In this document: piece by piece, positions 1-64,000 of the stretch
Position numbering within the stretch: position 1 is the first letter of the stretch
Layout of the letters: each line of letters opens with the position of its first letter
Assembly: GCA_965226885.1 (NCBI GenBank)
Contig: CBDDEL010000015.1
Coordinates: 96,001 to 160,000, forward strand
Reading direction: 5' to 3'
Source: Opitutales bacterium
Lineage (GTDB): Bacteria > Verrucomicrobiota > Verrucomicrobiia > Opitutales > UBA2987
Length of the DNA stretch: 64,000 bases
Program-made: the position numbers and the translations under genes
Notes under the pieces: generated by a model
Told to the model about the DNA's origin: nothing
The model's input: the letters and a program-made list of their open reading frames with translations, nothing else
Databases searched by the model: none

Positions 1-32
1 CTGAAAACGAATTCTATCAACCCCCCTCCCCG

Positions 33-527
33 ATGCTTCACCTCATCCTCTACCAGCCGCAGATACCCCAAAACACGGGAAATATCGGGCGGCTCTGCGC
101 GGTCACCAAATCGCGCCTCCACCTCATCCATCCTCTCGGATTCGAGATCACCGACCGCCACCTCAAGCGCAGCGGCATGGATTACTGGAAAGCGCTCGAT
201 ATCGTCCACCACGATTCGGGCCAGGATTTCCTCAAATCCCCCCAAAAACCCGAACGCCTCTGGCTCTTCACCACCAAAGCCGCCAAATCCTTCTGGGAGG
301 CCGATTTTACGGACGGCGACGGCCTCATCTTCGGCAACGAAACCTCTGGCAGCCCCGACTGGCTCCACGAGGCGATGCAACCCGGCCACCGGATCACCAT
401 CCCCCACAACAACCAAAGCCTCCGCTCCCTCAACCTCTCCACCAGCGCCGGAATAGCCGCCTACGAAGCCCTCCGCCAAATCGCTACGGCCACGGCCACG
501 GCCAAGGCCGAAGCCCAGGCTGATTGA
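33..527 (+). CDS. trmL: tRNA (cytidine/uridine-34 2'-O)-methyltransferase, SPOUT family
   Basis: PQIPQNTGNIGRLC, RSGMDYW, LIFGNETSG and RSLNLS motifs; 164 aa. Confidence 0.93.
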   Translation: MLHLILYQPQIPQNTGNIGRLCAVTKSRLHLIHPLGFEITDRHLKRSGMDYWKALDIVHHDSGQDFLKSPQKPERLWLFTTKAAKSFWEADFTDGDGLIFGNETSGSPDWLHEAMQPGHRITIPHNNQSLRSLNLSTSAGIAAYEALRQIATATATAKAEAQAD

Positions 528-817
528 TTCTTCATTTTTTGGAACTGAGGGAAGCCTGTTAAAAAGCGCTCCCAAGGCGCTATCTATTATATACCCGCGT
601 ATATCCGTGTAATGTGTAATCTGAGGGTGCAGTTGCGGATTTATAAAACCCGGGCATTAAGCGAAAGAAATGCGACGCCTCAACCGAAGGTATAAACAAG
701 AGCGCAATACACATCCACCCACAAGAGAACTTGAAAATACGTTTAACCGTAGCAATATTGCAGCAGAGATCACCGCACCTGCATCTAAATCTATAAAATA
801 GTCGGAACATGCCGCCC

Positions 818-846
818 ATTATACAGCAAAACCAAGAAAATGTCAA
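818..846 (-). promoter_or_regulatory. Consensus sigma70 promoter firing leftward
   Basis: Minus strand reads TTGACA-17 bp-TATAAT (perfect consensus). Confidence 0.7.
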
Positions 847-1021
847 TGGCTACGTTGGCTCCGTTTGATGCGTTTGATTAAACTTCGATTTTCAGGGTAT
901 TTTTCACCAATAAACCCCAATTTCACCCAAAAAACACCCTCCCAACAAATAAAAAATAGCCAAAAGCCCAGAAAATCCCCCCATCTTGCATCCAATATCC
1001 GAGTTAATCCATGGTTAAAAA
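818..1021. repeat. Non-coding dispersed element copy 1 (promoter + 9-bp periodic GGCTCCGTT motif + ~100 bp + degenerate ATCCGTG arm)
   Basis: About 140 bp aligns by eye with 35299-35460; partial third core at 1085-1116. Confidence 0.7.
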
Positions 1022-1257
1022 AAATCAATCCTATCCAAAATTTCGTGAATACGCATTCTACCACAAAACCCGAAAACAGGCAACTGATAGGTTGGCTCCG
1101 TTTGATAGGATAGAATAAATATATCAAATCAATGGGAAATCTCAATCCCAACCTTGCCACCCGGCCAATCCACAACAAATCGTAATTGCCGCCTATTCCA
1201 CTAGCAGATACCAAGAAAAAAAATTGCCAAATCATATTGAAAGCCGAAAATTGGATC

Positions 1258-1315
1258 GAAATATTAGAAAGTAGCTATTTTCAACGTTTATAAATGTTCA
1301 TGTGGGAAATCTCGG
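1258..1315 (+). mobile_element. Orphan IS1380-type right end
   Basis: 52/58 identical to 7548-7605; ends GGGAAATCTCGG. Confidence 0.5.
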
Positions 1316-1320
1316 TTGAT

Positions 1321-1976
1321 ATGAAAAAAGAGCATAGATCATTTATTCCGCAGCGTTTAAGACTTGCCAAAAAACAGCTCAAACTGATGGCACAAAGACC
1401 ATACAGGCTTGCGACCGCGAAACAACGTGCGCTTCCAGGTTTTCTCATACTCGGAGCTGCAAAATGTGGGACCACCTCAATGTATGCCTACATCAGTGAG
1501 CATCCCCAAGTCCATCCTGCAATGTTAAAAGAAGTTCGGTTTTTCAATCGTAATTACGATAAGGGAGAGGATTGGTATCGTTCATACTTTCCTCTGCTTA
1601 AGACTATGAATCACGACAGCATAACCGGAGAAGCTTCTCCGGGCTACCTCAATAATCACTTAGTGTGTGAACGCATTAAAAAGATGTTGCCGAATGTAAA
1701 AATGCTGTGTCTTTTGCGCAACCCAACAGAGCGTGTTATATCACGCTACTTTATGAAATTATGGGCGCGCTACGAAAGCATGCCGATCCTGGAGGCCATG
1801 CAGGCTGACAAGGATTACGCTTTCTCCAAACGAAAACAGAGGCTTAGAGATCGCATTCTGGGCCGAGACCGGCGTTATCAATTTAGCTATTTGGAAGGGG
1901 GAAAGTATGTGAGAAATCTGGAACGTTACTGGCGGCTTTTTGACCGGGATCATTTACTGATACTGTGCAGCGAAAT
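1321..1976 (+). pseudogene. PAPS-dependent sulfotransferase, truncated by IS3-family insertion
   Basis: GAAKCGTTS 5'-PAPS loop, KEVRFF, GEASPGY, LRNPTERVIS; frame runs into the IS end at 1977 and the C-terminus is not found in the window. Confidence 0.85.
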
Positions 1977-3219
1977 TGATCGAACCCCATCTTTGCTACC
2001 ACTTTAAGTGAGAGTATTTCCGTAGGTTTGGTATTGTAGGTTTTGCAGCGGGTGGCGCAATGAGGCCGTAGGCCGAATGGAGCCAGCCGCTGCTTTGTTG
2101 ATTGTTCGCCAGAGTCTGGCAAATGTATTTGGGGAGAGAAAGCCTAATCGGCTGTGGGGGTGTTTCGCGTTGTATTTGTGTCGCCATTGTTCGACCACCA
2201 CACGCGCTTCGGTCACGCTCAGGAACAGTTCCTGATTAAGGCATTCATCGCGCAAACGATTATGAAAGGATTCTATATGTCCATTCTGCCAAGGGCTTCC
2301 TGGATCAATGTATGCGATGGCAATTTCCTGTCGCTGCAGTTCTTCTTTGACTTGGTGGGCTATAAACTCCGATCCGTTGTCCGAGCGGATGCACTGAGGT
2401 TTGCCGTTCTCTCTTATGGCATCGTTCAATACCTCTACCACATCGGCACTTTTCAGTGAGCGCGCAACCTTAATGGCCAGGCATTGACGGGTATGTTCAT
2501 CGATCAGTGTCAAGAGCCTGAGCGGACCGCCCCGGTCGGTGCGATCCGCCACGAAGTCCCAACTCCACACATGGTTGGGCTGCACTGCTCGGGTCGGGGT
2601 AGCCGTGGATTGGCCCTGCCGGCGACGGCGCTTGCCAGACGGGCGCACACCCAGTCCTTCGAAACGACGCACTTTTTGGACGAATTTGCGACTCACGGGC
2701 CAACCTTCATGGGTCAACAAAGCGCGGATCCGACGATAGCCATAGCGCGGATGCTTCTTCGAAAAGGCAATGATGCGTGCCACCAGTTTATGCCTATACT
2801 CAGTAGCTTTCTTGGGTTCATACAGGTAGGTTGAGCGGTGCAACCAAAAATACTGACAGGCCCGACGCAGCGAGCACGACCCTTGGGCCAATACATGCTT
2901 CACCGCTTCCTTTTTCTGCTTCGGGCCTACCATTTTTTTGCGTTCACCTCCTTGAGCACACGGTTCTCCAGCATCTGCTCGGCTACAATCTTCTTAAGCT
3001 GTGTGTTCTCGCGCTCCAGCTCCTTCAGCCGCTTGGCGTCACGCAGCTCCATGCGGCCATACTTTTTACGCCAACGATGGTAGCTTTGAGGACTGATATT
3101 GTGGGACCGACAGACATCCTGAATGCCTTTGCCTGCGTCTACTTCGCGCAGTATCGTTATGATTTGTTCAGGGGTGTATCTTTTTTGCTTCATAGGTCTT
3201 TCCGGTAATTTCTCCAGAA
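1977..3219 (-). mobile_element. IS3-family (IS407-like) element, left end lost
   Basis: Right end TGATCGAACCCC at 1977; orfA 2927-3193 (HTH), orfB 2004-2933 (WSWDF, SDNGSEF, ESFH DDE integrase); A7 slippery run at the overlap. Confidence 0.92.
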
Positions 3220-4544
3220 TGATGTGCACTGGAAAAAGTGGACACGAGATTCTCCTAAATGGAGAATCGAAGCATGGGAAGAAGACGCAGTATAGAGTTC
3301 AAAAATGAGGCAGTTCAACTGATGATACTCGATGGTCTGAGCGCCACCGAGGTATCGACCAAACTTGGGGTCAACACCAACCAATTGTATAGGTGGAAGA
3401 GGCTCTATCTGGACGATCAGCAGGGCGAAGCCACCTCAAAGCGACAGAGCAGTCCGAAGGAGATGGCGGCCGAGATAGATCGTCTTCGCAAAGAGCTGCG
3501 CCGCTCGGAGCGGATCAACCAGATACTAAAAAAAACGGTGGGCTACTTTGCCAAGGACGAACAATGAAGTACCAGTTTGTCAAAGACAACGAGGGGCGCT
3601 TCAAGATCGAGGAAATATGCTCGGCGATGGGGATTTGTCGCAGTGGCTATTACTGCTGGAGGCCCCGAGCGCCCTCGGCCCGGCGGATCGAGGACGAGGG
3701 AATCAAGGGGGCGATCCTGAAGGTACACAAAGAGGCCAAGGGCCGCTATGGGCATCGGCCAATGCACCGCCATCTGAAGGATGATGAGGGCATCGATTGC
3801 GGCCGTGACCGGGCTCTGCGTCTGATGCGTGAAATGGGAATCAAAAGCACCCAGAGTAAACGCTTTAAGCCATTAAAAACCAACAGTAACCATCCCTATG
3901 GTTACAGCCCCAATGTGCTTAAAAAGCATGGCCAGCCGACCCATATCGACGAGGTCTGGGTGGCGGACACGACCTACCTACGGACCCTGGCCGGTTGGAT
4001 GTACTTGGCCACGGTGATGGACCTGTTCAGCCGACGCCTGCTGGGCTGGAGCGTTTCCAACCACAACGACGCGAAGCTGGTTGGCAAGGCCCTCAAAGCC
4101 GCGGCCATGACCCGCGGCACACTGCGCACCGGGATTATTCATCACAGCGATCGGGGCAGCCCCTACGCCAGCGACGACTATCAGAGGCTGGTCTCTGAAC
4201 TAGGCATGAAGCCGAGCATGAGCGCCCAAGGCAACTGCTACGACAACGCGGCCATGGAATCGTTCTACGGCCGCTTCAAGACCAGCACGATTCGAGGCCG
4301 CCACTTTGCCGACGAGCGCGAACTGCGATCAACTGTCTTCGAATACGTGGAAATCTTCTACAACCGATATCGCAAACATTCCTCTCTGAGTTACCAAAGC
4401 CCAGTCCAATTCGAGGAAAATATTTGCCCCCCATGGGGGGCAACGAGAAAACAAAACCCTTTACCAAAACAAGCCGCCTGACACACTAATCAATAAACAA
4501 TGAATATAAGAGAATCCCGTGTCCAACAAATCCAGTACACGTCA
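3220..4544 (+). mobile_element. IS3-family element B, copy 1 (1325 bp)
   Basis: Ends TGATGTGCACTGG...CCAGTACACGTCA; orfA 3274-3567, orfB 3564-4481 (WVADTT, HSDRGS, ESFY); flanks AGAA/AAAT do not match. Confidence 0.96.
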
Positions 4545-4613
4545 AAATCCCGGTTTTTACTTTTACCCATACCCCACTTACCCCCCACTTACCCATACCC
4601 CACTTGAAAATAT

Positions 4614-7313
4614 ATGGCCGATAGGATTAGTGACGACGATCAGGATTTGACATTGGGTTCCATACCGGTCCTGGTCAGGAGGTTGGCGATTCCGGCCAGT
4701 ATCGGGTTTTTCTTTAACACCATGTACAATGTGGTGGATACTTTTTATGCGGGTCTCGTTTCCACCCAGGCATTGGCGGCTCTCTCATTGTCCTTTCCGG
4801 TTTTCTTTTTAATAATAGCCTTCGGTTATGGTTTATCTACCGGTGCGACCGCATTAATTTCCAATTATCTGGGTGCCGGAAATAGAGAAAAGGCCATCAG
4901 ATACACGGCCCAGTCGATTTCGTATGCAGTGCTATTGTCGATAGGGCTAACTATTTTTGGTTATTTCAGCGCTCCGTTTCTATTTCAGATATTAGGGGCC
5001 AGTAAGAATTATCTTACAATGAGCTTGGATTACATCAATGTAATCTATTACGGGGCCGTATTCTTTGTTTTATCATTTATTTTAAACGCACCCTTAAATG
5101 CTGTTGGAAATACTAAACCCTATCGTAATTTCTTAATTATCGGGTTTTTTCTTAACTTAATACTAAACCCGATTTTTATGTTCGGTTGGATCGGATTTCC
5201 GGCCCTCGGACTGGCCGGCATCGCATTAGCTACAGTGGTTATTGAAATTTTGGGGTGTGTTTATCTTTGCTATAAATTGTATGAATCCGGTTTGATTAAC
5301 GTGAGCACAAGAAAATCTTTACTCCCTGATCTCAAATCGTTTAAGGATTTAACTCAGCAAGGATTTCCCGCCAGCATGAACATGGCAACCGTTGCCATAG
5401 GAATTTTTGTCATAACCTATTTTGTCAGCAGATTTGGAAAAGAAGCGGTGGCAGCATACGGCATTGCAACGAGAATTGAACAAATCGCATTGCTCCCAAC
5501 AATCGGGTTAAACATAGCCACACTATCCCTGGTGGGGCAAAATATGGGGGCCAATAAATGCCATAGGGTTAGAGAAACTTTGCACACAACCTTAAAGTAC
5601 GGGGCTTTTGTGGCGCTTTTCGGTGTGCTTTTACTCTTTATTTTTTCAAAACTGTTGATGGGACTATTTACCGACGATCATGCGGTCGTTAATATCGGAA
5701 GCGTTTATTTAAAGATAGCGGCTTTTTTACTTTGGTCTTACGTTATTATGTTTATCAACGTTTCGGCCTTGCAGTGATGTGCACTGGAAAAAGTGGACAC
5801 GAGATTCTCCTAAATGGAGAATCGAAGCATGGGAAGAAGACGCAGTATAGAGTTCAAAAATGAGGCAGTTCAACTGATGATACTCGATGGTCTGAGCGCC
5901 ACCGAGGTATCGACCAAACTTAGGGTCAACACCAACCAATTGTATAGGTGGAAGAGGCTCTATCTGGACGATCAGCAGGGCGAAGCCACCTCAAAGCGAC
6001 AGAGCAGTCCGAAGGAGATGGCGGCCGAGATAGATCGTCTTCGCAAAGAGCTGCGCCGCTCGGAGCGGATCAACCAGATACTAAAAAAAACGGTGGGCTA
6101 CTTTGCCAAGGACGAACAATGAAGTACCAGTTTGTCAAAGACAACGAGGGGCGCTTCAAGATCGAGGAAATATGCTCGGCGATGGGGATTTGTCGCAGTG
6201 GCTATTACTGCTGGAGGCCCCGAGCGCCCTCGGCCCGGCGGATCGAGGACGAGGGAATCAAGGGGGCGATCCTGAAGGTACACAAAGAGGCCAAGGGCCG
6301 CTATGGGCATCGGCCAATGCACCGCCATCTGAAGGATGATGAGGGCATCGATTGCGGCCGTGACCGGGCTCTGCGTCTGATGCGTGAAATGGGAATCAAA
6401 AGCACCCAGAGTAAACGCTTTAAGCCATTAAAAACCAACAGTAACCATCCCTATGGTTACAGCCCCAATGTGCTTAAAAAGCATGGCCAGCCGACCCATA
6501 TCGACGAGGTCTGGGTGGCGGACACGACCTACCTACGGACCCTGGCCGGTTGGATGTACTTGGCCACGGTGATGGACCTGTTCAGCCGACGCCTGCTGGG
6601 CTGGAGCGTTTCCAACCACAACGACGCGAAGCTGGTTGGCAAGGCCCTCAAAGCCGCGGCCATGACCCGCGGCACACTGCGCACCGGGATTATTCATCAC
6701 AGCGATCGGGGCAGCCCCTACGCCAGCGACGACTATCAGAGGCTGGTCTCTGAACTAGGCATGAAGCCGAGCATGAGCGCCCAAGGCAACTGCTACGACA
6801 ACGCGGCCATGGAATCGTTCTACGGCCGCTTCAAGACCAGCACGATTCGAGGCCGCCACTTTGCCGACGAGCGCGAACTGCGATCAACTGTCTTCGAATA
6901 CGTGGAAATCTTCTACAACCGATATCGCAAACATTCCTCTCTGAGTTACCAAAGCCCAGTCCAATTCGAGGAAAATATTTGCCCCCCATGGGGGGCAACG
7001 AGAAAACAAAACCCTTTACCAAAACAAGCCGCCTGACACACTAATCAATAAACAATGAATATAAGAGAATCCCGTGTCCAACAAATCCAGTACACGTCAG
7101 CAGGGAATGAAGCGCCCCATGTTTGCCCTCTGGATTGGACTTGGCAGGCAAATTGTGGCCCCAATTGCTGTTTTTTATTTATTCGTTTATGTGATTGAAA
7201 CCGGTTTGCTTGGAATATGGTGGGGGATATTTGGAATCAACTGGACCGCAGCCATTATATCCTTGGCCTACGCCAAAAAGATAATCAGGCTGGAAGAAGA
7301 AGCGGCTGGTTAG
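4614..7313 (+). pseudogene. MATE efflux transporter split by IS3-B
   Basis: MATE motifs (YNVVDTFY, AVAAYGIATR); removing the IS and one GCAG copy joins ...SALQ|GMKRP... into a 456 aa frame. Confidence 0.93.
5775..7099 (+). mobile_element. IS3-family element B, copy 2
   Basis: Near-identical to copy 1; 4-bp target duplication GCAG. Confidence 0.97.
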
Positions 7314-7605
7314 CCCATATATCCCATTTCATCATAAGAAAATTTACTTATAGCGAGCAAATTCTTAAAAACCAATGGGTGACGCAAAAAGAGCGGTTTT
7401 CGGGTTCAATTTAACCGCCGAATCAAGTTGAGTTCCACGGTGCGAAGGTTCCCAGTGATGCAGGATTGCTACTCTACCGGGAACTCAATGAGGCTCTCGG
7501 GCTGACGGCGATTGGAAGCGAAAATGTCGTGGAGAATCACACAGGCAGAAATATTGGAAAGTAGCTATTTTTAACGATTATGAATGTTCATTTTGGAAAT
7601 CTCGG
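7314..7605 (+). mobile_element. Internally deleted, decayed IS1380-family remnant (MITE-like)
   Basis: 7375-7552 encodes frameshifted MGDAK..RVQFNRRIKL.FHGAKVPSDAGLLLYRELNEALGLT (IS1380 transposase N-terminus); imperfect inverted ends. Confidence 0.7.
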
Positions 7606-7655
7606 ATATAAGGTATTTTGGTGATTGTTTCTTTTTCATTCATATTAAAATTTAG

Positions 7656-8457
7656 GGTAGTGTATTAAGTAGGAATGGTGGCTAATTCTTGATTATATTG
7701 ATGAATGAAAAGTCTCAGACAGGTTTCATGCATACTCTTAAGCTTGGAAAAGGAGAGGGTTTTGCGTGTGAAACGACCCAGTCGTTGGCGCAGGGTATTG
7801 TTCCATCGTTCCACATGGGCCGTTTCACCGGTTTCTTTTCCCACGGATCGGTTATGAGGAAAGACTTCATCATAAGTGCTCCAAAAGTCGCTGTAGGTGG
7901 CACATCTTTTGTAGGCCCGTGGCAGACGCTCGTAAAGTTCCCGGCAACGATACCAATCCCGAGGCCCAATGGCATAGGAGAGGATTTGACGGGTGCGTCG
8001 GCAAAGAGCGATCCAAACCCATTGGGCATCGCTCTTGCGCCCCACAAAAGACCACAGTTCGTCCAGTTCAATGACATCATGGCGGCGGGCCGCAAGAATC
8101 GTGCTTTTGAGCGGTCGCAGCGATTGTCGTTTTTTTTAACCAACTCAAAACGGTGTTGGGACTCACCCCGAAGGCGCGCTGTAAACCGCGTAGACTGCTG
8201 CGTTCCTGATAGACTCGAAGGATCATTTCTTTTTGCTCTTCGGTGTATTTCACTGTGGGGTTTTCGCGGCTTTGTTTACCACAATCATGGCAGCGGTAGC
8301 GCTGTTTATGGTTGGGCGTCTTGCCAAATTTAATGATATTTTCACTTCCACAGTGCCGACAATTAATAATTTTAGTAACCATGCACTAAAAATAAACTGC
8401 CTAACGCTATTTGTACAGCTAAAAATACAAAATAACATTCTTTTTTTATACACTACC
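7656..8457 (-). mobile_element. IS1-family element B, copy 1 (802 bp)
   Basis: Ends GGTAGTGTA/TACACTACC; insA 8077-8382 (Zn ribbon + HTH), insB (DELWSF, HVERWNNTLR); 8-bp duplication AAATTTAG. Confidence 0.96.
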
Positions 8458-8600
8458 AAATTTAGAAGGAAAAAAGTTTTCTACGTTTATAATTCATAGT
8501 TGGCGTTTGAAGATAAGCATTGGGATTCTCACGGGGGCGCCGAGTTATGGAGTGGTTTGGCCGTTGGGTGGTGACTGGGTGCAATAATGGGATGTTCGTT

Positions 8601-9179
8601 TCAATCAGTGTTTTTTGTTTTCGACCCCTTGCTGAGATGCGTACTTCTTTGTCTTTGAATCTCGAATAGGCATACTCCGGTGGCTACGGATATGTTTAGG
8701 CAATTGACGTGACCTCGCATGGGGATGCGTAATACTTCGTCGCAGGTATCTGTCGTTAGTCGCCGCATTCCCGATTCTTCGGAGCCCATTACGAGGACCG
8801 TTGGTTCGGTGAAGGTTGCCTCGTAGATCGATTTTTTGCCCTTGTCGGAAGTGCCTATAATCCAAAAACCCGCGTCCTTAAGTTTGTTCAGGGTTTGGGC
8901 CAAATTGGTCACCCGGATAAAGGGTATTTTTTCGGCCGCTCCTCGTGCTACGTGACGCACCGTATCGGTCATCGGAGCGGCCCGTTTGCGGGGAGCGATA
9001 ACGGCTCCCACCCCGGCCGCGTCCGCAGTTCGCAGGCAGGCCCCGAGGTTATGCGGGTCTTGCACGCAATCGAGCGCAAGTAGTAATTTGCCACGCTTCT
9101 TTTCGATGATAGTATAGAGGAAATCCTCGTCCACAACATCGAGTCTTCGGCTGGAAAATTGTCGCGATTGCTTTTTCAT
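8601..9179 (-). CDS. rlmB: SPOUT rRNA methyltransferase, RlmB-like catalytic domain only
   Basis: LDCVQDPHNLGACLRTADAAGV, VMGSEESGMR, IPMRGHVNCLNISVA. Confidence 0.8.
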   Translation of the reverse strand: MKKQSRQFSSRRLDVVDEDFLYTIIEKKRGKLLLALDCVQDPHNLGACLRTADAAGVGAVIAPRKRAAPMTDTVRHVARGAAEKIPFIRVTNLAQTLNKLKDAGFWIIGTSDKGKKSIYEATFTEPTVLVMGSEESGMRRLTTDTCDEVLRIPMRGHVNCLNISVATGVCLFEIQRQRSTHLSKGSKTKNTD

Positions 9180-9195
9180 AGTGGTTTCAAGTCGA

Positions 9196-10917
9196 TCATT
9201 TCGATTTGGATTTCGACGGTTTTTTGCTTGCCGCTTGCCGCTCGATTTTTTTCCAGGAATCGCGCAGGGGCACGGTGAGGTTGAAGACTAGTTTATCCTT
9301 TCCGGAATCGACCGAATCGACGCAGAAATACCCCAATCGCTCGAACTGATAAATGCTGCCGGGGGCGGCCTCGGCCAGGCTCGGTTCGACCAGGCAGGAA
9401 ACGATTTCCAGGGAATCGGGATTGAGGTTGTCGGTGAAGCTCTTTCCCGTTTCGGTTTTCTCCGGACTCTTGGATATGAAAAGCCGGTCGTAGAGCCGGG
9501 CTTCCGCCTCCAGAGCATGTCGCGCCGATACCCAATGGATCGTCCCCTTCACTCTCCGACCATCGGGGGAACTGCCGCCGCGCGTTTCCGGGTCGTAGGT
9601 GCAACGAAGTTCGATCACTTCGCCGGTTGCCTCATCTTTAACCACCTCCTGGCAGGTGATGTAATACCCGTAACGCAGCCGCAACTCGCGCCCCGGGGCG
9701 AGGCGGAAAAATTTCCTCGGCGCCTCCTCCCGAAAATCATCCCGCTCGATATAAAGAACCTTTGAAAATGGAACCTTCCGCGTCCCGGCCGCCGGATCCT
9801 CAGGATTGTTGATTCCATCCAGTTCCTCCTCTTTACCCTCGGGATAATTAACCAGAACCACCCGCAGGGGACGCAGCACCGCCATGACCCGCGGGGCGCG
9901 CTTATTGAGGTCTTCCCTCAGGCAATGTTCGAGCAGGGAAACTTCGATGATGTTTTCCCGTTTGGCCACTCCCACCCGTTCAATGAAGGCGCGGATGGAC
10001 TGCGGCGTATAACCCCGGCGGCGCATTCCGCGCAACGTCGGCAGGCGGGGATCGTCCCAGCCGCTAACGTGGCCGCCCTCCACCAATTGGCGCAGGTAGC
10101 GTTTGCTCAGCGTCGTATAAGTGATGTTCAGGCGGGCGAATTCATATTGTTTGGAGGGAAAAATGCCGAGCTGTGCGATAAACCAGTCATAGAGCGGGCG
10201 GTGGTCTTCAAATTCCAGCGAACAGAGCGAATGGGTGACCCCTTCAAGGGAATCGCTCTGCCCATGCGTGAAATCGTAGGTCGGATAAATACACCAGGTG
10301 TTGCCGGTGCGTGGATGAGCTTCGTGGAGGATGCGGTACATGACCGGGTCGCGCATATTCATGTTGCCGGAGGCCATGTCGATTTTGGCCCGCAGGACGC
10401 GCTCGCCTTGCGGGAACTCCCCCTCCCGCATCCGTTTGAAAAGGTCGAGATTTTCCTCCATACTGCGGTCCCGGAAAGGGCTGTTTTTACCCGGTTGGGT
10501 GAGTGTCCCGCGGTATTGGCGAATATCCTCCGCCGAAAGATCATCCACATAAGCCTTGCCGTCCTCAATCAGTCGAACGGCCCACTGATAGAGCTGCTCA
10601 AAATAGTCCGATGCATAATATTCGTGCTCGCCCCAATCGAAACCGAGCCAGCCAACGTCCTCCTTGATGGCGTCGATAAACTCCTGTTCTTCCTTCACGG
10701 GGTTGGTGTCGTCGAAGCGCAAATGGCAGCGGCCGCCATATTCCTCGGCCATACCGAAGTTGATGCAGAAGGCCTTGGCGTTGCCGATGTGCAGGTACCC
10801 ATTCGGTTCGGGGGGGAACCGGGTGATGACCTCCCCGCCGTGTTTTCCGGCCTTCACATCGTCAGTGATAATGGTGCGGATGAAGTTGGAACTGGAACTC
10901 TCTTCCGGTGAACTCAT
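9196..10917 (-). CDS. glnS: Glutamine--tRNA ligase
   Basis: [37 protein letters not shown]. Confidence 0.96.
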
Positions 10918-10961
10918 GGAGTGGTTTTTCTAAAAATTAAATGAAGGAGATAGGTTAAGTT

Positions 10962-12296
10962 CTAGTCTTTATCGGCCAGCTGGTTCGAAGTAAATCTCTC
11001 TATGCGGGCGAGAACACGTTTTTTGCCGAGGACCCGCATGAGGGCGTAAAAACTCGGCCCGGCGTTGGTCCCGGAAACCGCCAGGCGCGCCGCATGGATG
11101 TAGTCGCCGGTGTAAAGACCCTTTTTTTCGGAAAGTTGTTTAACGGTATCTTCGAGGCTTTCCTCATCAAAATCCTCCAGATCGGTCAATTCCAGGTACA
11201 GCTCTCGCAGGCGGGCGAGGGGATCGCCTTTTTTGAAAATTTTCCTTTTCGCTTTTTCCAGAAGCGGAAACTCCTCGGTGAAAAAATAACCCGCATAACC
11301 AGCCAGGTCGTTGAGGGATCGGACTTTTTCCTGGCATAATTGGAGGACCGATTTGAGGTATTGCCGGTCCGTATTTTCGTCCACCAGGCCCGCTTCGGCC
11401 AGCAGTGGTGAGGCTTTTTCCATAAAAGTATCCAGCGGGAGGTTGCGCAAATATTCGCCATTGATTTGGGCCAGTTTCCTCTCATCAAAACGGGCGCCGT
11501 CTTTATTGATACCGGGCAGGTCGAATCGCTCAATCATTTCCGGCAAAGGGAAAATCTCGCTATTGTCCTTGGGGTTCCAGCCCAGCAGGCAAAGGTAGTT
11601 GCGGACCGCTTCCGGCAGGTAATGCTGTTTCTCGTATTCCTCCACCAAGGCTCCCTGGGCGCGCTTGCTCATTTTTCCCGGCGCATTCGATTTGAGGATG
11701 AGCGGAACGTGGGCAAAAACCGGTAGCGGCGCCCCGAGCGCGTGGAAAAGCTCCGTATGTTTGCTCGTATTGGAAAGGTGGTCCTCCCCCCGGATAATAT
11801 GGGTGATGCCCATCGTGATGTCGTCCACGACCACCACAAAATGGTAAACTGGCGTGCCATTGGAGCGAAAAATGACGAAATCCTTCTCTTCCGTGCGGAC
11901 GACTTTCCCCCTCACGGCATCGTCGATAATTTGCGCTTCACCCGAAACCTTGAAATAGACCGCCCCGTCCTTGTCATAGGCACGGCCATTTTGGCGAAGC
12001 TTTTCCAGGTATTCCCGGTAAATGCCGCCTCTCTCGCTTTGAAAATAAGGCCCTCGGGAACCGCCAATTTCCGGACCCTCGTCCCAATCCAGGCCGAGCC
12101 AGCGCAATCCGTCCAAAAGCAGTTGGAGCGCCTCCGGGGTATTGCGCTCCTTGTCGGTGTCTTCAATACGGAGGATAAAGGTCCCGCCCGTGTGCCGCGC
12201 GTAGAGCCAGTTGAACAGGGCCGTGCGGGCCCCGCCGATATGGAAAAAACCGGTCGGGCTGGGCGCAAAGCGCACTCTGACATCGGAAGTACTCAT
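10962..12296 (-). CDS. gltX: Glutamate--tRNA ligase
   Basis: [24 protein letters not shown]. Confidence 0.95.
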
Positions 12297-12412
12297 TTTT
12301 TCTGGAAAATGCTTAAGACTTAAAAATTGGAAAACTTAAAAGTTTGAAAAAGGCGGGTTCCCCCAGAAAATGCAACCGTAAAGCCGATGGCGGTGGCATT
12401 CAAACCAGGATT

Positions 12413-13180
12413 ATGAAGGAGAGGCAATTACCCTTGGAGGTGGAAGCATTTTTCCCGGAACTCCTTGCCTTGGCCCGCTCCTCGGGATTTGCCGTGGAAA
12501 CCATTGCCTCTTTGCCACCGGCGCCGGTCATTGCCTTGATTCGCCCGGGTAAAACGGAAAACCTGAAAGTTTACCTCTCAGCCGGAATCCATGGGGATGA
12601 GACCGCCGGGCCTCTGGCCATCCTGAAATTATTGCGGGAAAAGAAGCTCCATCCCGACATCGGGTGGCATATTTGTCCCGTCCTCAACCCCTGGGGCCTG
12701 GCCCGGAATCGACGGGACAATGAGGAAGGGCTCGACCTGAACCGCGATTACAAGTCTATTGTTGCCCGGCAAACCGGCCATCACATCGATTGGCTGAAAA
12801 GACAAAACACCTCCTTCTCCCTCTGCCTGACCTTGCACGAGGATTGCGACACCGAAGGTTTTTACCTCTACGAGCTGAACGAGCTGAACCCAGACAACCT
12901 GCCATCACTGGTCCCCGCCATTATGGAAGCCGGCGGCAAACCGTGCGGGATCGATCAATCTCCGGTCATCGACGGCTGCCCCGCAAAAAACGGCGTTTTA
13001 CACCTACCAACGGATTTGGAGGCCCGGCCCGAATGGACGGAGACCGCCTACCTGGTGGCCAATCACAGCCGCATGGCCTACACCCTGGAAGCCCCGGGAA
13101 AAAAGAAGTTGCATCTGCAAATAGAAACACACACCGCCGGGGTCGAAGCCGCCATCAATCATTTTCGGAACAATTTTTAA
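12413..13180 (+). CDS. M14 metallocarboxypeptidase / succinylglutamate desuccinylase-like protein
   Basis: GIHGDE, NPWG, DLNR, LHED zinc-binding motifs. Confidence 0.8.
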   Translation: MKERQLPLEVEAFFPELLALARSSGFAVETIASLPPAPVIALIRPGKTENLKVYLSAGIHGDETAGPLAILKLLREKKLHPDIGWHICPVLNPWGLARNRRDNEEGLDLNRDYKSIVARQTGHHIDWLKRQNTSFSLCLTLHEDCDTEGFYLYELNELNPDNLPSLVPAIMEAGGKPCGIDQSPVIDGCPAKNGVLHLPTDLEARPEWTETAYLVANHSRMAYTLEAPGKKKLHLQIETHTAGVEAAINHFRNNF

Positions 13181-13210
13181 TCACGGATTACACGGATGAA
13201 CACGGATAAT
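13180..13210 (+). repeat. Left arm of 9-bp periodic inverted repeat (CACGGATNA x3)
   Basis: ATCACGGATTACACGGATGAACACGGATAAT; 28/31 identical to the reverse complement of 15768-15798. Confidence 0.85.
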
Positions 13211-13260
13211 TCCTTAAATAATACTCGAAAATCACTATCTATATAATATCCAAGCTTATC

Positions 13261-13286
13261 TGATGTGTACTGGAAAAAGTGGACAC
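13261..13286 (+). mobile_element. Solo IS3-B-like left end
   Basis: TGATGTGTACTGGAAAAAGTGGACAC, 25/26 identical to the IS3-B left end; no transposase follows. Confidence 0.7.
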
Positions 13287-13732
13287 CAAGTTTTCACCTC
13301 AATAGTACTGAGGATTGATTCCTTTTCAAACCTCTCTCTAAAAAATCGTAGCGCTTAAAATGAAGAAAAAATTTGATCGAAAATTTCGATTCTTAGTGCG
13401 TATTGTTGAGGATGACTTGCTGGAGTTGAGTCAGCGGTTAGAAATTTTTAAAGAATTGTTTTATAAATCCACCGAAGACACGAAAAAACTTTACGAAGTG
13501 GACGGTGTTATTTTTGACACATTTCGGAGAGTTATGGCAGAAAATCTTACGGTATTCATTTCTCGACTTACGGATCCGGCAAAAATGGGAAAAAAGAAAG
13601 ATATCACTTTGGAAACTGTATTAAATTTTTGTGAAGAAAGTGGAGATGAGCAATTTTTCACAATTATTAAACCAGAATACGATAAATTATATGCAAAAGT
13701 TCAGCCAATAAGAAATCGAAGGAACAAAACTC

Positions 13733-14528
13733 GGTAGTGTTAACATTTTGAATGTTTAAGCTGTACTTTTTAGCGTGATTATGTTGTGAACTGGGAATGG
13801 TCCATATCACAGTAAAATGTCCTCAATGCGGAAGCGATCACATCATCAAGCACGGCAAGGATCCGAAAGGGGTTCAGAAGTATCGATGCAAGGGGTGTGG
13901 TTATCAGTTTCGGCTTCACCCCAAAAGTCGTGAGCATCCTCCGGCGCTGGTCAAGCAGGTGCTCCGTGCGCACCAAAACCGGATGAGCCTGCGTGCCATT
14001 TACCGTACCTTCGGGGTAGCCCCAAAGACGGTCATCGAATGGATTAAAAAAAAGTCCTGAGTTTGCCGAAGCTGGAGTCCACTCTGCTTGCCCGCCAGTG
14101 TAGTGATGTGCTGGAACTGGACGAGGTGTGGTCATTCTGGGGCGATAAGCGTTCGGGGCAGGTATGGCTATGGGTAGCCTTGTGTCGACGTACCCGACAG
14201 GTCGTCGGGTTTTCTCTGGGTGATCGTAGCGATCAAACGTGCTGGCAGTTGTATCACAACATCGCCCAGCCCTATCGCGACTGTGCCACCGTAAGCGATT
14301 ACTGGGAAAGCTACGACAAGGTTTTCCCTCACAACAGCGCCAGCGGGAAACAATCCGGCCAAACCGCCCATATCGAACGCTGGAACAATACCTTGCGACA
14401 GTCCCTGTCACGCTATGTGCGTAAAACGCTGTCATTCTCGAAGTCTTTGGTCATGCATTTTCGCGTCCTGTGCTTGTTCATCTGGGAATACAACAGCAAT
14501 ATCAAACATTCGTCATGTTAACACTACC
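13733..14528 (+). mobile_element. IS1-family element A (796 bp)
   Basis: Ends GGTAGTGTTAACA/TGTTAACACTACC; insA 13797-14060, insB to 14521 (ELDEVW, HIERWNNTLR); duplication CAAAACTC. Confidence 0.95.
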
Positions 14529-14780
14529 CAAAACTCTTGCCCATAAGGACCATAAAACCTCAATTCTACCTGATCAACATTATTTAATGAAGGTAAGCCC
14601 AAGCCTATTGGACGAAGTGTTTAAATTAATGAGTGAATTCATGAATAAGATAAATGGTCATTTTTGGAACCGCAGCTTGAGTTATAATAGATGGAGCGAA
14701 CGACATGTAAGGCGGCTTGTTTCTATGATTGGAAGTAGCGATTACAAAAATACTGAGAGAACGAGAAGTATAAATAATTG

Positions 14781-15582
14781 GGTAGTGTATTAAGTAAGAA
14801 TGGTGGCTAATTCTTGATTATATTGATGAATGAAAAGTCTCAGACAGGTTTCATGCATACTCTTAAGCTTGGAAAAGGAGAGGGTTTTGCGTGTGAAACG
14901 ACCCAGTCGTTGGCGCAGGGTATTGTTCCATCGTTCCACATGGGCCGTTTCACCGGTTTCTTTTCCCACGGATCGGTTATGAGGAAAGACTTCATCATAA
15001 GTGCTCCAAAAGTCGCTGTAGGTGGCACATCTTTTGTAGGCCCGTGGCAGACGCTCGTAAAGTTCCCGGCAACGATACCAATCCCGAGGCCCAATGGCAT
15101 AGGAGAGGATTTGACGGGTGCGTCGGCAAAGAGCGATCCAAACCCATTGGGCATCGCTCTTGCGCCCCACAAAAGACCACAGTTCGTCCAGTTCAATGAC
15201 ATCATGGCGGCGGGCCGCAAGAATCGTGCTTTTGAGCGGTCGCAGCGATTGTCGTTTTTTTTAACCAACTCAAAACGGTGTTGGGACTCACCCCGAAGGC
15301 GCGCTGTAAACCGCGTAGACTGCTGCGTTCCTGATAGACTCGAAGGATCATTTCTTTTTGCTCTTCGGTGTATTTCACTGTGGGGTTTTCGCGGCTTTGT
15401 TTACCACAATCATGGCAGCGGTAGCGCTGTTTATGGTTGGGCGTCTTGCCAAATTTAATGATATTTTCACTTCCACAGTGCCGACAATTAATAATTTTAG
15501 TAACCATGCACTAAGAATAAACTGCCTAACGCTATTTGTACAGCTAAAAATACAAAATAACATTCTTTTTTTATACACTACC
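14781..15582 (-). mobile_element. IS1-family element B, copy 2
   Basis: Near-identical to 7656-8457; duplication AATAATTG. Confidence 0.96.
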
Positions 15583-15767
15583 AATAATTGATTCTTAGTT
15601 AATGTGTAATAGACCCTTGGATATGTTTGTTTTTAACTGGTTGGGTGTGTAATGTGCTCACGTTTTTACTTTCGGCAGAAGAATCGTATTTCTTTCTCTT
15701 AATCCAAATGTTTCATAGAACCGCAACCACGGATAACTTTAAAAATAGCTCTTGAAAGGTACTTTCT

Positions 15768-15798
15768 ATTATCTGTGTTCATCCGTGTAATCTGTGGT
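15768..15798 (-). repeat. Right arm of 9-bp periodic inverted repeat
   Basis: ATTATCTGTGTTCATCCGTGTAATCTGTGGT. Confidence 0.85.
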
Positions 15799-15851
15799 TG
15801 AAAAATTAACGAATCGATCAGCCTCATTTACTGTGGTTGGCTTTTTTGAAA

Positions 15852-16664
15852 TTATGGGGTTAATTTGGTCAGAGTTTGGGTGTCGAGGCCCATACGCTCG
15901 TGGCAAAAGTTGATCCAGTCCTGGGGGAAGGGGGCTGAGAATTTCTGTTCGTTATGGCCGTTGGGTTCGGGTAGTTGAAAAATGATTTGCGATGCGTGGA
16001 GGGCTTGCCGGGGCAGGCGGAGACTTTCTTTCATGTCCGGCGTCCATCCGTTTTCGATGAATTGGAGGTAGTAATTCTCGTCGGGGCCGTAGATTTTGTC
16101 TCCTACGATGGAGTGGCCCAGCCATTGGGCGTGCACCCTTATCTGGTGCTTGCGGCCCGTTTCGGGTTTTACCCTGGCTAAAGTGAAACCATTGGAGGCG
16201 GCCAGGGGTTCGAAATGCGTGACCGCCCTTTGCGATGTGCGGGATTTCCTGATCGCTTGTTTGACGTAAACGGGGCTGGCTCCGTCCCGTGCGATGCGCC
16301 GGTTGACCGTAACGGGTTCGGCCAATTCGCCCTCCAGAAGCGCCAGGTAGCTTTTTTCCACTTTTCGCTCCTGCAATGCCATCTGGTAGGTGCGGGCGGC
16401 CGCTTTGTGTTTGGCCAGTAAAACGAGGCCGCTGGTTTCGCGGTCCAGCCTGCTGATGAGGTGCAGGGTTTCCAGGCCGGTATGGAGGCGGGCGGCCCCC
16501 ACCAGGCTGGAACGGGGGCCGTTTTTTGAGGGATGGCAAACCACCCAGCCCGGTTTGTCCATGACCAGCAGGTCGTCGTCCTCCCGCAAAATCCACTTCT
16601 CGAAATCCGCCCCATCGATAAGAGGGGCCGAAGTGCCTTCCATTTTTTTAACGGTATCCACCAA
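15852..16664 (-). CDS. RluA-family pseudouridine synthase
   Basis: DKPGW, SRLDRETSG, TGRKHQIRVH, IVGDKIYG, QALHA. Confidence 0.93.
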   Translation of the reverse strand: MVDTVKKMEGTSAPLIDGADFEKWILREDDDLLVMDKPGWVVCHPSKNGPRSSLVGAARLHTGLETLHLISRLDRETSGLVLLAKHKAAARTYQMALQERKVEKSYLALLEGELAEPVTVNRRIARDGASPVYVKQAIRKSRTSQRAVTHFEPLAASNGFTLARVKPETGRKHQIRVHAQWLGHSIVGDKIYGPDENYYLQFIENGWTPDMKESLRLPRQALHASQIIFQLPEPNGHNEQKFSAPFPQDWINFCHERMGLDTQTLTKLTP

Positions 16665-16667
16665 AGA

Positions 16668-17492
16668 TTATTTCGCTTTGAATTGTTCCAGGCGCGCCTT
16701 TCGCAAAAAATAGGCCGCTACCGGGGCGGCTATTTTAATGGGCAGCAGGGAACCCAGGGTGGCCATAAGGCGGTTTTTCCAGCCGCAGACAACCAGCGTT
16801 TTCCCCTGCTGCAATGCCTTGATGGCGATATCCGCCACTTCTTCCGAGGTTTGCTTCAAATGAGCGTCCGCGGGCGGTGTGGCGAATCCCGCTCTTTTGA
16901 AAAAATTCGTCGCCGTCGGTCCGGGGCAAACGACCAGCGTGCGCACCCCGGTTCCCTTGAGGTCCTCGTGCAAAGCCAGGCTCCAGTTGAGCAAAAACGC
17001 CTTGGTCGCCCCGTAGGTGGTCAAATAGGGGGTTGGCTGAAAAGCGGCCGTCGAGGCGATATTCATGACGACTCCACCGCGTTCTTTTAAAAGAGGCAGC
17101 AGCAGCCCGGTGAGGTGGACAACCGCCTTCATGTTGACCTCGACAATCCCCAACTGGTGTTCCAGGCCCGGTTCTGGGAAAGGGCCGTAGGAACCGAAAC
17201 CGCTGTTGTTGATCAATAAAACCTCGCCCTGGCCGCCGCTTTCATCGATTGCGGCCCGGACCGAGCGGGCGGTTGCGCTTAACTGTTTCGGCACTGCCAG
17301 GTCGCATGGAAAATGCTTCCAGCGTAGGTCGGGCGGCAAATCTTCGGGTTTTGTTCGAGAAAGGTTGCAATAATAAAGATTACCGTCTATCTTATGGATA
17401 GCTTTGATTAAGCTATTGCCAATTCCAGAGGAACCTCCGGTGACGACTACATCGGAGATGCGGCTGAGGGTAGATGTTGAGACTTTGGTCAT
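16668..17492 (-). CDS. Short-chain dehydrogenase/reductase
   Basis: TGGSSGIG, NNSG, YGATK. Confidence 0.92.
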   Translation of the reverse strand: MTKVSTSTLSRISDVVVTGGSSGIGNSLIKAIHKIDGNLYYCNLSRTKPEDLPPDLRWKHFPCDLAVPKQLSATARSVRAAIDESGGQGEVLLINNSGFGSYGPFPEPGLEHQLGIVEVNMKAVVHLTGLLLPLLKERGGVVMNIASTAAFQPTPYLTTYGATKAFLLNWSLALHEDLKGTGVRTLVVCPGPTATNFFKRAGFATPPADAHLKQTSEEVADIAIKALQQGKTLVVCGWKNRLMATLGSLLPIKIAAPVAAYFLRKARLEQFKAK

Positions 17493-17510
17493 TTATCCAT
17501 TTCCCGGTCG

Positions 17511-18312
17511 GGTAGTGTATTAAGTAGGAATGGTGGCTAATTCTTGATTATATTGATGAATGAAAAGTCTCAGACAGGTTTCATGCATACTCTTAAGCTT
17601 GGAAAAGGAGAGGGTTTTGCGTGTGAAACGACCCAGTCGTTGGCGCAGGGTATTGTTCCATCGTTCCACATGGGCCGTTTCACCGGTTTCTTTTCCCACG
17701 GATCGGTTATGAGGAAAGACTTCATCATAAGTGCTCCAAAAGTCGCTGTAGGTGGCACATCTTTTGTAGGCCCGTGGCAGACGCTCGTAAAGTTCCCGGC
17801 AACGATACCAATCCCGAGGCCCAATGGCATAGGAGAGGATTTGACGGGTGCGTCGGCAAAGAGCGATCCAAACCCATTGGGCATCGCTCTTGCGCCCCAC
17901 AAAAGACCACAGTTCGTCCAGTTCAATGACATCATGGCGGCGGGCCGCAAGAATCGTGCTTTTGAGCGGTCGCAGCGATTGTCGTTTTTTTTAACCAACT
18001 CAAAACGGTGTTGGGACTCACCCCGAAGGCGCGCTGTAAACCGCGTAGACTGCTGCGTTCCTGATAGACTCGAAGGATCATTTCTTTTTGCTCTTCGGTG
18101 TATTTCACTGTGGGGTTTTCGCGGCTTTGTTTACCACAATCATGGCAGCGGTAGCGCTGTTTATGGTTGGGCGTCTTGCCAAATTTAATGATATTTTCAC
18201 TTCCACAGTGCCGACAATTAATAATTTTAGTAACCATGCACTAAGAATAAACTGCCTAACGCTATTTGTACAGCTAAAAATACAAAATAACATTCTTTTT
18301 TTATACACTACT
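17511..18312 (-). mobile_element. IS1-family element B, copy 3
   Basis: Near-identical to copies 1-2; duplication CCCGGTCG; terminal base at 18312 altered. Confidence 0.95.
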
Positions 18313-18386
18313 CCCGGTCGCATGGGCCATTTTGTACCGTACCGCTGTCAATTTCCCCTGAAAAAATCAACTGAAAGGAAATACCT

Positions 18387-18758
18387 ATGAGCATGAGTGA
18401 CGCCTTGATAATATCCGGAGTTCACCTCGACCTGACCGACGCCCTGAAAACCGCGTTGCAAGAAAAAGTCGAAAAATTATTCAAACATGAAAGCCACATA
18501 ATACGATTAAGAGTAGAACTCGAATACAATGCGAACAACTCAAAACGAAATGAATTCACGGCCAAAGGGCACATCGAGATCAAGGGGCCGCCCTTGATCC
18601 TATCGGCCTCCACCGAGGATCTTTACAAATCCATCGACCTGATGGTCCAGGGCCTGGACCGGTTGCTCCGGCGCCGTTCGCGACTGCGGACCGTCAAGCG
18701 GAAGAACATACACGAAATCGACCTCGTTACGGATATACCCAAAGCCACTTCGGCCTGA
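18387..18758 (+). CDS. hpf: Ribosome hibernation factor (RaiA/HPF family)
   Basis: ISGVHLDLTDALK, DLYKSID pattern of the S30AE family. Confidence 0.85.
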   Translation: MSMSDALIISGVHLDLTDALKTALQEKVEKLFKHESHIIRLRVELEYNANNSKRNEFTAKGHIEIKGPPLILSASTEDLYKSIDLMVQGLDRLLRRRSRLRTVKRKNIHEIDLVTDIPKATSA

Positions 18759-18775
18759 AGCCAAAGACTTACGGC

Positions 18776-19309
18776 CTACGGCAGTCTCGATACCAGTCCG
18801 GAAAGGTCTTTCTGGACGGCGATTTTATGTTGATCGACCAGTTCCTTCTCTTCGGAGGTTAGATCCGAAGCGGAATTCACCAAAATCGGGGTGATGCTGG
18901 CGTTAAGGGCTGTTTGCAGGTCCCCTATACGGTCACCGGCCATGAAGCAATTCTCTGCTTTTAAATCATGCTGGCCGATCATTTCATTGATGAATCGGGG
19001 AGAAGGTTTTCGATAAACGACCGGTTCATCCGGGCTCTCGGGAGCGATGCAGATGGCCGTGAATCCCGGTTCGGGAAGATTTAAAAGCTCCAGCATCCGG
19101 TGGTTGCAGGCGTGGACTGCCTCCATGTCGAACCACCCCCGCCCCACCCCGCTTTGGTTGGTCAGCAAAAATAACAAATAGCCACGTTCGAGGGCTTCCT
19201 TGAGCCCTTCCGCCGCCCCCGGCAACAATTCCACTCCATCGGGGTCGGAAAGATAATTTTTCTCGCGGATGATGGTTCCGTCGCGGTCCAGGAAGAGAGC
19301 TTTACTCAT
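18776..19309 (-). CDS. gmhB: D-glycero-manno-heptose 1,7-bisphosphate phosphatase (HAD-IIIA)
   Basis: FLDRDGT, TNQSG, RKP, GDR; next to heptose kinase. Confidence 0.85.
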   Translation of the reverse strand: MSKALFLDRDGTIIREKNYLSDPDGVELLPGAAEGLKEALERGYLLFLLTNQSGVGRGWFDMEAVHACNHRMLELLNLPEPGFTAICIAPESPDEPVVYRKPSPRFINEMIGQHDLKAENCFMAGDRIGDLQTALNASITPILVNSASDLTSEEKELVDQHKIAVQKDLSGLVSRLP

Positions 19310-20276
19310 TTGCCGCCTCGTAATGGAGAATCTCCACTGGAGATGCGGTGGCTGTGCCCAGCTTGGCCACGACAACGCCAGCCGCTGTGTTGGCAAAGTG
19401 GGCTGCCTCCTCCAGCTTCGCTCCCGCCGCCAAAGAGGCCGTCAGGGCGGCGATGACGGTGTCTCCGGCTCCCGACACGTCGAATACCTCGCGGGCATAG
19501 GTAGGAATGATCTCTAACACTCTGCCTTCCTCGCTCAGAAGCATTCCCTCCGCCCCCAATGTGATGATCAGGTGGCGCGGCTCATGGAGTTCCCAGATGA
19601 GCCGGCAAACCTCTTCCGCCGGGTAGGGCTGGTGCGGTTCCAGTTCCAGACCGGCCAATTTCAGGGATTCGCTCCGGTTGGGGGTTAAAAGGCCCAAACC
19701 CTGATGGGCCAAGCGGCGTTTGGGCTTGGGGTCGTAAGCGACCAAAGCTCCCTGGGATGCGGCCCGCTTCTTTATCTCTTCAATCAAGTCGCTGGTCAGC
19801 GCGCCTTTCGCGTAATCGGATAAAATGACCGCATCTTGGTTTTCAATTTTCGCTAAAATTTCTGGCGAATGCTCATTTAATATCGAAGCATAGGCGTCCG
19901 GCTCCCGCTCCCGGTCCAGCCGGCAGAGCTGCTGCTGCCGCACAATAACACGGGTTTTCAGAATGGTGGGAATTTCGTAATCGCCAAAGGCATCGTCATA
20001 GGCGACGGAATGTTCCAGCAGCAGCCCGCGCAGCATGATGCCGGCGTCGTCCTTGCCGGTCACGCCGCAAAGCTCGGCCTTGGCGCCCAGCGCCACCAGG
20101 TTCAACGCCACATTGGCCGCCCCTCCGGCCACATAGCTGTCGCGCTCCACCTCGACCACTGGCACGGGAGCCTCGGGCGAGATGCGGGAGGCGTCACCCC
20201 AAATATAGTGGTCCAGGATGATATCGCCGACGACCAGGATTTTTAAACCGGCAATTTTATCGAGAAGAGCTTTCAT
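19302..20276 (-). CDS. rfaE1: Heptose 7-phosphate kinase (HldE kinase domain)
   Basis: RISPEAPVPV, SDYAKG, DVSGAGDT. Confidence 0.92.
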   Translation of the reverse strand: MKALLDKIAGLKILVVGDIILDHYIWGDASRISPEAPVPVVEVERDSYVAGGAANVALNLVALGAKAELCGVTGKDDAGIMLRGLLLEHSVAYDDAFGDYEIPTILKTRVIVRQQQLCRLDREREPDAYASILNEHSPEILAKIENQDAVILSDYAKGALTSDLIEEIKKRAASQGALVAYDPKPKRRLAHQGLGLLTPNRSESLKLAGLELEPHQPYPAEEVCRLIWELHEPRHLIITLGAEGMLLSEEGRVLEIIPTYAREVFDVSGAGDTVIAALTASLAAGAKLEEAAHFANTAAGVVVAKLGTATASPVEILHYEAANE

Positions 20277-20303
20277 GATGCAGGAAAATAGATGCTGGAT
20301 GAA

Positions 20304-21452
20304 TTAAGGGATTTCCCAGCGGTAGTGACACCTGGAAAGCATTTCGGAACCTGTTTTAGTGACCCTGACTACGTCTTCAATGCGGCAGGCGCCCAACCCC
20401 CGGTAGTAAAGGCCCGGTTCGACGGTGACCACATTTCCCGCCTTCAAGCGAGGTCCGTTTCTGCTCAAGCGTGGTGGTTCGTGGATTTCCAGTCCCAATC
20501 CGTGTCCCGTGCCGTGAAAAAACCCTTCCGGCCTTCTATTCGACATATTCGTTTTATAACCCTCCGCCTTGAAATGGTTTTCCACTATTGAATGAACCCT
20601 CGCTCCGGAAACGCCTGCCTTAATGGTTTCGAGCGCCTTTTGCTGGGCTTTGCGCACCGTGTTGACCAAGCGGCGCTGCTCCGGTTTGGCGCGGCCTTTT
20701 AAAAACGTGCGCGTCATGTCGCCGAAATAGCCTGTGCGGGCCACCCGTGGGAAAACATCGATAATGATCAACTCGTTGGCGCGTAGCGGGCCCGTTCCCT
20801 GGCAATGGGGATCGCAGGCCTGGTCTCCGCCTGCCACGATTGTCTGATTGGCCTGAGCCCCTTTTTCCAAACAGGCGATCTCAATCACCCGGCGGACCCT
20901 TTCGCTCGTTAAGGGGCGGCCATCGAGCATCAAATTGCCGCTTTTAATTTTTGCTTTCCGCAGCATCTTTTCGGCGGCCCGAATGCCCGACGCGCTGGCC
21001 GCGTTACCCTCCCGGATGGCCTTGGCCTCGTCCTCATCTTTGATCATGCGATCCGCAAAGAGCGGCCCTTCGGCAATTTGCAGGGGCACACGGGCGGCCC
21101 GCAGTTTAAAGGCCAGACCTGCTGGAAAATCGGGCGCCACCAAAAATTCGGAAATATCGTATTCACGCGCCACGAGACGCACGATATCGGCCACGTCGGC
21201 CGTTTTTTTGCGATAGCGACGAGCCGCTTTTTTGTGCCATTCTCCCAGTGAAAGGACGACATCGAACGAAGATTCGGTTTTTAAACGAGAAATTTCCAGG
21301 GGGCTGACCAAGGCGTACTTTTTGCCGTTGACGGCAAACGAGAGAAATGGATCGGGCACGAAAACACCTCCGAAGTAAAGCTGATCGGCATTGACATCGG
21401 AATCCGCATAAAGAAGGGGGGACGGGGTTTTAGTCTTTTTTCTAGGACTCAT
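20304..21452 (-). CDS. Xaa-Pro aminopeptidase (M24)
   Basis: DMTRT, HGTGHGLGLEIHE, TVEPGLY, RIED. Confidence 0.92.
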   Translation of the reverse strand: MSPRKKTKTPSPLLYADSDVNADQLYFGGVFVPDPFLSFAVNGKKYALVSPLEISRLKTESSFDVVLSLGEWHKKAARRYRKKTADVADIVRLVAREYDISEFLVAPDFPAGLAFKLRAARVPLQIAEGPLFADRMIKDEDEAKAIREGNAASASGIRAAEKMLRKAKIKSGNLMLDGRPLTSERVRRVIEIACLEKGAQANQTIVAGGDQACDPHCQGTGPLRANELIIIDVFPRVARTGYFGDMTRTFLKGRAKPEQRRLVNTVRKAQQKALETIKAGVSGARVHSIVENHFKAEGYKTNMSNRRPEGFFHGTGHGLGLEIHEPPRLSRNGPRLKAGNVVTVEPGLYYRGLGACRIEDVVRVTKTGSEMLSRCHYRWEIP

Positions 21453-21502
21453 GCCGCCTTAAACATTGTGAATCCCATAAATTTGTCTAGAAAATTCCCG
21501 GT

Positions 21503-22039
21503 ATGATCAAAGCTCACTCTAAGGGCTGGGCAGCGATGACGGCCGCATTTATCTTTCTGGCCGCCTGTGTGGCTGAGGAAACGGCGATGGTGGAACCCGC
21601 CCAGCCGAGGGACAAAGATGCCTATTTTCCGATCGCCATCGGCGACGCCCGCATTGAGACCCGATTGGCCGTCAAAGAGTCCGAGATGAAACGCGGTCTG
21701 ATGTATCGAAAATCGATGGGCTCCAACCGCGGGATGCTTTTTGTTTATGAACAGGCGGGACAACTCAGTTTCTGGATGCGTAATACCTTTATCCCCCTCG
21801 ATATCGGATTTTTCGATGCCAATGGGGTTTTGAAAGAAATCCGCCGCATGTATCCGCACGACGAAACTTCGATTCGGTCCAAAGATGAAACCATCCAGTT
21901 CGCTTTGGAAGCGAACGCCGGGTGGTTCCGTGAAAACGGCGTCAAGCCGGGGGCGAAAATGGATTTGCAGGCGGTGTCCAATGCCCTTCGGGCGAGAGGC
22001 TTTGATCCAGCCCGCTATGGGCTGCCGGAATTACCCTAA
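21503..22039 (+). CDS. DUF192 family lipoprotein
   Basis: GLMYR, GMLFVY, FWMRNTFIPLDIGF; lipobox LAAC. Confidence 0.88.
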   Translation: MIKAHSKGWAAMTAAFIFLAACVAEETAMVEPAQPRDKDAYFPIAIGDARIETRLAVKESEMKRGLMYRKSMGSNRGMLFVYEQAGQLSFWMRNTFIPLDIGFFDANGVLKEIRRMYPHDETSIRSKDETIQFALEANAGWFRENGVKPGAKMDLQAVSNALRARGFDPARYGLPELP

Positions 22040-22041
22040 AG

Positions 22042-22941
22042 TCAGGCGGCGCCCATAAAGTCGCACAAATGGGCGTAGAGTTCGCGCCCTTGAAGAGTAT
22101 TTTCAAGAAGATCGTCGGCCAGTTTTACCCGGCCTCTTTCAAAAAATGTCAGGACCATGGAGCCGCCGAAGCGAAAATACCCTTTTTCCGAGCCGCCCGA
22201 TACGCTCTTGCCCGGGACATAGGTTTGCCGGATCGTTCCCACGCACGTAGCCCCCACTTCCATCATGAGGACTCTTCCAAACCGTTCGGTCAGCAAGATC
22301 GTCAGGCAGCGTTTGTTTTCCCACAAAATGGCCGGGTTTTTTTTCAGGGCAATGGGGTTGACGGAATAGAGGAATCCGTTGAGCAATCGCGTTTTACCGG
22401 GATTCCCCGCGACCGGAAAATATATCCGATGACAATCAACTGGGCAGAGGCGCGATACCACCAGGGAACCGTTCCGGTATTGATGGGCCAGAGCCTCGTC
22501 CTGAAAAAGGGCGGGCAGGTTGAATGCCTGGCCTTTGACATGCAAGCCATCGATTTGAGTGATATCCTGGAAGCCCAGATGCCGCCCGTCCACCGGGAAA
22601 AGGACCGCATCGTTCCTCGGTTCGACTGGGCGCGATTCCGGTTTCAGCCGGCGCGAAAAAAAATCGTTGAAAGTCTTATAATTCTCAACCGGCAGTTCAA
22701 AATGCGATGTGTCCAGGTGGTAGGCCCGGCAAAAGGGGCGCACTTTTTTACGGCTGCCGGGTTGATTCATTCTCCATCCGTAGAAGCGTGAAAACCAGAG
22801 CCTTTTTACGGCCGCCGATAGAACCAGCCGGCCAGCCGGTTTTTCGTAAACCCGCCGCAGCCATTTTTCACCGTAAATCCGCTCACTCTCCACACACTGT
22901 GTGTAGCGGTTGAAATACTGTATGGTGTTCTCTCGATCCAT
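22042..22941 (-). CDS. psd: Phosphatidylserine decarboxylase
   Basis: FNDFFSR, RLCPVDCHR, GYFRFGGS autocleavage motif. Confidence 0.92.
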   Translation of the reverse strand: MDRENTIQYFNRYTQCVESERIYGEKWLRRVYEKPAGRLVLSAAVKRLWFSRFYGWRMNQPGSRKKVRPFCRAYHLDTSHFELPVENYKTFNDFFSRRLKPESRPVEPRNDAVLFPVDGRHLGFQDITQIDGLHVKGQAFNLPALFQDEALAHQYRNGSLVVSRLCPVDCHRIYFPVAGNPGKTRLLNGFLYSVNPIALKKNPAILWENKRCLTILLTERFGRVLMMEVGATCVGTIRQTYVPGKSVSGGSEKGYFRFGGSMVLTFFERGRVKLADDLLENTLQGRELYAHLCDFMGAA

Positions 22942-23083
22942 GAACGTGCCTTTTTATTGCCACCAGGGCCAGACGTGAAGGATTCCAATGCCGGAATATT
23001 TGCCGGGTCAAAAGAATAATGCAGAAACAGGTGGGAGGCGATTCATTGCTTACCGTATTAAACCAATGTGAATTACCCTAATT

Positions 23084-23105
23084 CGGTTTTATCCCTACGT
23101 TTACA
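23084..23105 (-). mobile_element. Degenerate IS21-type end
   Basis: Reverse complement TGTAAACGTAGGGATAAAACCG is 19/22 identical to the IS21 end at 35651. Confidence 0.55.
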
Positions 23106-23149
23106 AATGTAGTCCTCCTTTGTAGTTCGCACTGCAAACTCAAGGCAGT

Positions 23150-26100
23150 CTATGTCCGCATTGGCAGGATGCGATACTTGATTTCAAGAGTTACACAGTG
23201 AAGCACAAGGTCTGCCTCCACCCGAGGATTCCGTTTCCGGAGCAGGACTTTTACCTCATTCCACCCCTGCTTAATCCAGCCCGCTTCTCCAACATCGTAT
23301 CGAAACGCATAGTTGCCCTGCATGGCATTGGGGCCCGGGCCCACGATGTATCGCATGGGAAGTTCCGATGGGACGGTCGGCGGCAGGGTCCTGCCGTTCA
23401 GTTCTAACTCGAGCGCGTCCAGCGAGGTCATGCAGACCAGAATCAACTCGAGAGTCACTGCCTCCAGGAGGCCCCTGTGCGCGGCGGTCACCAGGTCGTC
23501 GCCGACCATGAGACGAATCGTTTCTCCAGGTCCGGCAGGCCTCTCCTCCAGCGTCATCGGTAACGCATAGTCGCAGCCGCCGAATATGGGCCGATGAGGC
23601 CATGTGCGCACCCCACCGAAATGTGGAGCGATTGCATAAAGTTTGTCCCTGAACTCCAGCCTGGCAGGATCTCCGAGCTGAGACAAGACCTCGGTTTCGT
23701 CGATGTTCGCAATCGTTTGGTGATGGAAGTTGAACAGGTAGATACCGTCTACACCCGCCCTCCAGGCGTTGAGCGCCCCCGCACGCAGGGCCGACGCCGG
23801 CGGGCACCACCCACCATGCGCATGTGGCCCCGGACCCACCTGCTCGGAGGTGCAGCCAAGGATGCGGCACTCCACACCCTTGGCCATTTCCAGAAAGGAC
23901 TCGAACGGGAGGTGTGTTACCGTATCATATATAGAGGCTGTCCCAAAAGGGTGATTTTTGCGAGGGCTTTTGATAGGCGCTCATTTTAGAGGTATTTGCA
24001 TTTGGGAGAGTATCAACTTTGCTCTCCTATGACGTTAGGATACTGGTTTTGGGGTCCGGTTGCCTGGTTTTCTTTGTATGAGCCGACAGTAAGGCTGTGA
24101 AAAAGTATTGTCCTTGCTTTTCCGCTCTCTAGGCCGCCGCTTTGGTTTTTAGTTCGTCTTGCTGGGCCAGCATCTTGGCTACTTTCCATAGGTTGTGCGA
24201 GAGTACCGACCAGGCTACGCTGATCGAGCGGTTGGCAAAGCCTTTGCTGCGCAACCGCCCGGCCTGCCAGCGATTCTTCAATACCCCGATCCGCCCTTCG
24301 GTGCTGGCCCGGCGCTTTTGCAATTGTCTGAACAGTGGTTCCTCCATCCGTTTTTTCAACTGCTTCGGATCGCGTGGACAGAGCGCGTCGTAGATTCCCT
24401 CCTGGGCTAACTGCCGGCGGGCCCGCTGGGAGGCAAATCCCCGGTCCGCGCACATGGCCGCTATGGGTTCTTCCAGGTTGAAGCGGTTCTGTCTTTGCAA
24501 ACTCTCTTGCATTTGTTCATTTTCGCTTGGAGTTCGGCTGCCGTAGAGTTTCCAGTCCAGCAGGTACCCTTCAACGCTTTCTCCCAAAAACAGGGTGTTG
24601 CCGAACTCGACCTCTTGGCCCGCTTTACCTCGCACAATCACCTGCACATCGAGTTCGTAAACACTCAAGACTTTCTCTGCGTTTTTCACCTGGCGGCCGC
24701 CAATGATCCGCTCGTGCGCCTGTTTGATGACCACCGGGATTTGCTCGCTCATGCGCTCCATCCGGGCGAGGATCTGTTGGACCTGTTTTTCGCTGTAATC
24801 GCTTTGCTCCCAGCAGGCTTGCAATAATTCCCGGTGACTGATTCCCGGTGACTGCGGGCATGCTCCCCGATCCGTTTGAGCAGCTTTTTCATCTGCCTCA
24901 AGATACCCTTGCGCTGCCGCGCGCTGTCCTTTCGCCGCCGGCTGTGGGTCATCTGTATGCACAGCCGATTCATCTGCCGAGCCAAGGGCTCCGGTTCGAT
25001 CGGCATGCGATGGCGCAAACCGGCCTTCTCGCGGATCAGCCGGATCGCTTTGAGCAACGTGCCGGCTACATCCTTGAGTAATACCCAGTCCGTCGGCCAA
25101 TGAATGTTAGCCTCCAAACAGGTGCCGTCGATCAGGCAAATGGTGGTGTCAATCGGCTTGTCCAATCCCACCTGCCGGGCCAGAAGGGCATCGCCCACCA
25201 CCTCAGTCAAGGTCCGGTGCAAGGCCCTCAACTGCTCTTCGCTGAAAAACTTCGAGGCCCGCTCCAGGGTGCTTTTGGAGATGCCCCTGATGCCATCGAT
25301 CTGCCGGACACGGCAAAAGTCGGCCAACAGATCGCTGCTGCCCAGAGCCCGCGACAAATGCCGAAACGAAATCCCTCCGAGCAGACGGCCCAGCGTATCC
25401 ATGCGCAGTGCCTTGATGGCAAAACTGGCCCGCTGCCGCCGGGCCTTTAGACCCATTGGCGGCCACCCCTCCAAGGCCAGCTCAATGGCCTGCGATTCCA
25501 CCTCCGAGTCGATCAGCAGCCGATCGATTCGATCAATGGTGGCGCGGAAGTTATCGTAATCGAGGCACCGGTCGACCACAGTTAAAGCTGGACGCAGGAG
25601 GCATTGGATGGCTATATTTTTCATAGAAAGGGCTATATTGATTTTCGCTAACTCAATTATAGAACCCTTTTTTGGCCGGATCGAGCAAAAACTTGCTCTT
25701 TCCGGCTCTTTTTATCAACGTCATCCAGTTGACTATAAAATCTTTATATTTTTGGGACAGCCTCTATATAGGCGTAGGTGACACATAATCTACAAGGCCT
25801 TCTTTGATCCAGGTCTCCAACTCCAGACCAATCTCGAAACACTTCTCCGGCGTACCCAACACCCGGATTCCGAACCCTATAGAACGGCCACGCGATTCAC
25901 CCACACGGTTCAGTAGCGCCCGCGCCTCTCGCATGTATGCCGTCAACATCGGCCGGCCCTGCTCCATGTCAGGAAAGTGCGAGCCGGGGTGCCGAGTGAG
26001 GTCCCACTCGAATCCATCCACATCGTAGCGCGTGCAGGCCTCTCGTAGCGCGTGCAGGCCTCCTCCAGCAGGGCCAGGCGGTGGGCTCGCACCTGTGGTA

Positions 26101-26581
26101 TGGCGAAATTCATGCCAGAAGACTGTTTCTGAAGCCGCTCCTGGGGGGAGGCGCTCTTATCGCCCAGTTCGTACTCCGGATGGTTGCTGAGAAACTCGCT
26201 CTTCCACTGAAAGCGGGAACCGTGCAGGTCGTTGAAGCGGTTGCCCACCCAATACTCCATCCCGGCCGCGTGCGCGGCTTCGAGGGATTTCTGCCAGGGG
26301 TCGATTCCCTCTTCCCAGAGCCCGAACAGCGTCTCCTGCTGCCGCCACTCGCTCACATAGCCGACCTTGTCCGTGCGGATGCCCCTGGCGCCGGCTACCT
26401 CAGTCTGCCAGAGCGGAACGGAGTCGCCGAATCCGAACATATGGCAAACCACGGCATCCACCTGCGTACCGATGAAGCGCCCGACGGCCTCATAGACAAA
26501 TTCCTCCGGCGTCATCGGCGGCGCGCAGTAGAGGAGAAAGCTCCCGTCGTTGTGGCAGAAGAAGCGCGGTGGTGTGGTCAT
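23150..26581 (-). pseudogene. Glycoside hydrolase-like TIM-barrel protein (GHL10-like), broken by an IS and a 20-bp duplication
   Basis: HNDG, RFNDLH, NFAIPQVR, DGFEWD, GVDGIYLFNF; removing the IS, one TATATA and one 20-mer restores a 524 aa frame. Confidence 0.8.
23934..25764 (-). mobile_element. IS5/ISNCY-like element copy 1, transposase frameshifted by a 14-bp duplication
   Basis: Ends GAGGCTGTCCCAAAA/TTTTGGGACAGCCTC; DGTCLEANIHWPTD, GKAGQEVEFG, ADRGF; duplication TATATA. Confidence 0.93.
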
Positions 26582-26591
26582 GTTACAGGAT

Positions 26592-26619
26592 TGTAAATGT
26601 CGGAGTAAAACAAGGACAC
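26592..26619 (+). mobile_element. Degenerate IS21-type end
   Basis: TGTAAATGTCGGAGTAAAAC is 16/20 identical to the IS21 left end. Confidence 0.45.
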
Positions 26620-26834
26620 CGATAATTATGTAAACCGAGATTTCTCATAGGGTGGATATGGATCGTTAAAATTATCGCCCTTGGGGTATTTCGGGTGAAA
26701 ATTGCTCCTTTCAATACGCTTGGGCAATGATTTTTTCTCGGTATCTGCCAGTAGAATGGGCGGTAATTACTATTCGTTGAGGATTTTGCCGTTGTTCGGC
26801 GAAAACTGGGGTGAGTTATTCTGTGCGGTTAAAT

Positions 26835-29416
26835 TTATTTCGAAATAATTTCCAGCCGGTCATCGACGACTTTGAGTGTGACGATTTCTCCTTCCTCGAA
26901 CCGATCGCCTAGAAGAGCTCGGGCTAAGGGATTTTCTACCTGTTTTTGCAAAAAACGTTTCAGCGGACGAGCCCCGTAAACAGGATCGTAGCCGCGTTCC
27001 GCAATCCATTGGCGGGCCCCGTTGGCCAGCTCGATTTGGATGTTCCGGTCCCGCAGGCGACGGTTCAGATCGTCAATCAGCAAATCCGTTATCTGGGTAA
27101 TTTCATCCAGTGAGAGCGGTTTGAAAATAATCGTGTCGTCCACTCGGTTCAAAAATTCGGGACGGAAATTCTGCCGCAGTTCGCTCCATACCGCTTCCCG
27201 CACGGAATGAGGAATTTCATCCCCCATAACCCCTTCCTGCAAATACCGGCTGCCCGTATTGGAGGTCATGATAATTACGGTGTTTTTAAAATCAACGGTG
27301 TGCCCCTGCGCATCGGTGATGCGGCCATCGTCCATTATTTGCAGCAGGACGTTGAAGACATCCGGGTGGGCTTTTTCGATCTCGTCAAAAAGAATGACCG
27401 CATACGGTTTGCGGCGCACCGCCTCCGTCAACTGGCCTCCTTCTTCGTAACCGACATATCCCGGCGGCGCTCCCAGCAAACGCGAGACGCTGTGTTTTTC
27501 CATGTATTCGGACATGTCCAGCCGCACCAGGTTTTGTTCGCTGTTAAAAAGAGACTGGGCCAGCGTTTTGGCCAATTCGGTCTTACCCACTCCGGTGGGA
27601 CCGAGAAAAAGAAAACTGCCAATCGGACGACCGGGGTCTTTGATGCCGGAGCGGGCCCGCAAAATCGCGTCGGCCACTCCCTGCACGGCCTCGTCCTGCC
27701 CAATGACGCGCTCGTGCAGCGTTTCTTCGAGTCGGAGCAGCTTTTTCCTTCTCGCCTTCCAGCAGGCGCGTCACGGGGACGCCAGACCATTTGGAGACGA
27801 TCTCGGCAACCTCGTCCGCCGACACTTCCTCCTTGATCAAATCTCCGAGTTCGCATTTTGCCTCCAGGCCGGCCATTTGCTCCTCCAGTTGCGGCAGGCG
27901 GCCGTGGCGCAATTCGGCCAGTTTGTTCAAATCGTAATGGCGTGTTTCGTGGCCTCAATCTCCTCGCGGATTTTGCGCACTTCGTCCACCGATTGCTTTT
28001 CCCTTTCCCATTTGCGCCGGAGTGCGTCCGCCTTTTCCCGTTTGCCGGCCAGCTCGCGGCGGAGGTCCTCCAGGCGCCGTCGGCTGGCGTCATCCTTTTC
28101 CTTGACTAGGGCGGCCTCCTCGATTTCCAGTTGCAGCACCCGGCGGTTCAAGCCATCCAGATCCGTCGGCAGACTGTCCATTTCCGTGCGGATGAGGGCG
28201 CAGGCTTCATCTATCAAGTCGATGGCCTTGTCCGGCAAAAAACGCTCGCTCAGGTAGCGGTTGGAGAGCACAGCCGCATCGCGACCAGGGCGTTGTCCTG
28301 AATACGGACCCCGTGATGCACCTCATACCGTTCCCTAAGACCCCTCAGGATGGATATGGTGTCTTCCACCGTGGGTTGATCCACCAAAATGGTTTGAAAG
28401 CGCCTCTCCAGGGCGGCGTCTTTTTCAATGTATTGCCGGTATTCGTCCAGGGTGGTCGCCCCAATGCAATGCAGTTCCCCTCGGGCCAGCATCGGTTTGA
28501 GCATGTTGCCGGCATCAATGGCGCCTTCCGCCATACCCGCCCCGACGATGGTGTGCAGCTCGTCGATAAACAGGATGATGCGCCCTTCACTGCCTTTGAT
28601 CTCTTTCAAGACGGCCTTCTTCAGTCTTTCTTCAAACTCGCCCCGGTATTTGGCTCCCGCCACGAGGGAACTCATATCGAGGGCAAAGAGCGTCTTCTCC
28701 TTCAAACCATTGGGCACATCGCCCCACACGATGCGCTGGGCCAGCCCCTCCACGATGGCCGTTTTGCCCACCCCCGGTTCCCCGATGAGAACCGGATTGT
28801 TCTTCGTCTTGCGGGACAAAATGCGAATGACCCTGCGAATCTCCGCATCGCGCCCGATAACCGGGTCCAGTTTCCCCTGGTGCACCTGCTGGACCAAATC
28901 GATACCGTATTTTTCCAATGCCTGATAAGTGGCTTCCGGGTTTTGCGTCGTCACTCGCTGGTTGCCTCGAAGTTCCTTCAGTGCTGCCAGCGCCTTTTTT
29001 TCTGTAATTTCAAAATTATCGAAAATTTTCTTCAATTCCAGATGGCCGGTGGTTTTCAGCAAACCGAGAAAAAGGTGTTCCGCGCTGATAAATTCGTCGC
29101 GCAGTTCCCCCGCCACCTCCTCCGCCCGGTTGACGGCATCCTGGAAAGCCTGGGTGATCATCATGCGCCCGGCCTCCACGCTTCCGGTTACCGCGGGAAG
29201 TCGGTCCAGTTCGCGCTCCAGGGCCAGCTCTACCGCGCTCGGAGTGACAGACATCTGCTCCAGCAACGCGGCCGCCACGCCATCTTCCTGCCCCACGAGC
29301 GCCCGCAGCAAGTGCCAGCCGTCCGTCTGCTGATGATTGCGGCGACGGGCAATATTCTGTGCCTCCAAAATAGCCTGGCGGGACTTTTCGGTAAATTTAT
29401 TCAAATCGATATTCAT
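26835..29416 (-). pseudogene. clpB: ClpB disaggregase with three frameshifts
   Basis: Both Walker A motifs ([16 protein letters not shown]) and coiled-coil M domain present; frame breaks near 28280, 27935 and 27745. Confidence 0.92.
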
Positions 29417-29661
29417 ACAATTCCCATTTAATTGCATAAATCGTTCCAAATTCCGCAAACCTGCCCCCAAGCGGAAATTGCCCCACAAACCCCTTACCTA
29501 TGGGGACTCTCAAGCCCCTCATCAAAATGCCGGCGCACTCCGGAACCGGAACTCCCGTGCCATTCCGGGTGACACCGCACCTAAATGTGCCATTTTGACA
29601 CACTTAATCGCCGCCCAATCTAAGAATGGACTTACGGTGGGCGGCCCTCCCGCTCTATATT

Positions 29662-30534
29662 TCATTTTTTCCCTTTATGGCGGGAAAACATACCCAGGAT
29701 TTTTCCCGCGAAATCATCGGAGAGACCGAACCTGGATTTCAACCTGGAATAGAGATGGACGAGTATTTTATCGATCCAGACAAAGGGGGCTTTCCAGCTT
29801 TCGCCGGGGCGGGTTCTGTAGTCGGTGGAACGCCCTTTTTGGCTGGAATCTTCATTCAAGGTGTAATAATAAAGGGCCAGGCTGCGCCGGTAGCGGTCGG
29901 CGGGGCAGGTCATGGCATCGGGATGCCCGTGATAGGAGTGCTCGGAAGTTGAAAAAATCACGGCCCGGTTGAAAAAAGGCGCGATTTTAGCCTTCATCTC
30001 TTTCATGGGCCGGTCCCACAGTTCGAGGCTACCGCCCCATTCTTCTTTCCAGCCTTCATTGAGGTAAAGGATGAGATTGCAGCGCCTTTGCCAATTCGGC
30101 TTTTTGTGGTGCATGGTAAAGTCGGCATGCATGTTTAAAAAGCCTCCAAGGCCGCTCTGGTGCATGCCGCCGCCTTCCAGGCTGGGATCGGGCATCAACC
30201 CCGCAATGCCGGTCAGCCGGGACAAAAATTCGACAAACCTGGGCGAATTGAAGTCGTCGATGACTTTGCCGATCGCTTCCGGAAACTGGCTCCGTTTATT
30301 CAGACCGGTCTTGTTTTCATTGAAATGCCGGTATTTTATCCAGGCTTTGTCCCGCGGCGAGGGAAACTCCTTTAAGACTTCCCGCAAAACATCTTCTTCA
30401 TGGAAATTGTCCAGAAATATATGGGGAAATGGATCGCCTTTTTGATAACGTCCCGCCAGTTCGTCTAACTGGTCATCCCAGCGATTATAGGGAAATATCT
30501 CTTGTCGGCTCTCTGTGCGTTGAAAAACGGTCAT
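29662..30534 (-). CDS. 2OG-Fe(II) oxygenase
   Basis: HADF, NLILYLN, GGSLELW, SYHG, RRS. Confidence 0.88.
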   Translation of the reverse strand: MTVFQRTESRQEIFPYNRWDDQLDELAGRYQKGDPFPHIFLDNFHEEDVLREVLKEFPSPRDKAWIKYRHFNENKTGLNKRSQFPEAIGKVIDDFNSPRFVEFLSRLTGIAGLMPDPSLEGGGMHQSGLGGFLNMHADFTMHHKKPNWQRRCNLILYLNEGWKEEWGGSLELWDRPMKEMKAKIAPFFNRAVIFSTSEHSYHGHPDAMTCPADRYRRSLALYYYTLNEDSSQKGRSTDYRTRPGESWKAPFVWIDKILVHLYSRLKSRFGLSDDFAGKILGMFSRHKGKK

Positions 30535-30545
30535 GTGGCCTTATA

Positions 30546-31085
30546 TCAAGTCGGCTGCAATTCCGGTTTGAGAACGCCGATGCACCGCAAATTGCGATAG
30601 CGCTGGGCATAATCAAGCCCGTAGCCGATGACAAACTCGTCCGGAATATGAAAACCCACCCAATCGACCGAAAAATCGACTAGCCGGCGGACTTTTTTCT
30701 CCAACAAAACACAGGTTCGCAGGGAGGCCGGCTGCATCTCTTCCACATATTTGACAACTTTGGTGATAGTCTTTCCCGTATCGAAAATGTCATCCACCAG
30801 AAGAACGTGCCGGCCACCGAGATCGAGCGACAAGGTGCTGGTGATCTGCGGTGCGCCCACCGGGGTGGTCGAATTTTCGTAACTGGAAACGCGAATACAG
30901 TCGATCCTGACCGGCCCCGGCATGTTGCGAACCAAATCCGCGGTGAACAATATGGCCCCGTTGATGATGGAGATAACGGTTACTTCTTCATCTCCGTAAT
31001 GCTCGGAGATTTCCCCTGCCAGCTCCTTCACCCGCGTTTTAATTTGCTCCTCCGTTAACAACGTTTTAGAAAGATCGTTCAGCAT
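30546..31085 (-). CDS. hpt: Hypoxanthine phosphoribosyltransferase
   Basis: VSSY, LLVDDIFDTGKT, FVIGYGLDY. Confidence 0.93.
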   Translation of the reverse strand: MLNDLSKTLLTEEQIKTRVKELAGEISEHYGDEEVTVISIINGAILFTADLVRNMPGPVRIDCIRVSSYENSTTPVGAPQITSTLSLDLGGRHVLLVDDIFDTGKTITKVVKYVEEMQPASLRTCVLLEKKVRRLVDFSVDWVGFHIPDEFVIGYGLDYAQRYRNLRCIGVLKPELQPT

Positions 31086-31188
31086 TGGTGTGGTTTTTCC
31101 CGGAAATGAATTGAAGTTCAGAATAGTGATTAAGGTTCCCCAAAAAATATGTGACCGGCTCTTTTCAACCCGGCTTTTCATAACAAAG

Positions 31189-31333
31189 GAAGGCGCGGCA
31201 ATCCTGTCAACAGCCATGAAGGCGCGGCAATCCTGTCAACAGCCATGAAGGCGCGGCAATCCTGTCAACAGCCATGAAGGCGCGGCAATCCTGTCAACAG
31301 CCATGAAGGCGCGGCAATCCTGTCAACAGCCAT
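31189..31333. repeat. Perfect tandem repeat, 29 bp x 5
   Basis: GAAGGCGCGGCAATCCTGTCAACAGCCAT x5 with no spacers; each unit has TTGACA on the minus strand. Confidence 0.97.
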
Positions 31334-31357
31334 CCATGGCGGCGGTAAACTTTCCCC

Positions 31358-34300
31358 TCAAGCCGATGTCAAGGTAGTGTTGAAAGCCAGATTCGGGGCC
31401 AGCCATTTTTCCGCCTCTTCCAGGGTAACGCCTTTACGCCGGGCGTAGTCCTCGACCTGGTCCAGCCCGATCGGGCCAACGCGGAAATACTTCGATTCGG
31501 GACTTGCGAAATAGAGTCCCGAAACCGATGAGGCCGGATACATGGCGTAAGTTTCCGTCAGGCGGATGCCGGCATTTTTCTCCGCCTGCAAAAGGTCCCA
31601 GATAACCTGTTTTTGGGTGTGGTCCGGGCAGGTCGGGTAACCAGCCGCCGGGCGGATGCCGCGGTATTTTTCCTTGATCAGGTCTTGCAGCGAAAGTTCT
31701 TCCTCCTTGCCGTATCCGAGCAGGTCGCGAACTTTTTTATGCATCAGTTCGGCCAGTGCCTCGGCCATCCGGTCGCCAATGGCTTTCACCATTATGGATC
31801 GGTAGTCGTCCTTGTCTTTTTCAAAAGATGCCGCCCATTCGTCCAGCTCACTACCGGCGGTGACGGCGAAAGCTCCCACCGTGTCGGTCTTTCCGGTTTC
31901 CTTGGGCGCAACGAAGTCAGCCAGGCACAAATAAGGGGAGCCGCCCAATTTTTCCTGCTGCTGCCGAAGCATGTGCAAGGTGCCCAATGTCTTGCTCCTG
32001 GCGGTGTCGGAATAAATATTGATGTCGTCCCCATCGCTGTTGGCTGGCCAGAGTCCTATGACGGCGTTGGCCCTCATGCGTTTTTTGCGAATAATATCGT
32101 CAAACATCTCCTGGGCTTCGGTATAGAGTTCACGGGCCTGTTCGCCATGCCTGGGGTGGTCGAGAATTTTAGGAAAAACGCCCCTTAAATCCCAGGCCCA
32201 GAAAAACGGCGACCAATCGACGTAACCGGCAATTTCCTCCAGCGGATAATCGTTGAAAACCTGCACCCCGTATTGCGCTGGTTCGACCAAACTCGCATTC
32301 TCCCAATCGATGCGGATTTTTCCTTCCCGCGCTTCCGCCAGAGAAACCAGTTGAACAGGGTCCTTTTTCCCTTGGCGGATGCGCAACCTCTCATATTCCT
32401 GCCGTGTGTTTTGGACATAAGCCTCCTTTTTTTCCGCATTGAGCAAATGGCTGCAAACCTCCGTCACCCTGGAAGCATCGATTACATGATGGACCGGACC
32501 GGTGTAGAGCGGGGCAATTCTAATCGCCGTGTGCAGTTTGCTCGTGGTGGCGCCGCCGATGAGCAGCGGCGTGTCCATGCCCAGCCGGGCCATTTCCTCG
32601 GCCACATGCTCCATTTCCCCCAGCGAAGGCGTAATCAGGCCGCTCAGCCCGATCAGGTCGGCCGCCCGACTGCGGGCCGTTTCCAGGATTTTCTCACACG
32701 GGACCATCACGCCGAGATCGATCACCTCGTAGTTGTTGCAGGAAAGAATCACTTCCACGATTTTCTTGCCGATGTCGTGCACGTCGCCCCGCACCGTGGC
32801 CAGGACTATTTTCCCCCGCGACAGACTTTTCTGCGAGGATTCTTTTTCGGCCTCCATATAAGGCATCAGGTAGGCCACCGCTTTTTTCATCACCCGGGCA
32901 CTCTTGACCACCTGGGGTAGAAACATTTTTCCCGCCCCGAAAAGATCGCCCACGATTTTCATGCCATCCATCAGCGGGCCCTCGATGACGTGCAGAGGAC
33001 GGTCGTATTTTACCCGCGCCTCCTCCGTATCCTCCTCGATAAACGCGGTGATTCCCCGCACCAAGGAATGGCTAAGGCGTTTTTCAACCGTTTCCTCCCG
33101 CCAGGCCAACCGCTCCTTCTGGTCGATTTTTTTGCCGTCACCCTTAACCTGCTCGGCAAATTCGAGCAGCCGGTCGGTGGCGTCCTTTCTGCGATTGAAG
33201 AGAACATCCTCCACTTTCTCCAGAAGGTCTTTGGGGATTTCCTCGTAAACGGCCAACATCCCGGCATTGACGATGGCCATGTCCAGCCCTGCCTGGATGC
33301 CGTGGTAGAGAAAAGACGAATGCATGGCCTCGCGGATCACATTGTTGCCGCGAAAGGAAAACGATACGTTGCTCAGGCCGCCGCTGACCCGAACATGGGG
33401 GCAAGCCGCCTTGATCTCCGGGATCGCCTGGAGATAGTTTTTGGCGTAATCGTTATGCTCCTCCATGCCCGTGGCCACCGTCAGGATGTTGGGATCGAAA
33501 ATAATATCGGTGGCCGAAAGACCGGCTTTTTCCGTCAGCAGCCTATAAGCGCGACGGCAAATTTTCACCTTGTCCTCCTTGCCCGCCGCCTGGCCTTTTT
33601 CGTCGAAAGCCATCACCACGACGGCCGCCCCGTAGCGCCGGGCCAGCCGGGCCTGCCGCAGAAATTCCTCCTCCCCGCCTTTCAAACTGATGGAGTTGAC
33701 CACGCATTTGCCCTGCGCGCATTTGAGGCCCGCCTCGATCACCTCCCAATCGGAACTGTCGATCATGATTGGGACCCTTGAAATATCCGGTTCGGCCCCG
33801 ATTTGGTTCAAAAAAGTCGTCATGCAAGCCGGGCCGTCGAGCAAACCATCGTCGAAATTAACATCGATCATATTGGCCCCGTTTTCCACCTGCTGGCGGG
33901 CCACATCCAGGGCGGCCTCAAAATCCTCGTTTTTGATGAGCTTGCGGAAACGGGCCGAACCGGTCACATTGGTCCGCTCCCCGATCATCAAAAAGGGCGC
34001 ATAGGATCCCTTCAAATTGAGCGCCTCCAGACCGCTGTAACGGGAGGCAGGGGCAATATCGCGAATCTGCCGGGGTTTGAAATCCCCAACCGCACGGGCG
34101 ATGGCCCGGATATGGTCCGGGGTGCTCCCGCAGCAGCCCCCCACCAGGTTCAGCCAGCCCTCCCTGGCGAAATCGGCCAGCACCACCGCCATGTGTTCCG
34201 GGGTGTCGTCATATTCGCCGAAAGCGTTGGGCAGACCGGCATTGGGATAACAGCTCACAAAAGTATCCGCAATCCAGGACAACTCCTCGATGTAGGGCCG

Positions 34301-35113
34301 CATCTCATCGGCCCCCAAGGCACAATTGATCCCCACGCTGATCGGCCTGGCATGGGCAACCGAGTTCCAGAACGCCTCCACCGTCTGGCCCGACAAGGTG
34401 CGCCCCGAGGCGTCCGTAATGGTGACCGAAATCATCAGCGGTAACCTCTCCCGTCCGCTATCCCACAATTGCTCGATGGCAAACAAGGCCGCTTTCAAAT
34501 TAAGGGTGTCGAAAACGGTTTCCGGCAGTAGGATATCGACGCCGCCATCGACCAGCCCCCGGGCCTGCTCGCAGTAAGATTCCACCAGTTGGTCGAAAGT
34601 CACCGCCCGGAACCCCGGATTGTTCACATCCGGCGAGAGCGAAGCCGTCTTATTGGTCGGCCCCAGCGCCCCCGCCACAAAGCACTGGCGGCCGGGATTT
34701 TCCGCCACGAACTGATCGACCGTCTTCCGGGCCAGCTCGGCCGCGCTGCGATTGATTTCATAAGCCAGACCCTCCAACCCGTAATCGGCCTGGGCGATGC
34801 TCGTGCCGTTAAAAGTGTTCGTCTCGATAATATCCGAACCGGCCTCCAGAAAACCTCGATGGATGCGCTCGATAGCCTCCGGGCGCGTAATACAGAGCAG
34901 ATCATTGTCGCCCTTCAAGTCCTTTGGGTGGTCCTTGAAACGCTCACCCCGAAAATCCTCCTCCCCGAAATCGTATTTCTGGATCATCGTCCCCATCGCC
35001 CCGTCCAGCAGCAAAATGCGCTCTGCCAACAGCTTCTTTAGGGCAATCTCCCGCTCCGTCAGCACACGCCGACAGCCACCGGTAGCTTCTTCATTGAGGG
35101 CCGGGTTTTTCAT
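31358..35113 (-). CDS. metH: Cobalamin-dependent methionine synthase
   Basis: [38 protein letters not shown]; 1251 aa. Confidence 0.97.
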
Positions 35114-35119
35114 TAATCA

Positions 35120-35143
35120 ATATATCCGTATATCTTGATATAT
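35120..35143. promoter_or_regulatory. Palindromic operator upstream of metH (SahR-like)
   Basis: ATATATC-CGTATATCTT-GATATAT; resembles the ATATC-N10-GATAT SahR box. Confidence 0.55.
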
Positions 35144-35298
35144 AAGTCAAGAGTTTTCTCTTAATTGCCAGTTATCGGTCATTTTCCAACATATTCTCCA
35201 TAATTTCCAAGAAGCGCCCGAAAAGTCCAAAATTATCTCAATTTCCTCATCCCCAGAAGCTCCGCCGCGTTCAGAAGCTCCGCCGCGTTCATGAGAGG

Positions 35299-35566
35299 CT
35301 TATACCACAAAAAAAGGAAAACGTCAATGGATAGGTTGGCTCCGTTTGATGCGTTTGAATAAACTTCGATTTTCGGGGTATTTTTCGCCAAAAAAACCAA
35401 ATTTCACCTAAAAAGCACCCTCCTGACAGATAAAAAACCGCCAATCACCGATAATATACCCCAAAATATCGTAAAACCGCAGATCGCACAGATAAACACA
35501 GTTAATAAAAAAGCATATTTACCACTACTGCATAATTATCTGTGTCCATCTGTGTAATCTGTGGTA
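35299..35566. repeat. Non-coding dispersed element copy 2 (leftward promoter TTGACG-17-TATAAG, GGCTCCGTT motif, empty CACAGAT hairpin at 35475-35566)
   Basis: Aligns with 818-1021; arms 35475-35506 and 35535-35566 are inverted, 25/32 matching. Confidence 0.75.
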
Positions 35567-35574
35567 AAAAATTA

Positions 35575-35603
35575 GGTAGTGTATTCCTACTTAATACACT
35601 ACC
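35575..35603. mobile_element. 29-bp IS1-B scar (both ends fused)
   Basis: GGTAGTGTAT + TCCTACTTAATACACTACC = the two IS1-B termini. Confidence 0.8.
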
Positions 35604-35823
35604 TAAAAAAGTATAAATATCATATAATTTCATATTTGTTCCGTAAAGAATGTAAACGCCGGGATGAAACCGGTACGGGGGTCGGGGTAAAACCGGTACG
35701 CTTGGAATAAGGTTTAGGTTAGTAATTGCAGGTACGTCAAGGTTTAGGGTTTGGGAGTTGGTTTTGGGGATTGGCTTGGGGTCGGTGAGGAGGCCGGAGG
35801 CCGACGAGCCGGGCCCAAGGCGT

Positions 35824-36591
35824 TTATTGTTTTGTGCCACGGCGACGGCGTCGAGCATCGCGCAAGCGGTAGCTTTGCCCGTTGGCTTCGAGGATATGCA
35901 CCCGATGGGTGAGTCGGTCCAGCAGAGCTCCGGTGAGCCGTTCGGAACCGAGCACTTCGATCTAGTTCTCAAAGGGCAGGTTGGTGGTGACGATGAGACT
36001 GGTGCGCTCGTAAGCGCGGCTGACCACGTCGAAGAGCAGTTCGGAACCGGTCTTGGAAAAAGGGACGTAACCGAGTTCGTCGAGGATGAGTAGGTCGAGC
36101 CTTTCGAGTTGCTTCATGAAGCGCTGCAGGTCGTGGTTGTCGCGTTGCTCGAGCATATGGGTAACCAGGGCGGTGACCCCGAAGAAACGGATCCGCCGGC
36201 CCTGGGCACAGGCGGCAAAGCCCAGGGCGGTGGCCAGGTGCGTTTTACCGGTACCGGCGTTACCGAGGAGCAGCACGTTTTCGCGCTGGTCGACATACTC
36301 CCCGCGCATGAGCTCTCGGATGAGCGCTTCGTTGATCGAGGGCTGCGCTTCAAAGGCGAAGCTCTCGAGGGTCTTGAGCACGGGGAAACGGGCGTTTTTG
36401 ATCCGCCGCTGGGCGGCCCGCTGTTCGCGTTCAATGAGCTCCCGTTCGACCAGATGCAACAAAAAGGCGGCGTAATCGAGCCGGTCCCGGGAACAAGCCG
36501 CGGCCACCGCCGGCCATTCGCGCAGGATGGTGGGCAACTTCAGTTTCTTGAGGTGATGGTGTAACAGCAGCTGGTTTTTTTCTTCCTTCAT
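35824..36591 (-). pseudogene. istB: IS21 helper ATPase with internal stop
   Basis: GNAGTGKTHLA, LDELGY; TAG at 35962-35964 where Trp is expected, frame continues ALLDRLTH...SYR. Confidence 0.88.
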
Positions 36592-38093
36592 AAAGCCCCT
36601 CCTGGAATCTTGAGCAGTTCGCTGTAGGCACCGAGGTCAGGGGCGGCCACACGGACGTGACGCAGGTGTGGATGGCCGTCCAGCCGGAAGGTTCTGCTCC
36701 CGTAGTCTTCCTGAGGATAGAGATACTGGGCGATGGCCTCACGAGTCAGTCCCCCCACCCGCAGGGCCGAGACGACGGCCTGCTGCAAGGCCGCCATGGG
36801 GTGTTTCTCCAACAGCCGCAGCACCCGGATATACTCCCGGGTGCCTTCGCCCCCGCATTGGCTTTCGAGCCGGCGTCTGAGGACCTGCAGGCACTGCGGC
36901 AACTGCCAGCCCGAGAGTGGGCGGGCGAAGTCCAAAGCGCCCGGTTTTTTCTCCAGCAAAGCCAGGTAGTGCACCGGCTCGAAAGAGACTTGCTCTTTAT
37001 CCCAAATGCGGCGGTGCCGGGCCACCTCTTGGCCCCCACAGAAGATCACCACCTGCCGACAGGACCCTTCCACCACCACCGGATGGTGGGCGCAGCGCAC
37101 CGGCACCGAATAGTCGTTGCACTCGAAGCGCACCAGCGAGAGGCTGCTGACGCAGGTCGAGCGTTTGCGGCTCGCTTCAAAGGGTATGGGCGGCAACGCC
37201 AGCATGACGGCGCGCTCCTCGGCCAGCAGTTCCTTTTTCACCGCCCTTTTCCCGCGTAATTTACGCTCCATGTCCCGCTCACATGCCTCCAACAGCTTTG
37301 CGTTGAGTTCCTCCAGGTCCCGAACCTGCGGTACCGGTACCAGGAAGTTGGCCCGGGCATAACGCACGATCCCCTCGACCACGCCCTTCTCGTTGGGCCG
37401 GGCGGGCAGACAGAAGTGTTCCTCGAACAGGTAATGGCTCTGTAGCTGCAGAAACCCGTCGGTCAGCTTGCGTTCACGCGAACCGATAATCTTACCCACC
37501 GCCACCTTCGAGTTGTCATAGCTGATGCGCCGGGGCACCGCCCCGAAAAACTCAAAAGCTCGCAGGTGCCCCTCCCAGAAGCTCTCCGTGCACTCCCGTT
37601 CGAACACCTGCACGAAAAAGGCATCGCTGTAGGGCAGGCTCATGGCAAAAAATGGCCGCCTACGCAATTGCCCCGCCTCCTTCACCAGGGCATGACCGAA
37701 GTCCACCTGTCCCTCCCCGGGGCGGTGCTCCAGCGGCACGAACACTTCCCGCCGCCTCGCTCGCAGCTCGGCCACCACCTCCTTGACCGCCGTGTAGCCC
37801 CCTTGGTAGCCCTTCTCCCGACCCAAACGCTGGTAGATCCGTTTGGCCGTATGGCGCTGCTTCTTGGGCACGTTCCGGTCCGCTTTGAGCACCTCCTCGA
37901 TCCAGCCCACATACGGATCGATCTTGCGCTCTCGCCTCTTCTTGCGCCGGTATCCCGGCGGCTGGGAATAGGCCAGCATCTTTCCCAGGGTCTCCCAGTG
38001 CAGTCCCTCTTCTCGCATTACAGAGCGCTTGCTCTGCTTGTCCCGCAGCACTTTGTGCCGCACTCTTGTCCATTGCTTCATATCTCGATACAC
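36588..38093 (-). CDS. istA: IS21 transposase
   Basis: GQVDFG, SYDN, EKGVVE, YSVP. Confidence 0.93.
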   Translation of the reverse strand: MYRDMKQWTRVRHKVLRDKQSKRSVMREEGLHWETLGKMLAYSQPPGYRRKKRRERKIDPYVGWIEEVLKADRNVPKKQRHTAKRIYQRLGREKGYQGGYTAVKEVVAELRARRREVFVPLEHRPGEGQVDFGHALVKEAGQLRRRPFFAMSLPYSDAFFVQVFERECTESFWEGHLRAFEFFGAVPRRISYDNSKVAVGKIIGSRERKLTDGFLQLQSHYLFEEHFCLPARPNEKGVVEGIVRYARANFLVPVPQVRDLEELNAKLLEACERDMERKLRGKRAVKKELLAEERAVMLALPPIPFEASRKRSTCVSSLSLVRFECNDYSVPVRCAHHPVVVEGSCRQVVIFCGGQEVARHRRIWDKEQVSFEPVHYLALLEKKPGALDFARPLSGWQLPQCLQVLRRRLESQCGGEGTREYIRVLRLLEKHPMAALQQAVVSALRVGGLTREAIAQYLYPQEDYGSRTFRLDGHPHLRHVRVAAPDLGAYSELLKIPGGAL

Positions 38094-38167
38094 TCCTCCT
38101 TTCTAGGATAAGCGTACCGGTTTTAAAGCGCCCTCTTTACCGTACCGGTTTTTCCCCGGCGTTTACA

Positions 38168-38937
38168 TTGGCGGCCGCCAGGTGAAAAACGCAGAGAAAG
38201 TCTTGAGTGTTTACGAACTCGATGTGCAGGTGATTGTGCGAGGTAAAGCGGGCCAAGAGGTCGAGTTCGGCAACACCCTGTTTTTGGGAGAAAGCGTTGA
38301 AGGGTACCTGCTGGACTGGAAACTCTACGGCAGCCGAACTCCAAGCGAAAATGAACAAATGCAAGAGAGTTTGCAAAGACAGAACCGCTTCAACCTGGAA
38401 GAACCCATAGCGGCCATGTGCGCGGACCGGGGATTTGCCTCCCAGCGGGCCCGCCGGCAGTTAGCCCAGGAGGGAATCTACGACGCGCTCTGTCCACGCG
38501 ATCCGAAGCAGTTGAAAAAACGGATGGAGGAACCACTGTTCAGACAATTGCAAAAGCGCCGGGCCAGCACCGAAGGGCGGATCGGGGTATTGAAGAATCG
38601 CTGGCAGGCCGGGCGGTTGCGCAGCAAAGGCTTTGCCAACCGCTCGATCAGCGTAGCCTGGTCGGTACTCTCGCACAACCTATGGAAAGTAGCCAAGATG
38701 CTGGCCCAGCAAGACGAACTAAAAACCAAAGCGGCGGCCTAGAGAGCGGAAAAGCAAGGACAATACTTTTTCACAGCCTTACTGTCGGCTCATACAAAGA
38801 AAACCAGGCAACCGGACCCCAAAACCAGTATCCTAACGTCATAGGAGAGCAAAGTTGATACTCTCCCAAATGCAAATACCTCTAAAATGAGCGCCTATCA
38901 AAAGCCCTCGCAAAAATCACCCTTTTGGGACAGCCTC
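38168..38937 (+). mobile_element. IS5/ISNCY-like element copy 2 (3' half only)
   Basis: Matches the 3' part of copies 1 and 3; starts mid-transposase at the IS21 end. Confidence 0.93.
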
Positions 38938-39001
38938 TAGGATAAGCGTACCGGTTTTAAAGCGCCCTCTTTACCGTACCGGTTTTTCCCCGGCGTTTAC
39001 A
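38938..39001 (-). mobile_element. Second IS21 left end (64 bp)
   Basis: Exact repeat of 38104-38167; followed by GTAAAGAA, which matches 35643-35650. Confidence 0.92.
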
Positions 39002-39355
39002 GTAAAGAACCCTTTTCGGGTTAACCTTATTCGACTTCTCACGGTATAATTGTTCCGTTTGCTGTTTCAAAATTTCAAGAGCTTCAGCTGCTTGTTCAGG
39101 AGAACCGTTAAAGTAAAGATCTCCTGCTCTATCGTAAAGGCTCTATCGTAAAGGCTATAGTAATCAGGTCTCTGCTCTTTATTGCAGCTAGAGAAACCTA
39201 ATACCAGCATTCCAATAAAACATATTCCTAATTTGGATAATTTCTTCATTTTCCTCTTAATACTTTTCAGACTGGATTATTAAGTGCTTTTTGATATTGT
39301 TGGCCCAACTAGCAAAAGGGGTTATAAGAACTCAATGTTCATAATTCATATTCTA

Positions 39356-41160
39356 GAGGCTGTCCCAAAAGGGTGATTTTTGCGAGGGCTTTTGATAGGC
39401 GCTCATTTTAGAGGTATTTGCATTTGGGAGAGTATCAACTTTGCTCTCCTATGACGTTAGGATACTGGTTTTGGGGTCCGGTTGCCTGGTTTTCTTTGTA
39501 TGAGCCGACAGTACGGCTGTGAAAAAGTATTGTCCTTGCTTTTCCGCTCTCTAGGCCGCCGCTTTGGTTTTTAGTTCGTCTTGCTGGGCCAGCATCTTGG
39601 CTACTTTCCATAGGTTGTGCGAGAGTACCGACCAGGCTACGCTGATCGAGCGGTTGGCAAAGCCTTTGCTGCGCAACCGCCCGGCCTGCCAGCGATTCTT
39701 CAATACCCCGATCCGCCCTTCGGTGCTGGCCCGGCGCTTTTGCAATTGTCTGAACAGTGGTTCCTCCATCCGTTTTTTCAACTGCTTCGGATCGCGTGGA
39801 CAGAGCGCGTCGTAGATTCCCTCCTGGGCTAACTGCCGGCGGGCCCGCTGGGAGGCAAATCCCCGGTCCGCGCACATGGCCGCTATGGGTTCTTCCAGGT
39901 TGAAGCGGTTCTGTCTTTGCAAACTCTCTTGCATTTGTTCATTTTCGCTTGGAGTTCGGCTGCCGTAGAGTTTCCAGTCCAGCAGGTACCCTTCAACGCT
40001 TTCTCCCAAAAACAGGGTGTTGCCGAACTCGACCTCTTGGCCCGCTTTACCTCGCACAATCACCTGCACATCGAGTTCGTAAACACTCAAGACTTTCTCT
40101 GCGTTTTTCACCTGGCGGCCGCCAATGATCCGCTCGTGCGCCTGTTTGATGACCACCGGGATTTGCTCGCTCATGCGCTCCATCCGGGCGAGGATCTGTT
40201 GGACCTGTTTTTCGCTGTAATCGCTTTGCTCCCAGCAGGCTTGCAATAATTCCCGGTGACTGCGGGCATGCTCCCCGATCCGTTTGAGCAGCTTTTTCAT
40301 CTGCCTCAAGATACCCTTGCGCTGCCGCTCGCTGTCCTTTCGCCGCCGGCTGTGGGTCATCTGTATGCACAGCCGATTCATCTGCCGAGCCAAGGGCTCC
40401 GGTTCGATCGGCATGCGATGGCGCACACCGGCCTTCTCGCGGATCAGCCGGATCGCTTTGAGCAACGTGCCGGCTACATCCTTGAGTAATACCCAGTCCG
40501 TCGGCCAATGAATGTTAGCCTCCAAACAGGTGCCGTCGATCAGGCAAATGGTGGTGTCAATCGGCTTGTCCAATCCCACCTGCCGGGCCAGAAGGGCATC
40601 GGCCACCACCTCAGTCAAGGTCCGGTGCAAGGCCCTCAACTGCTCTTCGCTGAAAAACTTCGAGGCCCGCTCCAGGGTGCTTTTGGAGATGCCCCTGATG
40701 CCATCGATCTGCCGGACACGGCAAAAGTCGGCCAACAGATCGCTGCTGCCCAGAGCCCGCGACAGATGCCGAAACGAAATCCCTCCGAGCAGACGGCCCA
40801 GCGTATCCATGCGCAGTGCCTTGATGGCAAAACTGGCCCGCTGCCGCCGGGCCTTTAGACCCATTGGCGGCCACCCCTCCAAGGCCTGCGATTCCACCTC
40901 CGAGTCGATCAGCAGCCGATCGATTCGATCAATGGTGGCGCGGAAGTTATCGTAATCGAGGCACCGGTCGACCACAGTTAAAGCTGGACGCAGGAGGCAT
41001 TGGATGGCTATATTTTTCATAGAAAGGGCTATATTGATTTTCGCTAACTCAATTATAGAACCCTTTTTTGGCCGGATCGAGCAAAAACTTGCTCTTTCCG
41101 GCTCTTTTTATCAACGTCATCCAGTTGACTATAAAATCTTTATATTTTTGGGACAGCCTC
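39356..41160 (-). mobile_element. IS5/ISNCY-like element copy 3 (489 aa transposase, 39551-41020)
   Basis: Full inverted ends; duplication TATTCTA; 12-bp in-frame deletion relative to copy 1. Confidence 0.95.
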
Positions 41161-41416
41161 TATTCTATGTGTCCAGAAACGTTTTTGAACCTATGAGTTC
41201 TTCTCAATCCTCCGTTTATCAATTCAATATGCAATTAAAAAACCGACCAGCCTCTCCGGCTGTGGAGGAGCGAATTTAAAAGCATCGCCTCTCGGTTCGA
41301 CTCTTGACAAAAACACTTTTTGTTTCCTTCCCATATTGACGATTCCGTTAAAAATCCCGCGAAAACCCCCGAAGAGTCATTATTTTAAAAACCGTGATGA
41401 AATTTCCACTTCATAA

Positions 41417-41488
41417 TACATGTTCATCCGTGAAATCCGTGGTCAAAAATATACCTCCCTACTCATCTGCGTTATCTGCGGTTCAAAA
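41417..41488 (-). repeat. Two right-arm copies of the 9-bp periodic repeat
   Basis: TGTTCATCCGTGAAATCCGTGGTCAAAA and CTCATCTGCGTTATCTGCGGTTCAAAA. Confidence 0.7.
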
Positions 41489-41594
41489 CATCCCCATCCT
41501 GACTAAAGACAGACGCCTCCGAAGCGCCCACTTCCTCCGCACCATCTGGTAATCGGGATTTTACTCCTCGACCTCAAGTCAGTTAAATACATAA

Positions 41595-42617
41595 ATGGCC
41601 GGTATTATGAAAAGTCGTATCACATTTAGAATTACCGTTATGGGAAAAATATTTTTTGCCCTGGCCGTTATTTTATTCGTTTTCACCTCCCGCGGCGGGG
41701 CGCAATTGACTGGCACCGTCGATGCTCAAAAAGGAGAGTTCTCCATCATAGCCATTCCCGACACACAGCGTTATGCCTACTACAATCCGGAACTTTTCTT
41801 TGCCCAGACAAAATGGATTGGGGACAACCGGGAAAATTTAAATATCCAGTTTGTCGTCCACCTCGGCGATATCGTCGATGAAAACACGGACGCCGAATGG
41901 AGGGTGGCGGATAAGGCCATGGGCACGCTAGATGGCGTCGTCCCCTACAGTGTCGCTCCCGGCAACCACGACATGAGCAAAATCAACGGGAAAGTCATTC
42001 ACAATTCGAGCAAGTATAACGCGATTTTCCCGCCCCTTCGATTCAAGGGAAATTCTTGGTATGGCGGGCACAAGGGCGTCACAAATGAAAACAATTACTG
42101 TTTTTTTCAAGCCGGGGGTCGGGAATACATGGTAGTGAGCCTGGAATACGGCCCTTCCGACGAGACCTTGCATTGGGCCAATGATTTGCTGCCCCGGTAT
42201 CCTCAAAAGCGGGTCATCGTAGTGACGCATTGTTATATGTATAACGATGATACGCGGTTGGGCGATGGCGATCGCTATAATCCCCACCATCACGACCCCA
42301 AATTCAACGATGGCGAACAAATGTGGGAAAAATTCGTGCGCCGCCATGAAAGCATTTTCCTCGTCCTCAGCGGCCATGTCAAAGGAGACGGGGCCGGACG
42401 CTTGATCAGCCAAGGCGATCATGGAAACCCGGTTTACCAGATTCTATCCAATTACCAGATGGCAGCCAACGGCGGCAATGGCTGGCTCAGAATCATGACC
42501 TTCGCCCCGAAGGATGAAAAGATCTTCGTTTCGACTTATTCGCCTTCTCTCGACCGCATGAACAAAGATTCAGAGCACGTCTTTGTCATCAACGAAAAGA
42601 CAATGGTATTTGAGTAA
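41595..42617 (+). CDS. Secreted calcineurin-like metallophosphoesterase
   Basis: PDTQ, HLGDIV, GNHD, SGH; signal peptide. Confidence 0.9.
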   Translation: MAGIMKSRITFRITVMGKIFFALAVILFVFTSRGGAQLTGTVDAQKGEFSIIAIPDTQRYAYYNPELFFAQTKWIGDNRENLNIQFVVHLGDIVDENTDAEWRVADKAMGTLDGVVPYSVAPGNHDMSKINGKVIHNSSKYNAIFPPLRFKGNSWYGGHKGVTNENNYCFFQAGGREYMVVSLEYGPSDETLHWANDLLPRYPQKRVIVVTHCYMYNDDTRLGDGDRYNPHHHDPKFNDGEQMWEKFVRRHESIFLVLSGHVKGDGAGRLISQGDHGNPVYQILSNYQMAANGGNGWLRIMTFAPKDEKIFVSTYSPSLDRMNKDSEHVFVINEKTMVFE

Positions 42618-42643
42618 TAACGCGAGGAACTTCAAAATTCCGG

Positions 42644-45600
42644 TTACAGAAGCTTGCCTATTACCTGCAGTGCGACCGAGAGGGTGGCAAAATCGAGAGG
42701 CTCCGATGCTTTCATGTCTTCCAGGCTTTTGAGAGCATGCTCGAAGCTATCCCGGTGTTTCTGCAGCCAGTGGGCGACAGCCTCAGCGGGGGAGCGCTTG
42801 CCGCCGCCATTGCGGGCGGTTATGCGGACCACCAAATCCCGCTGCAATTGATAAATGTTTTCCCGTAATGTGCCCCTGGCTACGGCTTGCCAGTGCCCTT
42901 CCACCTGCAAATTTTCAATTTGGCTGCGCAGCCAGTTCAATTGCACCTGCACACCGGCATCAAAATAGCAGGCGGCCAGCCATTCAAGATCAGCTGCGCC
43001 GCCGGCCGCCACTTCGGTAATATCGAGGGCCGAATACATGAACTCAAGACCGGCAATGCGCCTGGCAATATTCTCGGAAACGCCATTTTCTTGCAGCCCC
43101 TGCGCAGTGGTTATAAATTTCTCCGGCCTCGCCAGCAATTGGGAAAGTTTTCCTACCAAAACATCCATGCCCGGCTTGTAGGCCGACACCGCTTCCTGGA
43201 TATTCACACACCGCCCCGGTGATTGCAGCAACCAGCGCGTGACATGCTTGAGGTTGCGGCTGATGTCGACCATTATGCCGTATTGCATGGAGGCGTCGAT
43301 GGCATTGTCCAGGCTCTCGATTTCCTTCCAAAGCGATCTTGCGTCAAAAACCTCCCTGGCAATGGTATAGGCGCGCGTTATGCGGGCGATGTCGGCCCCC
43401 GTCTCCTCCTGCATGCGGTAGGCGAAGGTAGGCCCCATACGATGGGCCATGCTGTTGGTGGCCAGCATAACAATGATTTCCCGCCGCAGAGTATGGCTTT
43501 CCATCAGGTCCCTATAAGGTTTGTGCAGGGGCATGGGGAAATAAATCTCCAGTTCCTGCGCCAGATAGCTGTCTTCGGGCACGGACGACTCGATCAAATC
43601 ATTATAAGTGGTTATTTTGGCATAGGAGAGAAGCACCGACAATTCCGGCCGGGTCAGGCCCAGCCCGGCTTTTTTGCGTTCCTCTATGGTGGCGTCGGAC
43701 GGCAGGAATTCCAGTTCGCGATTGAGAAAACCGTCGCGCTCGAGCGCCCGGATGAGAAAGGCGTGCTCGTTCAGCCGTTCCACCGCGGTAGATTCCATCA
43801 TGCTGATGGCCTGGGTTTGCCGATAGTTGCCCAATACCACCAGAGAGGCCACTTCATCGGTCATTTCATGCAGGAGTTTTTTGCGTTCATCTTCTCCCAG
43901 GCTGCCTTGCAGCAGGGCTTTGTTGAGCAGGATTTTTATATTAACCTCCCGGTCCGAGCAATCCACGCCGCCCACATTGTCGATAAAATCGGCGTTGATG
44001 CGACCCCCCATGAGGGCATACTCGACCCGGCCCAATTGGGTGAACCCTAGGTTGCCGCCCTCCCCGACGACCTTGCAGCGCAATTGGCGCCCGTCAACGC
44101 GCAGGCCCTCATTGGCGTGGTCGCCCACCTCGGCATTGCTTTCGGTCGAGGCTTTGCAATAAGTGCCGATGCCTCCATTCCAAAGCAAGTCCGCCTCCAA
44201 CTTCAAAATAGCCCGGATGAGAGCATTGGGGTTAAGGGAAGCCTCCTCCAGACCCAGCATTTTTTGCAATATGCTGTTGAGGTGAATCTCTTTCTCATCG
44301 CGGGAAAAAACGCCGCCTCCCTTCGATATCAATCCCCCGTTATAGTCCGCCCAGGTGGAGCGGGGCAGCTTGAACAATCTTTCCCTCTCGAGGTAGCTTT
44401 TCTCCGGGTCCGGATTGGGATCGAGAAAAATGTGCATGTGATTAAAGGCCGCTTGCAGCTTGAGATGCCGGGATTGCAGCAAACCATTGCCAAAAACATC
44501 ACCGGCCATGTCGCCGATGCCCACCACCGTTATATCCTCCTTTTGTGGGTCCCTGCCCATTTCGCGAAAATGCCTTTTAGCCGATTCCCAGGCCCCTCGG
44601 GCAGTGATGCCCATCACTTTGTGGTCGTACCCGACCGAGCCGCCGGAAGCAAAGGCGTCGCCCAGCCAGAATCCGTATTGGTGTGAAATCTCGTTGGCGA
44701 TATCGGAAAAAGTCGCCGTGCCCTTGTCGGCGGCAACGACCAGGTAAGGATCGTCCCGGTCGAGGCACACGGTTTGCTCCGGTCTGAGGATGCCTTTTTC
44801 ATTGATATTGTCCGTCAGATCGAGCAAACCGCTGACAAACCCACGGTAGCATTGCACGACCTCCGCCATGACTTCGTTGCGGTCCCCCGTTGGGGGTAGC
44901 TGCTTGGCCACAAAACCGCCTTTGGCTCCGTCCGGCACGATTACCGTATTTTTCACTACCTGTGCTTTCATCAGGCCGAGAACCTCGGTGCGAAAGTCCT
45001 CCCGGCGGTCCGACCAGCGAAGCCCGCCCCGGGCGATCCGGCCTCCCCTCAGGTGAATGCCCTCGAACCTCGGTGAATATACAAAAATTTCGAACATGGG
45101 CCGGGGCTCGGGCAAGTTGGGTATCTGCCGCGGGTCCATTTTTATGGACAAGCACGGTTTGAATGCGCCCTTTTCCCCGGTCTGAAAATAATTGGTTCTC
45201 AGGGTGGCCTTGATGACATCGAAGAAGCTCCGCAATATGCGGTCTTCATCCAGGCTGCGAACTTTACGCAGGGATTGCTGGAAGGTTTTGGAGAGGGAAG
45301 AATCTTTCCCTTGGCGCTGCTTTTTGGTTATTTTTTTTGGCTCGAACCGGTTTTCAAACAACTGGATGAGCAGGCGGGCCACCTCGTGATTTGACTCAAG
45401 GGCCTTTTCCATATAGGCTTGGCTGAAAGGGACGCCGGTTTGCAAAAGGTATTTGCAATAAGCGCGTAGCAATGTGGTTTGGCGGCTGGTCAGCCGGGAG
45501 CGCAATACCAGTTTATTGAAGCCGTCATTTTCCATCAGCCCAAGCCAGGTCTGGATAAAGGCATCCTTGAATATCCCGTCCACCTCTTTTGTCTCGAAGG

Positions 45601-47485
45601 CGTCCAATTGCCCGCACTCCATCTCGAAATCCTGCAACCGGATAACGGACCCATCCCGGAATTTCAATTTATAAGGCCTCTCACTGAGCACCTGTAGCCC
45701 CATGTTTTCCAGCATGGGCAAAACCTCGAATATGGGAATGACCTGCTCCCGGCGAATAATTTTCAGGCTCAGCTTGTTTTTTGAAAACGGCGGCGGCCGG
45801 TAAAGGATGAGGCGAAGATTTCCCGGCCCCGGCTCCAGCTTGGCCATTTGCGCGATATCCAGGGCGGCGTCCTGGGGCGCAACGTCTTCCCGATAAGCGG
45901 CCGGAAACGCTTTGCCGTAGCGACGGAAATGCCTGAGGCCTTCTTCCTCACCGAAATTATCCGTTAGGGCATCGCAAAGATTATCTTCCCAAGAGCGCAC
46001 CGTGGCGGCAATTTTCTGCTCGATGATGGGGACCTGCTCCTGAGGAAAAACCCAGGGTGTGGTGTGGATCGTAAAATGTACGCGGGCCAGGACGGACTCC
46101 GTCATAACCACACTCGATTTTACCCGTTTTCCCCGCAGAGCCATCATCAGAATGGACTGCACCCGCTCGCGTATGCGAGTGTTATAACGATCGCGCGGGA
46201 TGAATACGAGGCAGGAAAAATAACGCCCGAATGCCTCTCTGCGAATAAAGAGCTTCACTCTTTGGCGTTCCTGCAGATGAAGAATACCGGTACAAGTTTC
46301 CAGCAATTCCTGGGCGGTGCTTTGAAATAGCTCGTCCCTGGGATAGGTATTGAGGATGTGGACGAGAGCTTTTCCGGCGTGACTGGTGGGGTCCATTTCA
46401 GAAAGGGCGAGGACTTTTTCGACCTTGTGGCGAAGGAGAGGTATCTGCTGTGGAGTGCTGCTGTAGGCGGCGGAAGTAAAAAGCCCCAGAAAACGCTTTT
46501 CGCCCACCATCCTGCCGTCCGCATCATAATCTTTGACAGCTATGTAATCGAGGTCACCGGGCCGATGCACCGTCGCTTGCAGGTTGGCTTTGGTAAGAAC
46601 TAGGAGATTCTCGAACTGCCCTTGGCCCTGCCCCTCGCGCGACAAGGCATGATTGCTTTGGTATTTCTTATCGTCCTTGTCGCGTAATATTCCCAGCCCG
46701 GATTGGTGAGCCCGGTAAAGGACATCTTTCTCTTCCCCGGTCTCATATTTATATTCTCGATAACCCAGAAAGATAAAATTATCTTCCTCCATCCATTTGA
46801 CGAAAGCCAAGCATTCGGCCACCAATTCGGAATCCAGAGGCGGTGGGTTGAACTCGAGTTCATTGCAAATATTGCGCGCCTTAACCCTCATCTGCTGCCA
46901 GTCCTCGATCGATGCGCGCACATCCCGCATGGCCTCGGCAATATCGGTTTCCAACTGCTCGATAAATTCCGGGGCCGTCACCTGATCGATCTCGAAGTGC
47001 ATGAAAGACTCCAGCAAGCCATCGCCTTCGCCATTGCCCACATCCCCATTAGACTCAATCACTTCAACCAGGCGCCCTTCCGGGTCGCGCCGCACCCGCA
47101 TTATCGGGTGGATCGTCAAGTGGATGGACAAGCCATGCTTGTTGACCGCCATGCCCAGAGAATCGACCAGGAACGGCATGTCGTCGTTGACCATTTCAAT
47201 AACCGTGTGATTGGACTCCCACCCGCTTTTTGACCGTGTGGGGTTAAAGATGCGCAGGATCGTTTCTCCCGTCCGGCGAACGCTGCCAAAGCGCAAATGT
47301 CCCAAAGCGCTCTGGCCAAGATCGGCCGCCTGATACTCCATAAGGTCTTCCTCCGCTACCGACTGGTAATAACGGCGAACGAATGTTTCCGCCAAAGAGG
47401 GAGGCAAATCGCCAGGGCTGGACCGGGCGAAATCCAGAGTTTCACTGAGCAGTTGGGGTTTCACCTGTTCTAGTTGCGCACGCAT
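42644..47485 (-). CDS. gdhB: Large NAD-specific glutamate dehydrogenase
   Basis: ARGGLRWSDR, VKNTVIVP.GAKGGF, AADKGTATFSD, GGSVGYDHK; 1613 aa. Confidence 0.95.
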   Translation of the reverse strand: MRAQLEQVKPQLLSETLDFARSSPGDLPPSLAETFVRRYYQSVAEEDLMEYQAADLGQSALGHLRFGSVRRTGETILRIFNPTRSKSGWESNHTVIEMVNDDMPFLVDSLGMAVNKHGLSIHLTIHPIMRVRRDPEGRLVEVIESNGDVGNGEGDGLLESFMHFEIDQVTAPEFIEQLETDIAEAMRDVRASIEDWQQMRVKARNICNELEFNPPPLDSELVAECLAFVKWMEEDNFIFLGYREYKYETGEEKDVLYRAHQSGLGILRDKDDKKYQSNHALSREGQGQGQFENLLVLTKANLQATVHRPGDLDYIAVKDYDADGRMVGEKRFLGLFTSAAYSSTPQQIPLLRHKVEKVLALSEMDPTSHAGKALVHILNTYPRDELFQSTAQELLETCTGILHLQERQRVKLFIRREAFGRYFSCLVFIPRDRYNTRIRERVQSILMMALRGKRVKSSVVMTESVLARVHFTIHTTPWVFPQEQVPIIEQKIAATVRSWEDNLCDALTDNFGEEEGLRHFRRYGKAFPAAYREDVAPQDAALDIAQMAKLEPGPGNLRLILYRPPPFSKNKLSLKIIRREQVIPIFEVLPMLENMGLQVLSERPYKLKFRDGSVIRLQDFEMECGQLDAFETKEVDGIFKDAFIQTWLGLMENDGFNKLVLRSRLTSRQTTLLRAYCKYLLQTGVPFSQAYMEKALESNHEVARLLIQLFENRFEPKKITKKQRQGKDSSLSKTFQQSLRKVRSLDEDRILRSFFDVIKATLRTNYFQTGEKGAFKPCLSIKMDPRQIPNLPEPRPMFEIFVYSPRFEGIHLRGGRIARGGLRWSDRREDFRTEVLGLMKAQVVKNTVIVPDGAKGGFVAKQLPPTGDRNEVMAEVVQCYRGFVSGLLDLTDNINEKGILRPEQTVCLDRDDPYLVVAADKGTATFSDIANEISHQYGFWLGDAFASGGSVGYDHKVMGITARGAWESAKRHFREMGRDPQKEDITVVGIGDMAGDVFGNGLLQSRHLKLQAAFNHMHIFLDPNPDPEKSYLERERLFKLPRSTWADYNGGLISKGGGVFSRDEKEIHLNSILQKMLGLEEASLNPNALIRAILKLEADLLWNGGIGTYCKASTESNAEVGDHANEGLRVDGRQLRCKVVGEGGNLGFTQLGRVEYALMGGRINADFIDNVGGVDCSDREVNIKILLNKALLQGSLGEDERKKLLHEMTDEVASLVVLGNYRQTQAISMMESTAVERLNEHAFLIRALERDGFLNRELEFLPSDATIEERKKAGLGLTRPELSVLLSYAKITTYNDLIESSVPEDSYLAQELEIYFPMPLHKPYRDLMESHTLRREIIVMLATNSMAHRMGPTFAYRMQEETGADIARITRAYTIAREVFDARSLWKEIESLDNAIDASMQYGIMVDISRNLKHVTRWLLQSPGRCVNIQEAVSAYKPGMDVLVGKLSQLLARPEKFITTAQGLQENGVSENIARRIAGLEFMYSALDITEVAAGGAADLEWLAACYFDAGVQVQLNWLRSQIENLQVEGHWQAVARGTLRENIYQLQRDLVVRITARNGGGKRSPAEAVAHWLQKHRDSFEHALKSLEDMKASEPLDFATLSVALQVIGKLL

Positions 47486-47582
47486 GGAGTTGAGAATGAT
47501 TTATCGACATAATCATTCCAAAATTAATCGGAAGGTGGGGCGAGGTAGTAGAGTCCACAAATTTTACGACACAGCAATAGCC

Positions 47583-47611
47583 TTGCCATTAAACCGGTCA
47601 AAACCTATACT
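47583..47611 (+). promoter_or_regulatory. Sigma70-like promoter
   Basis: TTGCCA-17 bp-TATACT, 38 bp before ATG 47649. Confidence 0.55.
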
Positions 47612-47648
47612 GGGCCTTTTCTTCATTCCGAGCAAGCCCGCTTTTAGC

Positions 47649-49856
47649 ATGAAATTCTCAAACCTCTCTCAATGTTTTTGTGCAGTTCTTTTAGGTTCCT
47701 TCCAATTGCTGATGGCAGACGATCCCACTATCCGCCACAAAATCTACCAAGCGCCGCCCGGTCCGCCCCCTACCCAGGGACCAACTGAAAAACAAAAGCA
47801 AGCGCCCACCAAGCAGCCATCCGCTACAGCCGTGGGCACCCAATACCTCATTGGCGATCCCAGCGATGAGGAGCAACTGGTTCTGGAACTGATCAACCGC
47901 TCACGGGCCGACGCCAACGCCGAAGCCCAGCGCTACCTCAACATCCTGCAAAACAACCTCAATGCGGATATTGTCAGCTCGGTCGATTTTTTCGCACAAA
48001 CCTTGATTACGAGTGTTGCGGAAGGCGAGCGCTACAACACCTTTCTGACCGCCATGGTGGACCAGTTTGCGCTTCAGCCGCAAAATCAACCTCCCTTGTC
48101 ATTCAATTCCGATTTGATTGATGCGGCCAGGATTCACAGCAATGATATGTTTCAAAACGCCTTCCAGTCCCATACCGGCACGGACGGCAGAAGCTCCAGC
48201 CAGCGAATGGGTGACGAGGGTTATCCACAGACGGGGTTTCGGGGAGAGAACATCTTCGCTTTTTCCGATAGCGCCGAGCAAGGCCACGCCGGCTTCGACA
48301 TCGATTGGGGGACAAGCGGGACTACTGGATTGAATGAAAACGGCATGCAATCGCCGCCGGGGCACCGCAATAACATCCATAGTTCGAATTTCACCGAAAT
48401 TGGCATCGGAGTAACCCTTGGGGTCAATACGGTTAACAACACCACGGTGGGGCCGTTCGTTCTCACCCAGGATATGGGTTCGCGCTCCGATATCACACCA
48501 TTCATCACCGGGGTGGCCTATTATGACATTAATGGGAACGATTTTTACGATTTGGGCGAAGGGCTCAGCGGCATCACGGTGGAAGTGGCCGGAAACGACT
48601 TTTTCGCCATCACCACGACCAGCGGCGCATATTCGGTGCCTGTCCCGGGAGACGGTTCCTATTCCGTCACTTACTCGGGAACGGGTTTTGATGATGTCAT
48701 GGAAACGGTGGACATCAGCGGGGAAGCGAGCGAAAAAGTCGATTATACCCCCGTTTACAATGAGCCGGTCATCACCCCGCCCGCCATCGTGGCCGTCGGA
48801 TCCAACAATAGCTTTCAATTTACCACGGTGGGCGGCGCCACCGGTTACAATATCAGAGAATCCACCCTTTTGGGCGGAACTCCGACCGAAGACGCCGAGG
48901 ACAACGGAACCAATTGGACCATCGAGCCCGCTGATCCCGGCTATAATATTGTGCAAACATTTGATGTTCCACCTGGCGGCGGGTCGAGGGCGTTCCACCT
49001 CGCCCACCCCGATTTTGTGAATCAGGTTTACACCCTTTCGCGCACCTTTTTCCCGGGGGCTTCGAGCAGCCTGCAATTTCAAAGCAGGCTTGGCCTGGCT
49101 ACCACAGGAGAGTTCGCCATTATAGAAGTTTCCGTAGATGGGGGCAGCAGTTGGGAGGAAGTATTCAGCCAGGCCGGAACGAATAGCTCTAGTGAGTCCA
49201 GCTTCAGGCAGGCAACCGTTCCTCTTTCCGATTTTCAAGATAAAGCCATAAATATCCGTTTCTTCTTTAAGACCACGGGAAGCCTTTTCACAAACCCACC
49301 CAATGAAACCGGCTGGTATTTTGACAATATCACCCTGACCGATACCCAGGAATTGGGCGGCGTGGTGGAAGGTGAAATCGGGCCCGGCTCCTCCTTCACC
49401 TTCAATCCGGAAGCGGTAGGAACTTTTCTTTTGCAGGTGCAAGCCATTAACAACGATCGCTTTTTCCCCTTCGGACCGGCCATCGTCGTGCAATCGGAAA
49501 TCTCGACCGGTTCAACGGATGTCTTCCGGGGCGAACCCATCGACGAGTTCCCCGGTTGGATGGCTTCGGCCTGGTACAAGAATTACAACATCGATATTTG
49601 GCCCTGGATTTTCCACGACGAACACCACTGGCAGTTTGTCGACTCGGGGAGCAGCGAATCGGTTATTTTCCTATGGGACCTCGGTTTGGAGCAATGGATT
49701 TTCCTGAATGAAAATACCTACCGCTGGATCTTCATCTTCGGGGGCGACAACACCGGCTGGGCCTTCACCTTCAACGACAACAGGCCGGGACGCCGCTTCT
49801 TCGCCAGGCTCGATGGCAGCCTCTCCAGCGTCCCCCCGGATTTACCCGTGAATTGA
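47649..49856 (+). CDS. Secreted CAP/SCP-domain protein with beta-sandwich modules and Trp-rich C-terminal domain
   Basis: Signal peptide; ELINRSR, AARIHS.DM, GENI, GHRNNI, EIGIG; C-terminal WPWIFHDEH domain. Confidence 0.85.
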   Translation: MKFSNLSQCFCAVLLGSFQLLMADDPTIRHKIYQAPPGPPPTQGPTEKQKQAPTKQPSATAVGTQYLIGDPSDEEQLVLELINRSRADANAEAQRYLNILQNNLNADIVSSVDFFAQTLITSVAEGERYNTFLTAMVDQFALQPQNQPPLSFNSDLIDAARIHSNDMFQNAFQSHTGTDGRSSSQRMGDEGYPQTGFRGENIFAFSDSAEQGHAGFDIDWGTSGTTGLNENGMQSPPGHRNNIHSSNFTEIGIGVTLGVNTVNNTTVGPFVLTQDMGSRSDITPFITGVAYYDINGNDFYDLGEGLSGITVEVAGNDFFAITTTSGAYSVPVPGDGSYSVTYSGTGFDDVMETVDISGEASEKVDYTPVYNEPVITPPAIVAVGSNNSFQFTTVGGATGYNIRESTLLGGTPTEDAEDNGTNWTIEPADPGYNIVQTFDVPPGGGSRAFHLAHPDFVNQVYTLSRTFFPGASSSLQFQSRLGLATTGEFAIIEVSVDGGSSWEEVFSQAGTNSSSESSFRQATVPLSDFQDKAINIRFFFKTTGSLFTNPPNETGWYFDNITLTDTQELGGVVEGEIGPGSSFTFNPEAVGTFLLQVQAINNDRFFPFGPAIVVQSEISTGSTDVFRGEPIDEFPGWMASAWYKNYNIDIWPWIFHDEHHWQFVDSGSSESVIFLWDLGLEQWIFLNENTYRWIFIFGGDNTGWAFTFNDNRPGRRFFARLDGSLSSVPPDLPVN

Positions 49857-50476
49857 TTGAGTCTGGTTTGGACCAATCAGAACGCAATCCCTCCTCGTTT
49901 TGCGGGATTACTGGTGCAGTACGTTTGACATCAGGGAAAAAGTAGAACACCTTAAGAAACACCATATGCAAATAGCTTTTGCTAATCACTGCGTTAATCT
50001 CTAACGTTTAATGATTATCATGCCGACAAAACACCCTTACCTCTCAATATTCAGTTATCGAATTGCCTTCATTATCAATATCTTACTGATATTGAACACA
50101 GCCACCCATGCCCAAACGGTCGAAATACCCGATAGCAATCTGAAGGCGGCCATCCGCAACACTCTGGGAATTCCCACGGCTGAATTGACCTCGTCTGACT
50201 TGGCTAACCTGACTACCCTTGTGGCGACAGACTCAAATATTACCGACCTGACCGGCCTGGAGGCAGCCGTGAACCTGACTACGCTTAATCTCAATGACAA
50301 CCAGATCAATGACCTCAGCGCCTTGAGCGGCCTCACTAACCTGACAGAGTTAAACCTTCGATTCATCAACGCTTCCCGTCTAAACCGGACCATCGATCTC
50401 AGTGCCCTGAGCAGACTCACCAGTCTGACATTGCTAGTCTTCTCCCACAACCAGATCAACGATATTAGTGCCCTAA

Positions 50477-52043
50477 CCCGGATATTTCGTAAAAAAAGTA
50501 TCGTTGATATGCTTAACTGCTGATATACAGCAGGATAGATCAATAATTAAAGCAATATCAGCGATGACAAAAGGTAAACAATTAAAGCTACAGTTGACAA
50601 GGGTAAAAGGCCGCCGTGTGCGGGTTGATTTCAAGGGCGGAGAGGTTACTTCGGATGCCGGACTGCTTTTGATCCGGGAAGTGGATCGGCAGTTGGGCTT
50701 GACCGAACGAGCGGCCCGACAGTTAGTGGACAAACGGCAGAAGGGCAAAGTACGCCATGAGGTCTTGGGGATGCTGCGGCAGCGCGTTTACGGGCTGGTG
50801 GCGGGCTATGAGGATTTGAACGACTTTGATACCCTGCGCCACGATCCATTGTTGCAAACGGTAACGGGGCGCATTGAAACGTTGGCCAGCGCGCCGACTT
50901 TGTGTCGTTTTGAAAACGGGCAGGATCGGCGGGCGGCCTTTGCGGTAAACGAGCTGTTGGTCGAACAGTTCATGGGCTCCTTTGCCGAGGAACCCGAAGA
51001 GATCATCCTGGACTTTGACGCCACCGACAATCCGGTGCACGGGCTCCAGGAGGGACGTTTTTTCCACGGTTATTATGATCATTACTGTTTTCTGCCGCTA
51101 TATGTTTTTTGCGGTGATCAGCTGCTGGTGGCCTACCTGCGGCCGAGCAAGATCGATGCCAGCAAGCATGCCGGGGCCATCCTCAAATTGCTGGTTAAAC
51201 GGATTCGCCAAAGCTGGCCCCGTACGCGGATTATTTGGCGCGCCGACAGTGGATTTTGTCGAGACCGGATACTCTCTTGGTGCGACCGCAACGAAGTTAG
51301 TTACATCGTGGGGATGGCTCGCAATGCACGCTTGCAGCAAGACGCCCAGCAGTTGCAAAAGCAGGCCAAAGAATGGTTCGAACTAAGGGGTAAAAAACAA
51401 CGGTTATTCCAGGACTTCGTCTATGCTGCCGATTCGTGGCGATGGCTGCGGTTGGTCATCCATAAAGCCGAACACACCGCACAGGGGTCCAACCCGCGCT
51501 TCGTGGTGACGAACCTGCCGGGCGATCCCCAGGAGCTTTACGACAAGGTATACTGTGGCCGCGGTGAAATGGAGAACCGAATCAAGGAACAGATGCAATT
51601 GTTCAGCGAGCGCACCAGCGCCCATCAATGGTGGGCCAATCAGTGCCGATTGCTCTTGTCGGCGCTGGCCTACACCTTGATGGAAGCCATGCGCCGGTTA
51701 GCCTTAAAAGGGACGAAGTGGGCGCGGGCCCAATGCCACACCCTGCGGCTCAAATTAATCAAGATCGGAGCGGTCATCGTGCGCAACACCCGAACGATTC
51801 ACTTTCACCTAAGTGAGAGTTATCCTTGGGCCAGTCTTCTCAACCATGCGGCCCGCCGATTGGTGCCAACCTAAAGGGTGCATTGGTGCTGCCCCCGGCA
51901 CTACCGAACCAATGGGGGAAAGGGGGCAGTGTCTCTACACCCTGAAAAACACCTAAAAATCAAGACGATCTGCTCAAAATACAAAGAAATCCATCTCCAA
52001 TAGCAATAACGAGCCAAACTTTACCCTTCATGAAATATCCGGG
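50477..52043 (+). mobile_element. IS1380-family element copy 1
   Basis: Ends CCCGGATATTTC/GAAATATCCGGG; TSDAGLL, LDFDAT, RADSGF, RGEMENRIKE; duplication CTAA. Confidence 0.96.
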
Positions 52044-52239
52044 CTAAGTGGGCTCACCAGCCTGACAAGTTTAGACCTCAGTTACAACCAAATCAGCGAT
52101 CTCAACGCTTTAAGCGGACTCACCAACTTGATAGAGTTAAACCTCAACAATTTCAGTGGCCAGAGTGATATTTTCGACCTGACAGGATTAAATCCCAACC
52201 CGATCATTGATCTCAGTGCTCTAAGCGGGCTCACCAACC

Positions 52240-53564
52240 TGACGTGTACTGGATTTGTTGGACACGGGATTCTCTTATATTCATTGTTTATTGATTAGTG
52301 TGTCAGGCGGCTTGTTTTGGTAAAGGGTTTTGTTTTCTCGTTGCCCCCCATGGGGGGCAAATATTTTCCTCGAATTGGACTGGGCTTTGGTAACTCAGAG
52401 AGGAATGTTTGCGATATCGGTTGTAGAAGATTTCCACGTATTCGAAGACAGTTGATCGCAGTTCGCGCTCGTCGGCAAAGTGGCGGCCTCGAATCGTGCT
52501 GGTCTTGAAGCGGCCGTAGAACGATTCCATGGCCGCGTTGTCGTAGCAGTTGCCTTGGGCGCTCATGCTCGGCTTCATGCCTAGTTCAGAGACCAGCCTC
52601 TGATAGTCGTCGCTGGCGTAGGGGCTGCCCCGATCGCTGTGATGAATAATCCCGGTGCGCAGTGTGCCGCGGGTCATGGCCGCGGCTTTGAGGGCCTTGC
52701 CAACCAGCTTCGCGTCGTTGTGGTTGGAAACGCTCCAGCCCAGCAGGCGTCGGCTGAACAGGTCCATCACCGTGGCCAAGTACATCCAACCGGCCAGGGT
52801 CCGTAGGTAGGTCGTGTCCGCCACCCAGACCTCGTCGATATGGGTCGGCTGGCCATGCTTTTTAAGCACATTGGGGCTGTAACCATAGGGATGGTTACTG
52901 TTGGTTTTTAATGGCTTAAAGCGTTTACTCTGGGTGCTTTTGATTCCCATTTCACGCATCAGACGCAGAGCCCGGTCACGGCCGCAATCGATGCCCTCAT
53001 CATCCTTCAGATGGCGGTGCATTGGCCGATGCCCATAGCGGCCCTTGGCCTCTTTGTGTACCTTCAGGATCGCCCCCTTGATTCCCTCGTCCTCGATCCG
53101 CCGGGCCGAGGGCGCTCGGTGCCTCCAGCAGTAATAGCCACTGCGACAAATCCCCATCGCCGAGCATATTTCCTCGATCTTGAAGCGCCCCTCGTTGTCT
53201 TTGACAAACTGGTACTTCATTGTTCGTCCTTGGCAAAGTAGCCCACCGTTTTTTTTAGTATCTGGTTGATCCGCTCCGAGCGGCGCAGCTCTTTGCGAAG
53301 ACGATCTATCTCGGCCGCCATCTCCTTCGGACTGCTCTGTCGCTTTGAGGTGGCTTCGCCCTGCTGATCGTCCAGATAGAGCCTCTTCCACCTATACAAT
53401 TGGTTGGTGTTGACCCCAAGTTTGGTCGATACCTCGGTGGCGCTCAGACCATCGAGTATCATCAGTTGAACTGCCTCATTTTTGAACTCTATACTGCGTC
53501 TTCTTCCCATGCTTCGATTCTCCATTTAGGAGAATCTCGTGTCCACTTTTTCCAGTGCACATCA
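52240..53564 (-). mobile_element. IS3-family element B, copy 3
   Basis: 1325 bp; duplication AACC. Confidence 0.97.
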
Positions 53565-54072
53565 AACCTGAAAGAATTAAACCTCGGTTTCAACGGGCTC
53601 AGGGATATTAGCGCCCTGAGCGGACTCACCAACCTTACAAGGTTAAGCCTCAACCAATTGCTAGACCCGGTCAGCCTCCTCTTTTCAGTCAACCGCAACC
53701 AGATTAGCGATATCAGCGTTTTAAATGGGCTCACTAACCTGACGAGATTAGACCTCAACTACAACCAGATCAGCGATCTCAGTCCCTTGAGCGAACTCAC
53801 TAACCTGACAGAGTTGTACCTCGGATTCAACCCGATCCGTGATATCAACGCTCTGAGCGAGCTCACCAGCCTAACAACTTTATACCTCTTCGAAAGCCAG
53901 ATCCGTGATATCAGCGCCCTGAGCGAGCTCACCGGCCTGACAACTTTATACCTCTTCGAAAGCCCGATCCGTGATATCAACGCTCTGAGCGAGCTCACCA
54001 GCCTGACAACTTTACACCTCTTCGAAAGCCAGATCCGTGATATCAGCGCCCTGAGTAAGCTCACAAGTCTAG

Positions 54073-55203
54073 CCCGGATATTTCGTAAAAAAAGTATCGT
54101 TGATATGCTTAACTGCTGATATACAGCAGGATAGATCAATAATTAAAGCAATATCAGCGATGACAAAAGGTAAACAATTAAAGCTACAGTTGACAAGGGT
54201 AAAAGGCCGCCGTGTGCGGGTTGATTTCAAGGGCGGAGAGGTTACTTCGGATGCCGGACTGCTTTTGATCCGGGAAGTGGATCGGCAGTTGGGCTTGACC
54301 GAACGAGCGGCCCGACAGTTAGTGGACAAACGGCAGAAGGGCAAAGTACGCCATGAGGTATTGGGGATGCTGCGGCAGCGCGTTTACGGGCTGGTGGCGG
54401 GCTATGAGGATTTGAACGACTTTGATACCCTGCGCCACGATCCATTGTTGCAAACGGTAACGGGGCGCATTGAAACGTTGGCCAGCGCGCCGACTTTGTG
54501 TCGTTTTGAAAACGGGCAGGATCGGCGGGCGGCCTTTGCGGTAAACGAGCTGTTGGTCGAACAGTTCATGGGCTCCTTTGCCGAGGAACCCGAAGAGATC
54601 ATCCTGGACTTTGACGCCACCGACAATCCGGTGCACGGGCTCCAGGAGGGACGTTTTTTCCACGGTTATTATGATCATTACTGTTTTCTGCCGCTATATG
54701 TTTTTTGCGGTGATCAGCTGCTGGTGGCCTACCTGCGGCCGAGCAAGATCGATGCCAGCAAGCATGCCGGGGCCATCCTCAAATTGCTGGTTAAACGGAT
54801 TCGCCAAAGCTGGCCCCGTACGCGGATTATTTGGCGCGCCGACAGTGGATTTTGTCGAGACCGGATACTCTCTTGGTGCGACCGCAACGAAGTTAGTTAC
54901 ATCGTGGGGATGGCTCGCAATGCACGCTTGCAGCAAGACGCCCAGCAGTTGCAAAAGCAGGCCAAAGAATGGTTCGAACTAAGGGGTAAAAAACAACGGT
55001 TATTCCAGGACTTCGTCTATGCTGCCGATTCGTGGCGATGGCTGCGGTTGGTCATCCATAAAGCCGAACACACCGCACAGGGGTCCAACCCGCGCTTCGT
55101 GGTGACGAACCTGCCGGGCGATCCCCAGGAGCTTTACGACAAGGTATACTGTGGCCGCGGTGAAATGGAGAACCGAATCAAGGAACAGATGCAATTGTTC
55201 AGC
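54073..55203 (+). mobile_element. IS1380-family element copy 2, right part deleted
   Basis: Near-identical to copy 1 up to ...GTTCAGC, then LRR sequence resumes. Confidence 0.93.
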
Positions 55204-55889
55204 TCGATAACAACCAGCTCAGCGATATCGGTGCTTTGGAGAGTTTGACCAATTTTCGGGATGACTCGTTGTTATCCGGTCCTGGTCTGCGACTGCAGAA
55301 TAATTTCATCAATGTGGCTCCCGGCTCGCCGCAGCGGCAAATCATCGACAACCTCAATACCATTGACGGGCTCACGGTGGAGTTTGAACCGCAAAAAGTT
55401 GATGTTTTCCTGGGTCAGCCCATCGACGGTTTGCCCGGCTGGTTGGCTTCCTCGTGGTATCTCGACTACAACATCGATTATTGGCCCTGGATATTCCACG
55501 ACGAGCATGGCTGGCAATATGTTGCGTCGTCCAGCACCAGCGATGTGATTTTCCTCTGGGACCTCGGTTTGGAGCAATGGGTGTTTCTGAATGAGGACTC
55601 CTATCGCTGGCTATACCTCTACGGGCCGAACGAGGGATGGATTTATGCGCTCGGGGACAATGCTTCGGGCCGCCGTTTCTTCCAAAGACTCGACAACGGC
55701 AGCCTCTTCAGCGTCCCCCCGGATTTGCTCGTGAATTGATTGAGTCTGGTTTGGCCCAATCAGAACGCAATCCCTCCTCGTTTTGCGGGATTACTGGTGC
55801 AGTACGTTTGAAATCATGGGAAAAATAGGACACTTTAAGAAACACCATTGCAAATAGCTTTTGCTAATCACTGCGTTTATCTCTAACGT

Positions 55890-64000: not shown

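What the first reader, a model, noticed from the sequence alone, without database searches (positions are those of the whole stretch)
13180..15798. Cargo cassette bounded by inverted 9-bp-periodic arms: candidate REP-like gene-capture element
Seen: between two convergent housekeeping genes, a 31-bp arm (CACGGATNA x3) starts at the M14 stop codon and its inverted partner (28/31) sits 2.6 kb away. Without the two IS1s, the interval is a 1005-bp AT-rich cassette holding one HEPN nuclease gene. The same arms form an empty 92-bp hairpin at 35475-35566 and occur solo or degenerate at ~593-625, 997-1021, 15725-15736 and 41417-41488. Every copy I noticed is intergenic and next to accessory DNA. Inference: a non-autonomous, REPIN-like unit that exists empty or loaded and marks gene-acquisition hotspots. 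No cognate recombinase is visible in the window. From memory (unverified), similar repeats flank GxxExxY and four-helix-bundle genes in other phyla.
Basis: partly seen in the sequence, partly recalled or inferred. Interest (0 to 1): 0.75.

Follow-up and report, generated by a model that had tools for sequence, protein, structure and literature searches.

The report
Hairpin-armed cassette holding dead HEPN gene
Two mirror-image repeat arms between two housekeeping genes enclose a foreign, now transposon-broken defence-type RNase gene; the arms belong to a very widespread, apparently unpublished family of hairpin repeats that normally wrap a small nuclease gene, so this copy shows that the shell can hold other cargo.

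Summary
Arms 13174-13210 (+) and 15768-15804 (-) are 89% complementary. Between them lie 943 bp of 34% GC DNA with one AbiU2-type HEPN gene, split by two IS1 copies.

The arms are three phased C[AG]C[AG]GAT heptamers. They form an intergenic repeat family: 36 copies in this genome, and 5-88 strict-pattern hits in five relatives. I found the same motif in at least 120 loci from many phyla.

Most copies elsewhere are short empty hairpins between housekeeping genes. Four of 76 fetched loci, and both GxxExxY genes of a same-genus genome, have the arms tightly wrapping a GxxExxY (PF13366) nuclease gene. One relative has multi-copy non-coding units ending in these arms.

A same-genus genome has the same arm cluster at the same rluA end without cargo.

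My reading is an IVS-like or MITE-like hairpin cassette with an unusual cargo, now dead. How it moves is unknown. It is not REP/RAYT. An integron attC reading is unlikely but not excluded.

Enrichment near accessory DNA is weak in this IS-saturated genome. This scan has noted the GxxExxY-arm family many times on other DNA. My literature searches found no description of it.

The parts
12344..13180 (+). M14/AstE-type carboxypeptidase gene; its last codons and stop lie in the T-run of the left arm
   Evidence: Pfam PF24827, PF00246; sequence
13174..13210 (+). Left arm (B): TTTTTAAT + CACGGAT TA CACGGAT GAA CACGGAT AAT
   Evidence: Inverted pair I2; nhmmer E 3.7e-11
13211..13359 (+). AT-rich leader between the arm and the HEPN start
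   Evidence: no promoter-like site on the + strand above shuffles
13360..13732 (+). HEPN_AbiU2 gene, 5' part (124 codons), ending inside the R..H motif region (..IRNRRNKT)
   Evidence: PF18734 E 3e-8; ORF
13733..14528 (+). IS1 copy a (796 bp; 8-bp duplication CAAAACTC at 13725-13732 and 14529-14536); absent in one population contig
   Evidence: joint 13724->14529 in run X5; 40 near-full copies in the genome
14529..14780 (+). HEPN_AbiU2 gene, 3' part (in frame 14530-14778, ..LAHKDHK..); its stop codon is split by IS1 copy b
   Evidence: alignment with relatives RHKRLAH
14781..15582 (-). IS1 copy b (802 bp; duplication AATAATTG at 14773-14780 and 15583-15590)
   Evidence: 191 near-full copies in the genome
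15583..15722 (+). AT-rich trailer of the cargo
15723..15745 (+). Degenerate inner arm (a), homologous to the inner arm of the empty element in G004
   Evidence: Alignment A1
15768..15804 (-). Right arm (A), next to the rluA 3' end; orthologous arm present in G004
15852..16664 (-). RluA-type pseudouridine synthase gene
   Evidence: PF00849 E 2.3e-29
35476..35573 (.). Empty hairpin copy (degenerate + arm, well-kept - arm, 25-nt loop)
   Evidence: DNA fold z -4.9
35296..35475 (+). 180-nt repeated module directly before the empty hairpin (23 copies in the genome, 11 with an arm within 250 nt); second copy at window 819-981
41410..41480 (-). Two tandem arms in direct orientation
591..613 (-). Weak, degenerate arm
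   Evidence: nhmmer E 2.4
991..1022 (-). Weak, degenerate arm after a copy of the 180-nt module
   Evidence: nhmmer E 2.0

Best explanation
The interval is a loaded, now dead copy of a hairpin-armed micro-cassette family. The arms act as terminal inverted repeats. Each arm has three helically phased C[AG]C[AG]GAT heptamers behind a (TT)AACC end.

In this bacterial family the arms occur in several forms: solo arms, tandem arms, short empty hairpins, multi-copy non-coding units, and the tight shell around GxxExxY (PF13366, PD-(D/E)XK) genes.

At the 3' end of rluA, an arm cluster (A, inner a, B) predates the split from a sister species. In the window's lineage a horizontally acquired AbiU2-type HEPN gene lies between a and B, in the place where the family's usual nuclease gene would lie. 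One IS1 then split its catalytic R..H region and a second split its stop codon.

Shown: the arm family, the empty and loaded forms, the orthologous empty site, the foreign composition of the cargo, and the recent polymorphic IS1 hit.

Inferred:
- The cargo entered or was kept through the same unknown machinery or site preference that places GxxExxY genes between such arms.
- In a read-through transcript the two arms could pair into a stem of about 31 bp. All three mismatches are G-U on the HEPN sense strand. Such a stem is the kind that RNase III cuts in ORF-bearing 23S rRNA intervening sequences. This could insulate the host transcript and throttle a toxic gene.
For: - Arm pair and chance control.
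- Family in the own genome: 36 arms at E<=0.05, of which 35 lie outside ORFs of >=120 aa although such ORFs cover 82% of the genome.
- Strict 17-nt pattern: G000 16, G001 66, G002 5, G003 30, G004 88, G006 60 hits; reversed-pattern control 0 in all.
- Cross-phylum: at least 120 loci for a 27-nt pattern, with 49 short inverted pairs.
- GxxExxY genes directly bounded by these arms in L029, L030, L039 and L058. That is 4 of 119 ORFs scanned from 76 loci.
- The same is true of both GxxExxY genes of same-genus G001.
- General rule for the gene family: 17 of 28 loci against 1 of 112 controls.
- Multi-copy non-coding units ending in the arms in G006: 94.5% over 200 nt, 91% over 471 nt, 86-92% over 271-375 nt.
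- Orthologous empty arm cluster in G004. No arms in G006's 68-bp M14-rluA spacer or beside G001's rluA.
- Cargo is 34.1% GC against 56-57% in the flanks. There is no close relative among 5.8 billion proteins.
- A 25%-identical AbiU2 gene in G201 also has a three-unit arm about 110 nt upstream.
- IS1a is absent in a contig of run X5.
- IVS precedent: a 28-bp stem of terminal inverted repeats, three tandem heptamers before the ORF, and RNase III excision (PMC4990558, passages read).
Against: - The HEPN unit is single-copy, so no second arms-plus-HEPN copy shows it moving as a unit.
- The arms lie 150 and about 180 nt from the ORF. They do not abut it as they do around GxxExxY genes.
- Only 2 of 9 AbiU2 genes in 401 genomes of the phylum have an arm.
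- The G004 comparison shows the arms were there first, so the cargo may simply have landed in them.
- No target-site duplication could be defined.
- This genome's only GxxExxY gene has arms of another flavour (CACAAAG) and is itself IS1-broken.
- The four CACGGAT-armed GxxExxY proteins do not cluster in a tree of 43. A strict protein-to-arm specificity is therefore not supported.
- In 19 hairpins with mixed G/A units, the paired positions show no covariation: GC 22 against 21.4 expected, and GT 15 against AC 11. Selection for an RNA stem is therefore not shown.
Confidence: 0.55

Rival explanations
1. Coincidence in a junk spacer. The arms are just REP-like intergenic repeats. An unrelated AT-rich HEPN islet and two IS1 copies landed among them because the spacer is non-essential and AT-rich. 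There is no mechanistic link between arms and cargo.
For: - The arms pre-exist without cargo in G004.
- The arms punctuate spacers between housekeeping genes in G004 (rluA, gltX, glnS, a SpoU methylase) and in most of the 76 loci from other phyla.
- Seven of 9 AbiU2 genes are arm-less single-gene islets between housekeeping genes.
- The genome holds 231 near-full IS1 copies and 36% repeated DNA.
- The arms are not tight on the ORF.
Against: - A second, distant AbiU2 gene (G201) has a three-unit arm about 110 nt upstream. By my rough estimate, 2 of 9 has odds of about 0.01 if about 2% of spacers hold an arm. This is inference, not a test.
- The same arms wrap GxxExxY genes in the same genus and in four phyla.
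- They also bound multi-copy units in G006.
Confidence: 0.25
2. Integron-type system. The arms are attC-like or attI-like recombination sites served in trans by an integron integrase, and the HEPN gene is a captured cassette.
For: - The genome has an integron-integrase gene in two halves (186.7 + 233.8 bits, C10:135438-135905 and 138425-138898).
- The Verrucomicrobial arm ends read ..TTCAAC / GTTGAAA.., close to RYYYAAC / GTTRRRY.
- A 180-nt module, which an earlier scan note read as attI-like, lies within 250 nt of an arm in 11 of 23 copies.
- In G004 one such module is followed by three arms, mazE, mazF, an arm and hicB.
Against: - There is no arm at E<1 in the 16 kb around the integrase gene, and no attC-like palindrome series there.
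- Outside this phylum the arm ends are GCCAC, ACCAC or TCCAC, so the AAC/GTT boxes are not conserved.
- The arm after mazF in G004 is solo and does not fold.
- GxxExxY units have one arm on each side of the ORF, not a 3' hairpin.
- The sequence is conserved across phyla, whereas by established knowledge attC sites are conserved in structure rather than sequence.
Confidence: 0.08
3. REP/REPIN with a RAYT. The arms are REP sequences moved by a Y1 (HUH) transposase.
For: The geometry of two inverted units with a short spacer resembles REPINs. A Y1_Tnp gene exists (C13:439746-440075) plus a fragment.
Against: - The nearest arm to the Y1 gene is 23 kb away.
- A single arm is not a palindrome (z 0.29).
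- The arm is built of direct heptamer repeats, unlike REPs (established knowledge of REP/RAYT, recalled).
- The gene found inside such arms is GxxExxY, not a RAYT.
Confidence: 0.02
4. Purely RNA-level device. The arms are a 5'-3' clamp that silences or processes the enclosed mRNA, and they have nothing to do with mobility.
For: - GxxExxY arms often carry the Shine-Dalgarno-like stretch or the start codon, and the 3' arm starts within about 10 nt of the stop.
- IVS stems are RNase III substrates.
- The three mismatches of the window's arms are G-U on the sense strand.
Against: - Most copies are empty hairpins, tandem arms or solo arms with nothing to clamp.
- There is no covariation at the variable positions.
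- Copy numbers differ 5 to 88 among close genomes.
- Non-coding units are multi-copy. These last two points need DNA-level spread.
Confidence: 0.1

Closest known systems
ORF-bearing intervening sequences (IVS) of 23S rRNA (Coxiella burnetii, Leptospira; S23p / PF05635 ORF)
   Same: A small ORF sits between terminal inverted repeats that form a stem of about 28-30 bp. Tandem heptamers (GACAGAT x3 in Coxiella) precede the ORF. The element sits inside a host transcription unit (PMC4990558, passages). Four-helix-bundle genes outside rRNA in this phylum have the same design.
   Different: This element lies between protein genes, not in rRNA helix 45. Its units have a 9-10 nt period and start CAC. 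Its cargo is a HEPN or GxxExxY nuclease, not S23p. There are many empty copies. RNase III cutting is untested here.
REP/REPIN sequences with their RAYT transposase (REPtrons)
   Same: A short intergenic repeat family, with inverted pairs forming hairpins and one gene type found nested between inverted copies.
   Different: The nested gene has a PD-(D/E)XK fold, not an HUH Y1 fold. The unit is not itself a palindrome. The genome's Y1 gene is not flanked by the arms. The motif is shared across phyla, whereas REPs are lineage-specific (recalled).
MITEs (miniature inverted-repeat transposable elements)
   Same: Terminal inverted repeats, a non-coding interior, several near-identical copies in one genome (G006), and strongly varying copy number between relatives.
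   Different: No matching transposase and no target-site duplication were found. The ends are built of three phased heptamers.
Integron cassettes, and attC clusters without an integrase (CALIN)
   Same: Small accessory or toxin-type genes separated by a recurrent hairpin-capable repeat. Copies lie far from any integrase.
   Different: The repeat is conserved in sequence. The R boxes are not conserved across phyla. Arms lie on both sides of the ORF. There are no arms beside the integrase gene.
AbiU2-type HEPN abortive-infection genes (cargo only)
   Same: Pfam HEPN_AbiU2 above cut-off. R-x-K-x-L-A-H motif shared with relatives.
   Different: 25-29% identity to the nearest relatives found. Broken by IS1. 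No partner gene lies inside the cassette.

Membership tests
Heptamer-armed GxxExxY-type hairpin cassette (no published description found; noted repeatedly in this scan) | Inverted arms of 2-3 phased units of about 9-10 nt, starting (TT)AACCAC | tested here: met
   same arm as around the GxxExxY genes in L030 and L241
Heptamer-armed GxxExxY-type hairpin cassette (no published description found; noted repeatedly in this scan) | Arms abut a PF13366 / TIGR04256 ORF of about 125 aa | tested here: not met
   The cargo is HEPN_AbiU2. The arms lie 150 and about 180 nt from the ORF
Heptamer-armed GxxExxY-type hairpin cassette (no published description found; noted repeatedly in this scan) | Sits in a spacer between host genes, and gene-less hairpin copies occur in the same genome | tested here: met
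23S rRNA intervening sequence (IVS) | Inserted in a 23S rRNA helix | tested here: not met
   It lies between the M14 and rluA genes. There is no rRNA hit in the window
23S rRNA intervening sequence (IVS) | Terminal inverted repeats form a stem cut by RNase III | not testable with these tools
   Complementarity is 28/31. No RNA run holds the locus
REP/REPIN-RAYT | A RAYT (Y1_Tnp) gene flanked by the repeats | tested here: not met
REP/REPIN-RAYT | Each repeat unit is itself an imperfect palindrome | tested here: not met
   Single arm z 0.29; 117 of 200 shuffles fold as well
Integron cassette / attC | R'' RYYYAAC and R' GTTRRRY at the ends of a 57-141 nt imperfect palindrome | tested here: inconclusive
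   6/7 matches in this phylum, but the ends are GCCAC, ACCAC or TCCAC elsewhere. No attC covariance model was on hand
Integron cassette / attC | An array next to intI and attI | tested here: not met
   The split intI is on another contig, with no arm within the 16 kb around it
MITE | Terminal inverted repeats and several similar copies | tested here: met
   Met in G006 for non-coding units. The HEPN-loaded unit itself is single-copy
MITE | Target-site duplication and a related autonomous element with a transposase | tested here: inconclusive
   No duplication could be defined. The only candidate enzyme is GxxExxY, whose model is a generic PD-(D/E)XK core
HEPN_AbiU2 (cargo) | Pfam model above the gathering score, and an R-x(4-6)-H motif | tested here: met
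   33.8 bits against 26.8. The motif R-N-K-T | L-A-H spans the IS1a junction, which is continuous in the X5 contig
IS1 | InsA zinc ribbon plus IS1 DDE domain, terminal repeats, 8-9 bp duplication | tested here: met

The most novel reading that the evidence does not exclude
The C[AG]C[AG]GAT arms are the ends of a cross-phylum, unpublished class of mobile hairpin cassette whose interior is exchangeable: GxxExxY nuclease, AbiU2 HEPN, toxin-antitoxin genes, or structured non-coding DNA. The class is moved in trans by the GxxExxY PD-(D/E)XK nucleases, which read the phased heptamers. It would be a gene-capture platform distinct from integrons, REP/RAYT and known insertion sequences, and a relative of rRNA intervening sequences.
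Probability: 0.25. Interest if true: 0.85.

Novelty: new variant of a known kind. Interest (0 to 1): 0.6.

Why it matters
GxxExxY (PF13366) has no known function (PMC3424549, one table row read), yet it occurs in 224 of 401 Verrucomicrobiota genomes sampled, often in many copies. Four-helix-bundle 'IVS' proteins are also very large families with no known function.

Both gene families come wrapped in repeat-built inverted arms. One arm type is shared by many phyla and also occurs empty, filled with non-coding DNA, or, as here, around a different defence-type gene. This gives these families a concrete and testable context.

Two questions follow: is the arm a substrate of the nuclease, and is the shell a vehicle for other genes? 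This window, with the sister genome that has the same arms empty, provides a natural loaded/empty pair for that test.

For the organism itself the element is dead, broken by two IS1 copies. Its practical importance there is small.

Tried and rejected
- Expression: no RNA holder of the locus is listed among the public runs.
- Population alleles: laying contigs of 4 runs showed no contig joining across the whole cargo. Joints between arms on opposite strands came from other arm copies.
- Close relatives of the HEPN protein: the word-indexed search of 5.8 billion proteins returned only the protein itself. A metagenome scan gave 168 pattern hits, none confirmed.
- Rfam: no hit at gathering score in the window. 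Around the empty hairpin there were only chance hits far below gathering.
- Promoter and terminator scans of leader and trailer found nothing above shuffles. The arms have the T-run before and the A-run after the stem, which is the wrong way round for an intrinsic terminator.
- Protein-to-arm specificity: in a tree of 43 GxxExxY proteins the four CACGGAT-armed ones do not cluster. Only L030 and L219 do, with support 100/94.
- Pairing covariation: none in mixed hairpins.
- Target-site duplications: flanks of G006 copies and the G001/G004/G000 comparison gave no clear duplication. G000's gatA-gatB spacer is an 11-nt empty site but is too distant from loaded relatives to define ends.
- GxxExxY structure: no PDB relative by sequence. 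The model (pLDDT 97.5) gives only weak matches, best E 4e-4, to lambda-exonuclease/Cas4-type cores and archaeal Hjc. This supports a PD-(D/E)XK fold and nothing more specific.
- attC-like palindromes around the split integrase gene: none convincing.
- No complex-prediction job was sent.
Full report
OBSERVATION

The two arms are real. Positions 13174-13210 and 15768-15804 are 37 nt long, 89% complementary and 2557 nt apart. A two-unit pattern allowing 3 mismatches hits 4 times in the window against 0.33 expected, and none of 100 shuffles reaches 4. The stop codon of the M14-type peptidase gene (Pfam) lies in the T-run that precedes the left arm. The right arm lies about 45 nt beyond the stop of an RluA-type gene on the other strand.

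ANATOMY OF THE INTERVAL

- Two IS1 copies are present (InsA zinc ribbon plus IS1 DDE domain; terminal repeats; 8-bp duplications CAAAACTC and AATAATTG).
- Without them the arms enclose 943 bp of 34.1% GC DNA. The flanking genes are 55.6% and 57.2% GC.
- The only gene is an AbiU2-type HEPN gene (PF18734, E 3e-8, above the gathering score).
- IS1a splits it inside the R-N-K-T | L-A-H stretch, which aligns with RHKRLAH of relatives.
- IS1b splits its stop codon.
- A contig of public run X5 joins 13724 to 14529, with 8 shared letters. An allele without IS1a therefore exists in nature and the gene was continuous.
- The genome carries 40 and 191 near-full copies of the two IS1 types.

THE ARM FAMILY IN THIS GENOME

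A profile built from 12 copies finds 36 arms at E<=0.05 (72 at E<=10). Thirty-five of the 36 lie outside ORFs of 120 aa or more, although such ORFs cover 82% of the genome.

The arms occur in three arrangements:
- Short hairpins, with 24-39 nt between the arms: five cases, including window 35476-35573.
- Tandem direct arms: three cases, including 41410-41480.
- Solo arms.

Hairpins fold well as single-stranded DNA (z -4.9). A single arm does not (z 0.29).

THE SAME ARMS ELSEWHERE

The hits span Verrucomicrobiota, Bacteroidota, Planctomycetota, Acidobacteriota, several proteobacterial classes, Spirochaetota, Nitrospirota and others.

The profile finds 49 short inverted pairs and 18 wider ones in these 120 loci; four loci overlap others and were not removed from that count.

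From 76 non-duplicate 6-kb loci I listed 315 ORFs. I sent to Pfam the 119 that are 70-420 aa long and within 420 nt of an arm. Most are ordinary housekeeping genes. Four are PDDEXK_3 / GxxExxY genes directly bounded by the arms:
- L030: arm, gene, arm.
- L039: arm, gene, contig end.
- L029: arm, gene, hairpin.
- L058: hairpin, gene, hairpin.

In L030 and L039 the ATG inside the arm is in frame with the ORF.

A GENERAL RULE FOR TWO GENE FAMILIES

PF13366 is present in 224 of 401 sampled Verrucomicrobiota genomes. PF05635, the four-helix-bundle '23S IVS protein', is present in 97 of 151.

I scored complementarity between the 160 nt before and the 160 nt after each gene. Loci shorter than 3.2 kb were dropped.
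- PF13366: 17 of 28 loci reach a score of 14, against 1 of 112 shifted control windows.
- PF05635: 19 of 27, against 0 of 108.

The GxxExxY arms are 2-3 units of 9-10 nt starting (TT)AACCAC. The word differs from gene to gene: CACAGAG, CACGAAA, CACGGAG, CGCAGAG, CACAAAG and others.

In one complete genome the 11 GxxExxY genes are 17-64% identical, and 10 of them have their own word in arms on both sides; L222 showed only an upstream arm.

In a tree of 43 proteins the four CACGGAT-armed ones do not cluster. L030 pairs with the CGCGGAT-armed L219 (support 100/94). The word is therefore not strictly tied to the protein clade.

The protein alignment keeps G..E..Y and a D...E.K triad. Its model (pLDDT 97.5) matches only generic PD-(D/E)XK cores, at best E 4e-4.

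THE WINDOW'S OWN GENUS AND FAMILY

A strict 17-nt pattern gives 16 hits in this genome and 66, 5, 30 and 88 in four same-genus genomes. It gives 60 in a same-family genome. The reversed-pattern control gives 0 everywhere.

Both GxxExxY genes of G001 sit between CACGGAT or CGCAGAT arms.

In G006 the arms end multi-copy non-coding units with structured interiors: 94.5% identity over 200 nt, 91% over 471 nt, and 86-92% over 271-375 nt.

This genome's only GxxExxY gene has CACAAAG arms and is itself split by an IS1.

THE ORTHOLOGOUS SITE

G006 has M14 and rluA convergent with a 68-bp spacer and no arm.

G004 (rluA 87% identical) has the homologous flank right after rluA, followed by arm A, a loop, a degenerate inner arm a and, 12 nt later, arm B. 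It has no cargo. In the window, the 2.5 kb of cargo lie exactly between a and B.

G001 has no arm beside rluA. Its sequence there matches what lies beyond the element in G004.

It shows that the arms came first. Beyond arm B the genomes differ: M14 here, a TPR gene in G004.

IS THE CARGO LINKED TO THE ARMS?

- AbiU2 genes are rare: 9 of 401 genomes.
- Seven are arm-less single-gene islets.
- The one in G201, 25% identical to the window's, has a three-unit CGCAGAT-type arm right after the upstream stop codon and about 110 nt before its start.
- By my rough estimate, two of nine has odds of about 0.01 if about 2% of spacers carry an arm. This is suggestive, not decisive.
- No second copy of arms plus HEPN was found.

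THE HOTSPOT CLAIM

Thirty-six per cent of this genome is repeated DNA. Twenty-four of 31 arm loci lie within 1 kb of a repeat, against 56.5% of random non-coding, non-repeat positions. Eight of 31 lie within 100 nt, against 17.7%. The enrichment is weak.

RIVAL READINGS TESTED

REP/RAYT: the Y1 transposase gene has no arm within 23 kb, and the arm is not a palindrome.

Integron:
- An integrase gene exists in two halves.
- No arm and no attC-like series lie in the 16 kb around it.
- The AAC/GTT ends are not kept in other phyla.
- A solo arm separates mazEF from hicB in G004.
In G004 it heads a run of arms and toxin-antitoxin genes. I therefore keep this reading alive at low odds.

Terminator: the T-run precedes and the A-run follows the stem, which is the wrong polarity.

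RNA stem under selection: in 37 clean hairpins the G/A choice agrees between arms mainly because whole hairpins are all-G or all-A. In the 19 mixed ones the pairs are at chance.

MECHANISM

Shown:
- A repeat family whose copy number changes quickly among close genomes.
- Arms that serve as ends of multi-copy units.
- Arms that enclose a nuclease gene in many lineages.
- Here, a foreign HEPN gene enclosed at a site where a sister genome has only the arms.

Inferred (about 0.55): this is a loaded member of that cassette family, in which a defence-type RNase stands where the GxxExxY gene usually stands.

The way in is unknown. Candidates are action of GxxExxY nucleases in trans on the phased heptamers, or break-prone palindromes that capture DNA.

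When transcribed, the arms could pair like the stems of ORF-bearing 23S rRNA intervening sequences. Those have a 28-bp stem and three tandem heptamers before the ORF, and are excised by RNase III (PMC4990558, abstract and passages read). That is an analogy, not a result.

LITERATURE AND EARLIER NOTES

Searches for PDDEXK_3, GxxExxY, PF13366, PF05635 and related terms found 13 papers, none on flanking repeats. Other searches found the IVS paper and a paper on intergenic heptamer direct repeats (PMC4679880, passages). That paper does not treat inverted arms around genes. PMC3424549 lists PDDEXK_3 as of unknown function with multiple transfers (one table row). Supplements were not read.

This scan has already noted the GxxExxY-arm design (192 notes hold the words) and the four-helix/heptamer design (662 notes) on other DNA. 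None of those notes has a HEPN cargo with these words. My results agree with those notes. They add the cargo variant, the orthologous empty site and the non-coding multi-copy units.

LIMITS

- Gene calls are crude longest-ORF calls.
- Relatives are MAGs.
- Contigs cannot show absence.
- No experiment or RNA data bear on function.

Noticed in passing
window 35579-35608: Right after the empty hairpin lie two IS1-type terminal repeats back to back (GGTAGTGTATT..AATACACTACC) with nothing between them. This is a roughly 30-bp miniature or footprint of IS1.
   Followed up: no
window 35296-35475 and 819-981; 23 copies in the genome: A module of about 180 nt (its 50-66 nt core is 94-97% identical in dozens of copies in sister genomes) sits directly before arms in 11 of 23 copies. 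In G004 one copy heads arms plus mazEF and hicB.
   Followed up: partly
G000:C10:30133-31305: The genome's only GxxExxY gene is split by an IS1 copy and is flanked by arms of another word (TTCGCACAAAGACACAAAG), with an inverted copy about 170 nt downstream.
   Followed up: partly
G000:C10:135438-135905 and 138425-138898: An integron-integrase gene is in two halves, separated by about 2.5 kb that holds two reverse-strand ORFs. The insert is probably mobile DNA; its identity was not checked.
   Followed up: no
L241 (G001:C10) about 1150-1500: A 209-bp tandem duplication copies the end of the upstream gene, the 5' arm and the first 75 nt of the GxxExxY gene.
   Followed up: no
L150, L156, L161, L166, L169, L213: In six genomes of the order, a GxxExxY cassette sits between gatA and gatB with different arm words (CGCAGAG, CACAGAG, CACGGAG). 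This genome has only an 11-nt spacer there (C13, before 34438).
   Followed up: partly
L274 650-710; G000:C14:177850-177880 and C15:601960-602030: Runs of a different 7-8 nt tandem word (TATCCAG / CATCTAG, or GATGCTG on the other strand) adjoin several arms.
   Followed up: no
whole genome G000: About 36% of the assembly (816 regions) is repeated at >=88% identity over >=400 bp. It includes 191 and 40 near-full copies of the two IS1 types.
   Followed up: partly
window 53700-54060: The 66-bp periodic CACGGAT hits are leucine-rich-repeat coding sequence (22-residue repeats) and are unrelated to the arms.
   Followed up: yes
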